Below, piece by piece: positions 1-45,547 of a DNA stretch of 45,547 nucleotides. The notes under the pieces were generated by a model that was given only the letters and a program-made list of their open reading frames with translations, was not told the origin of the DNA and searched no databases. The stretch covers positions 12,410 to 57,956 of the forward strand of contig JBBDKG010000020.1 of the NCBI GenBank assembly GCA_040879435.1, written 5' to 3'. The position numbers were made by a program, and so were the translations under genes. Positions within the stretch are counted from its first letter, which is position 1. Every line of letters begins with the position of its first letter. This stretch comes from Minisyncoccota bacterium. Lineage in GTDB: Bacteria > Patescibacteriota > Minisyncoccia > Phycocordibacterales > UBA918.

Positions 1-41
1 TACGGTCATCTGGAAAGATTATAGGTAATACAACACACACC

Positions 42-578
42 ATGAGCGGACATAATAAGTGGAGCAAGATAAAGAACAAGAAAGCAGTGACCGACGCAGC
101 AAAGAGCCGGGTCTTTTCAAAACATGCGGCGACCATCGCGATGGAATCACGCAAAGCGGGTGGAAACACGGCGTCCCCCGGACTTGCAGCAGCGATCGAA
201 CGCGCCAAGAAAGATTCAATGCCGAAGGAAAATATCGACCGGGCAGTCGCTAAAGGAGGTGGTGCGGGAGGCGCAGCGCTCGAAGAAATAACGTTCGAAG
301 GATACGGCCCGGGCGGTGTAGCGATGCTCATTACCGCTGTGACAGACAACAACAACCGCACCGCCCCGGAGATCCGTCACATCTTCACAAAAGCCGGGCT
401 CCAGCTTGGGACACCTGGTTCAGCCGCGTGGGCATTCGCCAAGTCTGATGAAGGATACAAACCGACGGCACCAGTGGAACTTTCCGACAGCGATGGCGAG
501 AAACTTGCCGAACTTATTGAAACACTCGAAGAGCAGGAGGACGTACAGGACGTATACACCACAGCGGACAGTGAATAA
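42..578 (+). CDS. yebC: YebC/PmpR family protein (short, 178 aa)
   Basis: N-terminus MSGHNKWSKIK, central EGYGPGG and TDNNNRT motifs, C-terminal DVQDVYT; adjacent to ruvC as is typical. Confidence 0.95.
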   Translation: MSGHNKWSKIKNKKAVTDAAKSRVFSKHAATIAMESRKAGGNTASPGLAAAIERAKKDSMPKENIDRAVAKGGGAGGAALEEITFEGYGPGGVAMLITAVTDNNNRTAPEIRHIFTKAGLQLGTPGSAAWAFAKSDEGYKPTAPVELSDSDGEKLAELIETLEEQEDVQDVYTTADSE

Positions 579-585
579 TGACATC

Positions 586-1056
586 ATGCGAGTAATTGCC
601 GTAGACCCTGGGTATGATCGAATGGGCGTTGCGGTGCTCGAACATACCGACAACAAAGAGCACTTGCTCCACTCCGAGTGCATCGAGACCGACCGCACTG
701 CTGACATCCCTGAACGGCTCACAACGATCGGTATCCGATTTTCTGAGCTACTTAGTACATACACGCCTGACTGTCTTGCGATCGAGACCCTCTTCTTCAA
801 TCAGAATCAGAAGACGGCGATAGCGGTGGCTGAAGCGCGTGGTGTGGTGCTCTTTCTTGCAAAACAGCGCGGGTGCAGTGTCCGCGAGTTCGGGCCACAA
901 GAAGTGAAGGTCGCAGTCACTGGGTATGGAAAGAGCGACAAGACCGCGGTATTCGACATGCTGCACCGCTTAGTGCCCGATATTCCCAAGAAAGCGCACG
1001 ACGACGAGTACGATGCGATCGCTGTGGGTGTTACTGCACTTGCACATCATCGCTGA
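586..1056 (+). CDS. ruvC: Holliday junction endonuclease RuvC
   Basis: MRVIAVDPG...AIETLFF...EARGVV...VTGYGKSDK...DDEYDAIA; start placed at ATG 586 rather than 406. Confidence 0.95.
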   Translation: MRVIAVDPGYDRMGVAVLEHTDNKEHLLHSECIETDRTADIPERLTTIGIRFSELLSTYTPDCLAIETLFFNQNQKTAIAVAEARGVVLFLAKQRGCSVREFGPQEVKVAVTGYGKSDKTAVFDMLHRLVPDIPKKAHDDEYDAIAVGVTALAHHR

Positions 1057-1157
1057 TACCGTACAATGCCTTTCCGTACGTGATGTGCCACTGCATTTCT
1101 TGCACGATACGGAACACTTTGCTACAACGTTAGTACCAATTTTTATAGTAGGTAAAT

Positions 1158-1424
1158 ATGAACGAGTTCGATCACAACGAAAAGCCCCTTGAAGAGGGAG
1201 TGCCGGAAGAATCAGAGGACACTGAAGCTGGTATTGACGAATCAATGCTCGACGAAATCACCGATGACGCTGATACTGAGACCGACGACACTGAAGGATT
1301 CGGCCACATTGACGAGACAAAGGAGAAAGAAAAGGATGATGAGGCCGAGGACACTGAGGGATCACTAGAGGAAGATGCGGAGGATGTTGATTTTGATACG
1401 TTTGACGACATCGACGAGCTCTAG
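1158..1424 (+). CDS. Highly acidic hypothetical protein (88 aa)
   Basis: Asp/Glu-dominated ORF with TATAGT 8 nt before the ATG and a terminator right after the stop. Confidence 0.75.
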   Translation: MNEFDHNEKPLEEGVPEESEDTEAGIDESMLDEITDDADTETDDTEGFGHIDETKEKEKDDEAEDTEGSLEEDAEDVDFDTFDDIDEL

Positions 1425-1432
1425 GTTGTATT

Positions 1433-1469
1433 GAAAAAGGCCGGAACGCGTACGTTCCGGCCTTTTTTC
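1433..1469. terminator. Bidirectional intrinsic terminator
   Basis: AAAAAGGCCGGAACG-CGTA-CGTTCCGGCCTTTTTT between convergent genes. Confidence 0.9.
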
Positions 1470-1471
1470 GT

Positions 1472-1930
1472 TCATAACTCAACGACCTCGTGCGTCAGGA
1501 TCGTCTGGTCGTCCTTAAACACAAATCTCCCTTTGAAGCGCACCCCAGCGAGTGCGAGCGGTAGCCAGAACGGATCGTCAGCCCACATCGCATCATACGG
1601 AATATCCTTATATGGAAACCACTGCGGACGCATCTCGTCCGTCTCGATCGGCGTACCTTGAATGTCACTCACGCAAAAGACAGTGACATTGTGTGTCTTT
1701 CGCGTGTGCTCGTATACAAACTCAAGTGTGCCACATTTCTGGAGATCACGTGCGACAACACCGACCTCTTCCTGTAGTTCCCGATGTGCTGCTGACGCAA
1801 AATCTTCACCAGCTTCGACCTTCCCACCAAAACCGTTCCATTTCCCCGCGCCGAACCCACGCTTCTTCATACCCAACAACACCCTCTGTGTATCAGTGAC
1901 AATAGTGAGGGTGAGGTCGATTTGCTGCAT
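1472..1930 (-). CDS. NUDIX hydrolase, MTH1/8-oxo-dGTP diphosphatase-like
   Basis: LLGMKKRGFGAGKWNGFGGKVEAGE...RELQEEVG Nudix box and MWADD motif typical of the MTH1 family. Confidence 0.9.
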   Translation of the reverse strand: MQQIDLTLTIVTDTQRVLLGMKKRGFGAGKWNGFGGKVEAGEDFASAAHRELQEEVGVVARDLQKCGTLEFVYEHTRKTHNVTVFCVSDIQGTPIETDEMRPQWFPYKDIPYDAMWADDPFWLPLALAGVRFKGRFVFKDDQTILTHEVVEL

Positions 1931-1932
1931 AG

Positions 1933-3174
1933 TTACCCAGCGAGACTAAGGACACACACCTGCTTCTTGCCGCGACGGAGGAGGGCAATACCGTCAGTGA
2001 ACTGTGCCGACGCAAGTGTTGCACCAGCGTCCGTCACCTTTTCCCCATTCAGTGTCACCGCACCATCTTCAATGAATGTACGGGCTTCCCGGTTACTGCT
2101 TGCAAGACCTCCCGCGACCAGTACTGCAACAATGGAGTCCCCGTCTTTCACGCCCGTTTGTGGTGCATGAGCACGGAGCAGGGCGATAGCATCGGCGTCC
2201 GGTGCATCACCACTAAAGAGTACTGCGGTGACCCGCTGTATGTCTGCCGTTGTTTCTGCGCCGTGTACAAATGTCGTCACTTCCTCCGCAAGCCGTTTTT
2301 GTGCCACCCGCGCCGCCGGATCTTGTTCTGTTTCTGCGCCGATATCATTGATATCATCGAGCGTGATGAACGTGAACAGTTTCAGATATTCGATAACGCT
2401 CTCGTCTGACGTATTAAGCCAGAATTGATAGAACTGATACGGTGTCGTCTTTTCAGGGTCGAGCCATATCGCATTCCCTTCACTCTTACCAAACTTCTTG
2501 CCGGTACTCTTATCGGTCACCAGTGGAACGGTGATAGCGTGAACGGTCTGTTGTTTCTTGCGTCTCACAAGGTCAACGCCGGCAACGATGTTGCCCCACT
2601 GGTCCGAACCACCGATCTGCAGATCGCAGCCGTATGTTTCGTGTAGCTGGAGGTAGTCGAATGCCTGTAGTATCGGGTATGCAAATTCTGTGTATGAGAT
2701 GCCCTGCTCGCTTTTCATGCGAGCAGCAATGGCATCCTTTTTGACGAGCTCGTTGACTGTAAAGTGCTTGCCGATGTCGCGCAAAAAACCAACGAGTGGT
2801 TGTGCAAGCAGCCAATCGGCGTTGTTCACAAAGGTCACCATACTGTCTCCACCGATAAGCCGTTGTGCCTGCTCCTGGATCTTCCCCACATTCACCGCCA
2901 CCACCGATTCGTCCTGTAGTGTCCGCTCTGCGTCAGGCTTCGGGTCGCCGATCATTCCGGTCCCGCCACCTACGAGAAAGATAACCTTGTGGCCAGCGTC
3001 TGAAAGATGCCGAAGCAACATCCAGATGACCATATTTCCCGCATGTGCAGAGTCAGCAGACGGATCGATACCGTGGTATATCGTACGTTTCTCCCCATCG
3101 AGGATCTCAGCAAGCTCTGCGCCGGTGTGTTGGTGAATAAAACCCCGTGCCGTCAACTCTTCTGATAGCGTCAT
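1933..3174 (-). CDS. tyrS: Tyrosine--tRNA ligase
   Basis: GIDPSADSAHAGN (HIGH-like), QIGGSDQWGN, KFGKS, C-terminal S4-like domain ending RRGKK. Confidence 0.97.
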   Translation of the reverse strand: MTLSEELTARGFIHQHTGAELAEILDGEKRTIYHGIDPSADSAHAGNMVIWMLLRHLSDAGHKVIFLVGGGTGMIGDPKPDAERTLQDESVVAVNVGKIQEQAQRLIGGDSMVTFVNNADWLLAQPLVGFLRDIGKHFTVNELVKKDAIAARMKSEQGISYTEFAYPILQAFDYLQLHETYGCDLQIGGSDQWGNIVAGVDLVRRKKQQTVHAITVPLVTDKSTGKKFGKSEGNAIWLDPEKTTPYQFYQFWLNTSDESVIEYLKLFTFITLDDINDIGAETEQDPAARVAQKRLAEEVTTFVHGAETTADIQRVTAVLFSGDAPDADAIALLRAHAPQTGVKDGDSIVAVLVAGGLASSNREARTFIEDGAVTLNGEKVTDAGATLASAQFTDGIALLRRGKKQVCVLSLAG

Positions 3175-3249
3175 GATGATTTACTCTACCATAGACTGGG
3201 CAAGTGTATATATAACGTGCACGTGATAGTATAGAGGCATAGAAAAGCT

Positions 3250-5481
3250 ATGAAATGGGCGCGTTCCTGGATAAAACGACATAAGGAGCTCTTGACCGAC
3301 GTGACGATCGTCGGGTTCGCATTCGCACTCGTCTGTGCCGGCGGGCTTTTTTTGTGGATCTCCACCCTTGAGATACCTGACCTTTCAACCTTTGAGGAGC
3401 GCCGGGTGCTGCAATCCACACGCATCTACGACCGCACCGGGGAGATCCTCCTCTACGACCTCCACCAGGATGTGAAGCGCACGATTGTGCCATACGAGGA
3501 TATCTCCCGACACATCAAGAACGCGACGGTCGCGATCGAAGACGATTCATTCTTTGAGCACTGGGGTGTGCGACCTCTTGCGATCCTTCGCGCCGCACTC
3601 ATAAACCTGCAGGGTGGCGACCTCTTCGGTGGACAAGGTGGTTCCACCATCACCCAGCAAGTAATTAAGAACGCCCTCCTCGAACAGGAAAAGAAAATCA
3701 CCCGCAAGATTAAAGAGGCTATCCTAGCGGTCCGCCTGGAACAGATCCTCACAAAGGACGAGATCCTCGGCCACTACCTGAACGAATCACCGTACGGCGG
3801 TACGATCTATGGTGTTGAAGAAGCAAGTCAGTCATTCTTCGGAAAGTCCGCGGCTGACATCACGCTACCCGAAGCTGCATACCTCGCCGCATTGCCGCAG
3901 GCACCGACATACTTCTCTCCGTACGGAAACAATCGTGAAGCGCTCGCTGCCCGCAAGAACCAGGTACTGCGACAAATGCTTAAGAACGATTTCATCACTG
4001 AAGATGAGTACAACGAAGCTGTCTCGGCGGAAGTTGAGTTCCTTCCCCAGGCGGCGACCGGCATCCGCGCCCCGCACTTCGTCATGTATATTCGAGAGCA
4101 ACTCGCAGAACAGTATGGTGAAGAGTCTCTCTCAGAACGCGGATTCCGTGTCATCACCACCCTTGACTACGAACTGCAGGCAGAGGCTGAACGTATCGTG
4201 AACGAGCATGCGCTCAGCAACGAAACACGATTCAACGCGGAGAACGCAGCGATGGCAGCTGTGGACCCAAATACTGGTGAGATACTGGTGATGGTCGGCT
4301 CGCGCGACTACTTCGATGAGGACATCGACGGCAACTTCAATGCGACACTTGCCGATCGGCAGCCAGGTTCGTCATTCAAACCATTTGTATATGCGTCAGC
4401 ATTTACTGAAGGATATACGCCTCTCACTACCCTTTTTGACGTTCAGACACAGTTCTCCACGACGTGTGAGTCGAACAATTTCACATCCAACGACGGATGC
4501 TATGCGCCATCAAACTACGACGACCGGTTCCGTGGGCCGGTATCGATGAAGAACGCCCTTGCGCAGTCACTGAACATCCCGGCGGTGAAGACCCTCTACC
4601 TTACGGGTGTCAGGGATGCGCTGAAACTTGCACGAGATGTTGGTATCACTACCCTCACCGACCCTGACCGGTACGGCCTCACGCTCGTGCTTGGTGGTGG
4701 TGAAGTTCGACTCCTTGAGATGGTTGGCGCGTATGGGGTGTTTGCAAACGAAGGCGAAAAGCAAAAAATGACCAGTATACTTCGTATCGAGGACAAGAGC
4801 GGGACCATCATTGAGGAGCATGAGCCGAAGGGTGAAAAAGTGTTGGATCGTGAGATAGCACTTCAGATATCAGATATTCTCTCAGACAACGTTGCCCGAA
4901 CACCGCTCTACGGAGCAAACTCACTCCTCTATTTCGGCGGCCGCGATGTTGCTGCAAAGACCGGTACCACCAACAACTATATCGACGCGTGGATCTTGGG
5001 GTATACACCCAATATCGTTGTGGGTGTGTGGGCCGGCAACAACACCCCTGAACCGATGAATCAGATCTCCGGACTCATTGTGACGCCAATGTGGCGGGAG
5101 TTCATGGATGTGGCGCTTGCAAAACTGGACAACGAATCCTTCCCACAACCAGCTGCTGTTCCAAACGACATCAAACCGGTACTCCGTTCAAACGGTTCGG
5201 TGGTCGACTCTGCTGCGCTTGCACAGAACCTCATCGACGCGGACCAGACCGACACTTCAGATATTATCTCAGCACTCTACGACAATACCCATTCGATCCT
5301 TCATTATGTAAACAAAGACGACCCACGTGGTCCATACCCGTCAAATCCAGCAAGTGATGGTCAGTACCGTCTCTGGGAATATGGCGTGACGGCGTGGAAG
5401 TACGGACAGTACGGTGCGCTTGGAAACACCTTCGACAACAACATAGACGAGGACGAGGAGCCCGACCCAGATGACGACTAA
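3250..5481 (+). CDS. Class A penicillin-binding protein (transglycosylase/transpeptidase)
   Basis: N-terminal TM; EDDSFFEHWG, GGSTITQQ and RKIKE transglycosylase motifs; SSFK, SLN and KTG transpeptidase motifs. Confidence 0.95.
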   Translation: MKWARSWIKRHKELLTDVTIVGFAFALVCAGGLFLWISTLEIPDLSTFEERRVLQSTRIYDRTGEILLYDLHQDVKRTIVPYEDISRHIKNATVAIEDDSFFEHWGVRPLAILRAALINLQGGDLFGGQGGSTITQQVIKNALLEQEKKITRKIKEAILAVRLEQILTKDEILGHYLNESPYGGTIYGVEEASQSFFGKSAADITLPEAAYLAALPQAPTYFSPYGNNREALAARKNQVLRQMLKNDFITEDEYNEAVSAEVEFLPQAATGIRAPHFVMYIREQLAEQYGEESLSERGFRVITTLDYELQAEAERIVNEHALSNETRFNAENAAMAAVDPNTGEILVMVGSRDYFDEDIDGNFNATLADRQPGSSFKPFVYASAFTEGYTPLTTLFDVQTQFSTTCESNNFTSNDGCYAPSNYDDRFRGPVSMKNALAQSLNIPAVKTLYLTGVRDALKLARDVGITTLTDPDRYGLTLVLGGGEVRLLEMVGAYGVFANEGEKQKMTSILRIEDKSGTIIEEHEPKGEKVLDREIALQISDILSDNVARTPLYGANSLLYFGGRDVAAKTGTTNNYIDAWILGYTPNIVVGVWAGNNTPEPMNQISGLIVTPMWREFMDVALAKLDNESFPQPAAVPNDIKPVLRSNGSVVDSAALAQNLIDADQTDTSDIISALYDNTHSILHYVNKDDPRGPYPSNPASDGQYRLWEYGVTAWKYGQYGALGNTFDNNIDEDEEPDPDDD

Positions 5482-5493
5482 CACCCTCACAAT

Positions 5494-5527
5494 GAACACC
5501 GCACTGGTCTAGACCAGTGCGGTGTTC
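5494..5527. terminator. Perfect 34-bp palindrome, probable bidirectional terminator
   Basis: GAACACCGCACTGGTCT|AGACCAGTGCGGTGTTC between convergent genes. Confidence 0.8.
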
Positions 5528-5539
5528 TTTATTCAATAC

Positions 5540-5830
5540 TCACAATATCGTCGTAGGCGCATTCTTCTCCCCAAGCCGTCCTTTCATATGTGCAATGAGT
5601 TCATCTTTGTGGAGACGCAACTCACTCTTCAGTGGCCCTCCTGCGGTCACAGAGAGCGTCCTAGACGCAGGTGCGTACCGAACCGCCTTCTGATCAAGTT
5701 TGATGCCGATCACTTCATCTACGACTTCGATGAATGTGATGATGACCGTCCGCTGCGGCGCGATGAGCGTCTTACGATATTTTTCAAACAGGTCACTGAC
5801 CTTCTTTATTTCTCCTCGCCCTTTGCGCAT
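5540..5830 (-). CDS. Probable DciA (DUF721)-like helicase-loader protein
   Basis: 96 aa directly downstream of dnaN; TLSVTAGGPLKSELRLHKDELIAHMKGRLG resembles the DciA KH-like domain. Confidence 0.55.
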   Translation of the reverse strand: MRKGRGEIKKVSDLFEKYRKTLIAPQRTVIITFIEVVDEVIGIKLDQKAVRYAPASRTLSVTAGGPLKSELRLHKDELIAHMKGRLGEKNAPTTIL

Positions 5831-5847
5831 AGATACGGCATCGAAAC

Positions 5848-6948
5848 CTACTTGTTCATCGGCATGACCAAGTACCGCATCGACCCCTCACCGTCATTCA
5901 CGCCCGTAATCACCATCGGGCGACCGATACCGGCGAATCGGAGTAGGAGGCTGTCATCTGCAAAGTGCTGCAGGGCTTCGGCAACGTACCGTTGGTTGAA
6001 GTTCAGTGTTAATTCATCACCCTCTACCTGCGCCTTTACCACATCGGTCGTGGTCCCTACCTCACCACTGTCCGCTGATACCGTCAGCCCTTTCTCGGTG
6101 ATATGGAAACGTACCTGGAAGAATTTGTTGAGGAAGATGGCGCTCTTCTTGAATGCGTGCGCAAGGTCGTCCCGAAGGAGTGTAGCGGATGTCGCAAACT
6201 CTTTAGGAATGATCTGGGCGTAATCCGGAAACGTTCCTGATGTGAGTCGTGAGGTGATATACACACCGTCTGCGAACTCGAATGAGAGCTGATTCTCATC
6301 AACACGACAGACAGGATCGGTATCGCTCACGTCACACACCCGCGCAAGCTCCAGAGCATTCTTCTGGGGGATAAGGACCGAGTGGTCGAATACAACCCCC
6401 TTCTGCGGCACCGTCTTCTCCATAAGGCGAAATGAGTCGGTGGTGACGAACGTGAGGGTATGTTCCTTTTTTTGATATACGTAGATACTCCCGAGCTCTG
6501 GCTTGATGGATGATTGTGATGCGGCGAACGCCGTGCTCCGGATGCCGAGTGCGAACAAACTCCCGGAAAACGTCTGGCTCGCACCTGAAAGCTTCGGTAT
6601 GGTGGGAAACTCCTCGTGAGGGATGCTCTTGATCTCGCTTCTCGACCCACTTCCTTCGACCACAAGTGTGGTGTCCTCCACGCGGAGTGTGATATCCCGT
6701 TCTGTATGAAGATTGGTCGTTTGAATTAGTGTGGCGGCGGGTACCGCGATCATTCCTTTCTCCTTTACAGAAGCCGACATAGTTGTTTCCATGCCGATCT
6801 CAAGGTTTGTGGTCCGAAGCACTACATTATTCCCCTTCGCTTCGATAAGTACACACTGGAGAACCGGGAGGGTGACATGTTTGGTACTCACACGACCAAC
6901 CAGTTCGAGTTTTTCAGAGAAGGTTTTTGTTTCCAGAGTGACGTGCAT
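5848..6948 (-). CDS. dnaN: DNA polymerase III beta sliding clamp
   Basis: 366 aa; TNLEIG, TTDSFRL, GTFPDY, YLVMPM motifs; downstream of dnaA. Confidence 0.97.
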   Translation of the reverse strand: MHVTLETKTFSEKLELVGRVSTKHVTLPVLQCVLIEAKGNNVVLRTTNLEIGMETTMSASVKEKGMIAVPAATLIQTTNLHTERDITLRVEDTTLVVEGSGSRSEIKSIPHEEFPTIPKLSGASQTFSGSLFALGIRSTAFAASQSSIKPELGSIYVYQKKEHTLTFVTTDSFRLMEKTVPQKGVVFDHSVLIPQKNALELARVCDVSDTDPVCRVDENQLSFEFADGVYITSRLTSGTFPDYAQIIPKEFATSATLLRDDLAHAFKKSAIFLNKFFQVRFHITEKGLTVSADSGEVGTTTDVVKAQVEGDELTLNFNQRYVAEALQHFADDSLLLRFAGIGRPMVITGVNDGEGSMRYLVMPMNK

Positions 6949-7245
6949 AACCGGTGTTTATATTTTTAAGACGATTCCATTATACGCTCTACTATTAGGG
7001 GTGTGGAAGTGTGTATATTCAAATTATATGGCCTATTTATAAGTGTATTTGAGTGTACATTCTTGTGTGAAGTGTGGATGAGGGGGTGTATTCAGGTGTG
7101 CGAAGGTGGGTACAATCCAGTGCCCTTCGTTTCAACGTAAATACACAGCCGCTTATCCCCGAATTTTCATCTGTTCTTCACACCCTGTCCGTAACCTGTG
7201 TGGAACTTCTTCTTCACCCGACCCACACCTTATCCCCACACGCCG
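6949..7245. promoter_or_regulatory. Probable oriC (dnaA-dnaN intergenic region)
   Basis: DnaA-box-like 9-mers at 7002-7010, 7010-7018, 7073-7081 and 7230-7238; the - strand reads ...ACTTCCACA-CCCC-TAATAGTAG (box, GC spacer, trio-like repeats) toward an AT-rich patch next to dnaN. Confidence 0.75.
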
Positions 7246-8589
7246 CTACTTCAACAACATTCTAATCTGGGAGATCTCCTCCTCAAGGTCGCTGTTCCCT
7301 TTCAGTTCTCCACGAATCTTTTCACACGAGTGGATAACGGTCGTGTGGTCACGCCCACCAAGCTTCTGTCCGATCGCTGGGTATGAGACCGCGAAGTCCT
7401 CACGCAGGATATACATGATGAGCTGACGTGGTCGCACCACCTCCTTCCGTCGGGTCTTTTCGTAGATACTGGCTGGTTCGATATCGAAGTATCGGGCCAC
7501 CTTATCGACCACATCCGACACTGCAAGTGTTTTGCGAGGTCGGGTGCTGTTCTTGATGATCTGACGCACTTCATCAAGCGCGAGGGTTCGTCCAAGAAGC
7601 TGCGATTGGCACATGATCGTATTCAACGCTCCTTCAAGCTCTCGGATGTTCCCCTCTATGGTATGTGCAAGATGGTCCACCACCTCGTCAGTGAGCGTGA
7701 TGCTGTTCTGGGCCGCTTTGGCGCGGAGAATGGCCGCCCGTGACTCCACATCAGGCGCCGGGATGTCTACGATCATACCTTGCGCGAACCGCGACTGAAG
7801 CCGCTCCTCGAGACCGGAGAGAAGCGCGGGGTGTGTGTCACTCGAGAAGACGATCTGCTTGTTGGTATCGTGGAGGGCGTTGAAAAGGTGAAACAGCTCC
7901 TCCTGTGTCTTCTCCTTGTTCGCGAGGAACTGGATGTCGTCCATAATGAGCGTATCGTACTGTCGATACTTGTCTTTGAAGCTGTTCGCGGTCCCGCTCT
8001 GCAGTGAGTTGAAGTAGTCCACAGCAAAACGTTCACTGGTCACATAGAAGACCTTCTTCCCCGCACGCTTCAACTGGTTCCCCACAGCCTGGATAAGGTG
8101 CGTCTTACCGTGACCCGTCTTGCCGTAGATGAAGAGTGGATTGTATGTGATACCCGGCTTCTCACTCACTGTCTTCGCCGCCGCGTGAGCCAGCGCGTTA
8201 AAAGGACCGACCACGAACGTATCGAAGATGTACTTCGGATTCAGGTTGTCGCTCTTGTTGATGTAGTATTCATCGAGCGGGAGCGCCGCGTTCACAGTCT
8301 GTGGTCGCGATTCCTGCCGCTTGTCGCTCCGCTGTACCACCGCATACTCGATGTTCCGTACGTGTGGTGTGAGGTTCCGAAGGACGCGCAGGATCATCTG
8401 CTGGAACTTGTCGGCAAGCCAGTCCCGGACGAACACACTTGGAACACCAAGTGTCACCGTACCGTCCTCTATGGAGACGATATGGGTGTCTCGGAACCAT
8501 GTCTTAAAGTTGGCAGGCGTGATCGAGAGCTCAATACTCACCAAAGCATCGTCCCAGAGCCGTTTTACGTCGATATGTTCCGTTTGCAT
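7246..8589 (-). CDS. dnaA: Chromosomal replication initiator DnaA
   Basis: YNPLFIYGKTGHGKTHL (Walker A), DDIQF, NIRELEGAL, GGRDHTTVIHS; start estimated at ATG 8589. Confidence 0.98.
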   Translation of the reverse strand: MQTEHIDVKRLWDDALVSIELSITPANFKTWFRDTHIVSIEDGTVTLGVPSVFVRDWLADKFQQMILRVLRNLTPHVRNIEYAVVQRSDKRQESRPQTVNAALPLDEYYINKSDNLNPKYIFDTFVVGPFNALAHAAAKTVSEKPGITYNPLFIYGKTGHGKTHLIQAVGNQLKRAGKKVFYVTSERFAVDYFNSLQSGTANSFKDKYRQYDTLIMDDIQFLANKEKTQEELFHLFNALHDTNKQIVFSSDTHPALLSGLEERLQSRFAQGMIVDIPAPDVESRAAILRAKAAQNSITLTDEVVDHLAHTIEGNIRELEGALNTIMCQSQLLGRTLALDEVRQIIKNSTRPRKTLAVSDVVDKVARYFDIEPASIYEKTRRKEVVRPRQLIMYILREDFAVSYPAIGQKLGGRDHTTVIHSCEKIRGELKGNSDLEEEISQIRMLLK

Positions 8590-8754
8590 GATGCTGTGAG
8601 AGGAGGATTGAGAGATTGGATTCATACACAAATGAACATGAGGATCACACTGACCATTGATAGTACGAAGCATTATACGCTTCTCACAAAAGGTGTAAAC
8701 GTTTTGTAAAAATAGGGGGGAAAGCTAGGTGCGCTCACCTCCATACACGTCAAG

Positions 8755-8774
8755 TGTGTATAAGGTGTGTATAA
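8755..8774. promoter_or_regulatory. Two tandem perfect DnaA boxes upstream of dnaA
   Basis: TGTGTATAA at 8755-8763 and 8766-8774 (reverse complement TTATACACA, fits TTATNCACA). Confidence 0.8.
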
Positions 8775-8873
8775 GGTACACTACTCCCCTGTTACACCAC
8801 CCTGCCCGCAGGCTCTGTTGAAAAAAACGTGAACTAGTGTATAGTTCCGCAATCACATTTAAATCGTACGAGT

Positions 8874-9023
8874 ATGCCAAAACGAACCTATCAACCGAGC
8901 CAGCAAAAACGCATGACCACTCATGGTTTTTTGGTGCGCGGTAAATCGAAGAGCGGCGCGAACGTGCTCAAGAACCGACGACGCAAGGGTCGCGCCCGTC
9001 TTGCGGTACAGAAGAGTAAGTAG
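8874..9023 (+). CDS. rpmH: 50S ribosomal protein L34 (not in ORF track, 49 aa)
   Basis: Hand translation [49 protein letters not shown]; divergent from dnaA. Confidence 0.95.
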
Positions 9024-9037
9024 GGACATAGGAGAAG

Positions 9038-9065
9038 GAATGCGCGGCCATGTGGCCGCGCATTC
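9038..9065 (+). terminator. Hairpin after rpmH (terminator or processing/stability site)
   Basis: GAATGCGCGGCCA-TG-TGGCCGCGCATTC; the U-tract is weak. Confidence 0.5.
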
Positions 9066-9108
9066 ACGTTTACTTTGCACTTTCTTCGTTTCACCTTACA
9101 CTGAGCAC

Positions 9109-9435
9109 ATGCCACCAAAGAAAAAACGGCTTACCACAGAGGCGTTCTCACGCTTCTTTGCGTCCGGACGGAGATTCCATAGCGACCATCTGCAGCTTAT
9201 CCATACACCCAACCCAGTATTCCATGGGGCTGCTGTTGTTGGGAAGAAGGTATACAAGACCGCAGTGAAGCGAAATCGCCTGCGCCGCCAGCTGTATAGC
9301 GCTCTGTATGCGTGGCACCGCGCCGGGGACCACAATGGCGTGTATATTGTTGTGGCCAAGCCGGCTGCGGCCAACATAAGTGGGCGGATACTTTCCGCTG
9401 AACTTCGCGAGCTGGTTGGACGAACACACGAATGA
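9109..9435 (+). CDS. rnpA: Ribonuclease P protein component
   Basis: MPPKKKRL...VVGKKVYKTAVKRNRLRRQ (RNR motif); lies between rpmH and yidC. Confidence 0.93.
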   Translation: MPPKKKRLTTEAFSRFFASGRRFHSDHLQLIHTPNPVFHGAAVVGKKVYKTAVKRNRLRRQLYSALYAWHRAGDHNGVYIVVAKPAAANISGRILSAELRELVGRTHE

Positions 9436-9472
9436 CGGTAGACTGATGACGCGTTAGCAGTAGCAGCATTCT

Positions 9473-10201
9473 ATGTTCAGTTATATTTGGCACACATTCT
9501 TCTTTGATCCGGTATACAACGGACTGGTGTTCTTTATCGACGTGGTACCGGGCGGCGATGTCGGTGTTGCGATCGTCGGCATCACACTTTTGGTGAAGAT
9601 CATTCTCCTCCCGCTTTCGCTGAAGGCGGCACGGACACAACGTGTGATGCGCGAGCTCGACCCGAAGCTTCGTGAGATCAAGCAGAAGTTCAAGGACAAG
9701 CGTGAGGAACAGGCACGAGCGATGATGGCACTCTATAAGGAAGCAGGCCTCAACCCGTTTGCGAGCATCCTCCTTCTCTTCATCCAGATCCCGATCATCA
9801 TCAGTGTGTACCTCTCGGTCTATAGCGGCGGCGGCGTCCCCCTCCCCAATATCAATACTGAACTACTCTATTCGTTCGTGCCGAACCCAGAGACGGTGAA
9901 TATGATCTTTCTCGGTGCGGTGAACATCGCTGCAAAGAGTCTCCCGCTCGCGCTGCTTGCGGGTATCACCCAGTTCATCCATTCATGGCTTGCGATCCCG
10001 AAGCCGGAACCGCGTAAGGAGGGCGAAGCCCCGAGTCTGCAGGCCGATTTCGCCCGCAGTATGCAGCTCCAGATGCGGTACGTGATGCCGATCATTATCT
10101 TCGTGGTCGCATACACCATCTCAGCGGCGATCGCACTCTATTTCGTTGTGAGCAACCTCGCAATGATTGCGCAGGAGCTATTCCTTCGCCGCCATAAATA
10201 G
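9473..10201 (+). CDS. yidC: YidC/Oxa1 membrane protein insertase
   Basis: ITLLVKIILLPL...MMALYKEAGLNP...IQIPI...LYFVVSNL. Confidence 0.95.
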   Translation: MFSYIWHTFFFDPVYNGLVFFIDVVPGGDVGVAIVGITLLVKIILLPLSLKAARTQRVMRELDPKLREIKQKFKDKREEQARAMMALYKEAGLNPFASILLLFIQIPIIISVYLSVYSGGGVPLPNINTELLYSFVPNPETVNMIFLGAVNIAAKSLPLALLAGITQFIHSWLAIPKPEPRKEGEAPSLQADFARSMQLQMRYVMPIIIFVVAYTISAAIALYFVVSNLAMIAQELFLRRHK

Positions 10202-10204
10202 CGA

Positions 10205-11380
10205 TCACTCCTCAACCTCTAGTGATCCGATCCGATAGAGCCAGAGTGTGTTGTCCATCTTGTTCCTGAACGCAAGGTTCGTACCGAACCGGTCTGTCGC
10301 CGGGTCTATCACGTCAACCACCCTACCCATTTCATATTCAAAGTTCACATACGCGTCGGCCGTCACCGTGTTCGGTTCGATCCGCCACAACAGGTCGTTG
10401 GTTGTCTGCATACCCATATACCAGTCGCGCTGGAACGTGCGCTCGCGTTCACCGAAGTCCGCCCCGCACCAAAGTACATTCGGTTCCATAGCGTCGTAGG
10501 TACATTTTTCCGGTAGAAGCACGAGCGGCAGCGTGTCCGGTGGGTTCGTTGCGGTAGTGGTCGTTAGGATACCCTCCTTTGGCTCCACAGTAGTAACAAG
10601 GGCGTTGCCGCTCTCAGGCTCCACTACTGCACTCAAACCGTATGCTGTGTTCCCAACACGTACCAGTGTTCCTTGTGCGATCTCATACACACCACCCTTG
10701 AGAAACGGTGCGGGGTTCGTATATATAAATGTACGGGTCTTGCCCCATACGACGGTCACGTCGCTCAGTGGAATAGAGAAGAGCTGCCGGGTCGTATCAG
10801 TATTCCAGTTATAGGCATACCCCACCATACCGGCGTTGGTGGTACGGACATAGCGCAGTTCGTTCTCAGTGAACGAGAATTGTTTCGCGTCGGTGGGGAT
10901 CACAAGCTCTGCACCGTCTCCTTCACCCACCCGCTCCATAGCAGCGTTCGTGCCGGTGCCATATTCAGCGACCAGTACCACGTATGCCCCGTCCGGCGAG
11001 AAGACGGCGTCAGTGACTGCGGTAAAGGTCTTGTTCAGCAAACGAGTCTCCACACCGGTCGCAAGATCGATCGCATACACGTGGCCCGTCCCCTGCTCTG
11101 CATAGTGAATGATCTCGGTAGAGGTAGAAATAAATCCAAATCCAGCGACGGGACGTGTGGTCAGTTGAAGTACCTGCTTTGAACCAATATCGACTGTCTG
11201 CACTTCCTCAACCGGCTCTGTGACGATATCGCGTACGACTGATTCCTGGTTTCCGAATCGGAGGTCGGTCAGAACATCCTGGGTACTTTCGGGTACTCCC
11301 CAGAAGAGCAGGTACACCCACGTGAGAAAGACCGCAACGATCACGGTCCCAGCAAGTATAGTGAGCAACGTCCGCTTCAT
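10205..11380 (-). CDS. Membrane-anchored hypothetical protein (possible beta-propeller)
   Basis: N-terminal TM, beta-rich body with an AVFSPDG-type repeat. Confidence 0.7.
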   Translation of the reverse strand: MKRTLLTILAGTVIVAVFLTWVYLLFWGVPESTQDVLTDLRFGNQESVVRDIVTEPVEEVQTVDIGSKQVLQLTTRPVAGFGFISTSTEIIHYAEQGTGHVYAIDLATGVETRLLNKTFTAVTDAVFSPDGAYVVLVAEYGTGTNAAMERVGEGDGAELVIPTDAKQFSFTENELRYVRTTNAGMVGYAYNWNTDTTRQLFSIPLSDVTVVWGKTRTFIYTNPAPFLKGGVYEIAQGTLVRVGNTAYGLSAVVEPESGNALVTTVEPKEGILTTTTATNPPDTLPLVLLPEKCTYDAMEPNVLWCGADFGERERTFQRDWYMGMQTTNDLLWRIEPNTVTADAYVNFEYEMGRVVDVIDPATDRFGTNLAFRNKMDNTLWLYRIGSLEVEE

Positions 11381-11434
11381 AGACTAAGTATAGCAACGAG
11401 ACGGGACGTTCCGGCGCTTCTATGCACGGATAGG

Positions 11435-12070
11435 TTATGCGCCGGCATCATTAAAGATATTCTGTTGTTCCTCTTCATTCTGTTGCTCCGCTTCCTGTCG
11501 CTGTTGATCAGTCTGGTTTATCGCCGGTTTGCACGTGGCAACACCACCAACAAATGACGTATGTCCACCACCACCCCGGCAGTTCTGGTCGAAGATCCGG
11601 TTCTGCTGTCTGCTGTTCGTGTTCTCCAGAGTGTCACCGATCTCAGAACCAATGGTCGTGTCGTAATTTACCCCCACGTCGACAGCGGGTGCGTTCCGGA
11701 AGATGTCGAATTTTGTAAGTTCGGGGTTGATCTCATTTAGGATCGTGACCGCCCCAAGTATCAACAGGAGGCCGATGAGTGCGTTCCGGATGTCTCCCTT
11801 TGCCTCAGTCTTGTCGGTGACTATCTCCGAGAACATGTACTTGACACCAGCCATGATGATGCGCAGCACGGCAAGCGCTGACGCCACACCGATCGAAAGC
11901 GCGAACAGTGCGCTGATGTAGTCCTGCGTGCTGGCGTTCGCGTCAACGCCGGGTATACCGACGAGCGGTTTGAAGCCCCCGGTCTCCTGGGCAGCTGCGA
12001 TGAACGGGAGCGTGACCAGCATGACCAGTGCGATGAGAGCGATGTTGTGGGGTAGGTATTTCATGGTCAA
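11435..12070 (-). CDS. VirB2/TrbC-like pilin
   Basis: Signal peptide followed by two hydrophobic helices (IIMAGVKYM...AKGDIRNALIGLLL...INP) and a Cys-pair tail; pattern of T4SS-type pilins common in CPR. Confidence 0.75.
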   Translation of the reverse strand: MTMKYLPHNIALIALVMLVTLPFIAAAQETGGFKPLVGIPGVDANASTQDYISALFALSIGVASALAVLRIIMAGVKYMFSEIVTDKTEAKGDIRNALIGLLLILGAVTILNEINPELTKFDIFRNAPAVDVGVNYDTTIGSEIGDTLENTNSRQQNRIFDQNCRGGGGHTSFVGGVATCKPAINQTDQQRQEAEQQNEEEQQNIFNDAGA

Positions 12071-12747
12071 AACGTAAGCGAAAAACGATCCTTCACATAC
12101 TGGCCGAATGCAGAGCCGCTTCGAAGCGAGAACTCAATAAGGATCTGTCCCGATCCACCGGTTCTCCGCAGGGTAAGCATAAGCGGGTCGCCCTCCCCGC
12201 CCGTGTGACGGCTACCGTCGACACGCCACAGTAGTTCGTGTGGATCTGAAAGTATGTCAGCACTCATAAAGAACGGCTCGGCCCGTACATTCGTCTCGTC
12301 CCCCGTGAACAGGTGAGTGTCACCCACCGCAATCCGGGAGATACCACGCAGCAGGTTCTGTTCATAGAATGCGACCAATGGCTCGCTCTGCGAAACATAC
12401 TGCTCATCGTTCCCTACGTCCCTTCCTGCTGCATCACGGACGTCGACACGGATGAGGAAATCGTTTCCAAGCGGTGCCGGAAACTGAATCACCTGCCCTG
12501 TCTGGGGTAACAGGTTGCCGTTCAGTTCCCAACGGTAGGCGGCTTGTTCGGAGCCGGCCATTCCACTTACTGCCGCAATTGCGCGCACATCGCTACCGAC
12601 CGAGGGTTCATGTCTGCCTCGGTAGAACACCGGTGCGGTCGTGTCGGCCTCAATGATAATATCGACCCTGCTTTCAACGGTTTGGGCAAATACTCCGGCC
12701 GGAAGTACGAGAGAAAGAACGGAGAGTGATATAAGCAGTGGCTTCAT
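12067..12747 (-). CDS. Secreted hypothetical protein (Ig-like folds likely)
   Basis: Signal peptide; YRWELNG and LLWRVDG Ig/PKD-like strands; overlaps the pilin start by 4 nt. Confidence 0.7.
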   Translation of the reverse strand: MKPLLISLSVLSLVLPAGVFAQTVESRVDIIIEADTTAPVFYRGRHEPSVGSDVRAIAAVSGMAGSEQAAYRWELNGNLLPQTGQVIQFPAPLGNDFLIRVDVRDAAGRDVGNDEQYVSQSEPLVAFYEQNLLRGISRIAVGDTHLFTGDETNVRAEPFFMSADILSDPHELLWRVDGSRHTGGEGDPLMLTLRRTGGSGQILIEFSLRSGSAFGQYVKDRFSLTF

Positions 12748-12777
12748 TGTGTAAAGCATAGCACACCCGTTTTCAAC

Positions 12778-13536
12778 TTATTTATACGACCGGGTCACGA
12801 TCACGACCCATATACCAGTCCCCGGGATAAATGGAATAACGTGGAGGACCATGCAAAGGATCATTCCACCAAGCCGTATACTTCCACTGAAAACAGAGAT
12901 GTATCGAAGCGTGTATGTGGCAGCCGCCACCATCATTGAAACGAATCCGAAAGCGAGCACCACACCCATCCCTATATAAAAGAGCCCTTCTCCCGGTGAT
13001 ATGTAGTTAAGCAGCCCCCATGAGATCTGCTCCAAGAATCCTTCGTATGCAAGCGCAAGCAGGGCAAGAATGGCAAACGGAAGCTGCAGCCACAAATAAA
13101 ATGGAGTGTACCAGGAAAGAATTGCCGCTGATGCAGTTCCCACCTGAACCGTTTTAGTAAGCGACCGCACTTTTGATTGTAGTTGATTCTCTTGCGCGGA
13201 GTGGGTCAGTATCCGGTTTCGGAGTATGCGTGTCGCTTTTTCCCCGAGGTTGTCTCGATGAGGAATCGCCTGTTTGCGACGTGCGTGTGCTTTGGAGGTG
13301 CGTGCGGTCCCTTCGGTGCTATACCGTTCGGCATTCTGAACCCCGAGATTCTCATCGAAGGGTTGTGGTACGGTGCGCCCCGAGCGGGCGTAGGCGCTTG
13401 GGGTACGTGGTGAAGCGCTCGCCGTATGTCGAGCTGCATTCTGTACACTACCTTTCGCACTCCGCCGGGCAGCCGTCTTTGCGGCTGCACGTTTTCCAAC
13501 GATGCGTGCGCCTACTGCAATAAGTGGTGCGACCAT
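12778..13536 (-). CDS. Hypothetical membrane protein
   Basis: Basic low-complexity N-terminus plus 3-4 C-terminal TM helices. Confidence 0.7.
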   Translation of the reverse strand: MVAPLIAVGARIVGKRAAAKTAARRSAKGSVQNAARHTASASPRTPSAYARSGRTVPQPFDENLGVQNAERYSTEGTARTSKAHARRKQAIPHRDNLGEKATRILRNRILTHSAQENQLQSKVRSLTKTVQVGTASAAILSWYTPFYLWLQLPFAILALLALAYEGFLEQISWGLLNYISPGEGLFYIGMGVVLAFGFVSMMVAAATYTLRYISVFSGSIRLGGMILCMVLHVIPFIPGTGIWVVIVTRSYK

Positions 13537-13568
13537 GTATACAGCTTACCAAATCCAAGGCCAGAGAG

Positions 13569-15380
13569 TTATCCCTGCGCATCCTGCAGTTCCTTCCGCG
13601 CGTTCTGGATCTGAAGGATCTGTGACGGGTCGGAGGTGATGATTTGGTCCTCGGTGTATGATGCGATCACTTTGATCGCCACGTGCTTCATGCCGGCAAA
13701 GAAGATACCCTCCCCCACATTGGATTCAAGCAAGAGCATCTTCTCTTCGTCGGTCAGATTGAATGTGTCCTGAACGTTATCGATCGCGGTCGGCGACTGC
13801 TTCATAAGGAATTGAAGCGACGAGTTCGTGATCATCGGAATACCATACGGTGAGCGCAGGAAGTCACCCACGTCCTGTGTGATGGTGGCGAGGCCGAGAT
13901 AGTATTTACGTCCGCGCTTTGCAAGCGAGAAAAGGAACGAGGCGGTGTCCTCTGATTTCATCATCCACCACGCCTCGTCGATCACCAGCAACCGTTTCTG
14001 GAGACGGCGACGGATCATTGTCCAGATGTGGTTGGTGATGATATACATCGCGATCGTCTTGAGTTCGTCCTCCATGTCGCGGAGTGAGAAGACGATGAAC
14101 TTCTGCGAAAGATCGACGTTGGTCGCCTGATTCATGAATCCGGACCACGTCCCTGATGTATATTTCTGAAGTCGTGCGATCAGTGAGTCACTTCCCTCCA
14201 TGCCGGCAAGTACCATCTCAAAGTCGGAGAGAAGCGGGGATTCAAGTTCGGTGTAGTCGGTGTCCCCGGTGATATCCTTCAGTGCATACACTTCGTGGAG
14301 TGCCCTGTCCACAATGGTCTCCTCTTCCGGTGAGAGACCACCAAGCATGAGGCGGAAGAGACCGATGAGTTCGATGATGTGTGAACGCAAGAGGTCCTCA
14401 GGCGCTTCGTTCTCCATAGGCTTCGGGAGATCGAATGGATTGATATGATGGTCTGATGAGAGTGAGATGTTGAAGAACCGACCGCCGGTCGCTTCTGCGA
14501 GATACTCATATTCCCGTTCAGGGTCAATGACGATAACTTCGGTCCCGAACATGAGGGAGCGAAGGATCTCAAGTTTTGCAGCGTACGACTTGCCGGCGCC
14601 GGAGGTGGCAAAGGTCACCGAGTTGTAGTTGGTGAGCTGGAACCGGTCAAAGAGAACAAGTGACGAGTTGTGCCGGTTGACGCCGTAGAGGATGCCGTTG
14701 TCCGAGGTGAGGTCGAACGAGGTGAATGGAAAGAAACTTGAGAGCGGTGATGAGTTGAACTTGCTGTGGATCTGCAGTTCGTCGGTCATTGTCGGGAGTA
14801 CGCTCTTGAGCCCCTGCTCCTGCTGGAACAACGCCGGCTTCACATACACAAGTCGCGAGTCCAAGATACCCTTGATCTCTGATTCGGTCTTGTTCAGTAC
14901 GTCATCTGTTGCACCGTAGATCGCGAAGTAGAGACCGACGTTAAAGAGCTTCTCCTCTGCCTGCTGGAGTTTGTCGCGCAGCTCTTCAAGGTTTCGGTAC
15001 GCAGCCTCAAGTTGGGGGTCACGGACCATCCCCTTGTCGGCGTTGATATTGATCTGACTCTCCACCTCAGCGACCTTCTTCTGGAACTTCTTGAGCGTCT
15101 CGGCGGTGTCGATCGGGTGGACGACGATGGAGATATCCATCTCCCGTTCGAGGTTCAGGATCGGTTCAAGCCAGCCGTCGTTTAAGTACCGTGGGTATGA
15201 GACCGCAAAGAAGACACGTGCGTTCATACCGCTCATGTTCACACTCCGTGGATTGATGGAGACAGCCGACGGCGAGATCACGTCCTCAAGTGTCATGAGC
15301 GCTGTTTCGATATCGAGCGGCCGCTCGTGTGCGCCTGTCGATTCACCTTTATTCTGTTTTAGAAAATCAAATACCCCCAT
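13569..15380 (-). CDS. VirB4-like secretion ATPase
   Basis: Walker A ATSGAGKS, VIDPEREY, Walker B LLVIDEAW, KRGRKY, ITQDV. Confidence 0.92.
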   Translation of the reverse strand: MGVFDFLKQNKGESTGAHERPLDIETALMTLEDVISPSAVSINPRSVNMSGMNARVFFAVSYPRYLNDGWLEPILNLEREMDISIVVHPIDTAETLKKFQKKVAEVESQININADKGMVRDPQLEAAYRNLEELRDKLQQAEEKLFNVGLYFAIYGATDDVLNKTESEIKGILDSRLVYVKPALFQQEQGLKSVLPTMTDELQIHSKFNSSPLSSFFPFTSFDLTSDNGILYGVNRHNSSLVLFDRFQLTNYNSVTFATSGAGKSYAAKLEILRSLMFGTEVIVIDPEREYEYLAEATGGRFFNISLSSDHHINPFDLPKPMENEAPEDLLRSHIIELIGLFRLMLGGLSPEEETIVDRALHEVYALKDITGDTDYTELESPLLSDFEMVLAGMEGSDSLIARLQKYTSGTWSGFMNQATNVDLSQKFIVFSLRDMEDELKTIAMYIITNHIWTMIRRRLQKRLLVIDEAWWMMKSEDTASFLFSLAKRGRKYYLGLATITQDVGDFLRSPYGIPMITNSSLQFLMKQSPTAIDNVQDTFNLTDEEKMLLLESNVGEGIFFAGMKHVAIKVIASYTEDQIITSDPSQILQIQNARKELQDAQG

Positions 15381-15382
15381 AG

Positions 15383-16009
15383 CTACTGTGTTGTTGGTGC
15401 GGACGTCCCTACCTCTTGCGGGTTGAAGATGTGGTAATACAACTCCACAAGCTCCTCATTTTGCAACGGTACGGTTCGTACACCGATCCGGGAGAGTCCC
15501 TGCTCCACCAGCGTCACACGCTGCTCAAGCTGCAGTCGGTGCTCACTGAAGTTCGCTTCATCAAAGTATACCCGTTTTTTAACACCCAACAGATCGGTGA
15601 TGTTCGACTGGAGGTTCGCGGCGACGGGTGTATACGGGATGACAATGAAGAAGTTCTTCGCCATCACATCAACCTCCTCGGTGAATGTCTTTACGAACTG
15701 CATGTATTCCCGCAGCTGAATGCGCATCAGATCGTTATCCTGCTTTGCTTCGCGTCCCGCGAGCATATCGAGATACGGTTGGATGTTGAGGCGTCGTGAC
15801 TGGATATAGAATTGGATCGAGAAGTCGATGGTGTTCAGAAATGCCTGAAACTGTCGAAGTATCGCCTCCTGCTCATCGACCGATTTGAGTGCAAAGTTGA
15901 TCGAGGATGCGAGCAGTACCATATTCAACTGCCCGTTCTTCAATAGCACGACGTTGTCGCGAATGTCTTGTACGGGTACGAAATGTTGTGTTGAGCCGGT
16001 GGTTGCCAT
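15383..16009 (-). CDS. VirB4 N-terminal-like / TraC-like partner protein
   Basis: STQHFVPVQDIRDNVV...SSINFALKSVDEQEAI...ELYYHIFNP; between PrgI and VirB4. Confidence 0.7.
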   Translation of the reverse strand: MATTGSTQHFVPVQDIRDNVVLLKNGQLNMVLLASSINFALKSVDEQEAILRQFQAFLNTIDFSIQFYIQSRRLNIQPYLDMLAGREAKQDNDLMRIQLREYMQFVKTFTEEVDVMAKNFFIVIPYTPVAANLQSNITDLLGVKKRVYFDEANFSEHRLQLEQRVTLVEQGLSRIGVRTVPLQNEELVELYYHIFNPQEVGTSAPTTQ

Positions 16010-16017
16010 GATGAGTA

Positions 16018-16452
16018 CTAGATGTCGCTCGCGCCCTCGTCCCGCTGCATCGCCTCAAGCTCAAGCTTGCGTGAAAGCGACGAAAGATGTCCGTTGCCGG
16101 TTGGCGGTACGTATGCGCCGAGTTGCACCGGCGCATCTGCCTGCTGCGTATAGGCACCGGAGTAGATACCGGTCCCTTTTTTCTGCCAGAGATAGAGCCG
16201 CGAACCGCGAAAGTAGCGGAATACTGATTCGAGGAACACTGCAAACGGACGGTTGTTGACCGGATAGAACGCGAGCGCGAATGAGAGTCCTGCGACCGGC
16301 ATACCAAGCAATACGAACATGAAAAACGGCGTCAGGAAGAACAGGACCACACCGATCCCTACCCCACCGCCAATATAGACGAACTGTCGCCAGGTAAGCG
16401 GTCCGAAGATCTTGTCCTCTACCTCAATGAATTGCGGCACTTCAAAACGCAT
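16018..16452 (-). CDS. PrgI family (VirB3-like) protein
   Basis: MRFEVPQFIEVEDKIFGPLTWRQF, two TM segments, then RP. Confidence 0.88.
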   Translation of the reverse strand: MRFEVPQFIEVEDKIFGPLTWRQFVYIGGGVGIGVVLFFLTPFFMFVLLGMPVAGLSFALAFYPVNNRPFAVFLESVFRYFRGSRLYLWQKKGTGIYSGAYTQQADAPVQLGAYVPPTGNGHLSSLSRKLELEAMQRDEGASDI

Positions 16453-16553
16453 AGTGCATACAATAGGTATACGTCTCACTGCATCGCGGGACGCGTCCTA
16501 TCAGTTTATTATACGACACTTCCTCGTATCCGGACGTTGATAAGTGTCCCTGG

Positions 16554-17210
16554 CTACCCGTTCTCGTTGTCGGAATAACGCGGCGGTTCCACCACACGCT
16601 TCTCTTTCGTCTCGGGTGTATCCTTCGACTCTTCACGCCGTCGGTATGCACCGTACCCGTGAATGCGATTTGCATCACTCTGCATTGTGCGCAGTGGTGT
16701 AACCCGTTCAGCGAACGGGTCGGCCGGGGGTTCTTCAGGAGCAGGTGCAGATCGTTCGGCTGCCTTCACCTCAGGAACTGGTACCACACCCTGCTCCTCG
16801 TTCTGAGCTTCTTCTCCAGAGTCCTGCCCAGGGGGTGCCCCGGACCTTGTGGTGCGGAGTGGCACTCCTTCCAGATCATCAACCACAGTGCTTTCTGCCG
16901 GGTCTGCAGTTTCCAGTTGTCGGTACGGTGAACCAAGGAACTGTTTGATGTCGTGCGCAAGTCCATCTCGTTGAACTTCTGAAAGTCGCTGCTCTTTAGT
17001 TGCTCGGCCAAGGAAGTCGTCTACTGATAATAAGGAAAGGATGATATCGGACAGTTGGGCAATGAGTACCGGCTTAGCTTCTTCATCGAGCTGGTGTTTT
17101 GTTACCAGTGCCGATACATAGTCTGGTATTGTCTCAGAATCAAGAAGTGTACGCACCTCCGTGGGTGCTGTCTCATACGCTTTGATAAATGTTTCCCAGT
17201 CGCTATGCAT
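16554..17210 (-). CDS. Hypothetical protein
   Basis: 218-aa ORF closely coupled to the upstream VirB6-like gene; helical N-half, disordered C-half with an RTMQSD motif. Confidence 0.65.
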   Translation of the reverse strand: MHSDWETFIKAYETAPTEVRTLLDSETIPDYVSALVTKHQLDEEAKPVLIAQLSDIILSLLSVDDFLGRATKEQRLSEVQRDGLAHDIKQFLGSPYRQLETADPAESTVVDDLEGVPLRTTRSGAPPGQDSGEEAQNEEQGVVPVPEVKAAERSAPAPEEPPADPFAERVTPLRTMQSDANRIHGYGAYRRREESKDTPETKEKRVVEPPRYSDNENG

Positions 17211-17212
17211 AA

Positions 17213-19222
17213 CTATTGTATTTCAGTAAGGCCAAGACGCGGGCCAATTACGCTACGATTAACCCAATTTTTCCACTGTTTCGTGTATCCAGTACCATCT
17301 GGAGGACTGGCGTTCTTGTCTGCTGCAATTGCTGCGTCAATGTTGTCACGAATATCATCACGTTCTTGGCCACTCAGCCCACTCTTCATCTTTGCTTCTA
17401 CCATACCAGGGACGAGATGGTTGGCCATCGCAGGACTGGTGAACACCTCGACCGGCATCTTTGCAACCTCGTCCGTACCTTTTTGAGCAAGCCATTCAGG
17501 ACGACGCTCATCATTGTATGCCGAACCAGCTCCATCGTCCTCGTTAGCAATATCCTTGAAGCCGTCACCTCGTGCTTTTTTGATCTCAGCAAGTTGTGCA
17601 TCGGAGTACGCACCAGCCTTCTCCAATGCCTCAACATGCTTGTTCGTGAGGTGGACTGCAAAGGTCTTATTGGTAAGCTGATTGAATTCGAGACCTTCAG
17701 TGAGTTGTGTATCGGAAAGATTCTTCACAGCATCAGCAAGTTTCTTCATCGTAGGTGCGTCAACTGCTGTAGTGCCTGCGGGCAAATTGCCAGCCTCAGC
17801 GAGACCTTTTTGAATATCCTCTTCCCTGTCTTGCGCCGCCTTGTCTGCTGTAAGGCGTTTGCGCTGCTCTTTAGCATATTTCTGATCATCTTCGTGAGAG
17901 TATGATCCACCAAATTTCGTTTTCTGGCCTTTCTCAAGAGTGCCACGAACATTGCGGTCGCTTAGCGCACCGAACGAAAGTGCAGTGGCACCACGCCGGC
18001 TCCACTTCGCAAATTTTCCTTGTGAACGGGCTTCGCCGCGGTCATACTTTTCAAGTAGCCATCTTGAACCACGTCCAACCGTATTTCTACCAGCCCAACT
18101 CGAAACACTTCCTGACATCTTCTTGCCCAAACCTTGTCCTATGCTGATGGCGCGGTCTGCACCGAATGTTCCCATTTGCCGCGCCACCATCAACGATGCC
18201 CACAGAAATCCCATGATCACAAAGAAGTTCAGGAAGATTGATGTGAAACCGCCATCGGTAGAATTCGAGGTGAATGCAGCGGCGAATGACCCACCCGCAA
18301 CGTCATACTGCTGCAAGACGCGCAACGACAGGTAGATCATAAAGAGAAATGCTGGCGCCACAAAGGCATAGTTCAAGAACTCTTTCCACCACTTCGTCGA
18401 CCAGGATGAGAACCCAGGCATGATCCAGCCAAGGAACATGATCGGTGAGAAGATCATAAAGAGGATAAGCGCGATGAAGCGCGCGATGAGGAGAATGGAA
18501 CCGGCAAGGAATATGAAAGCGGCCACAAGCATGAAGACCATCATCAGGAAGGCGTAGGCGATGACCCTGCCGGACGGGAGCCACCCCGCATCCTCACTCA
18601 AGTCGTTCAGCAGAGCAGTATTCGGGTCTGCGTATGAAGAGAGTGACGAGTATTGCATGAAGGCGTCACTGATGCCGCGCAACTGCCCGCTGTTCGCTGA
18701 GCCGTCTGGCGTGACCTGGATCATGTTATAGATCTGGTACGCTGCGATGTTCGAAAAATCAATGATGGCCTTGGTGAAGTAGAGGCTGAAGTTAATGAGA
18801 AGCGCCGCGCCGATGAGGAATACGACCGCGCGTTGCGTGTTGCTGTCCCCAATGCCGAGAATGGTCCGAAAGCCGATGTATATGAGGCCGAAGATAAAGA
18901 GGATGTTGAAGATGTCGCGGATCACTATCCAGAGAGCATCGATCGTACCGCCGAGCGATGCGTTGTTGATCCAGTCCCCCATACCGATCACCAGGCTCGT
19001 GATGGTGATATCAAACAGTGTGCCAGCAAGCCAGAGAAATACGCCGCCAAGCGCGGTCGCAAACTTATACACAATACCTTCAACGATCCCGAGACTGAGT
19101 TGCACCTCCTGGGTTTGGGCATGTGTGGTGGAAGGTAGGGCAAAAACCAGTGCACAAACAGCAACGGTGATCGCACCGATCAGTATGAGCTGTCGTTTCT
19201 GTTTTCTGATCATATACTCCAT
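17213..19222 (-). CDS. VirB6/TrbL-like polytopic membrane protein with long soluble C-terminus
   Basis: WIVIRDIFN...ALLINFSLYFTKAIIDFSN, multiple TMs, Gly-rich and charged tail; start approximate. Confidence 0.75.
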   Translation of the reverse strand: MEYMIRKQKRQLILIGAITVAVCALVFALPSTTHAQTQEVQLSLGIVEGIVYKFATALGGVFLWLAGTLFDITITSLVIGMGDWINNASLGGTIDALWIVIRDIFNILFIFGLIYIGFRTILGIGDSNTQRAVVFLIGAALLINFSLYFTKAIIDFSNIAAYQIYNMIQVTPDGSANSGQLRGISDAFMQYSSLSSYADPNTALLNDLSEDAGWLPSGRVIAYAFLMMVFMLVAAFIFLAGSILLIARFIALILFMIFSPIMFLGWIMPGFSSWSTKWWKEFLNYAFVAPAFLFMIYLSLRVLQQYDVAGGSFAAAFTSNSTDGGFTSIFLNFFVIMGFLWASLMVARQMGTFGADRAISIGQGLGKKMSGSVSSWAGRNTVGRGSRWLLEKYDRGEARSQGKFAKWSRRGATALSFGALSDRNVRGTLEKGQKTKFGGSYSHEDDQKYAKEQRKRLTADKAAQDREEDIQKGLAEAGNLPAGTTAVDAPTMKKLADAVKNLSDTQLTEGLEFNQLTNKTFAVHLTNKHVEALEKAGAYSDAQLAEIKKARGDGFKDIANEDDGAGSAYNDERRPEWLAQKGTDEVAKMPVEVFTSPAMANHLVPGMVEAKMKSGLSGQERDDIRDNIDAAIAADKNASPPDGTGYTKQWKNWVNRSVIGPRLGLTEIQ

Positions 19223-19233
19223 AACAAAACGGG

Positions 19234-20730
19234 TCACGAACAACTTGCCTCCTCGGCATCGATCGCATCCTGGAATTCGTCCACACGAGCCTGGAATTCA
19301 AAGTTCATGAATTCGGAGCGTAGACGGGTGACGTCGTACTCAGTTTGTATGAGACCCTCTGCCTGGAGTCGGACATACTGTTGATACACGACACTCTGTT
19401 GGTTGATAGTGCCGCTCTCGGCAAGTTCTTTCATTTGTTCGAGGATGGAGGTCACCTGTTCGACCACCGCAAGGTTGGTCTCCGCATCGGACTTGTCCAA
19501 CTCCAGATCCTCGGTAAGCTCGAGATTGAAACAGCTTGGATATCGAGCCTCCCCATCAGCGAGCTGATCCTCGAGGTCGTCGATCGTATCGATGATCTCT
19601 TGCTGTATCTCACGGTATTTCACGTTCGTAGCAAGTGCTGCGGTGAGTTCCGCTGTACTGGTATTCCCGGCGCCGCCTTGGTCGGTGCGGAGTACGTCAA
19701 TGTATGACTGGTTACCGTTTTCGCCGAACTGCGCGTTGTTGTATCGAGCGTTTCCGCCGAGCCCCAACAGTCCGAATGTTCCCTGAAGCGCCTGATTGGT
19801 GAGGCTGTTCGCAAAGCCGCCGATCACTTCGTTCAGCTCATCTGCCTGAAGCAAGCGGAGCGCAGGCAGCTGCCCGATGTTGAATGACATGGCGTCGCGA
19901 ACTATGAAGCCTGGTGTCAGTGTCGTACACTTCTTCTTTGAGTATCCCGAAGCGAGTTGGATGTATTCGCAGTCTTTTTGCGGCATCACACCGTCACCTG
20001 CATCGTACTCACGTTCCGCATTCCTTTTATCCTCAACGTTTCCTGTATACAGCTTCACTTTTCCGTCGAGGTACGCACCGATAGGGTCGTTCGCATTCCC
20101 AATGGTGAGTTCGAAGAAGGCATTCCAGCTGCCCTGGTTGAACTCACCTTCCATGAATGCAGCGATATCCGTGTCCGGCATATCATCGAACACACACTGT
20201 GTCTCCGCACTCGTGTTCGGCCGCCCCACGTTCTTGTATTGGATGGCGAGCGTTGACGGCACTTGGATGCGAAGCGGCTCACACAACCGCTGCAGCTCCT
20301 GCCCGAAGAGGAACTCACCGGCCGATTCGTCGAGGACATCTACGAGAAAGCCTTCAAGGTCGGTCACGAAGGCCGGTTCACCATTGAATCCCCCGTTCGC
20401 CCAGTTGATCATGTCGGCCGTTATCTGGTTGAGCGCGTTTTGGGTGATGTTCCATGCGAGACCGTCGAGGATCGTCTCCTTTATATTGAGCGATGTGAGC
20501 AACTTCGTCTGAAGCGCGTTTGAGATCTCTGAAAGCGTGTTCTTGAGTGTGTTGGTGATACCGACCGTTGAAATGTCTGCGCGTATGGTCACGTTCTGTC
20601 CGCCGGTAACCCCACTGATAAGGCTACGCAAATCGAATGCCTGCGCTGCGGGAGCAGATGACGCAAAAAGCATGATACCAATCAGTACAGAGATGGTGGT
20701 TCGTGCAAGTTGTGTGGCGAAGCGTTCCAT
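19234..20730 (-). CDS. Secreted hypothetical protein of the T4SS-like cluster
   Basis: Signal peptide, helical content, WANGGFNGEPAFVTD and Cys pairs; co-oriented with the cluster. Confidence 0.7.
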   Translation of the reverse strand: MERFATQLARTTISVLIGIMLFASSAPAAQAFDLRSLISGVTGGQNVTIRADISTVGITNTLKNTLSEISNALQTKLLTSLNIKETILDGLAWNITQNALNQITADMINWANGGFNGEPAFVTDLEGFLVDVLDESAGEFLFGQELQRLCEPLRIQVPSTLAIQYKNVGRPNTSAETQCVFDDMPDTDIAAFMEGEFNQGSWNAFFELTIGNANDPIGAYLDGKVKLYTGNVEDKRNAEREYDAGDGVMPQKDCEYIQLASGYSKKKCTTLTPGFIVRDAMSFNIGQLPALRLLQADELNEVIGGFANSLTNQALQGTFGLLGLGGNARYNNAQFGENGNQSYIDVLRTDQGGAGNTSTAELTAALATNVKYREIQQEIIDTIDDLEDQLADGEARYPSCFNLELTEDLELDKSDAETNLAVVEQVTSILEQMKELAESGTINQQSVVYQQYVRLQAEGLIQTEYDVTRLRSEFMNFEFQARVDEFQDAIDAEEASCS

Positions 20731-20735
20731 ACGTG

Positions 20736-21623
20736 TTACTTGATCTCAATGAGACGTCCAGCCGCGTCGGCGTCGGTCCAGACAACACCGGCCGCGTCGA
20801 TCGCAAGATACAGGTTACTAATCGCCTGGTAGAGGCCGAGGGCATCGTCCTCATAGCGTTGGATGCGGGCAAGGGCAAGGAGGGGGTCTTCGAACACTTT
20901 TTCAAAACCACGAATGTCGATCGCGATCGCATTCAATGTATTGATTAGGTCAAGGTGTTCTGCAACGAGCGTCTGCGGTACCGGTATCGCAAGCAGGTCA
21001 TGGGTCATTCCCTCATATGATTCGGCAATGAGCGCAAGGTCAGCGAGCGCTGCGGGGTCTCGTGCATTCACTGCCCTATCAAGTATCACGACCTCATCCT
21101 CGAGCTCTTTCTGCACACTGTTTGCGAATGTGATCTCGGCAAACGCGTTTCCGTACGCACGGAGGGCGGCGGTCCCTGTATCAGGACTCGTTCTGACATC
21201 CCGGCCCGCATACAATTTGTCGGTCGCCAGCATATAGACATAGTCGTTGGAGCGATCAAGTACTGTCTCGGCATCGCCCGTCCCCCCGCGCATCCCTGAT
21301 TGCAACATCCGTTGGAGCATATCGATGGCCACCGTTTGCGTGTGGGTCCGTTCGGTCGTTGTGGCAGTGGAGGTGCTCGTCTGCCGGTCGGTAAGCCACG
21401 GTGCTTTAGGCGACAGCGTCTCCTTCCAGTCAGCAACACCGTCTCCGTTTTCATCACGCACATCGATGAACTCCCGTTCCGGCGCCGGGCCGGCAACGAC
21501 CTCGACCCGTGGGTCGGGCAGACGTGTTTCCTGTCCGTACGGGGACAGGTAAAAGGCGCCGAATACCAGAAGAAGCCCGGCGAGCGAAGCGATCACGATT
21601 CGCGGATTTAATTTCCCGTTCAT
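20736..21623 (-). CDS. Membrane-anchored protein with DxDxDG-type Ca-binding-like motif
   Basis: N-terminal TM; DENGDGVADWKE motif. Confidence 0.65.
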   Translation of the reverse strand: MNGKLNPRIVIASLAGLLLVFGAFYLSPYGQETRLPDPRVEVVAGPAPEREFIDVRDENGDGVADWKETLSPKAPWLTDRQTSTSTATTTERTHTQTVAIDMLQRMLQSGMRGGTGDAETVLDRSNDYVYMLATDKLYAGRDVRTSPDTGTAALRAYGNAFAEITFANSVQKELEDEVVILDRAVNARDPAALADLALIAESYEGMTHDLLAIPVPQTLVAEHLDLINTLNAIAIDIRGFEKVFEDPLLALARIQRYEDDALGLYQAISNLYLAIDAAGVVWTDADAAGRLIEIK

Positions 21624-21743
21624 TTGTTCCCTTCAGTATATCAGTGTGCGGGGTCGGAGAGCGGAATGGGGTGCCTTGAGGTGTGGTTAACGGTGTGAAT
21701 GGTGTGTGCATTCGGCTCGAATAACGACTGCACGGACTGTGCA

Positions 21744-22568
21744 CTAGACCGCAGACCCTATTCCAACAAGTTTTTTCACAAGCGCGCGCCACGTGGCAAG
21801 GTCAATATCCTCAGCACGGACCGTCAAAGGCAGACTAAGTGTGGAAAAGATGTGGGTAAGTTCGGGTCGGGGGTACTCGGCAGCGAGATTTCCCAAGAGC
21901 TGCTTGCGTTTTTTGCCAAATCCGAGATGAAGTACATGAAAGAACGCTTGAGCATCGAGTCCGTCGAGGCGTTCGCGCGAGATATCACCCACCGCCACAA
22001 TAGCCGAGTCCACCTTAGGTGGCGGTGTGAAGTGACCCCGCGTCACCGTCCGTACATATGTCGGTGTGCCGTAGCATTTCACGGAAAGCGAGAGAAGCGA
22101 TTCCTTCTCGTTGCGTTTGAGGGAGGAAGTAATACGCTTGGCAACCTCCTTTTGTATCAAAAATACAATCATCTGCGGCTGTGCTGCGTGTTCCAGGAAC
22201 GTTCGAAGCAGAAAGCCGCTCAGATAGTATGGAATGTTTGCCACGACCTTGTATCCCCCGTCAGGAAGTGCAAGTGTTGCAAGATCGAAGGTACGCATAT
22301 CAACGCAATGGAGTGTGAGCTGCCCGGAGGCGACCTCCTCAGGGAAGGAATCTTCAAGTACCGCAATTGCACGCCGGTCCGCTTCAAGGGCAACCACACG
22401 TGCACCGCGCGCAAGGATCTCGCGGGTAAGGGCGCCGGTTCCAGGACCCACTTCCACCACCAGCTCCCCCGCACTGAGCTCCGCCGCGTCGCACATCCAC
22501 TGTGGGACGAGCGGACTGTTGAGAAAATGCTGCCCGAGGCTCTTTTTTGTTTCGAAACGTTCGTTCAT
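21744..22568 (-). CDS. rsmA: 16S rRNA dimethyltransferase RsmA/KsgA
   Basis: KKSLGQHFL, EVGPGTGALT, VANIPYY, FTPPPKVDSA. Confidence 0.97.
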   Translation of the reverse strand: MNERFETKKSLGQHFLNSPLVPQWMCDAAELSAGELVVEVGPGTGALTREILARGARVVALEADRRAIAVLEDSFPEEVASGQLTLHCVDMRTFDLATLALPDGGYKVVANIPYYLSGFLLRTFLEHAAQPQMIVFLIQKEVAKRITSSLKRNEKESLLSLSVKCYGTPTYVRTVTRGHFTPPPKVDSAIVAVGDISRERLDGLDAQAFFHVLHLGFGKKRKQLLGNLAAEYPRPELTHIFSTLSLPLTVRAEDIDLATWRALVKKLVGIGSAV

Positions 22569-22604
22569 GCGCCCACTCTATGCTACAGGCGATGTACCCG
22601 CAAG

Positions 22605-24563
22605 TCAGTCGATCTCAATGATGAGTCCAGGCTCGTCATCGTGCCGGTTGCGGGTCACGCCTTCAAACTCAAAGTGTACTTCGTCGATATCGGAGAGGAA
22701 TGACGAGGGCACGTTTACCCGTTGGCTACCGAAGATGGTGCGCATGTGTGCGTGTGTCAGGAACACCTTTCGTTCCGCGCGGGTGAGTGCGACATAGAAA
22801 AGCCGTCGCTCCTCCTCGTGGTCGATCGAGGAGTCATCGAGCCGCTCGTGTGGGAACAATCCTTCCTCAAGTCCGGTCACGAAGACATACGGGAACTCCA
22901 ACCCTTTCGCTGCATGCACCGTCATGAGCCTGACCGCGTCCTGCTCCTCCTTGCTCTTGATCTCGTCCTGGTCGCTTTGGAGCGCCGCATCGGCGAGCAG
23001 CCCTTCGACCGCCTCTTCCGGCGACAACTCGTCGTACCTGATAGCGAGTGACACTAACTCCCGCAGGTTCTCGAGCCGTGCCAGATCGTCCTCCGTCCCG
23101 CTTTCCTTGAAGTATTTCTCCATTCCGGTGCGCGCCATGATGTATGCAAGTGTCTCGGAAAGTTTCTTCGTCTGCGCAGCCTTTGCGATATCCATCATGA
23201 GCGTGTCGAATTCCGCAACCTTCTTCTCGGTAGCGCCGGTGATGGCAGCGCGGTTCCCTTCAATGAGTTTCAGTACTGTCACCTTTCCGATACCGCGCGG
23301 CGGTACGTTCACCACCCGGCCGAGGTCAGCGATACTGTCTGGATTCAAAGATAGTCTAAGGAACGAAAGTACGTCCTTCACCTCCTTCCGCTCGAAGAAT
23401 CGTGTGCCGAGTACCTGATACGGGACGTTGTATGCAAGGAAAGCCTCCTCGAGTACACGCGACTGGAAGTTGGTACGAAACAATACCGCGATTGAGGACG
23501 GCCGATTCCCTTCCTCGATCAGACGTTTAGCACGGAGTGCGACGTACTCAGCCTCTTCGGTACCGGTCATGGCGGTATAGAGGGTGATCGGTTCACCCTC
23601 GGTGTTCTTGGTAAACACCTGCTTCTCGATACGGTTACGGTTCTTCGCGATCACGCTGTTCGAGGCTGCGATGATGGTCTGCGTGGAGCGGTAGTTCTCT
23701 TCAAGGAAGATAGACTGCGCGCCACGGAAGTGCTTCTCGAACTGGAGGACGTTCGCGATGTCTGCCCCGCGCCATGAGTAGATGTTTTGATCGACATCAC
23801 CAACTGCACACACGTTCTGCTTCTCGCCTGCAAGCAATCGCACGATCTCATACTGCACCTTGTTCGTGTCCTGGTATTCGTCGATATGGATATATCGCCA
23901 TCGATCCTGTAGTACGGTGCGGATGACCGGGTACGTCTTCAGCAGGTAGCGTGTCTGAAGAAGCAGATCGTCGAAATCAAGCGCATGTTCTGCACGCATG
24001 AGGCGTTCGTAGTGTTCCCATACCTCGGCCGCGACACGGTCAGGGTAGCTTGCCGCCGCCTCAAGGAACTCACTGCGTGAGAGTGCATCTCCCTTTGCGC
24101 GTGAGATGGTACCGAGGATCTTGCGCGGCTCGAACTGTTTTGGACTGTACCCGGCAAGTTCTAGGGCCTTCTTGATGGTGCGGATGCTATCGCTCCGATC
24201 ATAGATGGTGAAGTGTCGCCTAAGGTTCAGTGTGGCGTGGTGCTCCCGAAGGATACGTACACCGAGCGCGTGGAAGGTGAGGATCAAAGGCGACGAGTCA
24301 ATGGCTGCTCGTTCTGACGGCGGGTACTCTGCGATGAGCGCGAGTGCCCGTTCACGCATTTCTTTCGCAGCCTTGTTCGTGAAGGTTATGGCAAGGATGT
24401 TGTGCGGCGCGATCCCTTGATGGATGAGGTGCACGATGCGGTGTGTGATGACACGGGTCTTTCCAGAACCGGCTCCGGCCAGCACCAGAAGCGGACCTTC
24501 AGTCGTGAGCGCGGCGCGGCGCTGGGGTTCATTGAGACTCGTAAGGTACTGCGGAATCGTCAT
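22605..24563 (-). CDS. pcrA: ATP-dependent DNA helicase PcrA/UvrD
   Basis: AGAGSGKT, TFTNKAA, DEYQD, NYRST, HAAKGLEF, EERRLFYVALTRA. Confidence 0.95.
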   Translation of the reverse strand: MTIPQYLTSLNEPQRRAALTTEGPLLVLAGAGSGKTRVITHRIVHLIHQGIAPHNILAITFTNKAAKEMRERALALIAEYPPSERAAIDSSPLILTFHALGVRILREHHATLNLRRHFTIYDRSDSIRTIKKALELAGYSPKQFEPRKILGTISRAKGDALSRSEFLEAAASYPDRVAAEVWEHYERLMRAEHALDFDDLLLQTRYLLKTYPVIRTVLQDRWRYIHIDEYQDTNKVQYEIVRLLAGEKQNVCAVGDVDQNIYSWRGADIANVLQFEKHFRGAQSIFLEENYRSTQTIIAASNSVIAKNRNRIEKQVFTKNTEGEPITLYTAMTGTEEAEYVALRAKRLIEEGNRPSSIAVLFRTNFQSRVLEEAFLAYNVPYQVLGTRFFERKEVKDVLSFLRLSLNPDSIADLGRVVNVPPRGIGKVTVLKLIEGNRAAITGATEKKVAEFDTLMMDIAKAAQTKKLSETLAYIMARTGMEKYFKESGTEDDLARLENLRELVSLAIRYDELSPEEAVEGLLADAALQSDQDEIKSKEEQDAVRLMTVHAAKGLEFPYVFVTGLEEGLFPHERLDDSSIDHEEERRLFYVALTRAERKVFLTHAHMRTIFGSQRVNVPSSFLSDIDEVHFEFEGVTRNRHDDEPGLIIEID

Positions 24564-24787
24564 GTCACCGGCATACTACCGCATGTGACACATGCTGTAT
24601 AGCGAACGGCATAGAAGCGGCGGGGACAGGCCGAGGTGCCCCGTAGCAGATGGCGGAAAACACAGATCCTCGGAGGCGGCCTTCAATTCCCCCATTCTAA
24701 GAGAACGGTGTCAAGAGCCAAAAAAGGGCGCTGTTTCAAGCCCGTACCAAGATGAAGCAACTATGTGAAAAAAGTGTACTGCGTCAA

Positions 24788-24816
24788 TTGCTTCATTTGA
24801 GGTTCATTTGTATCAT
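24788..24816 (+). promoter_or_regulatory. Putative sigma70 promoter for the LysM/M23 gene
   Basis: TTGCTT-N17-TATCAT; the -35 lies in the right arm of the inverted repeat ATGAAGCAA/TTGCTTCAT. Confidence 0.5.
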
Positions 24817-25058
24817 GGCTCTCATACAGTTTATGGACGATACACGGCGCAGAGGCGCCTTTTGTATGGAGAAAGATCATTTCTGTAGCGGATGTACGGC
24901 GGCGAGACCATAACCACACACGTATTCAACCAACGACACAAGATACTGACAGTTCCAATCCCGGCGGCAGCGAAGAAACTGCCAAACGTCAGCATACATA
25001 TACAGCACACACACGTCAGCGGACGTTCCTTTTCGCGGCAGCGGAGGTCCTCCCACTC

Positions 25059-26042
25059 TTGTTCGTTATCCTGTTCCCTCTTTCGGTCCATGCCGGCGTT
25101 CTTTCCACGATGATCTCGATGGTCGGCAACAATGTGATCGCATACACTGCCGAAAAGGAGACTGTCGCAGCAAGTGACGTGAAGCTCTTGAGTGCGCGTA
25201 CCAATCCAGACCCGAGTGCGCCACTCGGCGGCGGCGACATCATCGTTGACGAGGGTTCACTCGTACCTGCCGGTGCGTTCGGCGAGGACGAATACAGTGA
25301 GGACTATTCGTCCGGCGAGATTAGTGTGTATGTCGTGCGCGAAGGTGACTCACTTTCGCAGATCGCTGAGATGTTCGGCGTGACCGCCAATACCATTCTT
25401 TGGGCGAACGATCTCACGAGCGGCACGATCCACGAAGGGCAGACACTCGTCATTCTCCCGATCGTCGGTGTCCGCCACGTCGTGAAGGACGGCGATACAT
25501 TGGCATCGATCGCGAAGAAGTACGATGGTGATGCCGACGAGATCCTTTCATTCAATCAACTCACCTCAGCATCACAACTTGCCGTCGGCGAAGCCATCAT
25601 CATTCCAGGCGGCAACATGCATACCGCGGCACCAAAGCAGGCACCACAGAGTTCCTCGGTCACACGTACAGCAAGTGCGGGCGGCAGTTCCTCCGGCGGG
25701 TACTTCACTCATCCGCTACCGGGTGCGGTGCGAACGCAGGGTATCCACGGATACAACGGTGTCGACCTCGCGGGTCTTGCAGCAGGATCAGCGGTCCGTG
25801 CAGCGGCAGCCGGTGAGGTCATCGTGTCACGTTCGTCCGGTTGGAACGGCGGGTATGGAAACTATGTTGTGGTCAAGCACGGCAATGGTACCCAGACACT
25901 GTATGCGCACCTCAACTCGGTCTCGGTCGGTGTTGGTGAGTATGTAAGTTCCGGACAGACGGTCGGTGGCGTTGGAAACAGTGGACGCTCTACAGGTATT
26001 CACCTCCACTTCGAGGTTCGTGGTGCGAGTAATCCGTTCTAG
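25059..26042 (+). CDS. LysM-domain M23 family peptidase
   Basis: Two LysM repeats (YVVREGDSLSQIA, HVVKDGDTLASIA); HxxxD-like GYNGVD, YAHL and HLHFE; start codon uncertain. Confidence 0.93.
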   Translation: MFVILFPLSVHAGVLSTMISMVGNNVIAYTAEKETVAASDVKLLSARTNPDPSAPLGGGDIIVDEGSLVPAGAFGEDEYSEDYSSGEISVYVVREGDSLSQIAEMFGVTANTILWANDLTSGTIHEGQTLVILPIVGVRHVVKDGDTLASIAKKYDGDADEILSFNQLTSASQLAVGEAIIIPGGNMHTAAPKQAPQSSSVTRTASAGGSSSGGYFTHPLPGAVRTQGIHGYNGVDLAGLAAGSAVRAAAAGEVIVSRSSGWNGGYGNYVVVKHGNGTQTLYAHLNSVSVGVGEYVSSGQTVGGVGNSGRSTGIHLHFEVRGASNPF

Positions 26043-26051
26043 GACTTTTAT

Positions 26052-26095
26052 AAAAAACCAGCCGGATGCGTAGAGCGCATCCGGCTGGTTTTTTT
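26052..26095. terminator. Bidirectional intrinsic terminator
   Basis: AAAAAACCAGCCGGATGCG...CGCATCCGGCTGGTTTTTTT. Confidence 0.9.
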
Positions 26096-26103
26096 GATGT
26101 ACC

Positions 26104-26550
26104 TCACCGTACGTTTGTATGTTCAAGGTATTCTTGGACACCTTTGAGCCACCCACCCCGGAGATACGTCTCGGGAGTGAACGTGTGGACGTCGACCCAC
26201 TCATACCGATCCATATGGTCCCCCATAACAGGTTCACCGCCACGGTATGTGGCTTCATACCCCAGTGCAAATATTTGTACCGGCTCCCCTGTCTCAGCCT
26301 CTATCCGTCGATGGCGAAAGTAGACTTTAGGGGTTGGGTCAATTTCATATCGCACCTCAGTGCCCACCTCCTCATTCATTTTTCGCGAAATGATATCAAG
26401 CAGCGGTGTATCAAATTCGTCATGTTTGATGCGACCACCCGGAAGGTCCCATCCGTCATCAAAGACATCTTTTATTAAAAAGAGTTTGTCACCATCACGC
26501 AGTAGTATTTTGACCGCAACAAAATACAGCGCCTTTTCCTTCGTACCCAT
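26104..26550 (-). CDS. NUDIX hydrolase
   Basis: WDLPGGRI...SRKMNEEVG, a degenerate Nudix box. Confidence 0.8.
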   Translation of the reverse strand: MGTKEKALYFVAVKILLRDGDKLFLIKDVFDDGWDLPGGRIKHDEFDTPLLDIISRKMNEEVGTEVRYEIDPTPKVYFRHRRIEAETGEPVQIFALGYEATYRGGEPVMGDHMDRYEWVDVHTFTPETYLRGGWLKGVQEYLEHTNVR

Positions 26551-26604
26551 AAGGAAGAGTCTAGCGGATTGCAGGGTGGATGCAACTACGAAGGAGTTAT
26601 GAAA

Positions 26605-26637
26605 ACAAAAAGGCGCGTGTCTCCACGCGCCTTTGTC
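26605..26637 (-). terminator. Intrinsic terminator
   Basis: AAAAAGGCGCGTG-TCTC-CACGCGCCTTT downstream of the 26656 ORF. Confidence 0.7.
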
Positions 26638-26655
26638 TTTCTGTGTTCTGAAGAT

Positions 26656-27003
26656 TCAGTCGACGCCGGGTTCGAGGCGAACGCCACGTTCCTTCAGATC
26701 GTGACAGAGCTGCGCAAAATATTCTTTGTGCGGGCTGTCCTGTTTCGGAGTGGAACCGATCACGAAACGATCTTCAAGTCCTTCCCAAAGCGTGAGAACG
26801 GCAATGGTCTCCGCACCGTACTTCACATAATGCGGCACACCACGGTATCCGTCGATGTTGATGGTCTCGCCGCAGACGCAATGGTACTGGCTTGTGTATC
26901 CGACCATGTTCCAGAACCGATTTTCCCGCGAATGGTTTGCAAGCTCCACCAATTGGGAAAGCACACTTTTCATTCTGTGGGCAGCTGCCGTTGCTGCTTC
27001 CAT
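26656..27003 (-). CDS. Hypothetical protein (115 aa)
   Basis: ORF followed by a terminator; no recognisable family. Confidence 0.45.
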   Translation of the reverse strand: MEAATAAAHRMKSVLSQLVELANHSRENRFWNMVGYTSQYHCVCGETINIDGYRGVPHYVKYGAETIAVLTLWEGLEDRFVIGSTPKQDSPHKEYFAQLCHDLKERGVRLEPGVD

Positions 27004-27009
27004 GGAGGT

Positions 27010-27168
27010 TCAAAGCCACCGAAGCCGGCGAAAACCCGCCTCGACCTCTTCACATGAACGGAATATTCCATGCCGTGACGATCGCATCCACTTTCCTTCC
27101 GGTGAGACCGAGAAGGCGTCGATATCGTCAATGCCGTGACAGGCAAGTATTTTCAGGAGAATGTTCAT
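27010..27168 (-). CDS. Small hypothetical protein (52 aa)
   Basis: GGAG about 7 nt before ATG 27168; ends 6 nt before the next ORF. Confidence 0.35.
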   Translation of the reverse strand: MNILLKILACHGIDDIDAFSVSPEGKWMRSSRHGIFRSCEEVEAGFRRLRWL

Positions 27169-27233
27169 CTCAAGTCTCCGTTTCTGTCTTCTACTACGGT
27201 AGCGCGAAATAGATGGATTGTATAGCGATCGTC

Positions 27234-27614
27234 CTAGGAGGAAAGCTGCGCAGTGTCGCCAGCGTGAGCGATACAAGTGCGGGCGGTCGGTTCAGCTGCA
27301 AGTCGTTCCGGTTCGATCGGTTGGTCGCAGACCTCGCAGACACCGTACGTGCCGGCTTCGATTTTCTTCAGTGCACGAACGATGTTGTTGTATTGTGTTT
27401 CAAGTACTGAAAGGTTTGCACGTCGTTCGTCCCACTCCTCAACACGATCAGCAGCAACATTTGCGTCTGCTTCCGCGGTGACCGCTTCGGCAGGGGTTGC
27501 GATCCAGTCTTCCGGCACACCCGGATTGTGTATGCCAAGTAACTTCAGTTCATCGGTCACGCTGGTGAGCATCCCTTCGAGTTTCTCTTTCTGTGTTTCG
27601 ATGTTGTACGTCAT
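27234..27614 (-). CDS. TraR/DksA C4 zinc-finger protein
   Basis: ALKKIEAGTYGVCEVCDQPIEPERLAAEPTARTC. Confidence 0.92.
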   Translation of the reverse strand: MTYNIETQKEKLEGMLTSVTDELKLLGIHNPGVPEDWIATPAEAVTAEADANVAADRVEEWDERRANLSVLETQYNNIVRALKKIEAGTYGVCEVCDQPIEPERLAAEPTARTCIAHAGDTAQLSS

Positions 27615-27650
27615 ATCCGAAATTGTATCATATCGGGTTTACGGACAATG

Positions 27651-29231
27651 CTATTCAACAAGCGGTGCGATGTCGGTGAGGGCACCACTTGTTTTTGTGA
27701 TCAGAACGGTCGTTCGATTGAGGAATGAATAGACAAGATGCTCTTCTGCCGATTCGTCATACAGCACGCGCATATCGCGGTTCGCATGCACTGTGTCGAC
27801 GAACACAGGTTCGGTCGGTGTGGTGGAGCGCGCCGTCGGACGTACCGTCGCGGTGACCGGCGTGCCGAACAGTTCTTCGAGATCCTCATCGAGTGCCTGT
27901 TCCCACGCGAGCATTCCACCAAGGGCGGTGTCGAAGTTTGGCACCTTGAGTATCACAAACGGTGTTCGTTTGTATGCGCCGAATTCGATGTCGGTCACGG
28001 CACGAAGAAAGGCTCCTGGTGCATTTGGTGCAAGGACAGTGAGTACTTCTCCTGCGGTGGCCTCATCAGTTTGAGTGACCATTGGCAGAACATGCGTAAT
28101 GCCCTGCGCATCACCTCCCGTCATCTCACGTGCAAGCGCGGTCAAGAGTCCGGTACGCGTGGTGCCGAGAGCAACGGGGATCGTTTCGGTCGCGGCGAAT
28201 CCAGGGTCGGTGAATTGCCGTTCGACCGTTGCGACCGGCGCATCTGTTCGTTCACTGGTGAGCCACGACACAATGCCAAAGCCTGCCGCCGCTGCCGCAA
28301 GCGCGACGAAGACAATACCAACATACGCGAGTATGCGACGGAACGAGAAGCGAGGAACGCCCCCGGTTCGTGTCCGCCGTTTTGGCTTCGGTGGAGGGGA
28401 AGACTTTTCCGGTGCAGCAGCTGTCTGCACCGCAGGTTGCGGTTTTGGTTCTGGCGCAGGTTCGGGAACAGGTTCCGGTTTTGGTGGCGGCGGAGCCGGT
28501 CGTGGTTCTGGTTCTGATTTCGGTGGCGGTTCTGTACCGACTTCATGTGTCCATACCGGTTTCGGCACTTCAGACGCAGCACGCACGATCGGCTTTGTTG
28601 ATATCTTCACCCGTGGCACATGCCGGAGACGAGACGCCACTTGCTGGTAGTCGTTCTTCGGTGCGAGCACACCGCCGGTTGCGGCACGTTCGATAACGTC
28701 GCGACGCGTTTCGGCAGGAGCGATTGCATGCTTCGGTTTGTCCTCTTTTTGAAATGCTTCCTTCTTCTTGAACAACCACGCCGTCAGCGCTTCTTTGATG
28801 GCGGGGAAAAGTTTGAACCCGTCCTTGCGGGTATCGGTGACGATCATACCTTCGTCTATTCCTGATGTCACCTGTTCATCAAGCGCGTTCGTGCCTTCCG
28901 GCTGCTCTATACGATGCTTCTTCGACTCGATCGCCTGAAGGTCACGCGTAGCGGCTGGCGTCTCGGTGCGAAACATCTTTTGCGGAGTGGTCGACGCTGG
29001 TGCGGAAGGAGGTGTTGGTGCCGGTTTAGCTGACGTGGGCTTTGCAGTTGGAGGAGGGGTCTGCCGTTCAGGCTGGGGCCGCTTTGTTGGTGCTGGTGCG
29101 TGTGGCACTGCCGGGGCTTTCATCGTGGTCTCCTCGGTCGGCGTGGCCGTGCTCCTTTTGGCACGCGCAAGATCATCACGGTAGGTTCGCAGACGTGGCA
29201 CACGTGACGGTTTGTTCGTTGGGGTCGGCAT
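27651..29231 (-). CDS. Proline-rich single-pass membrane protein
   Basis: RLRTYRDDL N-terminus, Pro/Thr-rich and PEP repeats, one TM, globular C-domain (GMLAWE); start placed at ATG 29231. Confidence 0.75.
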   Translation of the reverse strand: MPTPTNKPSRVPRLRTYRDDLARAKRSTATPTEETTMKAPAVPHAPAPTKRPQPERQTPPPTAKPTSAKPAPTPPSAPASTTPQKMFRTETPAATRDLQAIESKKHRIEQPEGTNALDEQVTSGIDEGMIVTDTRKDGFKLFPAIKEALTAWLFKKKEAFQKEDKPKHAIAPAETRRDVIERAATGGVLAPKNDYQQVASRLRHVPRVKISTKPIVRAASEVPKPVWTHEVGTEPPPKSEPEPRPAPPPPKPEPVPEPAPEPKPQPAVQTAAAPEKSSPPPKPKRRTRTGGVPRFSFRRILAYVGIVFVALAAAAAGFGIVSWLTSERTDAPVATVERQFTDPGFAATETIPVALGTTRTGLLTALAREMTGGDAQGITHVLPMVTQTDEATAGEVLTVLAPNAPGAFLRAVTDIEFGAYKRTPFVILKVPNFDTALGGMLAWEQALDEDLEELFGTPVTATVRPTARSTTPTEPVFVDTVHANRDMRVLYDESAEEHLVYSFLNRTTVLITKTSGALTDIAPLVE

Positions 29232-29289
29232 GCGTGTACATAGTATCGCATGTTGTTTCGGCCGCGCTGCCAGCGCTCTCCACTTTACG

Positions 29290-31419
29290 TCAGTTCTGCG
29301 GCGGTGGCGTGATGCCACGCGACGTCGCCCAGTTCGGGTCGGCTTGCTTGATGGAGAGTCCGATCTTCCCATTCTCCACTTTCGATACAACAACCGGTAC
29401 AACGTCACCCTCGCTGAGCACGCCATCAAGATTCTCAAGTCGGAACGGTGCGATCTCCGAGATATGGATCAGTCCCTCGTTCTGCTCATCGAGACGAGCG
29501 AACGCTCCGAACGGTGCGATACGTGTCACCGTTACCGACAGCTTCTCACCGATCTCGTAGACGCGGGTGAGCACCTCGATCTGTTCGTGTGCCCGCTCGG
29601 CGCTACCGTCCTTGCCGGTGATATAGACGGTGCCATCGTCTTCGATCGAGATCTCTTCAACACCGGAGCTCTCTTTGATCTTGTTGATGGTCTTGCCGCC
29701 ACCACCGATCACAAGTCCGATCTGCGTGGGGTCGATCTGCATGGTGATGATCTTTGGTGCACGTGGCGAAATGTCACTGCGTGGAACGTCGATCGCAGCG
29801 GTGAGTGTGTCGAGTATTGAAAGACGCGCATCGCGTGCACGATCGAGTGCTTCGCTGAGGATCGCGACCGGGATGCCGTTCACCTTCACATCCATCTGGA
29901 TCGCTGTCACACCCTCGGTCGTTCCTGCAACTTTGAAATCCATGTCACCGTGTTCGTCCTCAGGACCCTGGATGTCGGTGAGGATCGCGTATCGATCACC
30001 GTCCATCATGAGTCCGGATGCGATACCGGCGACTGGTCGTGTGATCGGTACACCGCCGTCCATCAAAGCGAGCGATGATGCGCACACAGAACCCATAGAA
30101 CTCGAACCGTTCGATGAGAGCGTTTCTGAAACGAGCCTGATCGTGTATGGAAATTGTTCCTTCGGTGGAATGACCGGAGCAAGTGCCTTCTCGGCAAGTG
30201 CACCGTGACCGATCATGCGACGGTTGAATCCACCCACCTTGCCAGTCTCACCCACTGAGAACGGCGGAAAGTTATAGTGATGCATGAACCGCTTGTGTAC
30301 CGACTGTTCCTCGATGGTGTCGATGAGCTGCGCAGCTTCCGGACCGCCGAGCGTGAGTGCAGTGAAGATATGCGTACCGCCGCGGTAGAAGATACCACTG
30401 CCGTGGAGGATCGGTGAGAGTCCGCCGGCCCGCGCAAAGAGTGGGCGAACCTCGTTCATTCCACGACCGTCCGGGCGCACCCCGTCCTCAAGTATGCCGC
30501 GGTGCAGCTTCGTGTCGAGCGCTTGTTCAAAGAACTCGGCTGCCCGTCCGCGTGAGACGGTCTCGTCAGCCTCATGCGTGGCGTCAATGAATCGTGACTT
30601 TAGATCAAGTACGTGGTCCTTGCCTGCCTGTTTTGAAAAGAGCGTATCATACAATTGTTGCCGGTACTCCTGTTCGTAGAGTGTGGCCAGTGTGTCGCTT
30701 GTCGGTGGTTCCGGTCGCTCGCGTTTCGCCTTGCCAAGCGTACTCACGATCTCACTCTGGAATGCTTCGAGCTGCTGATGGAAGCTAAGACTTGCTTCAA
30801 GGACGCTCACAATGTCCGCCTCTGCAACTTCTGCAGCTGCCACTTCGATCATGTTGATGGTACCTGCCTTTCCGCACGACAGCACCTCGAACGCGAGATT
30901 CCCCTCTTCGCGTTCCGTGTATGTGGGGTTCACAATGAGGGCACCGCTTGTTCGGTCGCGCCCGATGCGAACCGCACCCACCGGTCCGTCCCACGGAATG
31001 TCTGAAACAGACAATGCAAGTGATGCACCGATCACGCCAAGCACGTCCGGATCGTCCGCGCCCATAGCAAGGACCGTCACGACCACCTGGATCTCGCTTC
31101 GGATGGAGTGATCAAACAGCGGTCGAATCGTCCGGTCCACGATTCGTGCCGAAAGGATTGCCTCCTCGCTCGGTCGTCCTTCCCGTCTGATGAATCGGCT
31201 GCCGAGGATGGCACCGGCTGCGTAGAATTTCTCTTCGAACTCGACCGAAAGCGGAAAGTACGGCATGTCACTTTCACGCTGGCTCATGACTGCGGTAACG
31301 AGGATAACCGTTTCACCGTAAGTGAGCAGGACGGAGCCATTCGCCTGCTCGGTGAGGTCCGTGAATTCGGCGGTCAGTGTCTTTCCCGCCAACTCGGTTG
31401 AGAACGTCTTGCTCTGCAT
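29290..31419 (-). CDS. pnp: Polyribonucleotide nucleotidyltransferase (PNPase)
   Basis: RREGRP, FMHHYNFPPFSVGE, SNGSSSMGS, GDMDFKVAGT, KH and S1 domains. Confidence 0.97.
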   Translation of the reverse strand: MQSKTFSTELAGKTLTAEFTDLTEQANGSVLLTYGETVILVTAVMSQRESDMPYFPLSVEFEEKFYAAGAILGSRFIRREGRPSEEAILSARIVDRTIRPLFDHSIRSEIQVVVTVLAMGADDPDVLGVIGASLALSVSDIPWDGPVGAVRIGRDRTSGALIVNPTYTEREEGNLAFEVLSCGKAGTINMIEVAAAEVAEADIVSVLEASLSFHQQLEAFQSEIVSTLGKAKRERPEPPTSDTLATLYEQEYRQQLYDTLFSKQAGKDHVLDLKSRFIDATHEADETVSRGRAAEFFEQALDTKLHRGILEDGVRPDGRGMNEVRPLFARAGGLSPILHGSGIFYRGGTHIFTALTLGGPEAAQLIDTIEEQSVHKRFMHHYNFPPFSVGETGKVGGFNRRMIGHGALAEKALAPVIPPKEQFPYTIRLVSETLSSNGSSSMGSVCASSLALMDGGVPITRPVAGIASGLMMDGDRYAILTDIQGPEDEHGDMDFKVAGTTEGVTAIQMDVKVNGIPVAILSEALDRARDARLSILDTLTAAIDVPRSDISPRAPKIITMQIDPTQIGLVIGGGGKTINKIKESSGVEEISIEDDGTVYITGKDGSAERAHEQIEVLTRVYEIGEKLSVTVTRIAPFGAFARLDEQNEGLIHISEIAPFRLENLDGVLSEGDVVPVVVSKVENGKIGLSIKQADPNWATSRGITPPPQN

Positions 31420-31453
31420 AGGTAGTATCACTAGATGCTAATGAACTGAGCAT

Positions 31454-31483
31454 AGCAAATGGCGCCCTTGGGCGCCATTTGCT
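31454..31483. terminator. Hairpin between the NYN gene and pnp
   Basis: AGCAAATGGCGCCC-TT-GGGCGCCATTTGCT. Confidence 0.55.
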
Positions 31484-31489
31484 GTTCTG

Positions 31490-32077
31490 TTAGATGTTAT
31501 CGGTATCGGTGCCGACCACTTTCTGGTCTTGTTTGCGTGTAGGCGCGCGCCGACGTGACGCGGTACCACCACGATACCCGATAAGGAATGATTTGGGATC
31601 CTTATCAATATCGATGAAGTCATCAACGGACTCACGGAGTTTTGATGAGGACGATCGGCCGAATGAGATCGCTTCCACCTGGCATCCCTGTGCCTTCACA
31701 TACTCAACGAGCGGGATGAAGTCACCATCACCGGTTGCGATCACGATAGCATCGACCTTTTGTGCGAGTTTTATCGCGTCGATGGCCATGCCAACATCCC
31801 AGTCGGCCTTTTTTGCGCCGCCGTAGAATATCTGCAGGTCCTTTGTCTTGATCTCGATGCCGAGCTTCTCAAGTGCTTCAAAGAACGGGGCTTCTTCCCC
31901 GCTCTCCGTGTTGACCACATACGAGAGCGCGCGCACGAGTTTGCGACCGCCGAGTGCGGTCTTTACCACTGCACCGAAGTTTACTTTTGATTTATAAAGG
32001 TTCTTTGCACTGTGATAGAGGTTCTGGGTATCGATAAGAATCGCGACCCGTTGTTCTGGGTGTCGTATAACTGACAT
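31490..32077 (-). CDS. NYN domain protein (LabA/DUF88, PIN-like)
   Basis: IDTQNLY, KADWDVGMAID, TGDGDF motifs; start at ATG 32077. Confidence 0.9.
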   Translation of the reverse strand: MSVIRHPEQRVAILIDTQNLYHSAKNLYKSKVNFGAVVKTALGGRKLVRALSYVVNTESGEEAPFFEALEKLGIEIKTKDLQIFYGGAKKADWDVGMAIDAIKLAQKVDAIVIATGDGDFIPLVEYVKAQGCQVEAISFGRSSSSKLRESVDDFIDIDKDPKSFLIGYRGGTASRRRAPTRKQDQKVVGTDTDNI

Positions 32078-32138
32078 ATAAAGGTTCGAATATATTAAAA
32101 ACTGTCTCCGCAGGACACGCTCTGTTGATTCTAACATG

Positions 32139-32165
32139 CGCGGCCGGCATTTCGTGCCGGCCGCG
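32139..32165 (-). terminator. Hairpin after rpsO
   Basis: CGCGGCCGGCA-CGAAA-TGCCGGCCGCG on the - strand. Confidence 0.55.
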
Positions 32166-32173
32166 ACTAAACA

Positions 32174-32440
32174 TTACCGCTTGAGGTTGAGTTTCTTCAC
32201 AACGGCGCTGTACGCCTTTGGGCTCTTCTTCTCAAGGTATTTGAGGTGCTTTCGGCGGTCCGCCACCATTTGTAGCAAGCCCCGGCGTGAATGAAAGTCC
32301 TTCAGGTTCTTCTTTAGGTGCGTTGAAAGCTCATTAATGCGTCGGGTAAGGATCGCAACCTGTGATTCAGGTGATCCGGTGTCGCTATCATGTCGCTTTA
32401 CATCGCTGATCGCATTCTGTTTCTGTCGCTTCGAGAGCAT
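32174..32440 (-). CDS. rpsO: 30S ribosomal protein S15
   Basis: DTGSPESQVAILT...HLKKNLKDFHSRRGLLQMV; start at ATG 32440. Confidence 0.97.
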   Translation of the reverse strand: MLSKRQKQNAISDVKRHDSDTGSPESQVAILTRRINELSTHLKKNLKDFHSRRGLLQMVADRRKHLKYLEKKSPKAYSAVVKKLNLKR

Positions 32441-32608
32441 ATCGGTAAAAGTGTGTGTTAAGAGTGGTGTGTGTCTACACATCCACCCGAGATAGTAACC
32501 TGCGAAGGTTGCTACCACTTTACCACAGATACAGCCTACTTGCAAGCCCGCACAGAGATACACAAAAAGCGGCCGTGTGGCCGCCTTTTGCAGGTTGTAT
32601 TCTTTGCT

Positions 32609-33340
32609 TTAGATCAGGATCTCAATTTCTGCGTTCGCGCGCAGTGTTTCGACAAGTCCTGCGATAGCCTGCTGCTGCTTCTGGAACCGGACCTGTTCTT
32701 CAATCTGCGTCCGTATCTCTTCAAGCGGCGGCACGTCCTCGTTGTTTGCGGTAAGGTCGGTATAGAATGCGGTCACTTCCTCATCCGATACAGTCACATT
32801 TCCTTCGCTGTTGATACTTGCAAGGAGAAACGAGTTGACAGTGAGCTGTTCACTAAGTTCGGTACGTACTTCAGCGTCAGTGATGTCGAGAGCCTCGAGT
32901 TGCTGGCTGAATGCCTCGGCACCACCTGCGTTCTCGACCACAAGTTCATATTCCGCCTGGATCTCAGTCTCCGAAGCGGAAACCCCTGCGTCACGAGCTG
33001 CCTGTACGAGGAGACGATTGTTGATAAGCGAGTTAAGCACCTGATCGCGGAGCTGTACATCTGTGAGTGTTGCTCCCTGAGCTTGTGCTGCAGTGCGGAG
33101 CTGTGTTGTCGCATTGTTGTATGCCTCGCGCGAGATCTCCTCCCCGTTCACCGTCGCTACTGCGCCGTCGGTGTTCTGGTCTGTTGGTATGCCGGGCAGA
33201 TTTGAGAGCGAATCATTGGTCATGAAGAGATAGCCGGCACCGAGCGCAAGCAAAAGAACGATCGCGATCGTCGCATACAGCATAAATTTGTTCTTTCCGC
33301 CCGCTGGTGCCTGCTGGGTCGGGTTTGTTTGTTCGTCCAT
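32609..33340 (-). CDS. SurA N-terminal domain chaperone-like protein
   Basis: N-terminal TM, AVATVNGEEIS, LINNRLLVQAA, LRANAEIEI. Confidence 0.85.
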   Translation of the reverse strand: MDEQTNPTQQAPAGGKNKFMLYATIAIVLLLALGAGYLFMTNDSLSNLPGIPTDQNTDGAVATVNGEEISREAYNNATTQLRTAAQAQGATLTDVQLRDQVLNSLINNRLLVQAARDAGVSASETEIQAEYELVVENAGGAEAFSQQLEALDITDAEVRTELSEQLTVNSFLLASINSEGNVTVSDEEVTAFYTDLTANNEDVPPLEEIRTQIEEQVRFQKQQQAIAGLVETLRANAEIEILI

Positions 33341-33452
33341 AAGTAGATTATTGGGTCCTAAAGAATACTAACGATAATGCAAGTCAAAAATGCTCCTGTG
33401 CACTTTCACTCCACTCTATCACATACGGGGAAATGCCCACAACCGTGGTCCC

Positions 33453-33499
33453 AACACACAACGCCGCCAGGGCAAAACCCCCGGGCGGCGTTGTGTGTT
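33453..33499 (-). terminator. Hairpin/terminator after the cold-shock gene
   Basis: AACACACAACGCCGCC...GGCGGCGTTGTGTGTT. Confidence 0.65.
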
Positions 33500-33507
33500 T
33501 CAGCAGC

Positions 33508-33705
33508 TTACGCGCGATGTACATCCACTGCAGCAGGACCTTTTGGACCCTCCTCAAGTGTGAACGTGACCGCGTCGCCTTCGCGTAGGTCGTCGTACAT
33601 GACGTCGACGAGCGAGCGAGCGTGAAAGAATACGTCCTTGTCACCTTCTGCCGGCTTGATGAAACCAAACCCGCGGTCGGTAAGACGTGCAATTGTTCCT
33701 TGCAT
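33508..33705 (-). CDS. Cold-shock domain protein
   Basis: RGFGFI (RNP1), DVFFH (RNP2), GPKGPAA. Confidence 0.95.
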   Translation of the reverse strand: MQGTIARLTDRGFGFIKPAEGDKDVFFHARSLVDVMYDDLREGDAVTFTLEEGPKGPAAVDVHRA

Positions 33706-33831
33706 CTTGTTTATTTATTTTCTAACCACAAAACCTTCTACACCTGATCGACTACTTTTTGGAAGTCTCCTCAAGGAGAACCGCTTTGTTGCCGGCAATT
33801 AAAGCAGATTCACAAAAAAATACAAGAGTGC

Positions 33832-34224
33832 CTAGGCGGATTCGTGACCGTAATGCTCATCGTCAGCATCGGCTTCAGTCTTGGTTTCGTGGATGGTCCC
33901 AGGCTCGTGATTTGGCGGAGCGTAGAGCGTATAGAGTTTCAGGGCATCGGTCGCCGACGTGTTGATAATGTTGTGTCGGACACCTTGTGGCACGATCACC
34001 ACTGATCCATCGCCTATCGTCGACTCTGCGCCGTCGAGTATCGCCGTCCCCTCACCTTCCTCGACACGAATAAACTGGTCGAGTTGGTGTGTTTCCGCCC
34101 CTATCTCTTCGCCGGGCTTGAGTGTCATTAGCACAAGTTGCAGGCGTTCATCGGTATAGAGCACTTTCCGGTAGTATTCGTTTGCGCGCGTTAGCATCTC
34201 GATGTTTTCAATGTATCCTTTCAT
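33832..34224 (-). CDS. Cupin domain protein
   Basis: QLVLMTLKPGEEIGAETH...DQFIRVEEG...HNIIN...LKLYTLYAPPNH. Confidence 0.9.
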   Translation of the reverse strand: MKGYIENIEMLTRANEYYRKVLYTDERLQLVLMTLKPGEEIGAETHQLDQFIRVEEGEGTAILDGAESTIGDGSVVIVPQGVRHNIINTSATDALKLYTLYAPPNHEPGTIHETKTEADADDEHYGHESA

Positions 34225-34227
34225 ACT

Positions 34228-34620
34228 CTAAAGCGTATCATATGAACGGGACCACTCAGTGAATTCGATACGGTACGCCTCAATTGCAAGTACAAGCGAC
34301 ATGCACAGGATAGGTACATCGCGGAAGAGCACGTCCATCTGCTTCAGATTGGTGACAATGATCGCCGTAAGCACAAGTGAGGCGATGGCGCTCGGGAAAA
34401 AGATGCGGCGTCCTGATATGATCCATACCGCAAGGACAAGTTCGAGCACGCCGAATGCGTGCAGTAGCAGGAGGTCGTGTGTACCGACGAGGTCATGTAT
34501 CACACGCGGGAAATACCCGATCCACACGTAGGGATCGAACCATGCAGATATTGCCGGATACATGAATGCGAACGCAACACCGAACCGGAGGAGGGGTTGT
34601 GTGAATGAGAATCGTTCCAT
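34228..34620 (-). CDS. DoxX-like membrane protein
   Basis: LLRFGVA...E...FRD pattern with 4 TM segments. Confidence 0.7.
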   Translation of the reverse strand: MERFSFTQPLLRFGVAFAFMYPAISAWFDPYVWIGYFPRVIHDLVGTHDLLLLHAFGVLELVLAVWIISGRRIFFPSAIASLVLTAIIVTNLKQMDVLFRDVPILCMSLVLAIEAYRIEFTEWSRSYDTL

Positions 34621-34705
34621 TACGGTGTAACTGTAGCACGAGGGCAGCGCCTGTTGTGCAGGCGGCGGGGTTCACCAATGAGAGTGACTGCGTAGAATTA
34701 TAGAT

Positions 34706-35926
34706 ATGCCGGCACTTCACGACCGTGTTGAGACGCTCATGCGCAATAATCGCCGCGAGACAGATGGTTTCACCTATACACTCCCCTCACCTGAGCTCTA
34801 CCCGTTCCAGTGGCTCTGGGATTCGTGCTTCCACGCGATCATTCTCTCGCACTTTGACCTTCCCGGCGCAAAGAATGAACTTCGTGCCGCATTCTCGCAC
34901 ACACTCCCGGACGGACTTCTTCCCCACATCATCTACTGGGACCAGGATGTCGCGGTTACCAACTGGGGACGTGAGATGCGCGGGGATGTCATCAACAGTG
35001 CATGGGGAGTGACAGGTACGAGCGCGATCACCCAACCGCCCATCATGGCGTATGCGGTACAGCGCATATACGAACAAGATGCTGACACAACGTTCGTTAG
35101 AGAGGTGTACCCGATTCTGAAAGCCCACTACGAATGTCTTCTGAACGACCGGACACTCGAGGACCGAACACTCACTTTCATTGTCAATCCTGACGAATCC
35201 GGTGAGGATAATTCCCCACGTTTCGACAACGGGCAGGGACTCCCGCCTCGCCACACAGCCAACGAGAGTCTCGACCGTAGGCTCGACCGCATCCGCGAGC
35301 ATGCTGTGTGCAGGTTCAAGGCACGAGAGTGTATGTCGCGCAACTTTGCGATCGCTGACGTACCGTTCAATATCATCTTATATGAGTCGCTTGACTGTAT
35401 GGCTGCGTTCGCCACGCTCTTGCAGCTTCCAAACGACGCCTTGTATTTTACCGACGCGGCGCGTAGCGTACGCGACACCACCAAGTCACTCCTCTGTCGC
35501 GACGGGCTCTGCTACTCGTACGATCTCAATGCGGAGACCTATATAGAAACAGCAACATGGGCACTTTTCATGCCGCTCTATGGCGGATTGCTATCTGAAA
35601 GAGAAGCGGAAGAGCTGATCCGGACGTGGTTGTTGAACACCGAACGTTTCTGGACGGTCTTCCCAGTGCCGTCAACGTCAGTGCATGAAGCATCGTTCGA
35701 TCCGAATGACGGGTTCTGGCGCGGGCCGGTCTGGATGGCGCCGAACTGGTTCATCTATAAAGGACTGCAGCGGTACGGGTTCGATGATGTTGCGGCAGAT
35801 ATCAAGGCGCGAACCGAGGAACTGCTCGCCTGCTCCGGCTTTCGCGAGCAATACAACCCGCACACCGGTGCCGGCATCGGTGCCACCAATTTCACATGGG
35901 GCGGACTCGTGATCGATATGGTATAG
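34706..35926 (+). CDS. (alpha/alpha)6 glycoside hydrolase (GH63/trehalase-like)
   Basis: YPFQWLWDS, TQPP, ESGEDNSPRFD, FWRGPVW, FREQYNP, FTW motifs. Confidence 0.88.
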   Translation: MPALHDRVETLMRNNRRETDGFTYTLPSPELYPFQWLWDSCFHAIILSHFDLPGAKNELRAAFSHTLPDGLLPHIIYWDQDVAVTNWGREMRGDVINSAWGVTGTSAITQPPIMAYAVQRIYEQDADTTFVREVYPILKAHYECLLNDRTLEDRTLTFIVNPDESGEDNSPRFDNGQGLPPRHTANESLDRRLDRIREHAVCRFKARECMSRNFAIADVPFNIILYESLDCMAAFATLLQLPNDALYFTDAARSVRDTTKSLLCRDGLCYSYDLNAETYIETATWALFMPLYGGLLSEREAEELIRTWLLNTERFWTVFPVPSTSVHEASFDPNDGFWRGPVWMAPNWFIYKGLQRYGFDDVAADIKARTEELLACSGFREQYNPHTGAGIGATNFTWGGLVIDMV

Positions 35927-35930
35927 CGGG

Positions 35931-37415
35931 TCACTTCACCTTTTTCTCGAGGTCGAGTGTGTGATCAATACGGATCTGCGCAACGAATTCAGGTACGTGT
36001 GACACGAGGATCATCGTACCGGCGTAGCGGTTGAGCGCGTCAGCGACCACAGGGATGTGTCTAAAGTTGATGTGGTTTGTGGGTTCGTCGAGGATAAGGA
36101 GGCTGGGTTCCAGAAGAACAAGTCGTGCGAACGCAACGAGCCCTTTCTGTCCTTCCGAGAGCAGCCCGATCCGTGTCTTGATGACGTCCTGCGTGATCAA
36201 GAAACCAGCAGCGACCGAGCGCATGTCCTCCTCGACCTTCTTTTTCATAACCGACATAAGGCACTCGAAGACCGTCTGGTCGAAGTCGAGGTTTGAGAAG
36301 TCCTGACGGTAGTAGCCGATCACAACACCTGGGGCTACCTGCTCCCCCGGGGCCTCTCCAGAGGCAAGTGACTCAAGAAGTGTTGACTTGCCGATGCCGT
36401 TCGGACCGACGATCTGGAGATGCTCACCACGTTTGAGGGTGAGGTCGCAGGAGACCTCCTTAGCTTTATGGTCACGGATCACCTTGTATGAGGACAGTTT
36501 CAGTACCTCAAGCGGCGTGCCGGATGCAACGGGAATGGTGAACGGACGGATCGTGCGGTCCTCCTTTCGTACGTCGACCTTGTTCTCCTCATGTTCATCG
36601 ACCTTCTCACGCATGCGTTTGGCAACCAGTCGCATGCCGCCACCTTTGTTCGCGAAGTAGTTTGCCTTCTCTTTATTCTCCCGGATCTCCTTTTCAAGTC
36701 GGGCGTTCTGTCGACGCTCTTTTTCAACACGCAGTGCGATCTCCTCAACCACGTCGTGGTAGTTACCGTCGTACTGTTCGATCGTGCGGGTCTGTGTATT
36801 GAGGTAGAGGACACCGTGAGTGAAGGCATTGAGGAAGTCGGCATCGTGGGAGATCACGACCACGGTTTTGCGATACTGCCGAAGGAATTCGGTGAGATGC
36901 TCGATCCCTGCGCGATCGAGGTTGTTGGTCGGCTCGTCCAAGAGTAATACATCGGGTTCCTGAATGAGGGCGGACGCAAGGAGAAGTCGCGCCTGCTGGC
37001 CGCCTGAGAAGCTACCGACGATCCGGTCTTTGAATGTTTCTTTGACCGCAGGATCACTTGGAGCGAGGTTCACAACTTCAAGGATGGCATCGATCTTCGG
37101 GTCGATATCGTACACCTTCTCAGTGAAGCACTGTTCGAAGAACGCACGGACGGTGAGTTTCAACTCGTCACGCGAGATGACCTGTCGGGATACCGCAATC
37201 GTGGTGCGGGGCATGATATTGATGTCCCCGTCGTCTGGCGTGAGTGCACCTGTGATGAGCGCGAAGAGTGTGCTCTTCCCGGCTCCGTTCTGACCCATGA
37301 GGGTCAGTTTGGCGCCACGTCGGATAGTGAAATCAGCGCCGATGAGGATCGGTTTAGTCGGGTCGTGCTCGTACGACACGCTATTGAATGTGATAAGTCC
37401 TGCACTTCGTGACAT
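35931..37415 (-). CDS. ABC-F family ATPase
   Basis: Two ABC cassettes (GQNGAGKS/SGGQ/LLDEPTN and GPNGIGKS/LSEGQ/ILDEPTN), no TM; start at ATG 37415. Confidence 0.92.
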   Translation of the reverse strand: MSRSAGLITFNSVSYEHDPTKPILIGADFTIRRGAKLTLMGQNGAGKSTLFALITGALTPDDGDINIMPRTTIAVSRQVISRDELKLTVRAFFEQCFTEKVYDIDPKIDAILEVVNLAPSDPAVKETFKDRIVGSFSGGQQARLLLASALIQEPDVLLLDEPTNNLDRAGIEHLTEFLRQYRKTVVVISHDADFLNAFTHGVLYLNTQTRTIEQYDGNYHDVVEEIALRVEKERRQNARLEKEIRENKEKANYFANKGGGMRLVAKRMREKVDEHEENKVDVRKEDRTIRPFTIPVASGTPLEVLKLSSYKVIRDHKAKEVSCDLTLKRGEHLQIVGPNGIGKSTLLESLASGEAPGEQVAPGVVIGYYRQDFSNLDFDQTVFECLMSVMKKKVEEDMRSVAAGFLITQDVIKTRIGLLSEGQKGLVAFARLVLLEPSLLILDEPTNHINFRHIPVVADALNRYAGTMILVSHVPEFVAQIRIDHTLDLEKKVK

Positions 37416-37457
37416 GGCGTCCCAGCCTACACTACCTGTCCACACGTTTCAACGAAC

Positions 37458-37491
37458 GAAAACACGCGGGTGTATGTGCCCGCGTGTTTTC
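37458..37491. terminator. Intrinsic terminator
   Basis: GAAAACACGCGGG-TGTATGTG-CCCGCGTGTTTTC. Confidence 0.75.
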
Positions 37492-37498
37492 CGTAACG

Positions 37499-37567
37499 TT
37501 ACTTCTTCAACGTCTTGTCCTTCTTCGGCTTCTTCTTCTCCTTCTTTCGGTCCATTCCTTTGGCCAT
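37499..37567 (-). CDS. Lys-rich micropeptide (22 aa, not in ORF track)
   Basis: Hand translation MAKGMDRKKEKKKPKKDKTLKK; immediately followed by a terminator. Confidence 0.6.
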   Translation of the reverse strand: MAKGMDRKKEKKKPKKDKTLKK

Positions 37568-37672
37568 ACTCACTACACTGTTACTGATGATAATGATCCT
37601 TGTTCGTATTTAAATTTTCATCGGTCGCGTGTTACCTGTACTAACAGTACTAGTATAGCAACAAGATGAGGT

Positions 37673-37834
37673 CTATTGCACAAGCATGTGTGCCTCTCCG
37701 AGGTAGTACGGCCAGATCAGGATCGCCAGTACTCCCTGCCAGAAACCCAGCTGGAGATAGCCGATCGTAAAAAGCCATGCTGCGAGCCAGACCCCTCCCG
37801 ATAGTGTATGGTGTTCAACTTTTATCTTTTGCAT
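37673..37834 (-). CDS. Small membrane protein (53 aa)
   Basis: GVWLAAWLFTIGYLQLGFWQGVLAILIWPYYLG; TATACT 7 nt before the ATG. Confidence 0.7.
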   Translation of the reverse strand: MQKIKVEHHTLSGGVWLAAWLFTIGYLQLGFWQGVLAILIWPYYLGEAHMLVQ

Positions 37835-37856
37835 ATGCTCTAGTATACCGCACAGA

Positions 37857-38357
37857 CTACTGAGCGTTCGGTGTGAACAGGCGGCGGAGCAGATGCGACA
37901 TGCCGGCCACAATGAAGATGGCAATGATGTAGCCGATCAGGTAGGTTTCGAAGCTGTACGGGAGTCGTCCGGCGAGCCCCAGAAGGGTCGCTCCCCACCA
38001 CGAGGTGAACGAGATGCTTGCACCGAGCCAGAACGGGATCCAGCGTTTCGTTAGCAGCACTGCGTTTATAAAGATTATAGCGAACATCACATCCTTGATC
38101 CAGAGTTTCTCACTGGTGAGGATCCACATATTTCCCTCACGCAGGTGGTACCAGAACATACCGATAACGGAGAGCAGGAGTATCGCCATACCGACGCGGA
38201 TCATTCGGTAGTTCACATGCATGAGCGCGCGCTCGTCAGGACTCACCTTCTTGTCAGCGAGTGCCCGTGTGATTTGAAACTCTGCAATGGTTGCACCTCC
38301 AGTACCGAGAATGGTGCCGATGACATGGCCGGCGACAATGATGGTATAGATATCCAT
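37857..38357 (-). CDS. Hypothetical membrane protein
   Basis: About 5 TM segments; TATACT 6 nt before ATG 38357. Confidence 0.75.
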   Translation of the reverse strand: MDIYTIIVAGHVIGTILGTGGATIAEFQITRALADKKVSPDERALMHVNYRMIRVGMAILLLSVIGMFWYHLREGNMWILTSEKLWIKDVMFAIIFINAVLLTKRWIPFWLGASISFTSWWGATLLGLAGRLPYSFETYLIGYIIAIFIVAGMSHLLRRLFTPNAQ

Positions 38358-38404
38358 ACCTGAAGTATACGGTATGGAAAGTGGATGCGGACACTTCTCT
38401 GTGA

Positions 38405-38710
38405 CTACGTGCCCGTGTGCTCTTTCGCACACGCGCTGATGATGCGCGCAAGGTCTGTGTCCATAGAGGTAACTGTGTTCCCAGCGTCATGCGTTGAGAG
38501 TGTGATGTCGACGCGGTTGTATACGTTCGTCCACTCCGGATGGTGACTGATTCGTTCCGCCTCTACGGCTACGGCCATCATGAAGGCGAACGCCGCGTTG
38601 AAGTCCTTGAAGGTGTACGTTGCAAAAAGACGACCGTCAACGAGCGTCCATTTGGGAAGCGTTTCCAGTGCATCGTGTATCTCAGTTTCAGAAAGAGTAT
38701 GAACTGTCAT
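38405..38710 (-). CDS. Pterin-4-alpha-carbinolamine dehydratase-like
   Basis: FKDFNAAFAFM...HHPEWTNVYNRVDITLSTHDAG. Confidence 0.92.
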   Translation of the reverse strand: MTVHTLSETEIHDALETLPKWTLVDGRLFATYTFKDFNAAFAFMMAVAVEAERISHHPEWTNVYNRVDITLSTHDAGNTVTSMDTDLARIISACAKEHTGT

Positions 38711-38762
38711 AGGGTTTAGCATAGCAGACTCTCTCTTAGTTCGGCGTTTTTTCACGGAAATA

Positions 38763-38817
38763 GCAAGGATAATCGTGAAAAGTAGGCAATTTTGCGTGTT
38801 ATTCACGATTATCTTGC
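38763..38817. repeat. Inverted repeat (12-bp perfect arms, 22-bp spacer) at the left edge of the cassette region
   Basis: GATAATCGTGAA (38768-38779) / TTCACGATTATC (38802-38813), extendable with GCAA/TTGC. Confidence 0.8.
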
Positions 38818-38847
38818 CCCTCTGTTATCCAAATGTTACCGACCGCC

Positions 38848-38867
38848 TGGGACGACGTTGGAACTTT
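38848..38867 (+). repeat. Cassette-boundary direct repeat, copy 1
   Basis: TGGGACGACGTTGGAACTTT; NUDIX stop codon at 38869-38871. Confidence 0.85.
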
Positions 38868-38868
38868 G

Positions 38869-39324
38869 TTAGCGATTTGGCCAATCGTACTCTGAATACT
38901 TTTGACCCCTCTCGTACGATTCAATGGCAGCTCGTATATGGCCTATCGTGTTATTCGGAAGCGCCGAAAGCGGAAACCAAGAGAGGTCGTCACATTTGTT
39001 TGGCTCCATGTTGGTCGGCTCTCCCTTCCATGTCCTCGTCGTAAAATAAAAGCCTATTCGTGCATGGGGGTTTCCTGGATCATCACACCATCGATGTTGC
39101 ACTAGCTGGAAGTCTAGATCATTGGCATGAATAGTTATGCCAATTTCCTCTTGTGCTTCTCTCGCAACACCTTCACGCATCGTTTCTCCGTATTCACCAT
39201 GCCCAGCGGGTAGTCCGTAATTGCCGTCTTCCCAACCCGTTTGAAATCGCCTTGATAGAAGTATCTTTTCTTCTTTTATGAGGAGCAGAAATACTTCTGG
39301 AATAATTTTGTAGCGTTCTGACAT
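38869..39324 (-). CDS. NUDIX hydrolase
   Basis: YGLPAGHGEYGE...AREAQEEIG, EPNKCDDLSWF. Confidence 0.9.
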   Translation of the reverse strand: MSERYKIIPEVFLLLIKEEKILLSRRFQTGWEDGNYGLPAGHGEYGETMREGVAREAQEEIGITIHANDLDFQLVQHRWCDDPGNPHARIGFYFTTRTWKGEPTNMEPNKCDDLSWFPLSALPNNTIGHIRAAIESYERGQKYSEYDWPNR

Positions 39325-39463
39325 ACGGCAAGTATATCAAAAGTCCCTCAGCAACTTTTCAGGTTTCAGTTGCCCGCCGTACGTGAAGAAGACGAGCGTT
39401 CCGACTCCCAAAGGTGAGATAGTATTGAACTCCTCTGTGAGATTTTCATGATAGAATTTCTGT

Positions 39464-39769
39464 ATGATCGCATTCAATATCACAAGTATCATCGTTGTGC
39501 TCGCACTTTCTATCTCATTAGTTTATTGGTTCAAGATTTGGAAAAAAGGAACGGATACTAATTTCAAGAAGGGATCGTTTTTGTACGTCGTGTGCTTCAC
39601 GCTCTATGTTGTCGGTCAAACCTCGGCAATTTTACAAAGTAACGGCTTTGTAGAAGGCTGGTACAACCTATCGAGCTACTGCTATGCGTTAGCTGCTTTG
39701 TTATTTGCATTTGGTTCCTATTACCAATACCAGAGTGTAGTTAAAAATACTTCAACCTACATAGAATAG
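39464..39769 (+). CDS. Hypothetical membrane protein (101 aa)
   Basis: Three TM segments; TAGAAT 6 nt before the ATG; AT-rich. Confidence 0.7.
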   Translation: MIAFNITSIIVVLALSISLVYWFKIWKKGTDTNFKKGSFLYVVCFTLYVVGQTSAILQSNGFVEGWYNLSSYCYALAALLFAFGSYYQYQSVVKNTSTYIE

Positions 39770-39838
39770 GGCTACGGCTCTACAGCAAAGACGCCTTTCA
39801 CCAGCTAGCTGACTGGTGGCTCGCGCACATCAAGAAAC

Positions 39839-40384
39839 CTACAAACGATGCAAATGAGCTTCGAGCTTTTTAAGAGCAATACGGCGCATCGAGGTTCCCT
39901 TCTGTTCCTCGGTATCCATCTCGCCCCACGTTTTGGTATGACCTTCCGGAATAAAGATCGGATCCCAACCGAAACCTCGCTCTCCTTTAGGAGTTTCTGC
40001 TATTGAGCCAGCAGCGCTTCCTTCAAATACTTGTAGCGTTTGTCCGTCGTATAAACCGAACATACATTCTGCAAGCGCTGTTCTGTCGCTATATCCATCA
40101 AGCAATTTGCAAAGTCCGGAATTATCAAGTTCACCAAGGAACCATTTAACGAGCGGACCGGGTAATTTACCGAGCGCTTTGAAAATTAAAGAAGTATCTT
40201 CGACCAGCACTACTCCACCAATTTCTTTATGTGCCTCCTTTGCTTTGTGTTCAATAATTTCTTTCAATTCCAAAGACTGTATCTCCGGCAAATCAAGCTT
40301 CGTATGCGCTACCGGGTGATCTAAATGCCGTTCGAGCTGCTCGGCCTTTGCAGCATTTCCGGTGATGAATGTGAGAGCTACCAT
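39839..40384 (-). CDS. Ham1/ITPase family non-canonical purine NTP pyrophosphatase
   Basis: FITGNAAK, LPEIQ, VEDTSL, LPGPLVKWF, FGWDPIF, SMRRIAL; start at ATG 40384. Confidence 0.93.
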   Translation of the reverse strand: MVALTFITGNAAKAEQLERHLDHPVAHTKLDLPEIQSLELKEIIEHKAKEAHKEIGGVVLVEDTSLIFKALGKLPGPLVKWFLGELDNSGLCKLLDGYSDRTALAECMFGLYDGQTLQVFEGSAAGSIAETPKGERGFGWDPIFIPEGHTKTWGEMDTEEQKGTSMRRIALKKLEAHLHRL

Positions 40385-40475
40385 GGTAGTCACTATTCTA
40401 TCGTGTTTACGAGATTTGCTAAACAATCCACTTCAGGCGTTTAGGATCTCTGTCATCTTACGCAACTCGACCCTC

Positions 40476-40495
40476 TGGGACGAAGTCGAAACTAT
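40476..40495 (+). repeat. Cassette-boundary direct repeat, copy 2
   Basis: TGGGACGAAGTCGAAACTAT; contains the stop codon (40492-40494) of the next - strand ORF. Confidence 0.85.
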
Positions 40496-40968
40496 TCTTC
40501 GTCTGTAAGGTCAACGATTAGTACGTCCGGTACAATTCCAAGAGCTTGCGTTACCATAAGTCGCGTGTTACCGCTCATCAGATGATACACTCCGTCTATC
40601 TTCACAATAACAGGCATATCCATTTCAGCACCCAGTTCCATTTTTTGCTTCAAAGCTTCCCAGGCGCGCTTATTCCCTGAATCATCGGACATACCAGCGT
40701 CAACATGCATAGCAACCGTTTCAAAATCTCCCTGTTTCACGTCAGCTGCATCTGTATTGTCAAGTGTCGCTAATAATTCTTGGGTAAGTGGTACGACCGA
40801 TGCGGAAGCAACCCGTTCGTAGAATCGGTGCGTTAGCCCGTGCACATCATTAGGTCGAAATAACTTTGTAACTCGTTCAAGTTCCCCGACTTCTTGAGAG
40901 GATCTAAAGTCTGGCATCACCCACGTTGGAGAATTAGTCACCTCAGGTCTGCTATTGGACTCAAACAT
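40492..40968 (-). CDS. Hypothetical protein with ParB/sulfiredoxin-like motif
   Basis: PVIVKIDGVYHLMSGNTRL resembles the ParB/Srx GxxR motif. Confidence 0.6.
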   Translation of the reverse strand: MFESNSRPEVTNSPTWVMPDFRSSQEVGELERVTKLFRPNDVHGLTHRFYERVASASVVPLTQELLATLDNTDAADVKQGDFETVAMHVDAGMSDDSGNKRAWEALKQKMELGAEMDMPVIVKIDGVYHLMSGNTRLMVTQALGIVPDVLIVDLTDEE

Positions 40969-40998
40969 ACGGACAGTATATCAGGAGCGTTGGCTGTC

Positions 40999-41018
40999 TG
41001 GGACGACGTTGAAACTTT
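40999..41018 (+). repeat. Cassette-boundary direct repeat, copy 3
   Basis: TGGGACGACGTTGAAACTTT; 5 nt from the U-tract of the - strand terminator. Confidence 0.85.
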
Positions 41019-41023
41019 TGTAT

Positions 41024-41347
41024 AAAAAAGAGCCGCCACCAGCAGCTCTATAGAAAAAGATGAGTGGGTTTAGGCTTGGAAGGACTATCTCCCATGTTCA
41101 GACGGAGAGCTTGCGCTCTTCGCCTTACTCGCTCCTCCGTTCAGTCACCTGCCAAGATAGAATATTCACGCACGGAACTCCTATTCTTGGAGAGGAAAGG
41201 CCTGTTCCTTAGGAATCGCCATGTTGGTCTCTCTCCCACTCACCCTGCCTGATTGCAACTTGCTTGCTCTGTGAGACCGAAATCTTTCTTTAACGGAAGG
41301 CTGCTTCTAAGCCAACCGCCTGAGCTAGCAACGGCAGCAAGTTCGAC
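41024..41347 (-). ncRNA. Candidate structured ncRNA (~325 nt), group-I-intron-like core elements
   Basis: Promoter-like TTGTAT-N16-TATAAA (41381-41354), terminator AGAGCUGCU-GGU-GGCGGCUCU-UUUUU, a GCAA tetraloop hairpin and several 8-10 bp long-range complementarities; no convincing ORF. Confidence 0.6.
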
Positions 41348-41392
41348 AAGATATTTATAGCAAAGAATTCCGTTGATACAAACTATGTTGTA

Positions 41393-41412
41393 TGGGACGA
41401 AATTGGAACTTT
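41393..41412 (+). repeat. Cassette-boundary direct repeat, copy 4
   Basis: TGGGACGAAATTGGAACTTT; overlaps the stop codon (41412-41414) of the next - strand ORF. Confidence 0.85.
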
Positions 41413-41885
41413 TATAAGCGCCAACTTTTGAGGGCACCTCTAAACTGAGTTGCCGTGGCAGCATATCCGAATAAGATCAGCCACAGCCAAATATGAGTGT
41501 AGAAATGTAGCAATGAAAAGGTGACCACGAAAGACTGAATTCCAACGTATCCTAGGTGATACCAACCAGCAAAATTAAAACTTCCCTTTTCTCCATACAT
41601 CCAGCTCCCTTTTTCTCGGACTTTTTTGCGATAAATAAAATAAAGGATAATAAAGAGAGTGGTAAGGAGAATACTGGTCCAGAGTAGCCCTTTTTGGGAG
41701 TCAAGAATCTGCACGAGACCATAGTAGACTGCCAACGCATTGAATAGTGGTAAAAATACCGTGTCACCCACAAGACCGGTCACACTTGATGGGAATGCGG
41801 TGCTCTTTGTGGAAATGCGGGTAAAAACAAAAAACGCTGCTGGTCCAAAGAGTATTGTAGCCATGAATGCGAGTACTGTCTCCAT
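41412..41885 (-). CDS. Hypothetical membrane protein (157 aa)
   Basis: About 5 TM segments, AT-rich; TACTAT 6 nt before the ATG. Confidence 0.7.
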   Translation of the reverse strand: METVLAFMATILFGPAAFFVFTRISTKSTAFPSSVTGLVGDTVFLPLFNALAVYYGLVQILDSQKGLLWTSILLTTLFIILYFIYRKKVREKGSWMYGEKGSFNFAGWYHLGYVGIQSFVVTFSLLHFYTHIWLWLILFGYAATATQFRGALKSWRL

Positions 41886-41953
41886 TGCTTGATAGTACCA
41901 CCCTCTTTGGCCGTCTGAGACTCGAACTATCTCAAAAATGGTAAACTACCAGA

Positions 41954-42745
41954 ATGAAAATATACTCGTGGAACGTAAACGGCATTCGCGCGGTGCATCG
42001 AAAGGGTTTGTTTGAGCCATTTATCAAGGAACACCAACCAGATATCCTGTGTCTGCAGGAAACGAAGGCGGAGCAGGACCAATCTCCCGTGGAACTATCC
42101 GAATATGACGAATACTGGCATTCTGCAGAGAAAAAGGGCTATTCCGGCACCGCTATCTTCACCAAAATAGCCCCTGAAAATGCACTATACGGCCTCCCAG
42201 ACGAAGTGAAAGAAGCGTATGACCTCACAGACTCATACGGAGATACGAGTGCCGAAGGGCGCGTAACAACACTTGAATTGGAAGGATTCTTTATAAGTTC
42301 GGTCTATACACCGAACGCAAAGGACGACCTCTCCCGTCTTCCGGTACGACAGCGATGGGACGCTGCGTACCTTGCATACATGAAACAGCTTTCTAAGCAG
42401 AAACCAGTGATATTCTGCGGGGATCTCAATGTGGCACATACGGAACAGGATCTCGCTCGCCCCAAAGAGAACAAAGGGAAGAAAGGATTCACTGAAGAGG
42501 AACGCGATGGCATCGACAGTATGCTTGATGCAGGATTTACGGATAGCTTCCGCTTGTTCCACGAAGGCAATGGACACTACACATGGTGGTCACACTTCGG
42601 TCACGCACGCGAACGGAATGTCGGGTGGCGCATCGACTATGTGATGGTCGCAAAGGATCTGGTGCCTGTGGTGAAGAAAGCGGCGATCCATCCGGATGTA
42701 TTTGGCTCCGACCATTGTCCTGTATCGGTGGAATTAGCGCTCTAA
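41954..42745 (+). CDS. xth: Exodeoxyribonuclease III / AP endonuclease
   Basis: SWNVNGIRA, LQETK, GYSGTA, GDLNVAH, GWRIDY, GSDHCP. Confidence 0.96.
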   Translation: MKIYSWNVNGIRAVHRKGLFEPFIKEHQPDILCLQETKAEQDQSPVELSEYDEYWHSAEKKGYSGTAIFTKIAPENALYGLPDEVKEAYDLTDSYGDTSAEGRVTTLELEGFFISSVYTPNAKDDLSRLPVRQRWDAAYLAYMKQLSKQKPVIFCGDLNVAHTEQDLARPKENKGKKGFTEEERDGIDSMLDAGFTDSFRLFHEGNGHYTWWSHFGHARERNVGWRIDYVMVAKDLVPVVKKAAIHPDVFGSDHCPVSVELAL

Positions 42746-42782
42746 ATAAAGGGTGTCTTTTATCAAGGACACTTAAAGACAA

Positions 42783-42839
42783 CTATCCACAGTTATCCCC
42801 ACAACTGTCCTTTACCTTCCCCTCTCTAGGACATACTAT
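42783..42839 (+). promoter_or_regulatory. Two DnaA-box-like 9-mers followed by a putative sigma70 promoter
   Basis: CTATCCACA (42783-42791), TTATCCCCA (42793-42801), TTTACC-N17-TACTAT (42811-42839). Confidence 0.55.
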
Positions 42840-42845
42840 AGTGAC

Positions 42846-43236
42846 AGGCCAGAAAGGCAGGCTACTCAATCGACAAAACGTTTTCGATTGAAGCCTAAAA
42901 CAGTTCGTTCCACAGTAGTGTTAGAATACCTCCACTAATCTAACAAAATGTTCACAACAACCCCACCCTTATAAAAGTTCATAGCAATGGCGTGAGCCGC
43001 GAAGAGAACCGAATTATAAAAGACATTCGATCCTCCTCCCGGCTCACTCCTTCGCAACTCCCACAAATGAACTTACACGTAGAGCCGACAAACAGGCTGA
43101 CCCCGTCCTTTAGGACTTAAAAGCGGGCGCCACTTGAGGCTCCAACAGCCTCACACATGTAAGGCTCTAGTCACCCCAAAGGCCCGGAAGTCAGGAAACA
43201 AGCACCCGCTTCGATCTTGACTCCCGGGCCTTTTTT
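42846..43236 (+). ncRNA. Candidate structured ncRNA (~390 nt)
   Basis: Non-coding gap between convergent genes with at least seven stems, A/C-rich linkers, an upstream promoter and a GC hairpin plus T6 at the 3' end. Confidence 0.6.
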
Positions 43237-43237
43237 A

Positions 43238-44710
43238 TTACCCCACCTTGTGACTTCGCTCAATTGATTTGATCGCGGCAGCTTCCTCAGCTTCCTGGCG
43301 TTCCTTCCCTCTGTTCGCCAGCTCTGCAAGGGTCGAATCATCCAGTTTTTGTAGCTCTAATACGCGGTCTTTGAGAGTTTCATACGTGTTCTTTCCCGGA
43401 TCGTCCAAAACTTCCTCCAGCAGTGTGTGTAGCATGTATCCTAGGCGTTTTCCTGGTTTTTCGCCGGTGATATCCATGATCGTATCCCCTTTTATGGCGA
43501 GCATCTTGACTGAAATTGGATCACGCATAGCCTGATCCACCATCGCTTTGTATTTCCGGAAGCGGAACGGCTGTTCCTTCGGTCGTCCGGTACCGATGCG
43601 GTCGCAGATACGCAGGTTCAAGAGATCCTCGATATGCTCCTGCCCCACTCTGGTTATGGTGCGACGAACTGCAGCGAGGGTGACCTCATCAGGATCCGAG
43701 AAGAACATATGCAAGCGAACCAGTTTTTCAATGAGATCGCTCATTTCACGACTTACCTTCAAACGTTTCAGGATCGCACGGGTCATACGCGCACCGATGA
43801 CCTCGTGTCCATGGAAGGTCCAGTCTTTCTTAGCGTCGCTCCACTGTCTCGAGGCAGGTTTGCCGATGTCGTGAAGCAGCGCTGCAAGGCGCAACTCAAG
43901 CGAGAAACCCTTGTCGGCAGCAGCCTGGGCGGTCCGCAGGAGGTGTTCGTATACGTCAAACGCGTGTGCCTGGTTCTGGTCACACCCGATCGCCTCTTGT
44001 ATCTCGGGTAGGATGTGCGAAATGAGGCCAAGGCGCTCGAGAAACGCAATACCCTGCATCGGCGTGTCTGAATTGAGGATACGAAAAAACTCATCACGGA
44101 TCCGTTCTGTTGAGATATGGCCAAGAAGATCACTATTCTCACTGATTGCGGTCATTGTCTCCGCTTCGATGGCAAAATTGAGCTCAGCGGCAAGGCGCAC
44201 GGCACGCATCATACGAAGCGCGTCCTCATTAAAACGGTCGGTCGGGTTCCCTACCGTCTTCAGCCGTTTTTTTGTGATATCCCCTGCCCCGTCAAAGAGG
44301 TCGACCAATGACTCATCCTTCAGACGGAACGCGATCGCGTTTACCGTGAAATCACGGCGTTTCAGATCTTCTTCGAGCGATACTCCGAACTCAACCTTAT
44401 CCGGTCGTCTGCGGTCCGTGTATTCCGATTCACTCCGGTATGGCGTGACCTCAACCACTCTCACCCGTTCGTCACTCGCCTCTTCGTTCACGACCCCCAC
44501 CGTTCCGTAGTCGTTGTTGCAGTAGCTGTCTGGGAACAGCTCCTGGATCTGCTCAGGGGCAGCGTTCGTGGTGATATCCCAGTCTTTCGGCGTTCGGCCG
44601 ATCAGAAGGTCGCGCACGCACCCACCCACGAGGTACGCTTCATACCCCGCAGCTTCGAGCGTGTCTGCAACGAACTGGACTTCGGTCGGTATGTCTGCTC
44701 GTACGATCAT
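43238..44710 (-). CDS. cca: CCA tRNA nucleotidyltransferase with HD domain
   Basis: VGGCVRD, DWDITT, DLKRRDFTVNA, EDALRMMRA, ALLHDIGK, FHGHE. Confidence 0.93.
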   Translation of the reverse strand: MIVRADIPTEVQFVADTLEAAGYEAYLVGGCVRDLLIGRTPKDWDITTNAAPEQIQELFPDSYCNNDYGTVGVVNEEASDERVRVVEVTPYRSESEYTDRRRPDKVEFGVSLEEDLKRRDFTVNAIAFRLKDESLVDLFDGAGDITKKRLKTVGNPTDRFNEDALRMMRAVRLAAELNFAIEAETMTAISENSDLLGHISTERIRDEFFRILNSDTPMQGIAFLERLGLISHILPEIQEAIGCDQNQAHAFDVYEHLLRTAQAAADKGFSLELRLAALLHDIGKPASRQWSDAKKDWTFHGHEVIGARMTRAILKRLKVSREMSDLIEKLVRLHMFFSDPDEVTLAAVRRTITRVGQEHIEDLLNLRICDRIGTGRPKEQPFRFRKYKAMVDQAMRDPISVKMLAIKGDTIMDITGEKPGKRLGYMLHTLLEEVLDDPGKNTYETLKDRVLELQKLDDSTLAELANRGKERQEAEEAAAIKSIERSHKVG

Positions 44711-44793
44711 ATTCGCTACATTGTATGGGGTTCTCCACTATTTGTATATGCACATGCTGTGAGTAATATGAACTATGATACAATAGTACATAC

Positions 44794-45471
44794 ATGAGAG
44801 CATTAGTACAGGAAAGAGAAAAGGCAATTGCTTTGCGTAAGCAGGGGTACAGCTATAAAGAGATTCTTGCAGAGGTGCCAGTGGCAAAGAGCACCCTGTC
44901 ACTGTGGCTTGGTGACCTCCCGTTAACCAAGAATGAAAAGCTGGTACTAAAAGATCGCAAGAATGCAAATATAACTCATGGTCGCATTAAAGCTGCCTCA
45001 GAGTTGCGTAAACGTAGGCTAGAGCGAGAAGCATCATGGCTTGAGGAGGCAAGAGAAACTTTTTTTACACATAAACTTGATCCACTATTCCATACTGGGG
45101 TCGCTTTATACTGGGCGGAAGGTTCAAAACGGGTCAATCAGTGGAGTTTCATGAATTCTGATGAAGAAATGATACTTGTAATGGTCAAATGGTTGCATAG
45201 ATATGGAAAGATCAACACAAACGAGCTGTTTTTTCGTCTGTATGTCCACAAGCCATACGCACATGAAAACTGTGAAGAATGGTGGGCAAAGAAAATCGGC
45301 GTCCGAACAAATCAGTTCCTTAAGACCGTGTATAAACCAACGACGTTGGGGGTGAAGAAACGTCCTAATTATAAAGGTTGCCTGAGAATAGAGGTGCGAA
45401 AAAGCAAAGGTCTGTTATGCAAGATGCGCTTCTGGCAGAACATACTCGTTGAACATTACGCTAAAGGGTAG
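44794..45471 (+). CDS. HTH plus LAGLIDADG-like domain protein
   Basis: N-terminal HTH (AIALRKQGYSYKEI...VAKSTLSLWL), ALYWAEGSK, FMNSD, KGCLRI; more AT-rich; directly upstream of a tRNA. Confidence 0.65.
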   Translation: MRALVQEREKAIALRKQGYSYKEILAEVPVAKSTLSLWLGDLPLTKNEKLVLKDRKNANITHGRIKAASELRKRRLEREASWLEEARETFFTHKLDPLFHTGVALYWAEGSKRVNQWSFMNSDEEMILVMVKWLHRYGKINTNELFFRLYVHKPYAHENCEEWWAKKIGVRTNQFLKTVYKPTTLGVKKRPNYKGCLRIEVRKSKGLLCKMRFWQNILVEHYAKG

Positions 45472-45487
45472 TAGACTGCTCCACACT

Positions 45488-45547
45488 GCACCCGTAGCTC
45501 AACGGATAGAGCACTTGTCTTCGGAACAAGGGGTTGGGGGTTCGAGT
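45488..45547 (+). tRNA. tRNA-Arg(TCG), 3' end cut by the window edge
   Basis: GCACCCG acceptor 5' arm, GCTC/GAGC D-stem, CTTGT-CTTCGGA-ACAAG anticodon arm, GGTTCGAGT T-loop. Confidence 0.93.

What the first reader, a model, noticed from the sequence alone, without database searches (positions are those of the whole stretch)
38848..41930. Integron-like cassette array delimited by a 20-bp direct repeat, with no recombinase nearby
Seen: four direct copies of TGGGACGA(C/A)(G/A)T(T/C)G(G/A)AACT(T/A)T at 38848, 40476, 40999 and 41393, with 15 of 20 positions invariant, and no full copy noticed elsewhere in the window. Each copy abuts the 3' end of a minus-strand unit: stops at 38869, 40492 and 41412, and a terminator U-tract at 41024. 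The cargo is unrelated stand-alone units, each with its own -10 box (NUDIX, ITPase, a ParB-like protein, membrane proteins, a putative RNA), and looks more AT-rich than the core by eye. A degenerate fifth copy may lie at about 41911-41930 (CCGTCTGAGACTCGAACTAT). Inference: these are recombination sites or scars of serial site-specific integration, i.e. a gene-capture platform that lacks the attC hairpins of integrons and the dif signature of pdif modules, serviced by a recombinase encoded elsewhere.
Basis: partly seen in the sequence, partly recalled or inferred. Interest (0 to 1): 0.9.

Follow-up and report, generated by a model that had tools for sequence, protein, structure and literature searches.

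The report
tRNA-anchored single-gene cassette arrays, serine-recombinase sites
A 20-base repeat separates small one-gene units in several variable spots of this tiny bacterial genome and its relatives, and its sequence looks like the docking site of a serine recombinase that targets the ends of tRNA genes, so it probably marks how these streamlined bacteria pick up and store accessory genes.

Summary
The four copies stand against 0.03 expected. The genome holds 14 copies in four clusters, and 39 of 60 sampled congeners carry the repeat.

- **Orientation:** copies are always co-oriented, in 41 of 41 and 65 of 65 multi-copy loci.
- **Units:** median spacing is 651 bp, mostly one ORF per unit, with the stop codon abutting the repeat.
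- **Position:** arrays lie in conserved core-genome hot spots, usually directly 3' of tRNA-Gln, tRNA-Val, tRNA-Gly or tRNA-Ser.
- **tRNA mimicry:** the repeat's left flank mimics the adjacent tRNA's 3' end.
- **Five-base shift:** That is the published attP-versus-attB half-site rule of large serine integrases.

Five of five full-length serine-recombinase elements in relatives have the repeat at their far end and a tRNA at the near end. I read the repeats as serine-integrase attachment sites that delimit recombinase-less cassettes. The arrays work like an integron but are not one. Recombination itself was not shown. Interest 0.65.

The parts
38838..38868 (+). Repeat copy 1 (core 38848-38867, TGGGACGACGTTGGAACTTT) with a weakly conserved left extension. 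P'-type spacing: inner GGGAC, 5 bp, outer TnGAAC.
   Evidence: 35.6 bits
40466..40496 (+). Repeat copy 2 (core 40476-40495). It overlaps the stop codon of the 158-aa ORF.
   Evidence: 31.9 bits
40989..41019 (+). Repeat copy 3 (core 40999-41018). A minus-strand terminator lies directly to its right, and the promoter/ATG of the 158-aa ORF lies to its left.
   Evidence: (39.5 bits)
41383..41413 (+). Repeat copy 4 (core 41393-41412). It overlaps the stop of the 157-aa membrane ORF.
   Evidence: 38.9 bits
41908..41930 (+). Terminal site before xth (CCGTCTGAGACTCGAACTAT). It has the same left part and outer motif as the repeat but lacks the 5 internal bases (B'-type spacing, like a tRNA T-loop region). 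It overlaps the -35 region of the xth promoter.
   Evidence: One of only 2 such sites in the genome, each at the end of an array.
38869..39324 (-). Cassette gene: NUDIX hydrolase (151 aa), stop 1 nt from copy 1.
   Evidence: NUDIX homologues abut a repeat in 6 of the 11 family members found.
39464..39769 (+). Small membrane-like ORF (101 aa) inside unit 1, in the opposite orientation.
   Evidence: no family above cut-off
39839..40384 (-). Cassette gene: Ham1-family ITPase (181 aa). Promoter-like TTAGCA-16-TAGAAT at 40422-40395.
40492..40968 (-).
   Evidence: A homologue lies beside a pterin dehydratase gene in another species.
41019..41392 (-). Unit without a convincing ORF, with a TATAAA box and a terminator (41049-41029). 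It holds a 39-nt stretch 90% identical to a once-per-genome, rRNA-like sequence.
41412..41885 (-). Cassette gene: 157-aa membrane protein, lying between copy 4 (P'-type) and the terminal B'-type site.
38405..38722 (-). Left neighbour: pterin-4a-carbinolamine dehydratase.
41954..42745 (+). Right neighbour: exodeoxyribonuclease III (xth). It is a conserved anchor: xth with the CCA-adding enzyme gene is syntenic in relatives.

Best explanation
The 20-bp repeats are attachment-site half-sites of a large serine recombinase (LSR) system that targets the 3' ends of tRNA genes.

Each repeat has two parts:
- A short host or tRNA-end part on the left.
- An element-borne P'-type half-site on the right, roughly CGTCTGGGAC-GAnGT-TnGAACTTT.

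The array ends in a B'-type half-site. This is a real tRNA (Gln, Val, Gly or Ser) or, in this window, a tRNA-like pseudo-site in front of xth. The B'-type site has the same inner and outer motifs but is 5 bp shorter.

The units between repeats are compact, AT-rich, mostly single-gene cassettes with their own promoter-like and terminator sequences and no recombinase. I infer that they are non-autonomous elements inserted, and perhaps reshuffled, in trans by an LSR carried on occasional 4-6 kb autonomous elements.

**Shown:** the anatomy, distribution, tRNA linkage, tRNA mimicry and 5-bp shift, and that the 5 best-matching LSR genes (the full-length ~500-aa subfamily) are bounded by this repeat and a tRNA.
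**Inferred:** that an LSR is the enzyme, that the crossover lies about 4-5 nt left of the 20-mer, and that cassettes are or were mobile.
For: 1. **Non-random, clustered, co-oriented.**
- 4 copies against 0.03 expected.
- 14 copies in the genome at 4 places; the next best PWM hits are at shuffle level.
- 41 of 41 multi-copy loci and 65 of 65 in an independent all-species scan are co-oriented.

2. **Conserved in the genus while the cargo is not.**
- 39 of 60 congeners carry it; the reversed-pattern control gave 4 hits.
- Flanks are core genes: xth, pyrG, ftsX, dnaX, pilMNO, rluD.
- In-array genes are mostly singletons.

3. **Polar tRNA linkage.**
- 37 of 84 loci have a complement-strand tRNA within 1.6 kb on the AACTTT side; 26 of these are tRNA-Gln.
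- Only 3 of 75 have any tRNA on the other side.
- In G000 both tRNA-Gln genes sit at contig ends, and C21 (with a repeat) joins tRNA-Gln(ttg) by an 11-nt overlap.

4. **tRNA mimicry.**
- The left flank matches the adjacent tRNA's own 3' end at 6.21 of 11 positions, against 5.32 +/- 0.18 when loci are permuted; 0 of 5000 permutations reached the observed value.
- One copy is an exact tRNA-left/repeat-right hybrid.

5. **Five-base shift.**
- The terminal sites before xth (G000, and G002 = locus L027) and on C15 equal the repeat minus exactly 5 bases.
- The tRNA T-loop region has that same spacing.
- For serine integrases the outer (zinc-ribbon-domain) motif is 'shifted by 5 bp toward the center' in attB relative to attP (PMC3783163, passages read).

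6. **LSR elements.** The 5 best matches to a ~500-aa LSR (G073, G064, G022 x3) all have a same-strand repeat 2.5-5.5 kb upstream. The four of these that were examined end 27-60 nt inside a tRNA. The layout is repeat, cargo, regulator, Rep-like gene, LSR, tRNA.

7. **Compact cassettes.**
- 56 of 80 units hold one ORF.
- The stop lies within 5 nt of the repeat in 31 of 60.
- Coding fraction is 0.84.
- No LSR or Rep fragments were found in 63.6 kb of arrays.

8. **Composition.** Arrays are 41-46% GC against 52.9% for the genome.
Against: - **No recombination event was observed.** The single run holding the locus gave contigs with no joints, and no strain-level relatives were found (best xth identity 73-79%).
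- **LSR presence does not track the repeat.** 9 of 39 repeat-bearing congeners had no LSR match at all, among them G002 with 21 copies. Many repeat-free genomes have LSRs. Only 7 of the 52 LSR places have a repeat within 8 kb upstream.
- **G000's own LSR is not clearly cognate.** It belongs to another subfamily (35% identity over 405 aa). Its upstream side runs off its contig.
- **The left half-site is barely conserved.** A full quasi-palindromic 40-50 bp att site is not evident.
- **Serine integrases do not normally reuse attL/attR.** How many P'-type sites accumulate in tandem is therefore unexplained.
- **tRNA adjacency could be coincidental.** tRNA-linked hot spots are variable even in repeat-free genomes, so the repeat and LSR elements could simply share a hot spot.
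- **Selection of loci.** I chose the loci from hit lists, favouring clusters on long contigs.
Confidence: 0.55

Rival explanations
1. The repeats are inert scars. They are attL-type relics of successive full-length integrative elements at tRNA genes that later lost almost everything by deletion. The 'cassettes' would then be leftover cargo, not mobile units.
For: - Full-length elements with the repeat at one end exist.
- Many repeat-rich genomes have no LSR.
- Prochlorococcus islands are described as holding remnants and scattered partial tRNAs from older integrations (bioRxiv 10.1101/2020.12.28.424599, passages read).
Against: - Random decay should leave gene fragments and irregular sizes. 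Instead 56 of 80 units hold one intact ORF, coding fraction is 0.84, stops abut the repeat, and no LSR or Rep fragments occur in 63.6 kb.
- The 20-mer is about 90-100% conserved across species whose proteins are 65-79% identical. That is unexpected for unselected scars.
- The same cassette families occur at different hot spots in different species.
Confidence: 0.2
2. The repeat is recognised by a tyrosine recombinase. This would be the housekeeping Xer-like enzyme or a lost integrase, as in classical tRNA-targeting islands, IMEX elements or pdif modules.
For: - Every genome examined has 1-2 Xer-like tyrosine recombinases.
- tRNA 3' ends are classical tyrosine-integrase targets (abstract of PMC4383910 in the listing).
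- Repeat-rich genomes without an LSR still have a Xer-like gene.
Against: - There is no dyad of 9-11 bp arms around a 6-8 bp spacer, and no alternating orientation as in pdif modules.
- The identity block with the tRNA is imperfect, so the tRNA could not be restored by a long identical core.
- The exact 5-bp spacing isoform has no role in tyrosine-recombinase sites.
- The two Xer-like size classes are not shared by all repeat-rich genomes.
- G000's gene sits between housekeeping genes.
Confidence: 0.1
3. The repeat is a protein-binding regulatory or insulator site, for example for a winged-helix regulator. It would sit just upstream of the -35 box of cassette promoters and have no role in recombination.
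For: - In many copies a TTGACA-like box for the neighbouring gene lies 0-8 nt from the repeat's left extension (read by eye).
- The core holds a GGAC/GAAC direct repeat 11 bp apart.
- The terminal variant overlaps the -35 region of xth and of a methyltransferase gene.
Against: - Orientation is constant although 14 of 56 single-ORF units have the gene reversed.
- Many copies are flanked by terminators on both sides.
- Distance to a -10 box varies from 18 to more than 37 nt (by eye).
- A regulator model does not explain the restriction to a few arrays next to tRNA 3' ends, the flank co-variation with the tRNA, or the 5-bp isoform.
Confidence: 0.08
4. The repeats are short homology anchors. Cassettes would be swapped by natural transformation and RecA recombination between conserved 20-30 bp repeats and the conserved tRNA, with no site-specific enzyme.
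For: - No dedicated recombinase is present in many repeat-rich genomes.
- One hot spot lies beside pilMNO genes.
- The contigs break inside the arrays. Population heterogeneity would explain this, but so would assembly failure.
Against: - 20-30 bp is at the lower limit for RecA-dependent exchange (recalled, not tested).
- This does not explain why the repeat mimics a tRNA end, or why a precise 5-bp-shorter isoform ends the arrays.
- It gives no reason for strict co-orientation beyond history.
Confidence: 0.05

Closest known systems
Large serine integrase attachment sites (attP/attB half-site model; Rutherford et al. 2013, PMC3783163, passages read)
   Same: - A shared inner segment plus a 7-9 bp outer motif that sits 5 bp further out in one site type (the repeat) than in the other (tRNA or terminal site).
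- Full-length LSR elements lie with the repeat at one end and the tRNA at the other.
   Different: - Here many P'-type sites stand in tandem, separated by recombinase-less single genes.
- The left half-site is hardly conserved.
- No cognate enzyme is identified and no assay was done.
Tycheposon-built genomic islands at tRNA genes in Prochlorococcus (bioRxiv 10.1101/2020.12.28.424599, passages read)
   Same: - A streamlined genome with persistent variable islands next to a few tRNA genes.
- Serial integrations push older material inward, leaving partial-tRNA repeats as boundaries.
- Integrases (tyrosine or large serine) with replication genes sit on rare autonomous elements.
   Different: - The units here are about 0.65 kb single genes in regular arrays.
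- The boundary is a conserved hybrid (tRNA-end mimic plus a non-tRNA 14-mer), not a plain partial tRNA.
- Some arrays end at a non-tRNA pseudo-site (xth).
- That paper's supplementary documents, which I could not see, may hold closer cases.
Integrons (IntI, attI, attC cassette arrays); features recalled, not from a call
   Same: Co-oriented site array, mostly one ORF per unit, the site abutting the stop codon, variable cargo, and one fixed end of the array.
   Different: - No IntI-type tyrosine recombinase.
- No attC hairpin.
- Cassettes have promoter-like sequence and either orientation.
- There are several arrays per genome, anchored at tRNA genes.
SCC-type composite islands of staphylococci (Ccr large serine recombinases, direct repeats at the rlmH 3' end, ccr-less pseudo-SCC units); recalled, not tested or read here
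   Same: Tandem units bounded by short direct repeats at the 3' end of a conserved gene, with many units lacking their own serine recombinase and presumed to be moved in trans.
   Different: - The target is a protein gene rather than a tRNA.
- Units are kilobases to tens of kilobases.
- The lineage and the site sequence are different.
Dehalococcoides ssrA genomic islands (PMC3146451; only the search listing and abstract start were seen)
   Same: Site-specific tandem islands at the 3' end of a small RNA gene in a streamlined genome.
   Different: - Multi-gene islands that carry their own integrase.
- The single-gene regularity and the 5-bp isoform are not known to me from that system.

Membership tests
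Integron | IntI-type tyrosine recombinase next to the array | tested here: not met
   The only PF00589 match in G000 is a 328-aa Xer-like gene on contig C3, between an M23 peptidase and murI. None is in the window.
Integron | attC sites: imperfect inverted repeats that fold into a hairpin | tested here: not met
   80-nt single-strand DNA folds of all 4 copies on both strands gave z from +0.17 to -1.90 and no common structure. No conservation extends beyond about 30 bp.
Integron | Co-oriented sites separating mostly single, promoterless ORFs of one orientation | tested here: inconclusive
   Co-orientation holds in 41 of 41 and 65 of 65 loci, and 56 of 80 units have one ORF. But 14 of 56 single ORFs are reversed, and promoter-like boxes adjoin the repeat.
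Large serine integrase att sites | attP and attB half-sites share the inner motif and a 7-9 bp outer motif that is 5 bp nearer the centre in attB | tested here: met
   Repeat..GGGAC-GAnGT-TnGAACTTT. Terminal sites and tRNA..GGGAC-TCGAAC... In G002 (locus L027) the two forms are identical apart from the 5 bases. The rule is read in PMC3783163.
Large serine integrase att sites | A cognate large serine recombinase linked to the sites | tested here: inconclusive
   - The 5 best matches to the ~500-aa LSR query have the repeat 2.5-5.5 kb upstream; the four examined end in a tRNA.
- 9 of 39 repeat-bearing genomes have no LSR match.
- G000's LSR is on another contig and belongs to another subfamily.
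Large serine integrase att sites | Quasi-palindromic 40-50 bp site around a central dinucleotide | tested here: not met
   Only the right half and about 10 nt to its left are conserved. No inverted copy of the outer motif is found on the left side of the copies (by eye).
Large serine integrase att sites | Recombination between the two site types by the enzyme | not testable with these tools
   This needs an in vitro or heterologous assay.
tRNA-targeting integrative islands (tycheposon-like) | Island directly at the 3' end of a tRNA gene | tested here: met
   - 37 of 84 loci have a complement-strand tRNA within 1.6 kb on one side, against 3 of 75 on the other.
- The window's own array ends at a tRNA-like pseudo-site instead of a tRNA.
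tRNA-targeting integrative islands (tycheposon-like) | Boundaries are partial copies of the target tRNA | tested here: inconclusive
   The left flank resembles the adjacent tRNA's own 3' end (6.21 of 11 against 5.32 on permutation; 0 of 5000 permutations reached it). It is not a plain copy, and the right 14 nt are not tRNA sequence.
tRNA-targeting integrative islands (tycheposon-like) | Units carry integrase and replication modules | tested here: not met
   None were found in 63.6 kb of array interior. They are present only in occasional 4-6 kb elements at the tRNA-proximal end.
pdif / Xer modules | 28-bp XerC-spacer-XerD sites in alternating orientation | tested here: not met
   All copies are co-oriented, and no dyad arms are seen.
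REP / MITE / uptake-sequence type dispersed repeats | Many copies scattered genome-wide | tested here: not met
   14 copies at 4 places in 761 kb, with nothing else above shuffle level.

The most novel reading that the evidence does not exclude
A genus-wide gene-capture platform that is a serine-recombinase analogue of the integron.
- Recombinase-less, self-expressed single-gene cassettes each end in a P'-type half-site.
- They are inserted, excised and reshuffled in trans at B'-type targets, namely tRNA 3' ends and a tRNA-like pseudo-site before xth.
- The 5-bp spacing isoforms would encode which partner is which.

This would be a main route of accessory-gene turnover in these very small Patescibacteria genomes.
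Probability: 0.35. Interest if true: 0.85.

Novelty: new variant of a known kind. Interest (0 to 1): 0.65.

Why it matters
These very small Patescibacteria genomes are thought to have few mobile elements, and how they turn over accessory genes is poorly known. These arrays point to defined, tRNA-anchored insertion points where nucleotide house-cleaning enzymes (NUDIX, ITPase, MazG), methyltransferases and unknown genes are stored as separate units. This would parallel what tycheposons do in Prochlorococcus.

If a serine integrase services them, three things follow:
- The site pair (repeat against 5-bp-shorter target) is a natural, sequence-defined example of the attP/attB spacing rule.
- It gives testable enzyme and site candidates.
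- It would show that cassette platforms like integrons can be built on a different recombinase chemistry.

Tried and rejected
- **Promoter element with fixed spacing.** Rejected. Distance to -10 boxes varies, genes lie in both orientations, and the window scan found 3 promoter-like sites against 5.6 expected.
- **CRISPR.** Rejected. Spacing is 211-3601 bp and the units hold ORFs.
- **attC-like hairpin.** None found.
- **Tus/Ter.** The core resembles the E. coli Ter core as I recall it, but no Tus family match was found.
- **Y1 transposase, rve and IS110 families.** No match in G000, which is 94% complete.
- **dif-like reading (11-6-11).** Considered by eye and dropped, because the left part co-varies with the neighbouring tRNA.
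- **Phage origin.** 5 viral contigs hold the 20-mer. In all 5 it lies in long conserved flanks that read as coding sequence (W-D-D-V-G-T-F); 4 of the 5 contigs are 60-67% GC and one is 43%. I took these as chance hits.
- **Sequencing runs.** One run, possibly the source, holds the locus, as contigs only. No joints, insertions or deletions were listed. One loose end at 41393 is merely the C16 copy aligning on the repeat. This says nothing about absence of rearrangement.
- **Metagenome relatives of xth.** 80 loci, best identity 73%. Only 1 of 63 with upstream sequence had repeats, so no strain-level comparison was possible.
- The ITPase query was mis-framed, so nothing is claimed from it.
- **LSR as a simple presence/absence correlate.** Rejected.
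- **'Putative RNA' unit.** No Rfam family at gathering or E<=1 apart from a chance snoRNA hit at E 0.44. Fold z is -1.37. No homologue in 60 congeners beyond a 39-nt rRNA-like stretch.
- **Literature.** Searches for this arrangement in CPR/Parcubacteria found nothing that describes it. Only titles and abstract starts of the listings were seen.

Full report
**1. The observation.**
The pattern TGGGACGAMRTYGRAACTWT occurs at 38848, 40476, 40999 and 41393 on the + strand and nowhere else in the window at up to 3 mismatches. Chance expectation is 0.03, and 0 of 100 shuffles reached 4. Minus-strand ORFs stop at 38869, 40492 and 41412, so they abut or overlap copies 1, 2 and 4. A hairpin with a T-tract (41049-41029, minus strand) ends directly at copy 3. 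Pfam confirms NUDIX, Ham1/ITPase and pterin dehydratase. It finds nothing for the 'ParB-like' or membrane ORFs. The array is 45.2% GC against 53.1% for the rest of the contig.

**2. The repeat in the whole genome.**
The window is contig C20 of a 760,905-bp, 21-contig genome. A PWM built from the good copies finds 14 sites: 13 above 30 bits and one at 24 bits. They are C20 x4, C16 x7 within 3.4 kb, C15 x2 at the contig end, and C21 x1. The next hits (16.3 and 13.6 bits) are at the level of shuffled sequence, where the maximum was 16.2. So the repeat is neither unique to this locus nor scattered. In the C16 array each inter-repeat unit holds one ORF. The cargo of these arrays comprises an S51 peptidase, SAM methyltransferases, a MazG-like protein, an isochorismatase and unknowns. 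These arrays are also AT-rich, at 41-46% GC.

**3. The repeat in relatives.**
With TGGGACGANGTTNRAACTTT at up to 2 mismatches, 39 of 60 sampled genomes of the same genus have matches. The reversed-pattern control gave 4 hits in all. A stricter pattern hit 19 of 36 congeners and gave single hits in 3 of 24 genomes of other families of the order.

I fetched 60 loci from about 35 genomes. These were xth regions, plus repeat clusters that I picked from the hit lists, preferring long contigs.
- They hold 129 copies, and in 41 of 41 loci with two or more copies all copies point the same way.
Their titles are mostly Patescibacteria/Paceibacterota, with a few unrelated taxa as expected by chance. All 65 of 65 multi-copy loci are co-oriented.
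- Spacing (n=80) is 211-3601 bp, median 651.
- Of 80 units, 56 hold one ORF of at least 55 aa, 16 hold two, 5 hold three or more and 3 hold none.
- Single ORFs point 'leftward' in 42 cases and 'rightward' in 14.
- The stop codon lies within 5 nt of the repeat in 31 of 60 cases.
- The start codon lies a median of 72 nt from the next repeat. Coding fraction is 0.84.

**4. Where the arrays lie.**
Clustering the proteins of these loci shows conserved core-gene flanks and mostly singleton cargo. Four recurrent hot spots appear:
- upstream of xth, in G000 and five relatives (6 of 22 xth loci);
- 3' of tRNA-Gln(ctg), beside a histidine phosphatase gene and dnaX;
- 3' of tRNA-Gln(ttg), beside pyrG, ftsX and ftsE;
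- between tRNA-Arg(tct) and the 3' end of tRNA-Val(tac), beside pilMNO and rluD/rplS.

Arrays at tRNA-Gly and tRNA-Ser also occur. In the species-wide set, 37 of 84 loci with room have a complement-strand tRNA within 1.6 kb on the AACTTT side of the last copy, and 26 of these are tRNA-Gln. Only 3 of 75 have any tRNA within 1.6 kb on the other side. The last repeat-to-tRNA distance is cassette-sized, about 600-1300 bp with one gene.

In G000 itself:
- tRNA-Gln(ctg) lies 69 nt from the end of contig C2.
- tRNA-Gln(ttg) lies 8 nt from the start of C4.
- C21 (repeat, then a methyltransferase gene) joins C4 by an 11-nt overlap, the only strong overlap among all contig ends.
- C15 and C16 may join, but by 6 nt only, which is weak.

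Upstream of xth the gene content differs completely between species. None of the window's pterin dehydratase, 101-aa, 158-aa or 157-aa proteins was found in 21 relatives' xth loci. The ITPase query in that call was mis-framed and is not counted. NUDIX homologues occur there, but at other positions. The region 3' of tRNA-Gln(ttg) is also variable in repeat-free genomes.

**5. What the repeat is made of.**
Aligning all copies extends the consensus leftwards to about GCTGGCYGTC-TGGGACGAnGTTnGAACTTT-T. This left part resembles the reverse complement of the 3' end (acceptor and T stem) of the adjacent tRNA, and it changes with the tRNA:
- GCTGG.. next to tRNA-Gln (GCTGCCGGACAGGGAC);
- GTGCACCATG.. 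next to tRNA-Val (GTGCGCGATGAGAGAC);
- GTGCGGGTTG.. next to tRNA-Gly;
- GCGGGC.. next to tRNA-Ser.

Over 27 loci the 11-nt flank matches the adjacent tRNA at 6.21 positions, against 5.32 +/- 0.18 when tRNAs are permuted among loci. None of 5000 permutations reached the observed value. By type, 46 of 67 copies match their own tRNA type best. One copy in L056 is an exact hybrid: 16 nt of the local tRNA-Gln followed by the repeat's right half.

**6. The 5-bp isoform.**
It has the repeat's left part and its outer TCGAAC(T) motif but lacks the five bases GAnGT between them.
- In G002 the site before xth and a neighbouring repeat are identical apart from those five bases.
- By eye, 7 of 21 xth loci carry such a site at about -45 to -25 of xth, including two genomes with no array there.
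- In G000 only two such sites exist. The other lies on C15, where it ends that array in front of a methyltransferase gene.
- Real tRNAs have this same shorter spacing (GGGAC-TCGAAC).

Every array therefore consists of several 'long' sites followed by one 'short' site, which is either a tRNA or a pseudo-site.

**7. The link to large serine recombinases.**
[quoted passage not shown] Minimal attB sites are about 10 bp shorter than attP sites (PMC3783163, passages read). The repeat and the terminal site fit this rule exactly, as P'-type and B'-type half-sites. By analogy with the positions given there, the crossover would lie about 4-5 nt left of the 20-mer, inside the last bases of the tRNA. That would explain why only the first 4-6 nt of the left extension follow the local tRNA. 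This step is inference.

The genus is rich in LSR genes (47 of 61 genomes). Several of them run 27-60 nt into a tRNA gene, namely Gln, Gly, Ser and Arg, and His in G000. With one ~500-aa LSR as query, the five best matches (G073, G064, G022 x3) each have a same-strand repeat 2.5-5.5 kb upstream. The layout is repeat, cargo, XRE-like regulator, Rep-like protein, LSR, tRNA. One search found no tRNA after one of the G022 genes. In all, 7 of the 52 LSR places have a repeat within 8 kb upstream.

**8. What argues against, or is missing.**
- No recombination event was seen. The only run holding the locus is probably the source and is kept as contigs, and no joints were listed.
- The closest xth relatives in genomes and metagenomes are 73-79% identical, so no strain-level indels could be mapped.
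- LSR presence does not follow the repeat. 9 of 39 repeat-bearing congeners gave no LSR match, among them G002 with 21 copies.
- G000's LSR is of another subfamily, and its upstream side is off-contig.
- G000 otherwise has one Xer-like tyrosine recombinase in a housekeeping context. It has no Tus, Y1, rve or IS110 family match.
- The left half-site is barely conserved.
- Serine integrases are not known to reuse product sites, so tandem accumulation of P'-type sites needs an explanation I cannot give.
- The repeat and LSR elements might merely share tRNA hot spots.

**9. Comparison with known systems.**
- **Integron.** The array works like an integron in layout but fails its defining features: no IntI, no attC hairpin and no promoterless cassettes.
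- **Prochlorococcus tycheposon islands.** This is the nearest described biology. It is a streamlined genome with persistent islands at a few tRNA genes, built by serial integration, with partial tRNAs as boundaries and rare autonomous elements carrying tyrosine or large serine recombinases.
- **SCC composite islands.** As I recall them, staphylococcal SCC composite islands have tandem, often recombinase-less units served by Ccr serine recombinases.
- **What is different here.** The units are regular one-gene cassettes. The boundary is a conserved hybrid. The 5-bp isoform pair is present. Some arrays are anchored at a non-tRNA pseudo-site.
- **Literature.** Searches for such arrays in CPR/Parcubacteria found none (listings only).

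**10. Verdict.**
- **Confidence:** about 0.75 that these are site-specific recombination sites of tRNA-targeting elements, and about 0.55 for the full statement with an LSR as the enzyme.
- **Novelty:** new variant of a known kind.
- **Interest:** 0.65.

Noticed in passing
window 41019-41392 (minus strand): This inter-repeat unit has no convincing ORF. It has a TATAAA box and a terminator, and a 39-nt stretch (41284-41321) that is 90% identical to G000:C11:20031-20069. That sequence is found once per genome in 30 congeners and at very high depth in other organisms of three metagenome runs, so it is rRNA-like. There is no Rfam family and fold z is -1.37. Its function is unknown.
   Followed up: partly
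G000 contig C14:15202-17182 (L002): The genome's only large serine recombinase (518 aa) ends 28 nt inside tRNA-His. It is flanked by a 66-nt or longer inverted repeat. The repeat includes a second, inverted copy of its C-terminal coding end beside a T-loop-like fragment, just before the contig end. It could be an invertible or nested element.
   Followed up: partly
L074 9057-9225; also L158, L163, L165, L168, L169: A mini-insert of about 125-250 bp lies at the 3' end of tRNA-Gln. It is bounded by a 20-22 nt direct repeat of the tRNA end and begins with a conserved GCTTACAGCTTCAGT-like sequence. It is present in genomes with and without the 20-bp repeat, so it is a second, different small element using the same tRNA.
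   Followed up: no
L036, L037, L038, L041, L063 (relatives): Serine recombinase ORFs read 27-60 nt into tRNA genes, so their C-terminal tails are encoded by the reverse complement of the tRNA. The elements also carry an XRE-like regulator and a Rep-like protein with a P-loop.
   Followed up: partly
G000 contigs C2 and C21, first 52-54 nt: Both contigs begin with the same 52 nt at 100% identity. This is a repeat or an assembly branch point near the two tRNA-Gln hot spots.
   Followed up: no
L040 7639-8437 versus window 38405-40968: In another species the homologues of the 158-aa protein and the pterin dehydratase are adjacent, 22 nt apart. In the window they are separated by the 1.6-kb NUDIX-ITPase unit, which is bounded by repeat copies 1 and 2.
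   Followed up: no
L062 (relative): This is one locus where the array's orientation relative to the dnaX-side flank is inverted compared with seven other loci of the same hot spot.
   Followed up: no
viral contigs L181, L183, L184, L185: The exact 20-mer occurs inside a conserved coding region of four related high-GC (60-67%) viral contigs, reading W-D-D-V-G-T-F. A fifth viral hit (L182, 43% GC) has unrelated flanks. I took all of these as chance hits unrelated to the arrays.
   Followed up: yes

What the first reader, a model, noticed from the sequence alone, without database searches (positions are those of the whole stretch)
41024..41347. A cassette whose cargo appears to be a free-standing RNA with group-I-intron-like core elements
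Seen (- strand): it lies exactly between repeat copies 3 and 4, has a promoter-like TTGTAT-N16-TATAAA and a terminator whose G-U pairs work only on this strand, and contains AGAGC-GCAA-GCUCU (GNRA loop). Long-range complements include 41061-41068/41235-41242, 41257-41264/41336-41343, 41073-41082/41304-41313 (one mismatch) and a CCAAGA/UCUUGG stem. GCAGGUGACUGAACGGAGG and GGGAGAUAGUCC resemble the group I R and S elements: P7-like GACUG (41146-41142)/UAGUC (41087-41083), and a P3-like pairing of AACGGAGG (41141-41134) with CUUCCGUU (41299-41292). Established: group I introns normally interrupt a host gene. No tRNA, rRNA or CDS exons flank this one, and I could not place a canonical P4 or P1. 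Inference: an exon-less group-I-derived ribozyme or a new RNA class that travels as a cassette.
Basis: partly seen in the sequence, partly recalled or inferred. Interest (0 to 1): 0.85.

Follow-up and report, generated by a model that had tools for sequence, protein, structure and literature searches.

The report
Cassette-borne RNA mimicking 23S rRNA domains
The gene-less unit encodes a roughly 320-base RNA that is not a group I intron but two miniature copies of protein-binding parts of the large ribosomal RNA, a kind of free-standing ribosome decoy that moves between related tiny bacteria as a gene cassette.

Summary
The group I reading fails. Rfam's group I model finds four introns elsewhere in this genome and nothing here. 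The proposed P7 is paired in 28.9% of cells across 9 homologues, no better than shuffles. The proposed P3 partner lies in a part that all 9 other loci lack.

The minus strand between two copies of a 21-26-nt cassette repeat carries a promoter-like site, two independently folding modules and an intrinsic terminator.

Module 1 (about 41347-41255) copies the 23S rRNA GTPase-associated centre (H43/H44, the uL11 site). It is 46 of 60 identical to the genome's own 23S, and its stems are kept by compensatory changes.

Module 2 (41246-41057) is a shrunken 23S domain I core (E. coli about 213-270 and 366-436), closed by a 12-bp stem that 23S lacks.

Either module also occurs alone, with its own terminator, in related Saccharibacteria-like genomes and metagenomes, often between the same repeats.

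The most likely function is a trans-acting decoy for factors that recognise these rRNA domains. That function is inferred, not shown.

The parts
41392..41412 (-). Cassette repeat, upstream copy (reads AAAGTTCCAATTTCGTCCCAT on the - strand)
   Evidence: Family D2, 4 copies in the window. The 18-nt core occurs 12 times in the genome against 0 for the reversed control. Copies flank single genes on contigs C15, C16, C20 and C21.
41354..41381 (-). Promoter-like TTGTAT-N16-TATAAA
   Evidence: Read directly. It is below the consensus-scan threshold. Homologous units in G162 and G131 have scan-positive promoters at the same relative place.
41255..41347 (-). Module 1: mimic of the 23S rRNA H42-end/H43/H44 (GTPase-associated centre, uL11-binding domain). 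The core is 41325-41266. The near-identical stretch is 41322-41284.
   Evidence: 46 of 60 identical to own 23S. 87% identical to E. coli 23S about 1052-1090. Model R1 scores 81 bits. 96.4% of cells paired and 10 of 16 pairs with double changes.
41057..41246 (-). Module 2: miniature 23S domain I core (H12, short H13, H14, GUGA hairpin, GAGUA junction, H22-like and H23-like hairpins), closed by a 12-bp stem (41246-41235 with 41068-41057)
   Evidence: Mapped on the Rfam LSU alignment of own 23S. 41130-41069 aligns to E. coli 23S about 370-430 and to true 23S of other bacteria at E 4e-7 to 0.001. Covariation. Model R2 scores 159 bits.
41023..41049 (-). Intrinsic terminator (9-bp stem with a G-U pair, then a T run)
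   Evidence: Terminator scan. The same element ends the homologues.
40998..41018 (-). Cassette repeat, downstream copy

Best explanation
The unit is a self-contained cassette: repeat, promoter, RNA, terminator, repeat. Its product is a roughly 320-nt non-coding RNA built from two independently folding structural mimics of the 23S rRNA.

Module 1 reproduces the uL11-binding GTPase-associated centre (E. coli 1051-1108). It keeps every nucleotide that I recall as forming that domain's tertiary fold: U1060, the 1065-1073 loop with A1067, 1082-1086 UUAAA and A1088. Only the stems and the H44 hexaloop differ.

Module 2 reproduces the multi-helix junction at the core of domain I (H12-H14 and H21-H23). 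The long peripheral helices are replaced by short capped hairpins, and the ends are clamped by a new stem.

I infer that the RNA acts in trans as a decoy or sponge. It would bind factors that normally recognise these rRNA domains: most likely free uL11 for module 1, and a domain-I-binding ribosomal protein or assembly factor for module 2. That would tune ribosome assembly or activity as an accessory, horizontally moving trait.

Shown: the anatomy, the rRNA likeness, the covariation, the recurrence of each module as a separate transcription-unit-like cassette, and the sporadic distribution. Inferred: transcription, the binding partners and the physiological effect. My odds are about 0.85 that this is a selected, structured rRNA-mimic RNA and about 0.45 that it works by binding ribosomal proteins.
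For: - rRNA likeness. A 373-nt query hits only the own locus and, over 39-40 nt at mostly 88-93%, a stretch that in the own genome and the two relatives checked lies in the 23S gene; 82 of 165 family genomes have a match, a few of them to other parts of the query. 46 of 60 positions match own 23S. E. coli coordinates are.
- Module 1 structure. On 3 mimics plus 4 true 23S, 96.4% of cells pair and 10 of 16 pairs have changes on both sides; 0 of 500 shuffles reach these values and slid controls pair in 28-49%. The H43 loop and the UUAAAGA junction are invariant between the focal and G162 mimics and four true 23S. The G093 mimic has a diverged H43 loop.
- Module 2 structure. On 9 homologues, 94.2% of cells pair, 11 of 21 pairs have double changes (27 cells) and 0 of 500 shuffles reach this. 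All individual MFE folds close the same terminal stem. An H14-like 4-bp pairing sits at the homologous place in 9 of 10 sequences, with compensatory changes in G055 and G039.
- Helix-by-helix correspondence to domain I. The 3' 31-74 nt align to true 23S of 6 diverse bacteria, E 5e-10 to 0.008. The metagenome copy mg153 has 22 nt identical to E. coli 23S about 218-239. Model R2 also picked up domain I of a foreign true 23S.
- Independent units. Stand-alone module 1 sits between two repeats in G162 and after a repeat in G093. Stand-alone module 2 occurs in G162, G131, G099, G112, G055, G121, G039 and two metagenome contigs. Scan terminators lie at the 3' ends of the five units scanned (focal, G162 mini, G162 module 2, G093, G131).
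- Census. Module 2 is in 8 of 128 genus genomes, module 1 outside 23S in 3 of 128, both in 2 (G000, G162).
- A uL11 gene is present.
Against: - There is no expression or binding evidence.
- The folding energy is only z -1.55.
- Rfam's LSU model did not report the locus even at E<=10.
- Module 1 has a U-U and an A-A mismatch.
- Its H44 hexaloop (UUUCGG, against GUAACA in 23S) is not conserved among the three mimics. Whatever reads that loop on the ribosome is probably not the target.
- Module 1 rests on only three examples.
- uL11 is not known to me as an RNA-regulated protein (recalled).
- The H12 region of module 2 resembles E. coli-type 23S more than the genus's own 23S. That fits a foreign origin or a foreign target better than a sponge for the cell's own proteins.
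- The distribution is sporadic, so the RNA is dispensable.
Confidence: 0.5

Rival explanations
1. The RNA is a decoy for an external ribosome-targeting agent rather than for the cell's own proteins. It would soak up an antibiotic or protein toxin that recognises the GTPase-associated centre or domain I, for example thiopeptides made by Actinobacteria or Firmicutes, or it would target components of the host bacterium. That would make it an immunity cassette.
For: It has the same anatomy as the best explanation. Cassette arrays typically carry accessory and immunity traits (recalled). Distribution is sporadic and mobile: three kinds of genomic context. A1067 is kept in the focal and G162 mimics. 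Module 2 resembles non-CPR 23S at H12.
Against: The H44 loop holds A1095, which thiopeptides need (recalled). It is UUUCGG in the focal RNA and CUGACC in G162; only G093 keeps UAA. I recall no agent that targets the domain I core.
Confidence: 0.17
2. The modules are non-functional relics: pieces of a 23S rRNA gene, possibly foreign, captured in the array and decaying.
For: There is clear sequence similarity to 23S. Distribution is sporadic. Thermodynamic stability is only modest.
Against: The order of the modules (1050s region, then 210-440) is not colinear with 23S. Helices are changed by compensatory pairs while junction nucleotides stay invariant across 9-10 diverged copies. Long helices are neatly replaced by UUCG-, GCAA- or GUGA-capped stems. 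A closing stem absent from 23S covaries. All five units scanned end in a scan terminator and sit behind a promoter-like site.
Confidence: 0.1
3. The RNA is a cis-acting leader or attenuator that controls the gene downstream, like ribosomal-protein leaders.
For: It ends in a terminator on the same strand as the next ORF (40968-40492). In G099, G112 and mg145 module 2 sits upstream of the same FAD-oxidoreductase-like gene.
Against: Downstream genes differ among loci: an unknown 158-aa ORF, an oxidoreductase, a pterin dehydratase and others. None is a ribosomal protein. In the window a cassette repeat separates the RNA from the next gene. RF00557 finds nothing in the genome. Model R1 finds only the true 23S and the focal locus in the own genome.
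Confidence: 0.07
4. The RNA is an exon-less group I-derived ribozyme.
For: Local strings resemble R/S elements, and the focal sequence can draw P3- and P7-like pairs.
Against: RF00028 gives no hit at the locus but four hits elsewhere in the genome. P7 pairs in 28.9% of cells, and 229 of 500 shuffles do as well. The P3 partner is absent from the 9 other module-2 loci. No exons flank the unit. Every element is accounted for by the 23S mapping.
Confidence: 0.02
5. The real cargo is a small protein encoded on the opposite (+) strand (62 aa, 41064-41252).
For: Stop-free antisense frames of 52-82 codons occur in all 9 module-2 homologues.
Against: The frames are not unusual for the composition: shuffles reach the observed length in 65-359 of 500 for eight sequences and 15 of 500 for one. 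The frame through the conserved block differs among homologues. Only the RNA-conserved blocks are alike at the peptide level. The conserved blocks are invariant at all three codon positions. Stem covariation is not explained by coding.
Confidence: 0.03

Closest known systems
23S rRNA GTPase-associated centre (H42-H44, E. coli 1051-1108, binding site of uL11)
   Same: Module 1 has the same secondary structure: the 9-nt H43 loop UUAGAAGCA, bulged U1060, UUAAAGA junction and a 6-nt H44 loop. 46 of 60 positions match own 23S.
   Different: It is free-standing, about 90 nt, and closed by an unrelated continuous stem with no kink-turn-like internal loop. The H44 loop sequence differs. It is not part of an rRNA gene.
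23S rRNA domain I core (H11-H23)
   Same: Module 2 keeps in order the junction strings GGAAGAGA, GAUUC, GAGUA, GAACAU and AAGCCUAAA, and the helices H12, H13, H14, H22 and H23.
   Different: H15-H20 are deleted and H13 and H21 are shortened. A 12-bp closing stem is added. Total length is 190-280 nt against about 260 nt plus the enclosed helices in 23S.
Autoregulatory ribosomal-protein leaders that mimic rRNA (L10 leader RF00557; L1 and L20 leaders)
   Same: They share the principle of an RNA copying the rRNA binding site of a ribosomal protein.
   Different: Those are 5' leaders of ribosomal-protein operons and act in cis. This RNA has its own terminator and no ribosomal-protein gene downstream. 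It lies in a mobile array, and RF00557 finds nothing in the genome. That uL11 is not a known autoregulator is recalled, not tested.
Protein-sponging or mimic sRNAs (6S RNA, CsrB/RsmZ, tmRNA)
   Same: They are trans-acting RNAs that work by imitating another nucleic-acid ligand (recalled concept).
   Different: They imitate different ligands. None imitates rRNA domains, and none is known to me as a cassette cargo.
Group I introns (RF00028)
   Same: Size range, GNRA-capped hairpins, and local strings resembling R/S.
   Different: No model match, no conserved P3/P7, no exons.
Integron gene cassettes, including ORF-less cassettes
   Same: Arrays of single-gene units are separated by a recurring site. 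Some units lack an ORF.
   Different: The recurring site is a 21-26-nt direct repeat without the attC hairpin architecture. The units carry their own promoters. No integrase lies beside the arrays; there is one tyrosine recombinase in the whole assembly, on another contig.

Membership tests
Group I intron | Match to the family covariance model (RF00028) | tested here: not met
   No hit in 40400-42000 at E<=10. The whole-genome search at E<=1 finds 4 hits on C7, C4, C18 and C5 and none on C20.
Group I intron | Conserved P3-P7 core pairings | tested here: not met
   The proposed P7 pairs in 28.9% of cells in 9 homologues, and 229 of 500 shuffles do as well. The proposed P3 partner lies in module 1, which is absent from the 9 other module-2 loci.
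Group I intron | Interrupts a host gene, with exons and a P1 internal guide | tested here: not met
   No tRNA, rRNA or CDS exons flank the unit. It is bounded by cassette repeats, a promoter-like site and a terminator.
Group I intron | Guanosine-dependent self-splicing | not testable with these tools
   Needs an in vitro assay.
Bacterial LSU rRNA gene (RF02541) | Model match and colinear domains | tested here: not met
   No LSU hit at gathering threshold or at E<=10. The modules are in the order 1050s region then 210-440, and each is closed on itself.
Ribosomal-protein leader (L10_leader RF00557) | Model match and position upstream of the regulated ribosomal-protein gene | tested here: not met
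   RF00557 has 0 hits in the genome. The neighbours are not ribosomal proteins.
Integron cassette | attC site (imperfect inverted repeat R''-L''...L'-R', about 55-140 nt) | tested here: not met
   Conservation among the four window copies is limited to about 24 columns. No inverted-repeat arms were reported at the sites.
Integron cassette | Adjacent intI integrase and attI | tested here: inconclusive
   Only one PF00589 gene is present, on contig C3 away from the arrays. Three arrays sit at contig ends in a 21-contig assembly.
rRNA-mimic cassette RNA, module 1 type (proposed here) | H43/H44 three-way fold with invariant tertiary nucleotides, outside a 23S gene, with its own terminator | tested here: met
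rRNA-mimic cassette RNA, module 2 type (proposed here) | Closing stem, GGAAGAGACC...GAUUC, GUGA hairpin, GAGUA, and GAACAUGGGAG-N6-CUUCCAAGCCUAAA | tested here: met

The most novel reading that the evidence does not exclude
These are the first natural free-standing mimics of ribosomal RNA domains. They would form a mobile family of trans-acting decoy RNAs, exchanged as promoter-bearing cassettes among ultrasmall episymbiotic bacteria. They would titrate ribosomal proteins or ribosome-targeting factors, possibly those of the host bacterium, since parts of module 2 look more like ordinary bacterial 23S than like the carrier's own.
Probability: 0.35. Interest if true: 0.9.

Novelty: new variant of a known kind. 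Interest (0 to 1): 0.75.

Why it matters
Until now rRNA mimicry by RNA has been known only in the cis-acting leaders of ribosomal-protein operons. A separately transcribed, modular and horizontally moving mimic would be a new way to act on the ribosome or on what binds it.

- The mimics have been pruned to the nucleotides that matter. They therefore mark natural minimal versions of two rRNA domains: the uL11 site and the domain I junction.
- They show that the repeat-bounded arrays of these genomes carry RNA genes as well as protein genes.
- They give a directly testable handle on ribosome regulation in organisms that are very hard to grow.

Tried and rejected
- Rfam at gathering threshold over the window and at E<=10 over 40400-42000 gave only a cut tRNA at 45488 and two chance snoRNA-like hits.
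- RNase P RNA was considered for module 2 and rejected, because the genome's RNase P RNA is on C10. L10_leader has no hit.
- The phage collection returned only 23S-bearing records. The module-2 pattern is absent from viral contigs.
- A class-wide pattern search of 401 genomes gave, besides the own locus, only hits with AAGGCTAAA that I take for true 23S. The RNA was therefore not found outside genus g1 in those searched.
- Of 99 exact-pattern hits in genome and metagenome contigs, 88 are true 23S by their downstream CCGATAGTGAAC, and 3 more look like 23S variants.
- Low-scoring R1 hits: L111-L115, L117 and L120 are true or foreign 23S. L116 shows only short weak collinear matches to 23S and was left unclassified. 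L118 was judged spurious by eye.
- Sequencing runs: no RNA holder is listed. The only holder is a DNA run that may be the source sample.
- Literature: six searches, of which I saw only the listings and abstract starts. I read passages of PMC9935924 with the find mode. None describes free-standing rRNA-mimic RNAs or these repeats. This is not proof that none is in print. Supplements were not consulted.
- I tried to name the protein partner of module 2 from the literature and failed. bL28, bL34 and uL15 are recalled guesses only.
- The 21-nt repeat core also occurs inside a methyltransferase-like ORF of four high-GC IMG/VR contigs. I treat this as coincidence.

Full report
SETTING. The window is contig C20:12410-57956 of a 761-kb, 21-contig genome. 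Related records are labelled Candidatus Saccharibacteria or Paceibacteria. From about 38.8 to 41.4 kb the G+C content drops from about 0.53 to 0.45. Four copies of a direct repeat lie at 38847, 40475, 40998 and 41392. Its 18-nt core AGTTYCRAYNTCGTCCCA occurs 12 times in the genome, against 0 for the reversed control. The copies cluster on C15, C16, C20 and C21, three of these clusters near contig ends, and they separate single genes of unrelated function. Conservation around the copies is limited to about 24-26 nt. The unit 41019-41391 is the only one in the window without a plausible ORF.

THE OBSERVATION. The terminator is found independently by the scan at 41049-41029 on the - strand. The TTGTAT-N16-TATAAA site is below that scan's threshold. 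The - strand folds slightly better than shuffles (z -1.55) and the + strand does not (z -0.10). In the minimum-energy fold the RNA splits into two closed domains plus the terminator.

NOT A GROUP I INTRON. Rfam reports nothing at the locus at gathering score, or at E<=10 on a 1.6-kb slice. As a positive control, RF00028 finds four matches elsewhere in this genome: C7 at 74.3 bits, then C4, C18 and C5. It finds none on C20. On an alignment of 9 homologues the proposed P7 (GACUG/UAGUC) is paired in 28.9% of cells, and 229 of 500 shuffles do as well. The proposed P3 pairs module 2 with module 1, yet the 9 other module-2 loci lack module 1.

WHAT IT IS, MODULE 1. A search of 165 family genomes with the 373-nt unit gave matches in 82. 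Nearly all were a single 39-40-nt stretch at mostly 88-93% identity to query positions 69-108. In the own genome and two relatives that stretch lies inside the 23S rRNA gene. The local alignment to own 23S is 46 of 60 identical. Against E. coli 23S it is 87% identical over about 1052-1090, where the record's numbering appears to run one below the standard. This is H43/H44, the GTPase-associated centre. That it is the uL11-binding domain, and which nucleotides make its tertiary fold, I recall rather than tested.

Aligned with true 23S, the focal RNA keeps the 9-nt H43 loop, the bulged U, the UUAAAGA junction and the 6-nt H44 loop size. The three helices are maintained by compensatory changes. 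A covariance model of the domain (R1) run on 128 genus genomes found true 23S in most hit genomes. After I checked the flanks of the low-scoring hits, it left three non-rRNA copies. These are the focal one (81 bits), G162:C54:2181-2270 (77 bits) and G093:C2:114949-115036 (21.6 bits).

The G162 copy is a 190-bp unit lying exactly between two repeat copies, with a scan-positive promoter and terminator. The G093 copy follows a repeat variant and ends in a scan terminator. Across the three mimics and four true 23S, 96.4% of cells pair and 10 of 16 pairs have changes on both sides. No shuffle (0 of 500) reaches these values. The H44 loop differs in all three mimics. Two non-canonical pairs occur in the focal copy.

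WHAT IT IS, MODULE 2. The same family search gave weaker hits to query positions 149-191 and 255-333 in four genomes. Those loci hold RNAs homologous to the second half only. Each sits behind a promoter-like site and ends in a stem-loop and T run; a scan confirmed the terminator in the two that I scanned, G162 and G131.

More copies came from several searches:
- a pattern search found 7 of 165 family genomes, all in genus g1;
- exact-pattern scans of genome and metagenome contigs gave 99 hits, of which 88 are true 23S and 8 are module-2 RNAs, including two new sequences, mg145 and mg153;
- model R2 found 8 of 128 genus genomes, plus one hit that lies in domain I of a foreign true 23S.

The Rfam alignment of the genome's own 23S shows what module 2 copies. 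In order these are the junction AGGAAAAGAAA, H12, GAUUCC and H13, the 5' strand of H14, a hairpin at the place of GGGUGAUAGUCCC, GAGUA, H22, GAAUCU, H23, and AAGGCUAAAUA with the 3' strand of H14. H15-H20 are missing and H13 is cut down; in mg153 it is a UUCG-capped stem. The 3' 31-74 nt align to true 23S of six diverse bacteria at E 5e-10 to 0.008, with the caveat that those six were picked by the pattern. They align to E. coli at about 370-430. The 5' block of mg153 is identical over 22 nt to E. coli 23S about 218-239.

A 12-bp stem that has no counterpart in 23S closes the module. On 9 homologues this stem, the GUGA hairpin and H23 are 94.2% paired, with 11 of 21 pairs changed on both sides (27 cells). 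No shuffle (0 of 500) reaches this, and slid controls pair in 36-62% of cells. An H14-type 4-bp pairing is available at the homologous place in 9 of 10 sequences. It has compensatory changes in G055 (UGGC/GCCA) and G039 (AGUU/GACU), and G121 has a mismatch.

NOT CODING. Antisense stop-free frames exist in all 9 module-2 homologues. Shuffles reach their length in 65-359 of 500 cases for eight sequences and 15 of 500 for one. The frames differ between homologues, and only the RNA-conserved blocks are shared at the peptide level.

CONTEXT AND MOBILITY. Units lie between repeats in the window, in G162 (module 1), in mg153 and, upstream only, in G131 and G093. In G099, G112 and mg145 module 2 sits upstream of an FAD-oxidoreductase-like gene. 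In G039 it sits between rpsI and a pterin-4a-carbinolamine dehydratase gene. That is the same kind of gene that borders the array in the window. Only the focal locus fuses the two modules. G162 carries both about 1.4 kb apart on one strand. The genome has one tyrosine recombinase, which is not beside any array.

MECHANISM. What is kept is the set of junction and loop nucleotides that define the two rRNA folds. What is discarded is peripheral, and the ends are clamped. That is the pattern expected of an RNA selected to present these folds to something that reads them. I therefore propose a trans-acting decoy. uL11 is present in the genome and is the obvious candidate for module 1. The partner of module 2 is unknown.

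The main alternatives are a decoy for an external antibiotic or toxin, a relic, a cis leader, an antisense peptide and a ribozyme. They are weighed in the Rival explanations section. Points against my reading are the lack of any expression or binding data, the unconserved H44 loop, only three module-1 examples, the modest folding z-score, and the better resemblance of module 2's H12 region to E. coli-type 23S than to the genus's own.

NOVELTY. I found no description of such RNAs in six full-text searches, of which I read listings only, plus passages of one paper. I also found no Rfam family. The principle of rRNA mimicry is known from ribosomal-protein leaders. A free-standing, modular, cassette-borne form is new to me.

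Noticed in passing
window 38847-41412; genome contigs C15:14683-15530, C16:604-3972, C21:8983-9000: Arrays of single-gene units are separated by a 21-26-nt direct repeat (AAAGTTCCAACTTCGTCCCAGAC..CC). The core occurs 12 times in the genome, often at contig ends. Cargo includes NUDIX, Ham1, MazG-like, isochorismatase-like and methyltransferase-like genes. No integrase is adjacent. This looks like an unrecognised cassette system.
   Followed up: partly
genome C7:34293-34530, C4:17312-17555, C18:1013-1228, C5:672-891: Four matches to the Rfam group I intron model lie elsewhere in the genome, at 74, 42, 35 and 30 bits. I did not look at their host genes.
   Followed up: no
genome C11:20696-20939 (own 23S): The genome's 23S gene has about 243 extra bases relative to the 23S of relative G095, at about position 1830-1845 of that gene. 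This could be an insertion or an intron.
   Followed up: no
genome C18:1518-1560: A 45-nt stretch is 89% identical, in opposite orientation, to the sequence just at the 5' end of the 23S gene on C11.
   Followed up: no
L029 (G162:C54) reverse-complement coordinates about 3623-4560: About 900 bases of the same array, between the module-1 unit and the next ORF, have no ORF of 70 aa or more. A terminator-like hairpin faces the other way. This may be another non-coding cargo.
   Followed up: no
L190-L193 (IMG/VR contigs): The 21-nt repeat core occurs once in each of four related high-GC viral contigs, inside an ORF that looks like a DNA cytosine methyltransferase. On that strand it reads W-D-D-V-G-T-F. 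This is probably coincidence.
   Followed up: partly
L186 (G039:C2) 303-2124; window 38405-38806: In G039 the module-2 RNA lies between rplQ-rplM-rpsI and a pterin-4a-carbinolamine dehydratase gene. In the window the same kind of gene borders the cassette array. This suggests a shared insertion hot spot.
   Followed up: partly
window 41304-41313 and 41073-41082 (- strand): The H43 loop region of module 1 (GGCUUAGAAG) is complementary in 9 of 10 positions to CUUCCAAGCC of module 2. The same would hold for the H43 loop of any true 23S. I treated this as chance.
   Followed up: partly
window 45488-45547 and 44794-45471: A tRNA gene is cut by the window end. It is preceded by a 225-aa ORF with a weak HTH match.
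   Followed up: no

What the first reader, a model, noticed from the sequence alone, without database searches (positions are those of the whole stretch)
42846..43236. Second large structured ncRNA candidate (~390 nt) between xth and the CCA enzyme
Seen: a ~490-bp gap between convergent genes, very large for this compact genome, with a + strand promoter (TTTACC-N17-TACTAT) and a terminal GC hairpin plus T6. Stems: AGGCT..CAATCGA/TCGATTG..AGCCT (42859-42896); AAGTTCAT/ATGAACTT (42975/43074) enclosing GTGAGCCG/CGGCTCAC; TAGAGCC/GGCTCTA (43080/43169) enclosing GTCCT/AGGAC and TGAGGCT/AGCCTCA. AAGCGGG (43121-43127) is complementary to CCCGCTT (43205-43211) in the loop of the last hairpin, which suggests a pseudoknot. 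I do not see the signatures of RNase P RNA (GAGGAAAGUCC), tmRNA (tRNA-like ends) or SRP RNA. Inference: an independently transcribed, possibly unnamed RNA class.
Basis: partly seen in the sequence, partly recalled or inferred. Interest (0 to 1): 0.8.

Follow-up and report, generated by a model that had tools for sequence, protein, structure and literature searches.

The report
New conserved structured RNA gene
The gap between the xth and CCA-enzyme genes holds a real, separately transcribed, highly folded RNA of about 390 bases that matches no catalogued RNA family and occurs once per genome throughout one family of tiny Parcubacteria; its function is unknown.

Summary
The 492-bp gap (42746-43237) carries a plus-strand RNA gene of about 390 nt with its own promoter and a long hairpin-plus-U6 terminator. 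It has no Rfam match. It is not RNase P RNA or tmRNA, which lie elsewhere. It is not SRP RNA: no SRP RNA, Ffh or FtsY was found in this lineage.

My covariance models find exactly one copy in 115 of 128 genomes of the genus and in 131 of 151 genomes of the family, covering 9 of 10 genera. They find nothing convincing in 149 genomes of other families or 150 further genomes of the class. The position between xth and cca is kept.

Helices P1-P6 show strong covariation.

Invariant features:
- a hairpin loop reading UACCUCCA, like an anti-Shine-Dalgarno sequence, in an order whose 16S rRNA lacks CCUCC;
- two DnaA-box-like sites and an 18-20-bp palindrome fixed upstream of the promoter.

Expression and function are untested. 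My best guess is a trans-acting RNA or RNP scaffold that works through the C-rich loop.

The parts
42753..42772 (.). Imperfect 20-bp palindrome GTGTCTTTTATCAAGGACAC (family consensus TGTCCTTTATAAAGGACA). Candidate operator.
   Evidence: Read and aligned. A relaxed form is present in 46 of 68 loci. It occurs 0-3 times per genome in 31 genomes of the genus, at the RNA promoter and at a second site 3-6 kb away.
42783..42801 (+). Two tandem DnaA-box-like 9-mers: CTATCCACA (42783-42791) and TTATCCCCA (42793-42801).
   Evidence: TTATNCACA occurs in 52 of 68 loci against 0.31 expected from shuffles. The boxes sit at fixed positions -57 and -47 from the first aligned base. The genome's own dnaA gene is preceded by two TTATACACA boxes. 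The consensus is recalled; binding is inferred.
42806..42839 (+). Promoter. TGTCCTTTACC holds the -35 TTTACC (42811-42816). The inverted half-site TAGGACA is at 42827-42833. The -10 TACTAT is at 42834-42839.
   Evidence: GTCYTTTAM in 68 of 68 loci, a -10 TAnnnT in 68 of 68, and AAAGGACAT-like before the -10 in 57 of 68. Not listed by the strict scan.
42846..43236 (+). The RNA gene, about 390 nt. The start is inferred to lie within 42844-42847. The end is the U tract.
   Evidence: Homologues measure 291-545 nt. Strand: G-U cells outnumber A-C cells 85 to 24 and 30 to 18, and the promoter and terminator both face this way.
42848..42858 (+). P1 hairpin GCC-AGAAA-GGC (family consensus GCCC-AGARA-GGGC).
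   Evidence: 99.6% of cells paired, and 2 of 4 pairs changed on both sides. The window's copy lost one C and the matching G.
42859..42896 (+). P2, a long variable hairpin (AGGCU...UCAAUCGA / UCGAUUGA...AGCCU).
   Evidence: 16 of 18 pairs changed on both sides; 92.8-96.1% of cells paired. Some relatives have GUC-GCAA-GAC in its place.
42897..42919 (+). J2/3, a conserved single strand (family consensus UAAAGAGNUCNUUCC).
   Evidence: Invariant or nearly invariant columns in A5.
42920..42944 (+). P3 hairpin GUUAGA / UCUAAC. Its 13-nt loop AUACCUCCACUAA spans 42926-42938, with ACCUCC at 42928-42933.
   Evidence: The stem covaries (GUUAGA/UCUAAC against UUGAGU/ACUCAA). 4 of 4 modelled pairs changed on both sides. 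CCUCCA is at least 90% conserved in 43 rows. ACCUCC is seen by eye in 20 of 20 sequences from other genera.
42945..42974 (+). J3/4, a conserved single strand: AAUGUUCACAACA...CCCCACCC.
   Evidence: GUUCAUAACA and CCCACC blocks are conserved in A5.
42975..43074 (+). P4 domain. The closing helix is AAGUUCAU/AUGAACUU. The inner hairpin GUGAGCCG...CGGCUCAC has a GAAGAG / CCUCCUCC internal region.
   Evidence: In 9 sequences of the subgroup that shares this form, 16 of 31 predicted pairs changed on both sides. In 6 sequences, 9 of 20 did. The domain differs in shape in other clades.
43080..43169 (+). P5 multibranch domain closed by UAGAGCC/GGCUCUA. P5a is CCC(C)..(G)GGG around GUCCU/AGGAC. P5b is UGAGGCU/AGCCUCA, preceded by CGCCAC.
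   Evidence: The three P5 helices are 96.9, 89.2 and 85.2% paired, and 9 of 13 pairs changed on both sides.
43178..43236 (+). P6, a long hairpin with two conserved internal loops, followed by U6. An intrinsic terminator and probably also a functional arm.
   Evidence: 17 of 20 pairs changed on both sides; 97.7 and 89.5% paired. Followed by a T run, or a T-rich run, in the 65 relatives whose 3' end I placed correctly.

Best explanation
This is the gene of a previously uncatalogued, family-specific structured noncoding RNA. It lies on the plus strand and is about 390 nt here (291-545 nt in relatives).

Shown: the RNA sequence and its six helical elements (P1-P6) are conserved with compensatory changes. 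There is one copy per genome. The place between xth and cca is kept. A conserved promoter-like element stands at a fixed distance from P1, and a hairpin with a U tract ends the element.

Inferred, how it is made: transcription starts at about 42846 from the TTTACC-N17-TACTAT promoter and stops at the P6 hairpin with its U6 tract. The promoter is embedded in an inverted repeat (TGTCCTTTA ... TAAAGGACA). A palindrome of the same half-sites and two DnaA-box-like sites at -47 and -57 lie upstream. Synthesis is therefore probably set by DnaA and by a palindrome-binding factor.

Inferred, how it works: it acts in trans as a stable RNA or RNP. The helices hold out invariant single strands: the P1 loop AGARA, J2/3, J3/4 with CCCACC, and above all the P3 loop UACCUCCA. 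I think the most likely mode is that the P3 loop, which reads like the anti-Shine-Dalgarno tail of ordinary 16S rRNA, binds a GGAGG-bearing RNA by base pairing (about 0.35). Next most likely is that it binds a protein that recognises such a sequence, such as a bS21-like protein (about 0.25; listed as a rival).
For: New family:
- No Rfam match at gathering score in the window. In the region at E<=10 there are only 6 hits, to 5 microRNA families and one snoRNA family, all far below their cut-offs.
- The same holds for 5 relatives and for 20 loci of other genera.

Real and conserved:
- Model R1 finds it in 115 of 128 genomes of the genus. Model R2 finds it in 131 of 151 genomes of the family, 9 of 10 genera. 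There is one match per genome, except one genome whose match came in two adjacent pieces.
- The element is single-copy in its own genome.

Structure:
- 5' core: 94.8% of cells paired against 72.3% in shuffles, 22 of 26 pairs changed on both sides, slid controls 29-53%.
- 3' domain on a plain MAFFT alignment: 92.8% against 80.0%, 26 of 33 pairs, slid controls 31-56%.
- P4: 16 of 31 pairs.
- Folding z-score -9.08.

Separate transcription unit and strand:
- -35 and -10 words in 68 of 68 loci at a fixed distance, while the xth stop lies 71-431 nt upstream.
- G-U cells outnumber A-C cells 85:24 and 30:18.

Not coding: the longest ORF ranges from 6 to 89 codons across copies, and the alignment has many indels.

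Loop:
- CCUCCA is at least 90% conserved and is presented by a covarying stem.
- 16S rRNA of the family reads GGAUUAAUUCCAAU where others read GGAUCACCUCCUUA (the ordinary sequence is recalled). This is seen in 13 of 13 loci read.
- GGAGG is still in excess 5 nt before ATG codons that open an ORF of at least 100 codons: 31 cases against about 13 at other in-phase spacings.

Precedent: OLE RNA carries an anti-SD mimic that binds bS21 (PMC12054373, passages read).
Against: - No expression data. No RNA run holds the stretch, so the start, the end and even transcription itself are inferred.
- The strict promoter and terminator scan listed neither the promoter nor the P6 hairpin.
- The minus strand folds as far beyond its shuffles as the plus strand. 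The alignments used for the G-U test were built on the plus strand.
- A6 is fitted to the model, so its pair counts lean towards the structure.
- Nothing links the loop to any target. CCUCC is missing from 16S rRNA in 30 of 30 genomes read across the order, each from a different genus, yet the RNA is found in one family only. The loop therefore cannot be a general answer to that loss.
- The genome shows no Shine-Dalgarno peak before start codons, and the GGAGG excess is small, roughly 30-35 genes.
- The window's own loop (ACCUCCACUAA) departs from the family consensus (ACCUCCAAAAAA). One relative has AUCUCC.
- 13 of 128 genomes of the genus gave no match.
Confidence: 0.6

Rival explanations
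1. The RNA is a protein-binding scaffold or sponge rather than a base-pairing RNA. Its conserved loops and internal loops would bind one or more proteins, for instance a bS21-like ribosomal protein on the anti-SD-like P3 loop, as OLE RNA does.
For: - At 291-545 nt with six conserved helical elements, it is far more elaborate than most base-pairing sRNAs.
- It is A/C-rich and G-poor, with repeated unpaired CCACC/CACCAC words.
- P6 keeps internal loops at fixed places.
- OLE RNA binds bS21 at an anti-SD mimic (PMC12054373, passages read).
- 16 of 21 family genomes, the window's own among them, hold one bS21-like ORF. In the window's genome it is C10:51003-51245, 80 residues and basic.
Against: - All bS21 matches are below Pfam's cut-off (19-26 bits against 27).
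- In OLE RNA the mimic is paired inside a stem, whereas here it lies open in a loop.
- No protein gene is consistently co-transcribed with the RNA.
- No binding test was possible.
Confidence: 0.25
2. It is a very divergent copy of a known housekeeping RNA: tmRNA, SRP RNA, RNase P RNA or 6S RNA.
For: It is single-copy and nearly universal within the family, like a housekeeping RNA. In the window's own genome tmRNA, SRP RNA and 6S RNA were not found.
Against: - RNase P RNA is at C10:89721-90080, 104.6 bits.
- Two relatives that carry the element also carry a standard tmRNA 77 and 120 kb away from it, 96 and 109.8 bits.
- SRP: no 4.5S or large SRP RNA in 5 relatives. No Ffh M domain in 5 relatives, two of them single-contig genomes. 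No SRP54 GTPase domain over the cut-off in 13 genomes of the genus. Parcubacteria are reported to lack ffh and ffs (PMC4508563, passages read).
- 6S RNA is a rod of about 185 nt with a central bubble (recalled), whereas this is a chain of separate domains.
- No Rfam hit of any of these families at E<=10 in the region.
Confidence: 0.03
3. It is not a separate gene but a cis element: a long structured 3' UTR of xth, or a shared terminator region for the convergent xth and cca genes.
For: It lies directly after xth on the same strand in 58 of 68 loci. In the window the P6 hairpin abuts the cca stop codon.
Against: - The promoter-like block keeps a fixed distance to P1, while the distance to xth varies from 71 to 431 nt.
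- In relatives P6 lies 13-848 nt, once 1270 nt, from the cca stop, with other DNA between.
- About 400 nt of covarying structure is far more than termination needs.
Confidence: 0.05
4. The functional product comes from the minus strand, or is a small protein.
For: The minus strand folds to -174.6 kcal/mol, z = -8.87. ORFs of 42-43 codons exist in the window's copy.
Against: - G-U cells outnumber A-C cells in the helices.
- The promoter words and the U tract fit the plus strand only.
- The longest plus-strand ORF varies from 6 to 89 codons, and the alignment is full of indels that are not multiples of three.
Confidence: 0.03

Closest known systems
OLE RNA (Rfam RF01071; large ornate RNA of Bacillota)
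   Same: A large, multi-helix, single-copy noncoding RNA with strongly conserved unpaired nucleotides. It carries a CCUCC element that copies the anti-Shine-Dalgarno tail of 16S rRNA, which in OLE RNA is the binding site of ribosomal protein bS21 (PMC12054373, passages read).
   Different: No sequence or structure match. It is about 390 nt rather than about 600. The CCUCC lies in an open hairpin loop here, not paired inside a stem. No oapA/B/C-like neighbours were seen. The host's own 16S rRNA lacks CCUCC, so the loop copies nothing that the host ribosome still has.
Base-pairing sRNAs with C-rich loops that bind ribosome-binding sites (RsaE/RoxS type; recalled)
   Same: A separate gene with its own promoter and intrinsic terminator. 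An exposed C-rich loop is complementary to GGAGG.
   Different: Three to five times longer, with six conserved helical elements. The host shows no general Shine-Dalgarno signal. No target is known.
Protein-sponge RNAs such as CrcZ and RsmZ/CsrB (recalled)
   Same: Size (about 400 nt for CrcZ), A/C-rich composition, and several repeats of a short unpaired word (here CCACC/CCUCC).
   Different: The repeated words here are few and differ from each other. There is no Rfam match. I did not look for Hfq, Crc or CsrA in this genome.
tmRNA, SRP RNA, RNase P RNA, 6S RNA
   Same: One copy per genome and near-universal presence within the group.
   Different: Each was tested and excluded. See the membership table.

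Membership tests
tmRNA (RF00023) | Match to the family model; tRNA-like ends found by ARAGORN | tested here: not met
   No hit in the region at E<=10. ARAGORN found no tmRNA in the window or in the 21 contigs.
tmRNA (RF00023) | It should be the only tmRNA of the genome | tested here: not met
   G022 and G004 carry the element and also a tmRNA over the cut-off (109.8 and 96 bits), 120 and 77 kb away from it. The other 3 relatives searched had only weak hits.
SRP RNA (RF00169, RF01854) | Match to the small or large SRP RNA model (helix 8 motif) | tested here: not met
   No hit in the region, in the window's own genome or in 5 relatives.
SRP RNA (RF00169, RF01854) | The partner protein Ffh is encoded in the genome | tested here: not met
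   SRP_SPB: 0 of 1 and 0 of 5 genomes. SRP54 GTPase: 0 of 13 genomes of the genus over the cut-off. In the order, 2 of 41 reach the cut-off, but only on profile positions 2-43, the P-loop. The literature agrees (PMC4508563).
RNase P RNA (RF00010) | Match to the family model at this locus | tested here: not met
   The genome's RNase P RNA is at C10:89721-90080, 104.6 bits. Nothing at this locus.
6S RNA (RF00013) | Match to the model; a rod of about 185 nt with a central bubble | tested here: not met
   No hit. The supported structure is a chain of six hairpin or multibranch elements without a long 5'-3' closing helix. The shape of 6S RNA is recalled.
OLE RNA (RF01071) | Match to the family model | tested here: not met
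   No Rfam family reached even E<=10 in the region apart from microRNA and snoRNA noise.
OLE RNA (RF01071) | Anti-SD mimic bound by bS21 | not testable with these tools
   A CCUCC element is present, but in a loop. A bS21-like ORF exists below the Pfam cut-off. Binding cannot be computed here.
Independent bacterial ncRNA gene | Own promoter and intrinsic terminator, both conserved | tested here: met
   -35 and -10 words in 68 of 68 loci at a fixed distance. The covarying P6 hairpin is followed by a U tract. This is met by sequence only; no transcript data exist.
Independent bacterial ncRNA gene | Secondary structure kept by compensatory changes | tested here: met
   47.6% paired against 45.8% in shuffles, with 172 of 500 shuffles as high. 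Without using the alignment, 5 of 22 sequences have 6 or more contiguous complementary bases, and most of these are within shuffle range. In the window GCGGG more likely pairs locally with CCCC 43101-43104.

The most novel reading that the evidence does not exclude
In an order of Parcubacteria whose 16S rRNA has lost the CCUCC anti-Shine-Dalgarno tail and whose genes look mostly leaderless, this RNA carries an anti-SD-like ACCUCC word, nearly invariant across the family and held out in a loop. It could act as an anti-SD sequence supplied in trans. In that role it would recognise the few dozen mRNAs that still carry GGAGG at Shine-Dalgarno spacing, or foreign (phage or transferred) mRNAs that carry it. 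It would then either bring them to the ribosome or shut them off. DnaA-box control would tie its level to the cell cycle.
Probability: 0.08. Interest if true: 0.9.

Novelty: categorically new. Interest (0 to 1): 0.72.

Why it matters
Large, ornate bacterial RNAs of unknown function are rare, and each has opened a line of biochemistry. This one is a clean case. It has a defined promoter and terminator, one copy per genome, a six-element structure backed by hundreds of compensatory changes, and no relative among 4227 Rfam families.

It sits in ultra-small, uncultured Parcubacteria. These organisms have already shed the signal recognition particle and the anti-Shine-Dalgarno tail of 16S rRNA (PMC4508563, PMC9297842). 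A costly RNA of about 400 nt that such genomes keep is likely to matter to the cell.

Its invariant ACCUCC loop gives a direct, testable link to the open question of how translation starts, or is policed, in these lineages. The DnaA-box and palindrome promoter gives a rare handle on gene regulation in the candidate phyla radiation.

"New" here means new as an RNA class. Its mode of action may turn out to be of a known type, either a base-pairing RNA or an RNP scaffold.

Tried and rejected
- Rfam, at gathering score and at loose thresholds, on the window, on 5 relatives and on 20 loci of other genera: nothing.
- tmRNA, SRP RNA, RNase P RNA and 6S RNA readings: rejected.
- Replication origin. 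The DnaA-like boxes made me ask whether this is oriC. The cumulative GC skew of contig C20 turns near dnaA (about C20:21-25 kb), not at the RNA (C20:55.2 kb), and the signal is weak. Rejected.
- Expression: no RNA holder listed.
- Wider homologues. blastn reached only 5 of 24 genomes of the genus. R1 and R2 found nothing convincing outside the family: two hits at E 0.003 and 0.009 among 149 genomes, and 0 of 150 in the class.
- Whole-collection scan with a 21-nt degenerate P1 word. 11 of the 80 loci shown were true copies by R2, and the rest were chance matches, mostly in G+C-rich genomes. It therefore gives no distribution.
- A general Shine-Dalgarno role for the loop: weakened, because the genome has no SD peak before start codons.
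- Literature searches found no description of this RNA. Supplementary files of the papers read are closed and may list 16S tails or ncRNA screens that I could not see.
- Slips of my own. A terminator pattern that was too narrow was fixed. A script crash was fixed. My pattern-based 3' ends are wrong for L038, L042 and L058 and missing for L049, L062 and L079. These rows were left out of the length, ORF and 3'-domain work.
- For the 3'-domain alignment A7 I used 22 of the 68 loci, namely those with a P5 domain of 175 nt or less and a clear anchor. For P4 (A8) I used 9, the subgroup that shares the window's form.
Full report
WHAT IS THERE. The window (G000:C20:12410-57956) has a 492-bp gap (42746-43237). 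On one side is an exonuclease III-type gene (41954-42745, +; Exo_endo_phos, E 3.6e-33). On the other is a convergent CCA-adding / poly(A) polymerase-type gene with an HD domain (43238-44710, -). The plus strand of 42840-43240 folds to -133.5 kcal/mol, z = -9.08, with 0 of 100 shuffles as good. The minus strand is just as extreme, z = -8.87, so folding energy alone does not give the strand. The strict consensus scan listed neither the promoter nor the long terminal hairpin. Its terminator rule allows loops of 3-8 only.

NOT A KNOWN RNA. Rfam 15 gives no match in the region at gathering score. At E<=10 it gives only six hits, to five microRNA families and one snoRNA family, far below their cut-offs. 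The same holds for five relatives and for 20 loci from other genera.

The genome's RNase P RNA is on another contig (C10:89721-90080, 104.6 bits).

In the window's own genome tmRNA was not found by Rfam or ARAGORN, and SmpB was not found either. But two relatives that carry the element (G022, G004) also carry a standard tmRNA (109.8 and 96 bits), 120 and 77 kb away from it. The element is therefore not tmRNA.

SRP RNA, small or large, was not found in the window's own genome or in five relatives. The Ffh M domain was not found in the window's own genome or in five relatives, two of them single-contig genomes. The SRP54 GTPase domain reached its cut-off in 0 of 13 genomes of the genus. In the order it reached the cut-off in 2 of 41 genomes, but only over the P-loop, profile positions 2-43. 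My own motif scan found no Ffh/FtsY-like ORF. This agrees with the report that Parcubacteria lack ffh and ffs (PMC4508563; passages read). With no partner protein, an SRP RNA reading fails. 6S RNA gave no hit, and the supported structure is not a rod.

A CONSERVED, SINGLE-COPY GENE OF ONE FAMILY. blastn found weak matches in 5 of 24 genomes of the genus, always between xth and cca. A covariance model of the 5' part (R1, from 6 sequences) then found the element in 115 of 128 genomes of the genus. Each genome had one match, except one whose match came as two adjacent pieces. A broader model (R2, from 43 sequences, covering P1-P3) found it in 131 of 151 genomes of the family, in 9 of 10 genera, again one per genome.

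Outside the family, 149 genomes of about 117 other families of the order gave only two marginal hits, at E 0.003 and 0.009. R1 gave none. A further 150 genomes of the class gave none. These are samples, and the models may miss diverged forms.

Titles of public records that hold true copies label them variously as Saccharibacteria, Parcubacteria, Paceibacteria, Kaiserbacteria, Woesebacteria or Patescibacteria. The absence of SRP and of the anti-SD tail fits the Parcubacteria subgroup described in PMC9297842.

Of 68 loci examined, xth ends on the same strand upstream in 58, and cca ends convergently downstream in 50. Short flanks limit both counts. The RNA measures 291-545 nt in the 65 relatives whose 3' end I placed correctly.

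STRUCTURE. Six elements are supported.
- P1: GCCC-AGARA-GGGC.
- P2: a long variable hairpin, replaced by GUC-GCAA-GAC in some relatives.
- P3: a 6-bp stem with a loop of about 13 nt.

On the model-fitted alignment of 73 rows, these three show 94.8% paired cells against 72.3% in shuffles. 22 of 26 pairs changed on both sides, 307 such cells were seen against 70.7 expected, and slid controls gave 29-53%. Two of the 73 rows are antisense hits on P2 hairpins. The fitting biases the counts upwards.

- P5: a multibranch domain closed by GAGCYY/RRGCUC.
- P6: the terminator arm.

These two were tested on a plain MAFFT alignment of 22 sequences. They show 92.8% paired against 80.0% in shuffles. 26 of 33 pairs changed on both sides, against 12.4 expected, and slid controls gave 31-56%.

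- P4: variable between clades. In the 9 sequences that share the window's form, 16 of 31 predicted pairs changed on both sides.

It shows 47.6% paired against 45.8% in shuffles, with 172 of 500 shuffles as high. Without using the alignment, only 5 of 22 sequences have 6 or more complementary bases in a row. In the window, GCGGG 43123-43127 more likely pairs with CCCC 43101-43104 as the base of P5a.

STRAND AND CODING. G-U cells outnumber A-C cells 85:24 in the 5' core and 30:18 in the 3' domain. The commonest pair at one P2 position is G-U, in 44 sequences. The promoter words and the U tract fit the plus strand. The longest plus-strand ORF ranges from 6 to 89 codons, median 41, and the alignment is full of indels. 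A conserved peptide is therefore unlikely.

PROMOTER REGION. Four features are conserved upstream.
(i) -35 and -10 words are present in 68 of 68 loci at a fixed distance from P1.
(ii) The promoter lies within an inverted repeat, TGTCCTTTA(C) ... TAAAGGACA. 57 of 68 loci have the second half-site directly before the -10.
(iii) One or two TTATNCACA words sit at fixed positions -57 and -47. They are found in 52 of 68 loci against 0.31 expected.
(iv) Farther upstream lies a palindrome of the same half-sites, in 46 of 68 loci.

TTATNCACA is the DnaA-box consensus (recalled). The genome's own dnaA gene, which also lies in the window, is preceded by two TTATACACA boxes. The GC skew turns near dnaA, not here, so this is not the origin.

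The palindrome is rare: 0-3 copies per genome in 31 genomes. It is found at the RNA promoter and at a second site 3-6 kb away, beside a yraN-type gene and a tRNA. A conserved protein with an N-terminal helix-turn-helix (44794-45471 in the window) lies between the two sites and is a candidate binder. That is inference only.

THE LOOP AND ITS CONTEXT. The most conserved unpaired stretch is the P3 loop, (A)UACCUCCA(AAA). CCUCCA is at least 90% conserved in 43 rows, and ACCUCC is seen in 20 of 20 sequences from other genera (by eye). It reads like the anti-Shine-Dalgarno tail of ordinary 16S rRNA (GGAUCACCUCCUUA, recalled).

In this family the 16S rRNA reads GGAUUAAUUCCAAUUGG at that place, in 13 of 13 loci read. 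None of 30 genomes read across the order, each from a different genus, has CCUCC there. This matches the published loss of the motif in a Parcubacteria subgroup (PMC9297842, passages read).

Consistently, the window's genome shows no purine-rich peak before start codons. Instead it shows a -10-like TAnnnT at -12 to -7, which suggests mostly leaderless mRNAs (276 long ORFs, crude start calls). Even so, GGAGG is in excess 5 nt before ATG codons that open an ORF of at least 100 codons: 31 cases against about 13 at other in-phase spacings.

A precedent exists for a large RNA using such a mimic. OLE RNA binds ribosomal protein bS21 at a CCUCCU element (PMC12054373, passages read). A bS21-like ORF is found below Pfam's cut-off in 16 of 21 family genomes, the window's own among them.

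HOW IT MOST LIKELY WORKS. Shown: a conserved, single-copy, structured plus-strand element with promoter-like and terminator-like ends. Inferred: it is transcribed on its own, possibly under DnaA and a palindrome-binding factor. It then acts in trans through its invariant single strands, chiefly the ACCUCC loop. It does so either by pairing with GGAGG-bearing RNAs (about 0.35) or by binding a protein (about 0.25).

Against a simple link to the loss of the anti-SD tail: that loss is order-wide, while the RNA is family-wide only. Transcription itself is untested, since no RNA holder is listed.

VERDICT. The pseudoknot is not. The element is a new RNA class as far as Rfam 15 and my literature searches show. 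Its function remains open.

Noticed in passing
window 8755-8774 (minus strand; C20:21164-21183), and the ORF that starts about 140 nt downstream of them on that strand: Two tandem perfect TTATACACA DnaA boxes, 11 nt apart, upstream of an ORF whose N-terminus looks like DnaA (judged by eye). The cumulative GC skew of the contig turns near here, so this is probably the origin region.
   Followed up: partly
L214-L226 and L227-L256 (16S rRNA 3' ends of relatives); no 16S gene in the window's own assembly: 16S rRNA of the family ends ...GGAUUAAUUCCAAUUGG. 13 of 13 family loci, and 30 of 30 genomes read across the order (each from a different genus), lack CCUCC. This agrees with PMC9297842.
   Followed up: yes
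whole genome G000 and relatives: No Ffh, FtsY or SRP RNA was detectable in the genus or in 40 other families of the order. Already reported for Parcubacteria (PMC4508563).
   Followed up: yes
whole genome G000 (276 long ORFs): No Shine-Dalgarno peak before ATG. A -10-like TAnnnT lies at -12 to -7, and T at -1 in 53% of cases, which suggests mostly leaderless mRNAs. GGAGG is still in excess at spacing 5. Start codons were called crudely.
   Followed up: partly
G000:C13:87349-87368; L090-L093: A second copy of the palindrome TGTCCTTTATAAAGGACA lies 3-6 kb from the RNA in relatives, beside a yraN (UPF0102) gene and a tRNA. In one relative it sits with a cluster of DnaA-like boxes. In the window's genome it is at a contig end. 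In L092 it seems to drive a short transcript of about 70 nt that ends in a terminator.
   Followed up: partly
window 44794-45471 (+): A 225-residue protein with a weak N-terminal helix-turn-helix (HTH_23, E 0.0037). It is conserved next to cca in relatives (26% identity to L091:4005-4676, whose HTH is clear). Candidate binder of the palindrome.
   Followed up: partly
downstream of the terminator in L020, L026, L028, L029, L036, L040, L061, L072, L074, L076, L088: A repeated element (roughly ...GAGCGYAGCGACTAT..TGAA.TTATGCAG...GATTCGACC...), sometimes in two or three copies, fills the space between the RNA and cca in several relatives. Its nature is unknown.
   Followed up: no
window 45488-45547 (+): A tRNA gene cut by the contig end (Rfam 41.7 bits). 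ARAGORN did not call it.
   Followed up: no
G000:C10:50849-50895 (minus strand): The leader of a small membrane-protein gene reads UUUUUUGGAGGUUUAAAGGAGGUC, which contains two GGAGGU words. The first, with its U run, is complementary to the family consensus of the P3 loop (ACCUCCAAAAAA). A bS21-like gene (C10:51003-51245) lies next to it on the other strand.
   Followed up: no
whole genome G000: No tmRNA and no SmpB were found in the window's genome (94% complete), although relatives G004 and G022 have a standard tmRNA. This could be a loss or a missing contig.
   Followed up: partly
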